Translations under genes and position numbers: made by a program | From: Gammaproteobacteria bacterium | Lineage (GTDB): Bacteria; Pseudomonadota; Gammaproteobacteria; GCA-001735895 | Assembly: GCA_050298595.1 (NCBI GenBank) | Contig: JBNKUM010000044.1 | Span: 1-15,544 of the forward strand | Reading direction: 5' to 3' | Length of the DNA: 15,544 nucleotides | Notes under the pieces: generated by a model | Database searches by the model: none | The model's input: only the letters and a program-made list of their open reading frames with translations | Told to the model about the DNA's origin: nothing | Part shown: positions 1-15,544 of the stretch, in pieces | Numbering within the stretch: position 1 is the first letter of the stretch | Layout: the number at the start of each line of letters is the position of its first letter

Positions 1-915
1 AATGACCTATCGCTGACCCTCAAGGCTTTATCAAAATATAAGCGTCGGCTTAAAGGCATTGCGATCGAGTCCACCTTCAACTGGTACTGGCTAGTCGATC
101 GGCTGATGGAGGCCGGATATCCTGTCGATCTGGTCAACACCACCAAGGTGGTTCAATATCAGGGACTCAAGCACAGTAACGACCGTTACGACGCCTTCCA
201 TCTGGGCCACCTGATGCGCCTGGGCATCCTGCCGACCGGCTATATCTATCCGAAAGAGCAACGCGGATTGCGCGACCTGCTACGCAAGCGTATGCAACTG
301 GTGCAGAATCGCAGCAGTCATATCATTCGCTTTAAATCGATGCTGCACAATCATCTGGGACAAACCGAGCGGGCTGATAAGATCAAGTCACCGAAATACC
401 AAATTCCTGATTTACCCGATGCCAACGTCAAACTAGCACTCAGTAGCCATCTAAGCATGGTACGGGCCTACAGCCAACAAATCCGCACGCTGGAAAAGGT
501 CACCGTGCAACAACTGAGGGAAAGCCCAGAACTGGATCGACTGAAGACCGTACCGGGCATCGGTGACATTCTGGCGCAAACCATCTGGCTCGAGACCGGA
601 GATATCGAGCGCTTTAAAGGTCCCGGTCAATTCGCCTCCTACTGCCGCTGCGTCAGCAGCCGGCGGGAAAGCAATGGCAAGAAGAAAGGTGAGAACAACC
701 GCAAGAACGGCAACAAGTACCTGGCCTGGGCCATGATCGAAGCAGCCAACTTCGCCATTATTCATAGTGAGAAAGCGAAGCGCTACTACCAGAAGAAGAC
801 AGCTGCGACTCACATTCTGGTCGCCAGGAAGGCGCTGGCTCACAAATTGGCCCGGGCCTGTTACTGGATGCTTAAACGGCAGAAGCCTTACGACGAAAAG
901 CGGTTGTTTCACTGA
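1..915 (+). CDS. IS110-family transposase/recombinase, 5' end outside the window
   Basis: The frame of ORF 106..915 is open from base 1 (NDLSLTLKALSKYKRRLKGIAIESTFNWYWLVDRLMEAGY...). It has DEDD RuvC-like motifs (IES; KHSNDRYDA) and C-terminal Transposase_20-type motifs (LKTVPGIG, FASYC, RESNGK with the putative catalytic Ser, GNKYL, ALAHKLAR). Confidence 0.95.
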   Translation, partial: NDLSLTLKALSKYKRRLKGIAIESTFNWYWLVDRLMEAGYPVDLVNTTKVVQYQGLKHSNDRYDAFHLGHLMRLGILPTGYIYPKEQRGLRDLLRKRMQLVQNRSSHIIRFKSMLHNHLGQTERADKIKSPKYQIPDLPDANVKLALSSHLSMVRAYSQQIRTLEKVTVQQLRESPELDRLKTVPGIGDILAQTIWLETGDIERFKGPGQFASYCRCVSSRRESNGKKKGENNRKNGNKYLAWAMIEAANFAIIHSEKAKRYYQKKTAATHILVARKALAHKLARACYWMLKRQKPYDEKRLFH

Positions 916-1325
916 GTATGAAAGCGTCGGGAAACCATGCAAAGGGTTGGCTAAAAAACCGTGAGTCTGATTGGCCTGGCGCTTTCTCTACCGAGTTAAA
1001 CGATATTGTGCCCATGTATTGATCCCTACAGGGTTGGTTCTGCAGAAGTGTAGTTTTGTTCTGCAAGGCCGCGGGTCTGATATTCCATTGGACGATGCAT
1101 GGTACCGATATTTTTCTGGGGCGAAAGCCAGGGCTGTTTGCAGCTTGATCCTGATGGGTTATCGGCATGGATGCCGTGTATAGCGTTTTTGCAGGAGCAA
1201 AAAACGATGACTGGTGCACGATATTTATAGCACCCACCGAATGAGAATGCGGGCGCAGGATGTCAATTACCTCGGCTACTACTATGGCCCGTATATTATC
1301 GGGAGGATATTTTTGTGCCTCCGCT
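916..1325 (+). ncRNA. Candidate bridge/seek-type guide RNA in the IS110 3' non-coding end
   Basis: Many stems: 921-930/976-985 (with G-U pairs), 1041-1047/1059-1065, 1105-1110/1160-1165, cgtttttgc/gcaaaaaacg near 1184-1206, ggtgc/gcacc near 1213-1234, ggagg/cctcc near 1302-1322. AGGGYTG...CTGAT modules recur. IS110-family non-coding ends are known to encode guide RNAs. Confidence 0.65.
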
Positions 1326-1330
1326 TGACA
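1325..1330 (+). promoter_or_regulatory. Outward-facing -35 hexamer (TTGACA) of the IS110 circle-junction promoter
   Basis: Perfect TTGACA near the inferred right end. No -10 lies at 17-nt spacing in the present flank, as expected if the -10 comes from the left end after circularisation. Confidence 0.55.
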
Positions 1331-1359
1331 AACTGCCTAATGGGTGACCCTTATGGCAG

Positions 1360-1463
1360 CATAAACGCTGTGTTAATTGGTCTGGGGGAGATGGCGAAAT
1401 TTTTGCGTATTTTAGCAAAAATAGCGACAACTTACCCAAACACAATTGAACACCTTGTTAGCT
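1360..1463 (-). other. Integron attC recombination site (104 bp)
   Basis: The minus strand reads R'' AGCTAAC, 5 nt, L'' GTTCAATTG ... ATTTTTGC-N8-GCAAAAAT ... L' CAATTAAC, 5 nt, R' GTTTATG. L'' equals the reverse complement of L' plus one extra C, the hallmark extrahelical G on the recombining strand. The site begins 6 nt after the stop codon of 1470..2054. Confidence 0.88.
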
Positions 1464-2093
1464 TTTGAGTTAGAAAAAATACCGTACTATCATTCTTGTG
1501 TTGGTACTCTGACCCCTATTCTTAACAGTCGATTTTTCAATATAATGTTCAGGACTTCCATTATCCAGTTTTTGTTCCCCGCTAAGATCATAAAATGCCC
1601 ATTCAGCCTCAAAACCTACTGTCAAATCTTGGAAAATAGAATAATCAAAACCAACAACAGGTGCATAATTGAAACCAGTCAATTTTTCTTCTGAACTACT
1701 GACATAAGTCCCAGTAGTTGCGTTGCCTCGTTTTTGTTTAGTATATGAGACTCTCAAACCAAAATATGTTCCTATGCTGTCATTAATATTACGAGATTTA
1801 AAAAAACCTGTACCTATATTTAAAGTAGAAAAATTGTTTTTATGAGAGGTTCCATACTCTTCAACATCATTGCCATACTCATCTTTATAGTAGGTGAGAA
1901 ATGGTTCTACCCTATAAGACTCCTGAATTTTTATCGGTAGATATGCAGATCTTGTATCCGAGGTTACTGATACCCCAAGACCAACATTTTCAGCTATCAC
2001 TGCAGGTGATATCAACATACATCCGAACAATATAGATAAAGTTTCCTTTCTCATTACGTCTCCAATTTTGAATTTTTAAGAATAGAAAGCTAA
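1366..2093 (-). mobile_element. Integron gene cassette carrying the outer-membrane beta-barrel gene
   Basis: It starts at G|TTAGCTTT (minus strand, 2094-2086), the exact complement of the AAAGCTAAC at its own attC R'' (1465-1457), as expected for a cassette that was once circular. It holds a single AT-rich ORF with a short leader. Confidence 0.82.
1470..2054 (-). CDS. Outer-membrane beta-barrel (porin-family) protein
   Basis: Sec signal peptide (MRKETLSILFGCMLISPAVIA|E), alternating amphipathic beta-strands, and a C-terminal VRYFF BAM-type signal. AT-rich. Confidence 0.8.
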   Translation of the reverse strand: MRKETLSILFGCMLISPAVIAENVGLGVSVTSDTRSAYLPIKIQESYRVEPFLTYYKDEYGNDVEEYGTSHKNNFSTLNIGTGFFKSRNINDSIGTYFGLRVSYTKQKRGNATTGTYVSSSEEKLTGFNYAPVVGFDYSIFQDLTVGFEAEWAFYDLSGEQKLDNGSPEHYIEKSTVKNRGQSTNTRMIVRYFF

Positions 2094-2404
2094 CATTATT
2101 GGGGTGATCCATTTTTTGCTCAGTCCCTGATGCTGCTTCGATGGCGTTTTTCCAATTTACTCACCGCCCCCTGCTAACGTTTAATTATTTCAGGGTAAGT
2201 TTACGGGATTTTCCAGGCCTTGAACATAGCTATCCATCAAGCCTTCTCTAGCCTGTCACCAGTACGCCTGCTTTTAGTGTTTTAGATCAGTCCATATCGT
2301 CAACTCGGTAAGGATTGACTCCAGAGACTGACTGGGGCGGTCGGCTGTTTGAAGATTAATATCCTTGCCGCAAGCTACTTAATTGGAATGTCGTTATTCT
2401 AGGC

Positions 2405-2463
2405 TTCCTGCCCTCCACCCTTCGGGCCAGTAGAGCTGTTCAAAATTGATCCTGACAATTTTG
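2405..2463 (+). repeat. Small palindromic intergenic repeat
   Basis: Perfect 8-bp hairpin CAAAATTG-atcctga-CAATTTTG (2441-2463) preceded by TCCTGCCC...CCCTTCGGG. It resembles gammaproteobacterial intergenic repeats (recollection, not searched). Confidence 0.45.
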
Positions 2464-2489
2464 TGGTTACTTCTTTCAACTGTATATGT

Positions 2490-2514
2490 ATTCCCACGCG
2501 GAGCATGGGAACGA
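2490..2514. repeat. REP-like palindrome
   Basis: TTCCCACGC-GGA-GCATGGGAA (2491-2511), 8/9 paired. It resembles the CGTTCCCACGCTCCGCGTGGGAA REP-type repeat of Gammaproteobacteria. Confidence 0.65.
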
Positions 2515-2519
2515 GGAAT

Positions 2520-2563
2520 ATGGATGTAGGTGTTAGGGCGAAGCAGGAAGTCAGAGCCGTGCT
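2520..2563 (-). repeat. Copy A of a ~45-50 nt dispersed mini-element, 3'-truncated
   Basis: Minus strand AGCACGG-ctctgact-TCCTGC-ttcgccctaac-ACCTACATCCAT aligns with the copies at 2751-2797 and 14811-14859. Confidence 0.65.
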
Positions 2564-2743
2564 TGTGACGTGGCAACCTCTTTGGTAGTGGGAATTCGGC
2601 AAGGTAAGAGCTTCCATCCTCAGGTCCGAAACGGTACATACTTGTGCCACTCCTGCCGTGCGAAGGTTATGCCCTCTCAGTATTTGCGGATGACAGTTTT
2701 CTACTTAAGTAAGTGCCATTATACTCTGTGACCTCTGTGTTCT

Positions 2744-2838
2744 CGGCAACAGCTCGGTAACTCCTGCGTTACTCTATCACCTACATCCGTATAGGCGTCC
2801 TGCGTTGCCCTACTTACGGGCGTCCTGCCCTATTTCGT
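2744..2838 (+). repeat. Nested mini-elements: copy B (2751-2797) inside copy C
   Basis: Copy B is AGCTCGGTAAC-TCCTGC-GTTACTCTATCACCTACATCCGTATAGGCG. Removing it restores CGGCAAC-TCCTGC-GTTGCCCTAC, a hairpin colinear with copy B itself. A CTCTGTG direct repeat (2724-2730, 2733-2739) precedes it. Confidence 0.65.
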
Positions 2839-2862
2839 GGATTATTCATCAAAAACAGACAA

Positions 2863-4125
2863 CTAAAAATAATCCTTAAAGAATTCTACTGGCACCCGTT
2901 CACCAGCCTTAACACTCCCGCTATCTTCCGGCAGCACAATGAAACAGTTAGCCATTTGCATAGAAGATAAAATACCCGAGCCCTGCTTTCCAGTGAGTAC
3001 AACCGTTAGATTACCTTCTGCATCACTACTGGCTATTGCCCGCTGGAATTCTCTACGCCCTGCACTTTTCCGAATGGGTGATTCAGCAATGGCTGAAAAG
3101 CGAATGGGTGGCCGGTAGGTTTTACCCGATAGCTTAATCAGGCAGGGCAAAACGAACTGATAAAATGTCACCATCACAGCAACCGGGTTACCAGGCAGAC
3201 CGAAAAACAACGCATCATTAATCTTACCAAAGGTTAGAGGTCGGCCCGGTTTCATGGCTATCTTCCAGAAATCTATATTACCAATTTCCTTTAATATCCC
3301 CTTGATATAATCCGCTTCACCTACCGATACACCACCCGAGGTTATGATTACATCGGAGCTACTGGCTGCTGACATCAATGCCTGTCGAATACTTTGCGGA
3401 TCATCTTTAATCACGCCCATATCGATGATATCGACATGGCATTGAGACAATAGGCCATACAGGCTGTAACGATTGCTGTCATAGATTTCACCCTTTTGTA
3501 AGGTCTGTCCAATCGACTTCAACTCATCACCGGTAGAGAAGAAACTGACACGCGGTTTTCGATGAACCTTACACTCACCCAGACCCAGAGATGACAGTAC
3601 ACCCAGCTCGGCTGCTCCAATTACGTGACCCGCAGATATGACAGTACGGCCCTTTTTTATATCTTCACCCGCATAACGCACATTCTGCTGCTTGCGATGT
3701 CCTGTACCAATCTCAACATGAGTTTCATCAAGCACCCTGGCCTGCTCCTGAATGACGATGCTATCGGTATCTTCAGGCATCACCGCTCCAGTCATTATAC
3801 GGATGCACTGATTCTCTTCGCAACTGCCGTTATACGGGCGACCGGCAAAAGCAGTACCAATAACCTGAAAAGACTTAGCGGCATCCTGCGGTAAATCAAT
3901 GCTGCGAACGGCATAGCCATCCATTGCTGAATTGTCATGTGCAGGTACATCAAGCGGAGAATGGATGTCCTGATAGGTAACCCGGTTTAAGCAATCACGA
4001 AGATTGAGCTGATTAAAATCAGCAAGGGCATTTGTATTTTGCAGAATTTTATCAACTGCCTCGGCTACTGTGATGGAGTCTTTCTCAAATGGGTCCATAC
4101 AACTACCTGGATTTTCTGAAGTCAT
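2863..4125 (-). CDS. moeA: Molybdopterin molybdo/tungstotransferase MoeA (gephyrin-like)
   Basis: Motifs DNSAMDGYAV, RIMTGA, STGDEL, IYDSN, TSGGVSVG, KPGRP, GLPGNP, QGSGILSSM. Confidence 0.96.
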   Translation of the reverse strand: MTSENPGSCMDPFEKDSITVAEAVDKILQNTNALADFNQLNLRDCLNRVTYQDIHSPLDVPAHDNSAMDGYAVRSIDLPQDAAKSFQVIGTAFAGRPYNGSCEENQCIRIMTGAVMPEDTDSIVIQEQARVLDETHVEIGTGHRKQQNVRYAGEDIKKGRTVISAGHVIGAAELGVLSSLGLGECKVHRKPRVSFFSTGDELKSIGQTLQKGEIYDSNRYSLYGLLSQCHVDIIDMGVIKDDPQSIRQALMSAASSSDVIITSGGVSVGEADYIKGILKEIGNIDFWKIAMKPGRPLTFGKINDALFFGLPGNPVAVMVTFYQFVLPCLIKLSGKTYRPPIRFSAIAESPIRKSAGRREFQRAIASSDAEGNLTVVLTGKQGSGILSSMQMANCFIVLPEDSGSVKAGERVPVEFFKDYF

Positions 4126-4685
4126 AGCTGATTAATTTTTTTCGTGTAATCTTCTTCTGTTATCAAATTCAGACGTTTGCAAATAAATTTTGCTATCTGT
4201 TCTGGTTTATTGATGTCCAGAAGCGGTAAGTCTTTGGTCATAATTACTGGTTGATCGGTAGCCAGTGCGACAATATCATTATCCTGCTGATACAGAAATG
4301 GCTTCTTCAGATCGGCTCTATGTAATTCTATCTTGTCAAAATGTTCACGCTTAAATCCTTCCACCAAAATCAGGTCAAGACGACTATGATCCAGCTCATC
4401 GATCAATTCACTCAAGCTTGATTCTGGCTGATCACCGTACTCGGTAATCAACGCTTTGCGCTTTTGTGATGATATTAATACCTGATAAGTATCTGCTTTG
4501 CGTATTTCAAAGCTATCTTTACCCGGTTGATCGATATCAAAACCCTCATGAGCATGTTTGATCACTGCCAGGCGCAGCTTGAACAACCGGAGTAATGGAA
4601 TCACTTTAGTCAGCAAAGTGGTCTTGCCGGTGCCGCTATAAGCTGAAAATCCAATAACAGGAGTCTGGTGTTTATTATTTGGCAT
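4122..4685 (-). CDS. mobB: Molybdopterin-guanine dinucleotide biosynthesis protein B
   Basis: Walker A (AYSGTGKTT), IKHAH, DQPGKDS, LILVEGFK. It overlaps moeA by 4 nt. Confidence 0.95.
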   Translation of the reverse strand: MPNNKHQTPVIGFSAYSGTGKTTLLTKVIPLLRLFKLRLAVIKHAHEGFDIDQPGKDSFEIRKADTYQVLISSQKRKALITEYGDQPESSLSELIDELDHSRLDLILVEGFKREHFDKIELHRADLKKPFLYQQDNDIVALATDQPVIMTKDLPLLDINKPEQIAKFICKRLNLITEEDYTKKINQL

Positions 4686-4688
4686 GGA

Positions 4689-5276
4689 TCAACTGAACTC
4701 CTGAATATCTTCAGGTGTATTAATGTTAGTGAATAAACGGGTTGTTGCATCAAATTCAACCAGAGTATATTGATGTTCTTTATACCAGCGATCTATCTTG
4801 CGCTCACCGTCCTTAAGATACTGTTCAAGACTGGTGCGCAAAGTAACGGGTAATAATGCATATACAGGCTGCATTCGTTCACCATCTGATGCAATCGCCA
4901 TTTCGCTATCAGTGCTGTTAATCGCATTGACCATGGTCACCAGATAATCATCGACCATAAAAGGACCATCGCAGGGTAAGGTAAGAATATAGTCTGTGTT
5001 TGCAACTGCCATAGCAGAATAAAATCCGGCCAATGGCCCCTGAAAATCACTCAGACTATCTTCAACAATGGGATAACCAAACTGAGAATAGACTTCAATG
5101 TTACGATTGGCATTTATCAAAATATTATCCGTTTGCTGAGAAATTCCTGCAATGACATGTTCAATCAATGTGCCATTTTTATATTTCACCAGTCCCTTAT
5201 CCTGGCCACCCATACGGCGACCCATACCACCTGCCAGAATGACAGCGGTTACATTTTTAGCGCTTATTGTTTTCAT
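4689..5276 (-). CDS. mobA: Molybdenum cofactor guanylyltransferase
   Basis: ILAGGMGRRMGGQDKGL, NANRN, GPLAG, PCDGP, NINTPED. Confidence 0.96.
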   Translation of the reverse strand: MKTISAKNVTAVILAGGMGRRMGGQDKGLVKYKNGTLIEHVIAGISQQTDNILINANRNIEVYSQFGYPIVEDSLSDFQGPLAGFYSAMAVANTDYILTLPCDGPFMVDDYLVTMVNAINSTDSEMAIASDGERMQPVYALLPVTLRTSLEQYLKDGERKIDRWYKEHQYTLVEFDATTRLFTNINTPEDIQEFS

Positions 5277-5974
5277 TGACTCACGTAGGTTTTCTGTTCA
5301 ACAGCATGTAGAACAGCATTCAGCATAAAGGCCAGTAGCATCAGCACGATGCCCAGCGCTATACCTTGCGAAAAATTACCTTTACTAGTTTCCAGTGCAA
5401 TCGCTGTTGGTATGTTTCGAGTGTAATTCATAATATTACCGCCCAGCATCATGGATGCACCGACTTCGGCAATGATACGCCCGTAAGCCGCCAGTAAAGC
5501 GGTCAATAATCCAAATCGGACTTCAAATATCAAGGTAAAAAAAGCTCTGACAGGACCTGCTCCCAGTGTCCTGGCAGTTTCCCAGGCACGGTTATCCAGC
5601 GCCTGAAATGAGGCTAAAGACATAGAAACAAGAATTGGAAAACTCAGAATAAACTGTCCTATGATCATCGCCGTCTGTGTAAACAACAGACGAAAATCAC
5701 CTAACGGCCCCTGACGAGATAAAATAATGAATAAGGTTAAACCTACAACCACTGCGGGTATGGATAACATTGCACTAAAAAAAGAGATGAGCCATTTTCG
5801 GCCAGGGAAGCGTGTATGAGCAAGAATAAAAGAGGTTAATAAGGCAGGAGGTACCGCAGAGACAATCGCAACCGTAGATACTTCAAATGAAATCCCAATA
5901 ATACCCCAGATAGTAGTATCGCCGGTTACCAATAGCCTGAGGGCTTCTAATGTTGCATCGCTTAACGATTCCAT
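5273..5974 (-). CDS. tupB: Tungstate ABC transporter permease
   Basis: Hydrophobic permease with PAVVVGL, GPLG..LLFT, an EAA-like loop, EVGASMMLGGNI and TAIALETSKG. RBS GAAGGTG. It overlaps mobA by 4 nt. Confidence 0.9.
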   Translation of the reverse strand: MESLSDATLEALRLLVTGDTTIWGIIGISFEVSTVAIVSAVPPALLTSFILAHTRFPGRKWLISFFSAMLSIPAVVVGLTLFIILSRQGPLGDFRLLFTQTAMIIGQFILSFPILVSMSLASFQALDNRAWETARTLGAGPVRAFFTLIFEVRFGLLTALLAAYGRIIAEVGASMMLGGNIMNYTRNIPTAIALETSKGNFSQGIALGIVLMLLAFMLNAVLHAVEQKTYVSQ

Positions 5975-6410
5975 ATCACCTTCACTTTATTGAGTCGTTT
6001 GATTAAATACAAGGTAGTGTTCCGATTCTCTTACTAGTGGCTACTTAGAGGATATATTACCAGCCAATCGCCTGAATATGGGATATAAAAAAACATCAAC
6101 ATTGATTAGCAAGGATGTTAATATTTAATTAATTTATTTTATAAGAAATTAAAAAATCCCTACAAAATCAATCTAATTCACAACAAAAATGAATATTAAA
6201 TAGATTTTTCGTCATATAACATACTAAACCCTCATCAAATTAATTTATTATTAGCTAAACAGCCATTGAATATATCACTTTGCAATTAGCAAAACGTTTG
6301 GAATATCATCCTGTTAGAGTTATGTTGGCTTTATACTCGATATAAATAATACCTAATACCAATCGAGCAACATAGTTTCAAAAAATAAAAACACCTCCTG
6401 GAGGAGTCTG
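5975..6410. promoter_or_regulatory. AT-rich divergent promoter region between tupB and the aor operon
   Basis: 436-nt ORF-free, very AT-rich region between divergent starts. A GGAGGAG RBS lies just before 6411. Individual promoter boxes were not resolved. Confidence 0.6.
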
Positions 6411-6893
6411 ATGCAAAAATCCCTACACATTGACCCGGTAAAATGTACGGGTTGCGTTCAATGCGAGATGGCCTGTTCGTTTGAACACACAGGCTTATTT
6501 AACCCCTCACGATCTTACATCAAGGTCTTTAACTTTCATCACGAAGGGCGCTTCGCACCCTACACCTGCACCCAATGCGATGAAGCCTGGTGTCAACGGG
6601 CCTGTCCGGTTGATGCAATCAGCCTGGATAGTGCAACCGGTGCTAAAGTGGTTTCCGAATCACGTTGTGTCGGCTGCAAGGTCTGCACCATCGCCTGCCC
6701 CTTTGGCACAATCAACTATTCGCAAGCCACCCACAAGGTGGTCAAGTGTGACCTGTGCGGCGGCGATCCAGCCTGTGCTAAGGCTTGTCCGACCGCAGCC
6801 ATCACCTATATAGACGCGGACTGGACCGGTTATGATCGTATGATGGCTTCAGCATCCAGAAGCCTGCCATCTACCGAAGCCAATGCATCCTAA
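6411..6893 (+). CDS. aorA: 4Fe-4S dicluster electron-transfer subunit of aldehyde oxidoreductase (AorA-like)
   Basis: Four Cys clusters (CTGCVQCEMAC, CTQCDEAWCQRACP, CVGCKVCTIACP, CDLCGGDPACAKACP), directly upstream of the AOR gene. Confidence 0.9.
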   Translation: MQKSLHIDPVKCTGCVQCEMACSFEHTGLFNPSRSYIKVFNFHHEGRFAPYTCTQCDEAWCQRACPVDAISLDSATGAKVVSESRCVGCKVCTIACPFGTINYSQATHKVVKCDLCGGDPACAKACPTAAITYIDADWTGYDRMMASASRSLPSTEANAS

Positions 6894-6906
6894 GGAGGAA
6901 TGAATT

Positions 6907-8760
6907 ATGTCCTGGACAAAAAAAATATTACGAGTGAACCTCTCTACAGGAACTTGCACCGCCGAAGATTTGAATATGCAGTGGGCCAATGAATACCTTG
7001 GCCAACGCGGTCTGGCTTCCAAATACCTGGCAGAAGAAGTGGATCCGAAATGTGATCCCCTGGGCCCTGATAATAAACTCATCATGGCTACCGGCCCTTT
7101 GACCGGCACCATGGCATCTACGTCAGGGCGCTACTCTGTCATTACCAAAAGCCCTCTCACCGGCGCTATAGCCTGCTCTAACTCGGGCGGTTTTCTGGGC
7201 GCAGAATTCAAAAATGCCGGTTGGGATATGCTGATCTTTGAAGGCAAATCACCAGAGCCGGTGTATCTATGGATCAATAACGACAAGGCAGAGTTACGCA
7301 GCGCTGCTGACATGTGGGGCAAATCGGCCTGGGAAACCGATGATATGCTGCACAAGATCCATCAGGATCCACAGATCCGCATCGCCACCGTAGGCCGCCC
7401 CGCTGAAAGCGGCTGCCTGTACGCAGGCGTCATCAACGACAAACACCGTGCAGCAGGACGTTCTGGCGTCGGCACCGTAATGGCATCCAAGAACCTGAAA
7501 GCCGTCGCGGTGCGCGGCACGCTAGGTGTGGGTAATAACATCAGGGATATTTCCGCCTTCATGAAAGCCGTTAATGATGGCAAGCAGGTACTGGCAGATA
7601 ATGCCGTAACTGGTCAGGGTCTACCCACCTATGGCACACAGGTACTGATGAATGTCATCAATGGCGTAGGTGGTCTACCTGCGCATAATATGCGTGATGT
7701 CGGCTTTAAAGGTGCTGGCAATATCTCCGGTGAAGCCATGCATGAACCACGCGCCAGCGATGGCAAGGCCAACCTGACCACCAATGCGGGCTGTTTTGGT
7801 TGTACGATCGCCTGTGGCCGCATCTCTACAATCGATAAAACCCACTTCTCGGTTGAAAACAAACCCGAATACTGGGGCGCTTCCGGTGGCCTGGAATATG
7901 AAGCTGCCTGGGCAATGGGGGCAGATACCGGTGTCGATGACCTGAATGCCATCACCTATGTAAACTTCCTGACCAACGAAGATGGCTTTGATCCCATCTC
8001 CTTCGGCTGCACCGTCGCAGCCGCGATGGAATTGTTCGAAGAAGGTGTGTTAACCCCCGCCCAGACCGATGGTATCGAATTAAAGTTTGGCTCAGCCGAA
8101 GCCTTTGTCTCAGCTGCTGAGGCTCTGATTGCAGGTACCGATTTCGGTAAAGACCTGGCCATGGGGTCCAGGCGCCTATGTGAGAAATACGGGCGTCCTG
8201 AGCTATCCATGTCGGTCAAGGGTCAGGAATTCCCGGCCTATGATCCTCGCGGTATCCAGGGTATAGGCCTTAACTATGCCACCTCTAATCGAGGTGCCTG
8301 TCATGTACGTGGTTATACTATTGCCTCTGAAGTGCTGGGTATTCCGGTAAAAACCGAACAAACCGATACCGATGGAAAACCTGAACTGGTGAAAGCGTTC
8401 CAGGATGCGACAGCACTGGTCGATTCTTCAGGTCTTTGTCTATTCACTACCTTTGCCTGGGGTATGGACAATATAGCACCGCAAATCGATGGCGCCTGTG
8501 AAGGTGACTGGACGGTTGAGAAATGCCTGGAAGTGGGTGAAAGGGTGTGGAATTTGGAGCGTGACTTCAACAATGCGGCTGGTTTTACCTCCAATGATGA
8601 CAAACTGCCAAAGCGATTACTGGAAGAAGCCATTAAAAGCGGCCCCACCGCAGGTCAGGTCAATCGACTGGGTGAAATGCTGCCCAAGTATTATGAGCTT
8701 AGAGGCTGGACTGATCAGGGTGAACTGACTGCAGAAACCCGTCAGCGCCTGTCTTTATAG
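6907..8760 (+). CDS. aorB: Tungsten-dependent aldehyde oxidoreductase catalytic subunit (AOR family)
   Basis: KSPLTG..SNSGG, AAGRSGVGTVMASKNLKA, CFGCTIAC, GLEYE, VKGQEFPAYDPRG, SNRGACH, YYELRGW. RBS TAAGGAGG. Confidence 0.96.
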   Translation: MSWTKKILRVNLSTGTCTAEDLNMQWANEYLGQRGLASKYLAEEVDPKCDPLGPDNKLIMATGPLTGTMASTSGRYSVITKSPLTGAIACSNSGGFLGAEFKNAGWDMLIFEGKSPEPVYLWINNDKAELRSAADMWGKSAWETDDMLHKIHQDPQIRIATVGRPAESGCLYAGVINDKHRAAGRSGVGTVMASKNLKAVAVRGTLGVGNNIRDISAFMKAVNDGKQVLADNAVTGQGLPTYGTQVLMNVINGVGGLPAHNMRDVGFKGAGNISGEAMHEPRASDGKANLTTNAGCFGCTIACGRISTIDKTHFSVENKPEYWGASGGLEYEAAWAMGADTGVDDLNAITYVNFLTNEDGFDPISFGCTVAAAMELFEEGVLTPAQTDGIELKFGSAEAFVSAAEALIAGTDFGKDLAMGSRRLCEKYGRPELSMSVKGQEFPAYDPRGIQGIGLNYATSNRGACHVRGYTIASEVLGIPVKTEQTDTDGKPELVKAFQDATALVDSSGLCLFTTFAWGMDNIAPQIDGACEGDWTVEKCLEVGERVWNLERDFNNAAGFTSNDDKLPKRLLEEAIKSGPTAGQVNRLGEMLPKYYELRGWTDQGELTAETRQRLSL

Positions 8761-8779
8761 CCGTAGGCTAAATCCATCT

Positions 8780-8819
8780 GTCCCATCCCCGCCTTAACAA
8801 AAAAGGGGATGGGGCTTTT
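8780..8819 (+). terminator. Stem-loop with short U tail between aorB and aorC (weak terminator or mRNA-stabilising hairpin)
   Basis: CCCATCCCC (8782-8790) pairs with GGGGATGGG (8805-8813) around a 14-nt loop, and TTTT follows at 8816-8819. Confidence 0.6.
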
Positions 8820-8847
8820 GCCAACGTTCATAGACCGAGCAACCATC

Positions 8848-10110
8848 ATGCACTACGTTATTATCGGCGCAGGTCCTTCCGGCGTCACTGCAGCAGAAAC
8901 CCTACGCAAACATGACCCTCTGGGTCAGATTGATTTACTCACGTCAGAACCCGAAGCCCCCTATTCTCGTATGGCGATCCCGTATTACATGACCGGCAAT
9001 ATCGACGAACAGGGCTGTCATTTGCGCAATAACGACCAGCACTTTATTGACCTGAAGATTAATATCATCAATGCAATGGTCATCTCGCTCAACAATGCCA
9101 CTAAAACCCTCGAACTCACCAATGGCAACACCCTGAGCTATGACAAGGTGTTGATCGCTACCGGTTCCCGTCCGGCGGTACCGCCCATCCCGGGCGCAGA
9201 TCTGCCTATGGTGAGCAATTGCTGGACCCTGCAGGATGCCAGAGATATCATCCAGCGCGCGCAGTCAGGTAATAAAGTCGTGCTGATTGGTGCGGGCTTT
9301 ATCGGCAGTATCATTCTGGAAGCCCTGTTCCAGCGCGGTGTTGAGTTACATGTCGTCGAAACTGGCAACCGCATGGTGCCACGTATGCTGAATGAAAAAG
9401 CCGGTGGACTGCTAAAAAACTGGTGCATCGAAAAAGGGGTTGATGTGCACACCTCCTGCAGTGTGGAATCCATCGTGGATAATGGAGACGATACAGCGAC
9501 GGTCAGCCTGAGTGATGGCACCGAACTGACAAATATCGCACTGATTATTACCGCAACCGGCGTAAAGTCGAATCTTGAGCTACTACAGGGTAGTGATATC
9601 CAGCTCGATCAGGGCATACTGGTAAATACCAAAATGCAAAGCTCAGACCCCGATGTGTATGCCGCAGGTGACGTGGCACAGGGACTGGACTTCTCAACCG
9701 GTACCTCAACTGTGCAGGCGATACAGCCTACAGCCACCGATCATGGCCGTATTGCTGCTTTGAATATGGCAGGTAAAACCACCACCCATCATGGTTCGGT
9801 GAATATGAATGTTCTGGATACACTTGGATTAATCTCACACTCATTTGGATTATGGATGGGTGTAGAAGGAGGAGATACCGCAGAGCTTTACACACCGGAT
9901 GATTATAAATACCTGAACCTGCAATTTGATAATGACCGACTGGTGGGAGCGAGCTGCAGTGGTATTACACAACATATCGGCATTCTGCGTGGTCTGATCG
10001 AAAGCCGCATTCCACTGGGCGGTTACTGGAAGGATAAACTGCTGCAGGACCCTACTCTATTTGTGGAAGCCTATATGGCCAGTACACAGCAACTGGGTTA
10101 TCACGCATGA
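8848..10110 (+). CDS. aorC: FAD-dependent NAD(P)H oxidoreductase subunit (AorC-like)
   Basis: Two Rossmann motifs (IIGAGPSG, LIGAGFIG), ATGS, and VYAAGD. The start is placed at ATG 8848 (MHYVIIGAG) because ATG 8809 lies inside the hairpin. Confidence 0.88.
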   Translation: MHYVIIGAGPSGVTAAETLRKHDPLGQIDLLTSEPEAPYSRMAIPYYMTGNIDEQGCHLRNNDQHFIDLKINIINAMVISLNNATKTLELTNGNTLSYDKVLIATGSRPAVPPIPGADLPMVSNCWTLQDARDIIQRAQSGNKVVLIGAGFIGSIILEALFQRGVELHVVETGNRMVPRMLNEKAGGLLKNWCIEKGVDVHTSCSVESIVDNGDDTATVSLSDGTELTNIALIITATGVKSNLELLQGSDIQLDQGILVNTKMQSSDPDVYAAGDVAQGLDFSTGTSTVQAIQPTATDHGRIAALNMAGKTTTHHGSVNMNVLDTLGLISHSFGLWMGVEGGDTAELYTPDDYKYLNLQFDNDRLVGASCSGITQHIGILRGLIESRIPLGGYWKDKLLQDPTLFVEAYMASTQQLGYHA

Positions 10111-10358
10111 AGATGCATATCGAGCTGTATGCATCGCTGATGGAGTATTTGCCTCCGGGCAAGGAACGTTTTCGTCGCGATATTGAAGTAGCCGATGGGA
10201 TCAATGTTCAACAGGTCATCGAACAGTTTAATATCAGCGATGAGCAGGCTCATATCGTACTGGTAAATGGACATTTCGTGTGTGGGGATGAACGCTCCAG
10301 CCGAGTTTTAGCCTCTAACGATACGGTAGCGATCTGGCCCCCGGTTGCGGGTGGATAA
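10107..10358 (+). CDS. moaD: MoaD/ThiS-family sulfur carrier protein
   Basis: 83 aa with a ubiquitin-like pattern (VLVNG) and C-terminal PPVAGG. ATGA overlap with aorC. Confidence 0.88.
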   Translation: MKMHIELYASLMEYLPPGKERFRRDIEVADGINVQQVIEQFNISDEQAHIVLVNGHFVCGDERSSRVLASNDTVAIWPPVAGG

Positions 10359-10366
10359 ACAGCTCA

Positions 10367-10681
10367 ATGTTTAATGCTGGCAATGATCCAATAGAGATGG
10401 GCTATACCGTGAGTGAGTTTTCTAACGTATTGCACGGTAACTTCAGCGCAGAGCAATCAGAGTATAGATGCAAGGACCTAAGCCAGTGCAGTTGGTTGAT
10501 CTCACATGAACTCGGGAATTTACAAACTGAGATCAACGTTATACAGAAACCACCCAGAAAACTGGGGTTATTAAAACTGCCTGTGCTGGGCGTTACATTT
10601 AAGCTGATCTCTGGAGAACCTCAGGATGAGCAGCAATTTTTTGAAAAATTCTTCCGTTATTTCCACAAGGGCGGAGGTTAA
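10367..10681 (+). CDS. Small hypothetical protein ending in Gly-Gly-Gly
   Basis: Packed tightly between moaD (8-nt gap) and moeB (6-nt gap). C-terminus FFRYFHKGGG. Confidence 0.8.
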   Translation: MFNAGNDPIEMGYTVSEFSNVLHGNFSAEQSEYRCKDLSQCSWLISHELGNLQTEINVIQKPPRKLGLLKLPVLGVTFKLISGEPQDEQQFFEKFFRYFHKGGG

Positions 10682-10687
10682 GGTTAA

Positions 10688-11431
10688 ATGAATCCCGCTG
10701 ACGAATCGCGCTATGCGCGCCAGATCAAACTCAAACAAATCGGCCCAGAAGGCCAGCAGAAAATCCAGCAAAGCACTGTATTGATTATTGGGATGGGTGG
10801 ACTAGGTTCTCCCGCTGCGTTATATCTTGCAGCTGCTGGAGTCAGGCAGATAATTATCAGCGATTTCGATGTAGTTGAAGAGTCCAATCTTCAGCGCCAG
10901 ATCATCCATGGCCATGCAAATATTGGGCAACTGAAAACCCATTCAGCACGTGAAAGTATTCAGGCCATTAATCCAGACTGCCAGGTTGAATGTATCGATT
11001 ATGAACTGGTCGGTGATACGCTTTTGCAGGAAGTTGAAAAAGCCACCATCGTACTCGATTGTAGCGATAACTTCGCCACCCGATTTGCCGTCAATCGTTA
11101 TTGTGTTAAGACCGAAACCCCACTGGTATCAGCCGCTGCAATTCGCATGGAAGGCCAGATCATGAACTATATTCCACATCATAATGGCCCCTGCTACCAG
11201 TGTCTGTATAACGATCAGTATGAAACCGCACAAAACTGTGAATCGGAAGGTGTACTTGGTCCAGTCGTCGGTGTTATTGGGACTATGCAGGCTTTGAGCG
11301 CTCTTCTCATTCTGATTGGAGAAACGGATCAATTGCTGGGCAAGCTACTATTGTTTGATGGTCTTAGTATGCAATGGCAACAGGTACAAATTCCAAAAAA
11401 CTCAAAATGCCCGGTTTGTTCAACAAATTAA
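10688..11431 (+). CDS. moeB: MoeB/ThiF-family adenylyltransferase
   Basis: RYARQI, IIGMGGLG, SNLQRQ, DCSDNF, and Zn-binding CYQC and CPVC. Confidence 0.94.
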   Translation: MNPADESRYARQIKLKQIGPEGQQKIQQSTVLIIGMGGLGSPAALYLAAAGVRQIIISDFDVVEESNLQRQIIHGHANIGQLKTHSARESIQAINPDCQVECIDYELVGDTLLQEVEKATIVLDCSDNFATRFAVNRYCVKTETPLVSAAAIRMEGQIMNYIPHHNGPCYQCLYNDQYETAQNCESEGVLGPVVGVIGTMQALSALLILIGETDQLLGKLLLFDGLSMQWQQVQIPKNSKCPVCSTN

Positions 11432-11464
11432 GGAAAAAACAGGGCAACTACGCTATTAAAATCA

Positions 11465-12172
11465 TCATGCTGATCTTGACTGATAGTGGGCTATATGGGT
11501 GACACCCTGTCTTTTACCACGTGGATTCAAATTGGTTAGTTTGCAGTTAGACAGCTGTAAGCGTTCATCCTGAAGCGCCAGAAATAGATCCGGATCATGA
11601 CTCGCAATAACCATAGCGGTTCCCTGAGCCTTAAATTCCTTAAGTAATTCGAGAGTTCTAAGTTTAGATGCCTGATCCAGATTGGCAGTAGGCTCATCGA
11701 GTAAAACAGCATGCGGGTTACGTAGATAAGCTCGCGCAATCGCAACACGCTGTTTTTCTCCTCCGGACAGGCTATTCGCATTTTGTTGGAGTAAGTGCCC
11801 TAATCCGGCCCACTCAACAGCCTGAGCAATTTTTTTCTCAGACTGTTTGTCAGGTTTAATGATATAGCGCAGATTTTTGTCAACGCTGGCATCGAACATA
11901 TAGGGCTGTTGATGCAGATAAAGAAAGTTTTTTAGCAATACAGATTTACGCCGCTTAATCTTCTGGTCTCTTTCCTTTACACGCAGGAAACCAGAATCAG
12001 GATAGCTTAGACCAGCAAGAATTTTGAGCAGTGTGGTTTTACCCACACCATTCTCTCCCACCAGTATCGTACATTGTGTATTCCTGATTTTAATTCGAGC
12101 ATCAAGAATGACTGATTTTGTACCGAAAGATTGATTCACACCGTGAAAATAATACTCAAAATCATCCTGCAT
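11465..12172 (-). CDS. tupC: Tungstate ABC transporter ATP-binding protein
   Basis: Walker A GENGVGKT, signature LSGGEKQR, Walker B LLDEPT, and H-loop SHD. It starts 14 nt downstream of tupA. Confidence 0.85.
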   Translation of the reverse strand: MQDDFEYYFHGVNQSFGTKSVILDARIKIRNTQCTILVGENGVGKTTLLKILAGLSYPDSGFLRVKERDQKIKRRKSVLLKNFLYLHQQPYMFDASVDKNLRYIIKPDKQSEKKIAQAVEWAGLGHLLQQNANSLSGGEKQRVAIARAYLRNPHAVLLDEPTANLDQASKLRTLELLKEFKAQGTAMVIASHDPDLFLALQDERLQLSNCKLTNLNPRGKRQGVTHIAHYQSRSA

Positions 12173-12186
12173 AATCTGTACGGCGC

Positions 12187-13038
12187 TTAGTTATTAACGA
12201 CACTACTGGTATTAGCATTGGGTGTAAACAATACCTGATTAAATTTCTTATATTTACCAATCAGATCCTGCCCATGTTTGGATGTTATCCAGTTAATTAA
12301 TGCCATAGCACCTTTGTTATTAATATCTGGATATCGCTCTGGATTGACGGCAATAATGCCATAAGGGTTGAAAAGCAGGCTATCGCCTTCATAAGCAATC
12401 TGCATCTGAACCTTATTCTGATAGCTCAACCAGGTGCCTCTATCGGTTAAGGTATAGGCCTCCAGTTCATTAGCCATTTGTATGACCTTACCCATACCCT
12501 GGCCAGCTTCGCGATACCAGTCGCCTTTAGGATCGATATTAACGGCTTGCCAGATTTTCTTTTCCTTTTTGTGCGTACCTGAATCATCACCGCGTGATAC
12601 AAACAGGCTTTTGGTATCTTTTATACGTTTAAAAGCATCATTAATTGAAGTGCTGTTTTTTAAGTTAGCAGGATCTGAAGGACTGCCAATGATGACAAAA
12701 TCGTTGTACATGACAGGGTATCGTTTTACCCCATACTTTTGATCCACAAAGTCTTTCTCAGCACCTGGTGCGTGTACCAGTACTACATCAACATCGCCAT
12801 CACGTCCTAGACGTAGTGCCTTACCGGTACCCACAGCGATCACATGTACCTCATAGCCTGTGTCATTTTTAAATTCCGGCAGAAGATAATTTAACAATCC
12901 CGAATTTTCAGTACTGGTTGTGGTTGCCATACGAATGGGTTGCTTAGAGGTAGATGACTCTGTTGCGGCCTGCACCGAAGAAAATAAAAAGGTTAAAAAT
13001 AGAAAAAGAGCTGTCAGTTTCAATGTTTTCATAATCAT
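12187..13038 (-). CDS. tupA: Tungstate ABC transporter substrate-binding protein
   Basis: Signal peptide, the TupA-type TTTS motif (ATTTSTENSGLL), GTGKAL, SRGDDSGTH, and DRGTW. The start may be ATG 13032. Confidence 0.94.
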   Translation of the reverse strand: MIMKTLKLTALFLFLTFLFSSVQAATESSTSKQPIRMATTTSTENSGLLNYLLPEFKNDTGYEVHVIAVGTGKALRLGRDGDVDVVLVHAPGAEKDFVDQKYGVKRYPVMYNDFVIIGSPSDPANLKNSTSINDAFKRIKDTKSLFVSRGDDSGTHKKEKKIWQAVNIDPKGDWYREAGQGMGKVIQMANELEAYTLTDRGTWLSYQNKVQMQIAYEGDSLLFNPYGIIAVNPERYPDINNKGAMALINWITSKHGQDLIGKYKKFNQVLFTPNANTSSVVNN

Positions 13039-13075
13039 GTTTATTGCTTTCTTTGTTACGTTATTAATAGAAAAC

Positions 13076-13212
13076 CAGTTTAAATAGTTTATTCAGATAG
13101 TTTTGTAGTAATTCTAGCGCTAGAACAGTCAAAACTTTCACAATCTCGCTGCCCAGGGTTAATAAATACACTGCTTCAAAACTATTTAAACTGTACCTGA
13201 ATCAGATAGTTC
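13076..13212. promoter_or_regulatory. Repeat-rich putative operator region upstream of tupA
   Basis: Perfect 15-bp inverted repeat (13076-13090/13179-13193), 10-bp direct repeat TCAGATAGTT (13093-13102, 13202-13211), and 14-bp palindrome TTCTAGCGCTAGAA (13112-13125). Confidence 0.55.
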
Positions 13213-13463
13213 TGCCAATTAATAAAAAACGGAGGCACCCTGTTTTTGGGCGAAATTAGCGAAATGCAAGTACAGAGTTCAAGGTCACCCTGCACTGTGG
13301 ACCCGAAATGATAGAAGATGAAAAAATAATCAAAGAACAGCTGGGATAAATAGAGCTTAGTACAATCGATTCCTGATAATAAGTATTCGTCAGTGCTTTT
13401 CTATAATATAATATTTTTTCCATCGAGCACACTATCCGGTTTAATACTGAGGTTGAAGAGGCC

Positions 13464-13814
13464 ATGAAAATTGAAGGTATCTGGACAGCGGAAGTTTACG
13501 GACCGTTTGGTTGGGAAAACATAGGAATAATGATTTTTGAGCAAGGACGGATTATTGGCGGTGGTAATAGACATTACTCATCTGGCAGTTACTCCATTTC
13601 CGAAGACGATTTTAATGCCAGTATCGAAGTTCATTATTACGGACCACCTCGCACCATGTTTGGTGAATCATCCGAATCTTTTTCTAACTTGATAACAGGT
13701 AAACGAAACCAGGACACCATTGAAGGTTTGATCAAACGTCCGGATAAACCCCAATACGAAATTCGGGTAAGATTAACTCGTCGCATGGATGTACCACCAC
13801 ACAAAACAGAATAA
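13464..13814 (+). CDS. Small beta-barrel protein, GrlR-like/hypothetical
   Basis: N-terminal EGIW, G-x-x-x-F-x-x-G-x-I-x-GG and Y-x-x-GSY patterns resemble the GrlR family. RBS GAGG. The family assignment is from recall. Confidence 0.6.
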   Translation: MKIEGIWTAEVYGPFGWENIGIMIFEQGRIIGGGNRHYSSGSYSISEDDFNASIEVHYYGPPRTMFGESSESFSNLITGKRNQDTIEGLIKRPDKPQYEIRVRLTRRMDVPPHKTE

Positions 13815-13929
13815 TTAAAACTACTATCCAAAGAAATCAGGCTCGTTTGAATGTTAACTTTGGGTGGTAAGTTCTCATTGAGGGGCAGAGCCTGAATGAC
13901 TTTTTAGCTGGAAATGGTCATTCTGAGCC

Positions 13930-14058
13930 CAGGATCATTTAACCTGGATTCTGCAGTTGACCGCTGTAATAGCCCGCTATTCCGCGTCGTCACGCCTTGA
14001 TCTACACCACAAACGTATACAACTCGTCCAACTACGCATTCCAGGTTTAAGACTCTAG
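13930..14058. mobile_element. MITE-like remnant with imperfect terminal inverted repeats
   Basis: AACCTGGATTCTGCAGTTG (13941-13959) matches the reverse complement of 14029-14047 (AACCTGGAATGCGTAGTTG) at 15/19. Non-coding, between convergent genes. Confidence 0.5.
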
Positions 14059-14065
14059 AAAAATT

Positions 14066-14121
14066 GCAACATTTCTTTACACCCCAACTAATGTAAAGCT
14101 ATCTATCAATGTTTGAGTTGC
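14066..14121 (-). terminator. Stem-loop downstream of the GNAT gene (possible terminator)
   Basis: CTTTACA (14075-14081) pairs with TGTAAAG (14092-14098), extended by AACATT/AATGTT. The T-run is short. Confidence 0.35.
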
Positions 14122-14125
14122 GTAA

Positions 14126-14611
14126 CTACATCGCTGAGCCAACGGTGGGTTCATAACTCATTTTAATCAGCGCTACAGCCTCATCATTCAGGTTTTTTCG
14201 GGCTTCGATTTCATACGGTATAAAACCGATTTTTGTATACAATAAAAGGGCTTTGCTGTTATTGCTGAAGACTGATATATGTGGGGTGGCATTATACTCA
14301 AACACACAGATTTTAATCATATGATGAGTCAATGCTGTTCCGATGCCCATTCCCTTAAATTGATCAGATACAATAACGTTGCCTATAAAGGTGGTATCAT
14401 TCGGTATAACGTCATACAGATTGGCGAATGCGGCAACAGTCCCATTAACCAGACATGCCGTCAGATTTTTTCTCTTCTTTGCAATCTTTTCAAGCTGTTC
14501 AATATCCCAGGGGTATTTGGCTGTTGGTGCGACTAGATACAGTTCTTCGGGTGAAGAAACCAGATTAATTATTTGATTATAATGCTGTTTTGTTGCGGGG
14601 ATGAATTCCAC
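14126..14611 (-). CDS. GNAT-family N-acetyltransferase
   Basis: Motif A (VIVSDQFKGMGIG) and motif B (NSKALLLYTKIGF). GTG start. Confidence 0.88.
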   Translation of the reverse strand: MEFIPATKQHYNQIINLVSSPEELYLVAPTAKYPWDIEQLEKIAKKRKNLTACLVNGTVAAFANLYDVIPNDTTFIGNVIVSDQFKGMGIGTALTHHMIKICVFEYNATPHISVFSNNSKALLLYTKIGFIPYEIEARKNLNDEAVALIKMSYEPTVGSAM

Positions 14612-14710
14612 GTTTGATAATTTCCATGACTGGGGTAGTCATTTATACCACGCTTAACCACACCCTAAATTGATAAGCGTCAAACCATTCACCATCATTC
14701 CAATACGTTA

Positions 14711-14910
14711 AGGCACCTCTGATCAATTATGTTGTATCTCTGGCTCACAGGCTGATGCGCAATCAAGGCGCAACTTTGAAAGTATGCGTCTGCCTGGCAA
14801 GAAGTTGTAAAGCTCGGCGCATCCTGCTCCCGCCCCTTACCTACTTATCCATGTAGGCGACGCAGAGTGCGCATCAGCCTGTAAGCCCCGTAGGGCGAGC
14901 CCTGAAGTAT
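14711..14910. mobile_element. Truncated MITE-like palindromic element containing mini-element copy D (14811-14859)
   Basis: 19/20 inverted repeat 14742-14761/14868-14887 with inner CAACTT/AAGTTG. It starts with the TIR-like GGCACCTCTGA, whose partner is absent. The right boundary is approximate. Confidence 0.55.
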
Positions 14911-14942
14911 AGAGCCCAGTTTGACTATGACTGTACCCATAC

Positions 14943-15544
14943 TTAGTCAATTGCCAGATCAGCCGTATTATCACTGATCTTGAATACTCGCTTGATTGTT
15001 TTCTGAAAGAGAGGTGCGATTAATACCACTATGGTGATGATCATAATGCTCAGGGTAATTGGACGTTCCCACAGAAAACTCAGGCTATCATCATTAATCA
15101 GTAAAGCCCGCCTTAGATTATCTTCCATCATACCCCCCAATATAAAACCGAGTAATAACGGAGCCATTGGGAAGGTTAATAGACGCAGGAATATTGCCAG
15201 TGCACATACAGCGGCCATAATGATCACATCCATGGCATTAAAAGATACCAGATAAACCCCGGTTATTGAAAACAACAGGATCATTGGTACCAGTATCGGG
15301 CGTGGAATGATCAGGATGCGTGATAGATAGGGTATCAATGGCAGGTTCAAAATGAGTAATACAACATTGCCTACATACATAGAGATAATCACCGACCAGA
15401 ATACATCAGGGTGATCAACAAACAGACGTGGACCAGGTTGGATACCATATGAAATCAATGCCCCCAGCATAATGGCCGTTGTGCCAGATCCCGGAATGCC
15501 CAGCGTTAACAGCGGGACAAAAGAACCCGAAGATGCCGCATTAT
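14943..15544 (-). CDS. tctA: Tripartite tricarboxylate transporter large permease, 3' part (5' end outside the window)
   Basis: The frame is open to the window edge: NAASSGSFVPLLTLGIPGSGTTAIMLGAL..GIQPGP, then APLLLGFILGGMMEDNLRRAL. Confidence 0.93.
   Translation of the reverse strand, partial: NAASSGSFVPLLTLGIPGSGTTAIMLGALISYGIQPGPRLFVDHPDVFWSVIISMYVGNVVLLILNLPLIPYLSRILIIPRPILVPMILLFSITGVYLVSFNAMDVIIMAAVCALAIFLRLLTFPMAPLLLGFILGGMMEDNLRRALLINDDSLSFLWERPITLSIMIITIVVLIAPLFQKTIKRVFKISDNTADLAID

Follow-up and report, generated by a model that had tools for sequence, protein, structure and literature searches.

In IS1111 elements the bridge RNA sits in the right end, with its donor-binding bases in a multi-loop, according to the accessible part of Durrant et al. 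(2024, PMC11208160). Short and long seekRNAs of IS1111 elements were published by Siddiquee et al. (2024, PMC11187229); these authors state that the role of the long form (145–170 nt) is not established, and for ISEc11 they found better transposition with the 82-nt seekRNA on its own than with the long form. The same source gives a junction promoter for ISEc11 and a guide order in which the complement of the top strand comes first (unit 1, described below, agrees with this). Sub-terminal inverted repeats of 7–17 bp are a criterion of the IS1111 group, and the relatives compared here show the same layout of repeats as the locus under study.

The window, i.e., the whole stretch of 15,544 nucleotides that was analysed, begins within a transposase gene, and its positions 916–1346 very probably make up the extended non-coding 3' end of an element of IS1111 type within the IS110 family, as judged from sequence comparisons. 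A first-pass annotation had regarded this stretch as the RNA-coding end of an IS110-family element, and the present results lend support to that view. The gene part (1–915) matched the Pfam families PF02371 (E 1.5e-18) and PF01548 (E 3.2e-9), i.e., the C-terminal Transposase_20 and the N-terminal DEDD (RuvC-like) domains, and a full-length paralogue scored 182.8 bits against NCBIfam NF033542, "IS110 family RNA-guided transposase" (cut-off 140). A 54-nt contig overlap and the N-terminus place the start codon and the left end on contig C22, read as its reverse complement. Sub-terminal inverted repeats are CATAAGGCAGT (left end, on C22) and ACTGCCTAATG (1332–1342), with 10 of 11 positions matching; a naive inverted-repeat search yielded mostly chance repeats and was replaced by the use of conserved end motifs. 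Non-coding DNA amounts to about 80 nt upstream of the gene versus about 430 nt downstream (916–1346); the stretch that starts at the stop codon and includes the core TG measures 431 nt here and 365–560 nt in relatives with a detected end. TTGACA at 1325–1330 is likely the −35 box of a junction promoter. The right target flank ACCCTTATGG begins at 1347. Six right ends part ways after ...GGG[TC]GACCC, and element ends were also compared across the family; the arrangement CGAGTC-TG...TG-ACCCT(T/A)A is common to two copies, a 96%-identical variant has the flank ACCTTAATT, and the element, including a 49-nt insertion (see below), was found at three or more flanks. TG is the presumed core. No empty target site with the flank of copy B was found in the 31 genomes searched (30 relatives and G000).

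A scan of 800–1500 gave two promoter-like and one terminator-like sites, no more than in shuffled sequences, and an Rfam scan of window positions 1–3000 at E up to 10 gave three chance-level matches, none of them on the + strand in 916–1346. A search of sequencing runs for window positions 700–1500 listed no RNA run that contains the stretch. The predicted fold of 905–1360 was weakly better than that of shuffles (z −1.67; 4 of 100 shuffles equally good). A covariation scan of all non-coding columns against the terminal 24 nt on either side of the element showed an even background of z 4–5. Element position 2 against window position 971 was the sole pair standing out, and there was no sign that the RNA reads the inverted repeats.

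The comparison set consisted of 80 related loci, which represent one clade chosen by transposase likeness (48–66% identity) and not all IS1111 elements. Models of units 1, 2 and 3 (R1, R2 and R3) were scanned over 82 sources (53, plus 29 further for R1), and nhmmer profiles and covariance models were used for cross-matching between units. Within the clade, unit 1 was present in 74, unit 2 in 77 and unit 3 in 77 of the 82 sources. A MAFFT alignment of unit 1 had to be rejected, its outer stem being out of register and only the central hairpin being recovered by RNAalifold; a model-based alignment gave the best pairing when slid by +2 (69.5% versus 57.5%). Since both alignments were out of register, stems were counted per sequence. 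The following features were recognised:

1–915, + strand: IS110-family (IS1111-type) transposase gene, 3' 304 codons and stop (open reading frame, Pfam, contig overlap)
919–987, + strand: unit 1, putative target-binding loop, equivalent of the short seekRNA (R1, flank covariation, compensatory stem changes)
921–932/974–985 and 948–960, + strand: outer stem and central hairpin of unit 1
942–947, + strand: putative right-target guide AAGGGT of unit 1, reverse complement of ACCCTT in the flank to the right of the insertion point
963–967 and 968–969, + strand: putative left-target guide GAGTC of unit 1 and presumed core TG, repeating the DNA left of the insertion plus core
970–971, + strand: AT of unit 1, equal to the first two element bases after the core
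1008–1108, + strand: unit 2, paralogue of unit 1 (R2 match at 1008–1108, E 3.2e-9; 77 of 82 sources)
1012–1021/1093–1102 plus 1024–1025/1090–1091, + strand: outer stem of unit 2
1030–1034 and 1036–1070, + strand: 5' strand AGGGT and inner hairpin (stem 1041–1047/1059–1065) of unit 2
1071–1077 and 1078–1079, + strand: 3' strand GCGGGTC of unit 2, then TG
1100–1234, + strand: unit 3, putative donor-binding part (R3, right-end copy plus two flank bases)
1107–1116, + strand: candidate right-donor guide GATATTTTTC, approximating the reverse complement of the core G and the first left-end bases
1116–1144, + strand: predicted donor multi-loop hairpins, hairpin 1 at 1116–1131 (GAAA loop) and hairpin 2 at 1133–1144 (alignments, RNAalifold structure in R3)
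1145–1158, + strand: putative left-donor guide, with TTGATCC (conserved in the family) and then TGATGGG, which copies the right end TAATGGG in the same sense
1159–1207, + strand: 49-nt lineage-specific insertion, self-foldable, splitting the donor guide between GATGGG and TGAC
1208–1234, + strand: TGAC (presumed core TG and AC, the first two right-flank bases), then hairpin 3 (1213–1217/1230–1234); family motif GATGGGTGACTGGTGCGG
1249–1322, + strand: conserved motif TGCGGGCGC (family ACGGGYGCG) and two hairpins (1288–1291/1300–1303, 1302–1306/1318–1322)
1325–1346, + strand: right end, with TTGACA 1325–1330, inverted repeat ACTGCCTAATG 1332–1342, GGG and presumed core TG 1345–1346

The first-pass annotation had started from three copies of AGGG[TC]TG (943, 1030, 1130), each followed by CTGAT (967, 1077, 1151), and from CGATATT at 1001, 1106 and 1219. 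These positions are correct, and three units of the form AGGGYTG, 10–50 nt, CTGAT appeared in 0 of 5000 dinucleotide-preserving shuffles, a result which overstates the significance, since the motif was picked after being seen. The CGATATT repeat was not borne out as a signal: some 7-mer occurred three or more times in 301 of 5000 shuffles, and the repeat is not kept in a 68%-identical paralogue.

Comparison of the loci shows unit 1 as the probable target-binding loop, its strands covarying with the right and left insertion flanks. On the window, R1 matched 919–989 (E 1.5e-9), and it matched at the equivalent position in 53 of 53 sources and 21 of 29 further ones. The outer stem of unit 1, as proposed earlier, is real: it shows compensatory changes relative to the 68%-identical paralogue, and 38 of 53 relatives, versus 10% of shuffles, have a helix with at least 8 pairs and no interruption, with 47 distinct stem sequences. 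Two segments of unit 1 match the two target sides on opposite strands and change with the target. Window position 967 agreed with left-flank position −1 in 0.98 of 42 loci (permutation maximum 0.81), and position 971 with element position 2 in 46 of 46. Anchored permutation tests gave 3.94 versus 3.03 for the right flank and 4.12 versus 2.26 for the left (0 of 2000 as high); these tests, like those for the other units, ignore relatedness, and the significance of the flank tracking is therefore overstated. An alignment-free test gave 6.10 of 7 versus 4.51 for unrelated targets, with specific matches in 31 of 42 loci. In one relative, L075, two tandem unit-1 modules with different right-target guides were observed.

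Unit 2 is, to judge from the cross-matches, a real internal duplicate of unit 1, retained in nearly all relatives. R2 cross-matched unit 1 in 10 sources (3 of them at E below 0.01), and nhmmer gave colinear cross-matches in 24 of 53 unit-2 sequences (best E 3.4e-5); R1 did not recover unit 2 on the window at E below 1 and did so in 2 of 53 sources only (E 3.4 and 7.7). Compensatory changes were seen in 10 of the 12 pairs of its outer stem, which contains many U-G pairs that fit the + strand only. Unit 2 appears to follow the same left flank as unit 1, more weakly: agreement at position −1 was 0.90, the anchored test gave 3.32 versus 2.31 (0 of 2000 as high), and the alignment-free test gave 5.48 of 7 versus 4.58, with specific matches at 17 of 42 loci against a chance expectation of about 4. 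For the right flank the anchored test was positive (3.33 versus 2.78), and the alignment-free test was near chance (6 of 42 loci specific, median share 0.78). In the window, units 1 and 2 fit one target, namely ACCCT and GAGTC/GGGTC plus TG, and the same holds across relatives. A role of unit 2 as donor loop was considered and rejected: its strands do not fit the conserved left or right end, and CCCATT is found in one subgroup only. Position 1080 is T, not A, in every covering contig in 3 of 4 runs, and the family sequence at the second CTGAT site is TCTGT.

That unit 2 also pairs with the left flank and core of the same target is slightly favoured. Its part might be to add affinity or to keep a grip on the resident copy's flank, with unit 1 reading the new site. 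Since the 82-nt seekRNA of ISEc11 alone outperformed the long form, assays of this type may not require units 2 and 3. That the 82-nt seekRNA alone sufficed for ISEc11 (PMC11187229, in its accessible part) would also suit a unit 2 that is a mere scaffold for protein binding or folding, a fossil duplicate whose likeness to the flank came about by descent or by gene conversion from unit 1. The shortness of the unit-2 matches (3–5 nt), right-flank tracking near chance in the alignment-free test and permutation controls that take no account of relatedness agree with this explanation, which we consider unlikely, with some appreciable weight. It does not easily accommodate the left-flank tracking in 17 of 42 loci versus about 4 expected, nor its recurrence in a near-identical subgroup, in which all 4 retargeted members with known left flank (L042, L063, L079, L087) track the flank in unit 2 on nearly identical scaffolds, with 3 of the last 4 flank bases matched versus 0–1 for the subgroup default (matching judged by eye, L042 shifted by one base). 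As the conserved sequence near the guide positions of unit 2 is short, there would be little homology for gene conversion. A more far-reaching proposal, namely that there are three DNA-reading modules, with unit 2 as a second target-reading loop for left flank and core, and that such loops duplicate and diverge, as in L075, must be regarded as distinctly doubtful. If it were true, unit 2 might, in excision or direct transfer, grip the resident copy's flank as unit 1 reads the new site, and natural dual-target elements may exist among the relatives (L075).

The third module emerges from the comparison as a putative left-donor guide with a junction-matching dinucleotide, set amid conserved hairpins (a multi-loop). 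R3 matched 77 of 82 sources, and the guide matches right end and core, TGATGGG(-TG-AC) versus TAATGGG-TG-AC; in relatives it lies +221 to +357 nt from the stop codon. The two bases following GGGTG track right-flank positions 1–2 (0.85 versus a permutation maximum of 0.68; 3 of 2000 as high). A right-donor guide is tentatively placed at 1107–1116, its fit being partial: one register fits 42 of 46 loci, with 4–8 of 12 compared positions matching, and its changes follow left-end positions 4–5 for AT, AA, CA and CG and fail for CT. The third AGGGCTG (1130–1136) corresponds to the family motif CCAGGGGC; it remains CCAGGG whatever the target, and no tracking of the right flank was detected (2.76 versus 2.63 in permutations; 76 of 2000 as high). 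The two arms of the outer stem earlier proposed for this unit (1105–1110/1160–1165) complement each other perfectly in the window; the family does not share this stem, because its 3' arm lies within a 49-nt insertion without counterpart in the paralogue and in L019. This insertion is also missing from all 54 other aligned relatives, and no second copy was found elsewhere in the genome; contigs from two other studies carry it gap-free, and the flank differs in each. Presumably, in this lineage, it is looped out from the donor guide and the element can still move.

A fourth unit, which had been suspected near 1257 inside a gcgggc/gcccgt stem, did not materialise: unit-like motifs were not found around 1257, nor was a + strand match of R1, which with filters off matched that strand beyond unit 1 only at 1117–1130, 1132–1176 and 1317–1350 (E 4.1–8.6). 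Local hairpins other than the proposed stem are supported in this region, and the family alignment of 1249–1322 shows a hairpin at a constant place with differing sequences.

According to our interpretation, 916–1346 would encode the guide RNA of the family (bridge RNA or long seekRNA), and this RNA is most likely transcribed together with the transposase gene that precedes it. Unit 1 would read the target, with its 5' strand against the DNA on the right and its 3' strand, GAGTC-TG-AT, against the DNA on the left, and the third module, TGATGGG-TG-AC, would mimic the right end, the core and the first two flank bases. This overall reading, with units 1 and 2 of target type and the third module of donor type, can be held with good confidence. 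The sequences indicate, as had been predicted, more than two conserved structured modules in the stretch, and the check on relatives indicated that all three covary with DNA at the element boundaries.

The first-pass annotation had gone further and proposed an array of three or four homologous guides, for several targets or for processing into separate guides, with CUGA as box D and a form between bridge RNAs and TIGR arrays. Several observations fit: three motif-sharing units are spaced about 90–100 nt apart, units 1 and 2 are truly homologous by profile and covariance-model cross-matches, and L075 has two tandem unit-1 modules with differing right-target guides; the existence of short and long RNA forms in IS1111 elements means that processing happens (PMC11187229, accessible part), and links of IS110 to Nop5 and to TIGR-Tas have been published (PMC11213020 and PMC12045711, each in part). 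Such an array is nevertheless very improbable. The homology does not extend to unit 3, whose profile gave 0 cross-matches, while the unit-1 and unit-2 profiles gave one non-significant match each, and whose AGGG stays CCAGGG across targets. Instead of several targets, units 1 and 2 would read a single one, in the window and in relatives, and unit 3 the element's own right end. The fourth unit is absent, and the layout with three modules is typical of the clade, i.e., it is the norm and not an expansion. Box C is RUGAUGA and box D is CUGA; RUGAUGA was found in 1, 3 and 0 of 53 units 1, 2 and 3. CTGA, which here is the last flank base, the TG core and A, is not conserved (41, 15 and 44 of 53 units 1, 2 and 3); in unit 1 it is set by the last base of the target (of 53 sequences, 42 carry C before TG, 10 carry T and 1 carries A), and in unit 2 the A at 1080 is polymorphic.

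It is scarcely credible that the conserved blocks work as DNA (transposase sites, end hairpins) or as a minus-strand protein (ORF 872–1237), for although a 121-aa minus-strand ORF exists and the last 50 nt (−35 box, inverted repeat) surely function as DNA, the stems keep pairing by U-G pairs (UG:10, UG:9 and others) that only the + strand allows, indels of 21, 4 and 49 nt versus the paralogue disrupt any frame, and the guide segments track the flanks, as RNA-DNA pairing would.

On the guide-RNA reading, the element would be mostly an ordinary member of its clade, with its guide RNA where the literature places it, and not a multi-target guide array. What may be new is the tracking of the target by unit 2, the split donor guide of an element that nevertheless occupies multiple sites, and the double unit 1 of L075. 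That the extra sequence of the long seekRNA consists of a duplicate of the target loop and a mimic of the right-end junction is a testable idea for its role. To judge from the 49-nt insertion, a large loop-out may be tolerated in the donor guide at the exact junction of the end-matching bases with the core, and this would be of practical interest to those who engineer guides in split or extended form.

TIGR arrays and box C/D RNAs resemble the present system in that the protein families are distantly related and guides read both DNA strands (accessible parts of PMC12045711 and PMC11213020); they differ in that no repeat-spacer array, separate targets, box C or box D were recognised here and the third module is unrelated to the others. 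With the bridge RNA of IS621 and other IS110 elements, the RNA would share target and donor parts, a common core dinucleotide and dinucleotides adjacent to the core that match the partner DNA in a handshake-like manner (PMC11208160; Hiraizumi et al. 2026, PMC13626964; both as far as accessible). The handshake guides of IS621 pair with the top strands, whereas the dinucleotides here are same-sense to the top strand, so that the equivalence is loose. In contrast to IS621, the presumed core is TG and not CT, the guide order is reversed, and there are three conserved modules instead of two loops (PMC11208160; PMC13626964). A protein search of plasmids, meant to connect the element with experimentally characterised ones, listed no matches other than unnamed "IS110 family transposase" entries. 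A description of a loop like unit 2 was not found in the available text of PMC11208160 and may be in its Extended Data Fig. 10c or Supplementary Table 5; likewise, a role of the second stem-loop was not found in that of PMC11187229 and may be in its Supplementary Figs 6–7. The closest resemblance in layout is to the seekRNA elements ISEc11, ISPa11 and ISKpn4. In the accessible part of PMC11187229, these have sub-terminal inverted repeats, a non-coding end that follows the transposase gene, a right-end −35 box for a junction promoter and, shortly after the stop codon, a stem-loop with a 5' strand complementary to the top strand of the target and a 3' strand matching the bottom-strand partner. 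They insert without duplication beyond the shared bases, which the present element may do as well. Compared with their long seekRNA form, the sequence past unit 1 would here consist of a paralogous loop which follows the left flank and of a mimic of the right end.

From comparison with related loci, the region behind the transposase gene is predicted to be where an ordinary IS1111-type element encodes its guide RNA. Of the three units in this region, the first is read as a target loop, the second as a weaker duplicate of this loop with the same target, and the third as the donor part. The features are:

1–915 (+): open frame, truncated at the window start, with both IS110-family transposase domains (PF01548, E 3.2e-9; PF02371, E 1.5e-18)
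919–987: unit 1
1008–1108: unit 2
1100–1234: unit 3
1159–1207: 49-nt insertion within unit 3
after hairpin hp3, in this order: conserved ACGGGYGCG motif, variable stretch, position-conserved hairpin, TTGACA, inverted repeat, end of element
1470–2054 (-): ORF of 194 aa downstream of the element, which starts like a signal peptide and may encode an outer-membrane beta-barrel protein
2863–4125 (-): ORF of 420 aa, downstream of the element

The window is the beginning of contig C44; the N-terminus of the transposase and the left end of this element (copy A) were found on contig C22, in reverse-complement orientation and with 54 nt in common with the window. The left-end sequence is TGATAAACATAAGGCAGT... 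and that of the right end ...TTGACAAACTGCCTAATGGGTG; a sub-terminal inverted repeat of 11 nt matches at 10/11 positions between them. This repeat and the long non-coding stretch downstream of the gene (916–1346) indicate the IS1111 type. The guide RNA of IS1111 elements, termed seekRNA, was placed in the downstream non-coding region by Siddiquee et al. (PMC11187229), and the bridge RNA was located in the same region by Durrant et al. (PMC11208160). The element occurs a second time (copy B), its left end opening contig C17 and its right end opening contig C76; the latter is 99% identical to the window over 1212–1354. C17 also carries a full paralogue (68% identity over 23–1159, 90% over 1297–1358), and the genome has three further right ends that are of the paralogue type. 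Copy A, with ~130 nt of left flank on C22 (reverse complement) and with window 1347–1420 on its right, is inserted within a small element of ~70 nt (CCTCATCC..GAGGCTCACCCTTAGGGCAG..), the right half of which is similar to the inverted repeat of the IS1111-type element itself. The small element in turn interrupts some copies of a ~250-nt repeat, which resembles part of a gene family; related copies occur on C12, C100, C50, C30, C23, C15 and C85, and uninterrupted copies have TC at the place of the core TG.

For comparison, one genome per species was scanned, and the best 80 of at least 574 confirmed loci among at least 600 matched stretches were used. Their transposases were 48–66% identical to the query, and the gene was located in 78 of the 80. 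Left ends were alike (TG-ATAA(T/A)C(A/C)T, then the inverted repeat), as were right ends (TTGAC...inverted repeat-TAATGGG-TG). Where the end could be placed, the 3' non-coding region measured 365–560 nt, so that the 431 nt of the window are ordinary. An internal motif present in 61 regions served as anchor, and 55 distinct regions were aligned; loci were dropped where downstream sequence was missing or different or where the pattern failed, and most were regained later by the covariance models R1, R2 and R3 of the respective units. All guide tests were comparative and ignored relatedness.

Unit 1 is the predicted target-binding loop. In the family its 5' half consists of outer stem, AGCCA, ~5 nt, a guide and a TGG...CCA hairpin, followed in the 3' half by ~3 nt, a second guide, TG, A(T/A), TGG and the outer stem. 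The first guide is reverse-complementary to the DNA immediately right of the right-end TG, matching over 6–9 nt each in, for example, L032, L034, L036, L042, L063, L079, L086, L087, L091 and L094; the second has the sequence of the DNA that lies left of the left-end TG and is followed by TG and then AT or AA, as the element starts TGAT or TGAA (46/46). Anchored permutation tests, with relatedness ignored, gave 3.94 versus 3.03 for the right and 4.12 versus 2.26 for the left flank, each with 0/2000 as high, and unit 1 scored 6.10 of 7 versus 4.51 in an alignment-free test, with 31/42 loci specific. In the window, AAGGGT (942–947) matches the right flank ACCCTT (1347–1352), and GAGTC-TG-AT (963–971) matches CGAGTC-TG-AT, the left junction that the two copies share. 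The outer stem, with 47 distinct sequences among 53, has at least 8 uninterrupted pairs in 38/53 versus 10% of shuffles. Model R1 found unit 1 in all 53 sources used for building and in 21/29 others, plus one cut copy.

Unit 2 is paralogous to unit 1: the fixed parts AGCCA, GGGnTTGG, CCA, TCTG and ATTGGA of unit 1 recur in the unit-2 consensus, CGTGAGCCA-nnn-AGGGnTTGG-hairpin-GAAnCCAnAGATCTGTG-...-ATTGGAC. With the unit-1 profile, nhmmer gave colinear matches to 24/53 unit-2 sequences, 5 of them below E 0.01 and the best at 3.4e-5; in the opposite direction 7/53 were matched (best E 7e-4). Model R2 found unit 2 in 77/82 sources (E ≤ 2.1e-6) and cross-matched unit 1 in 10 (3 below E 0.01). Since R1 gave just two finds of unit 2 (E 3.4 and 7.7), and none in the window, the likeness is real but faint. 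The outer stem (1012–1021/1093–1102) shows compensatory changes at 10/12 pairs and many U-G pairs, compatible with the + strand only.

Unit 2 also appears to follow the target, a modest lead which may be new. In 0.90 of 42 loci (permutation maximum 0.76), left-flank position -1 has the same base as the one preceding the TG of unit 2, and anchored tests that ignored relatedness gave 3.32 versus 2.31 (left) and 3.33 versus 2.78 (right), both with 0/2000 as high. In the alignment-free test the left flank reached 5.48 of 7 versus 4.58 (17/42 loci specific); for the right flank just 6/42 loci were specific, near chance. In L042, L063, L079 and L087, all the retargeted members with known left flank in a subgroup with near-identical scaffolds, unit 2 matches 3 of the last 4 left-flank bases each, as judged by eye and with L042 shifted by one base. 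In the window, AGGGT of unit 2 matches ACCCT, and GCGGGTC-TG compared with ACGAGTC-TG is identical at 5/7 positions, plus one G-T.

The first-pass annotation had proposed three homologous modules; this holds for units 1 and 2, but unit 3 is unrelated. Model R3 gave one match each in 77/82 sources and none to unit 1 or unit 2 in the 82, and a unit-3 profile matched neither. Unit 3 is instead the predicted donor-reading part. GCCTTGATCCTGATGGGTGACTGGTGCGG is present in nearly all relatives, 221–357 nt behind the stop codon, and TGATGGG-TG within the unit repeats the right end TAATGGG-TG. The two bases which follow track right-flank bases 1–2 (ac, tc, gc, tt, tg) with a match of 0.85 (permutation maximum 0.68); 3/2000 anchored permutations, ignoring relatedness, were as high, with 12 distinct pairs. 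Upstream of this guide are two conserved hairpins and the motif CCAGGGGC, which corresponds to the third AGGGCTG and is independent of the target (2.76 versus 2.63, 76/2000 permutations). The suggested covariation of variable parts with flanks and ends was found for units 1 and 2 and the dinucleotide of unit 3, but not for this motif. GAnnnTTTTC, before the two hairpins, is similar to the reverse complement of the left end and varies with left-end positions 4–5 in most types, not all; tentatively, it could be a right-donor guide. The right-end core is CG instead of TG in L053/L054, L029/L030, L061, L081 and L087. Left end and donor-guide copy likewise have CG in L053 and L054, where the core seems to covary; in the others the donor guide keeps TG.

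In the window, 49 nt interrupt the donor guide exactly between GATGGG and TGAC, i.e., between its end-matching bases and the core. The insertion can fold on itself, is absent from the paralogue, L019 and the other aligned relatives, and has no other copy elsewhere in the genome. Contigs of two other studies also have it, each with a different flank: record 10 of sequencing run X5 is gapless over 904–1351 and continues into the copy B flank, and record 17 of run X6 (24 differences in 579 nt) is gapless over 771–1349 and continues into a third flank. Presence at three or more sites suggests that the insertion-bearing element still moves; a tolerated split of the donor guide is a modest lead and may be new.

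The positions reported for AGGGYTG, CTGAT and CGATATT are all correct. Three AGGGYTG...CTGAT units occurred in 0/5000 dinucleotide shuffles, but the motif was defined after the fact. The CGATATT recurrence is chance, or in part overlap with a guide: some 7-mer was repeated three times in 301/5000 shuffles, the paralogue lacks CGATATT, and the second one overlaps GAnnnTTTTC. Position 1080 is A in the window and T in all covering contigs of 3/4 runs (X1, possibly the window's own source, X5 and X9) and in the family consensus; with T, the second CTGAT is lost. The fold of 905–1360 is slightly better than shuffles (z -1.67). An array of guides for several targets is unsupported, as units 1 and 2 would be set to one target, which accounts for the same motifs being seen twice. 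A box C/D relationship is likewise unsupported, given the near absence of box C and the dependence of CTGA in unit 1 on the target's last base, and so is the possible fourth unit, since the stretch after hp3 has no likeness to units 1 or 2. Joining of the ends would bring TTGACA (right) and GATAAA/TAAACA (left) together as a putative promoter, as was shown for ISEc11 (PMC11187229).

One related locus, L075 (Undibacterium macrobrachii record), carries two tandem unit-1-type modules at 2921–3090. Compared with L070 and L055 it has an insertion of 82 nt, which forms the second module (R1 E 0.013). The left guides are alike (AGGAC in the second, AGGCT in the first) and the right-target guides differ (AACAGA and CGGGGT, respectively); there is an in-frame TGA in the transposase gene of this copy, near L075:2326. 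This duplication is a modest lead, which may be new.

Unit 1 agrees in position and guide order with the published short seekRNA of IS1111 elements. The layout of unit 3 agrees with the remark of Durrant et al. (PMC11208160) that in IS1111 orthologues donor-binding bases often lie in a multi-loop.
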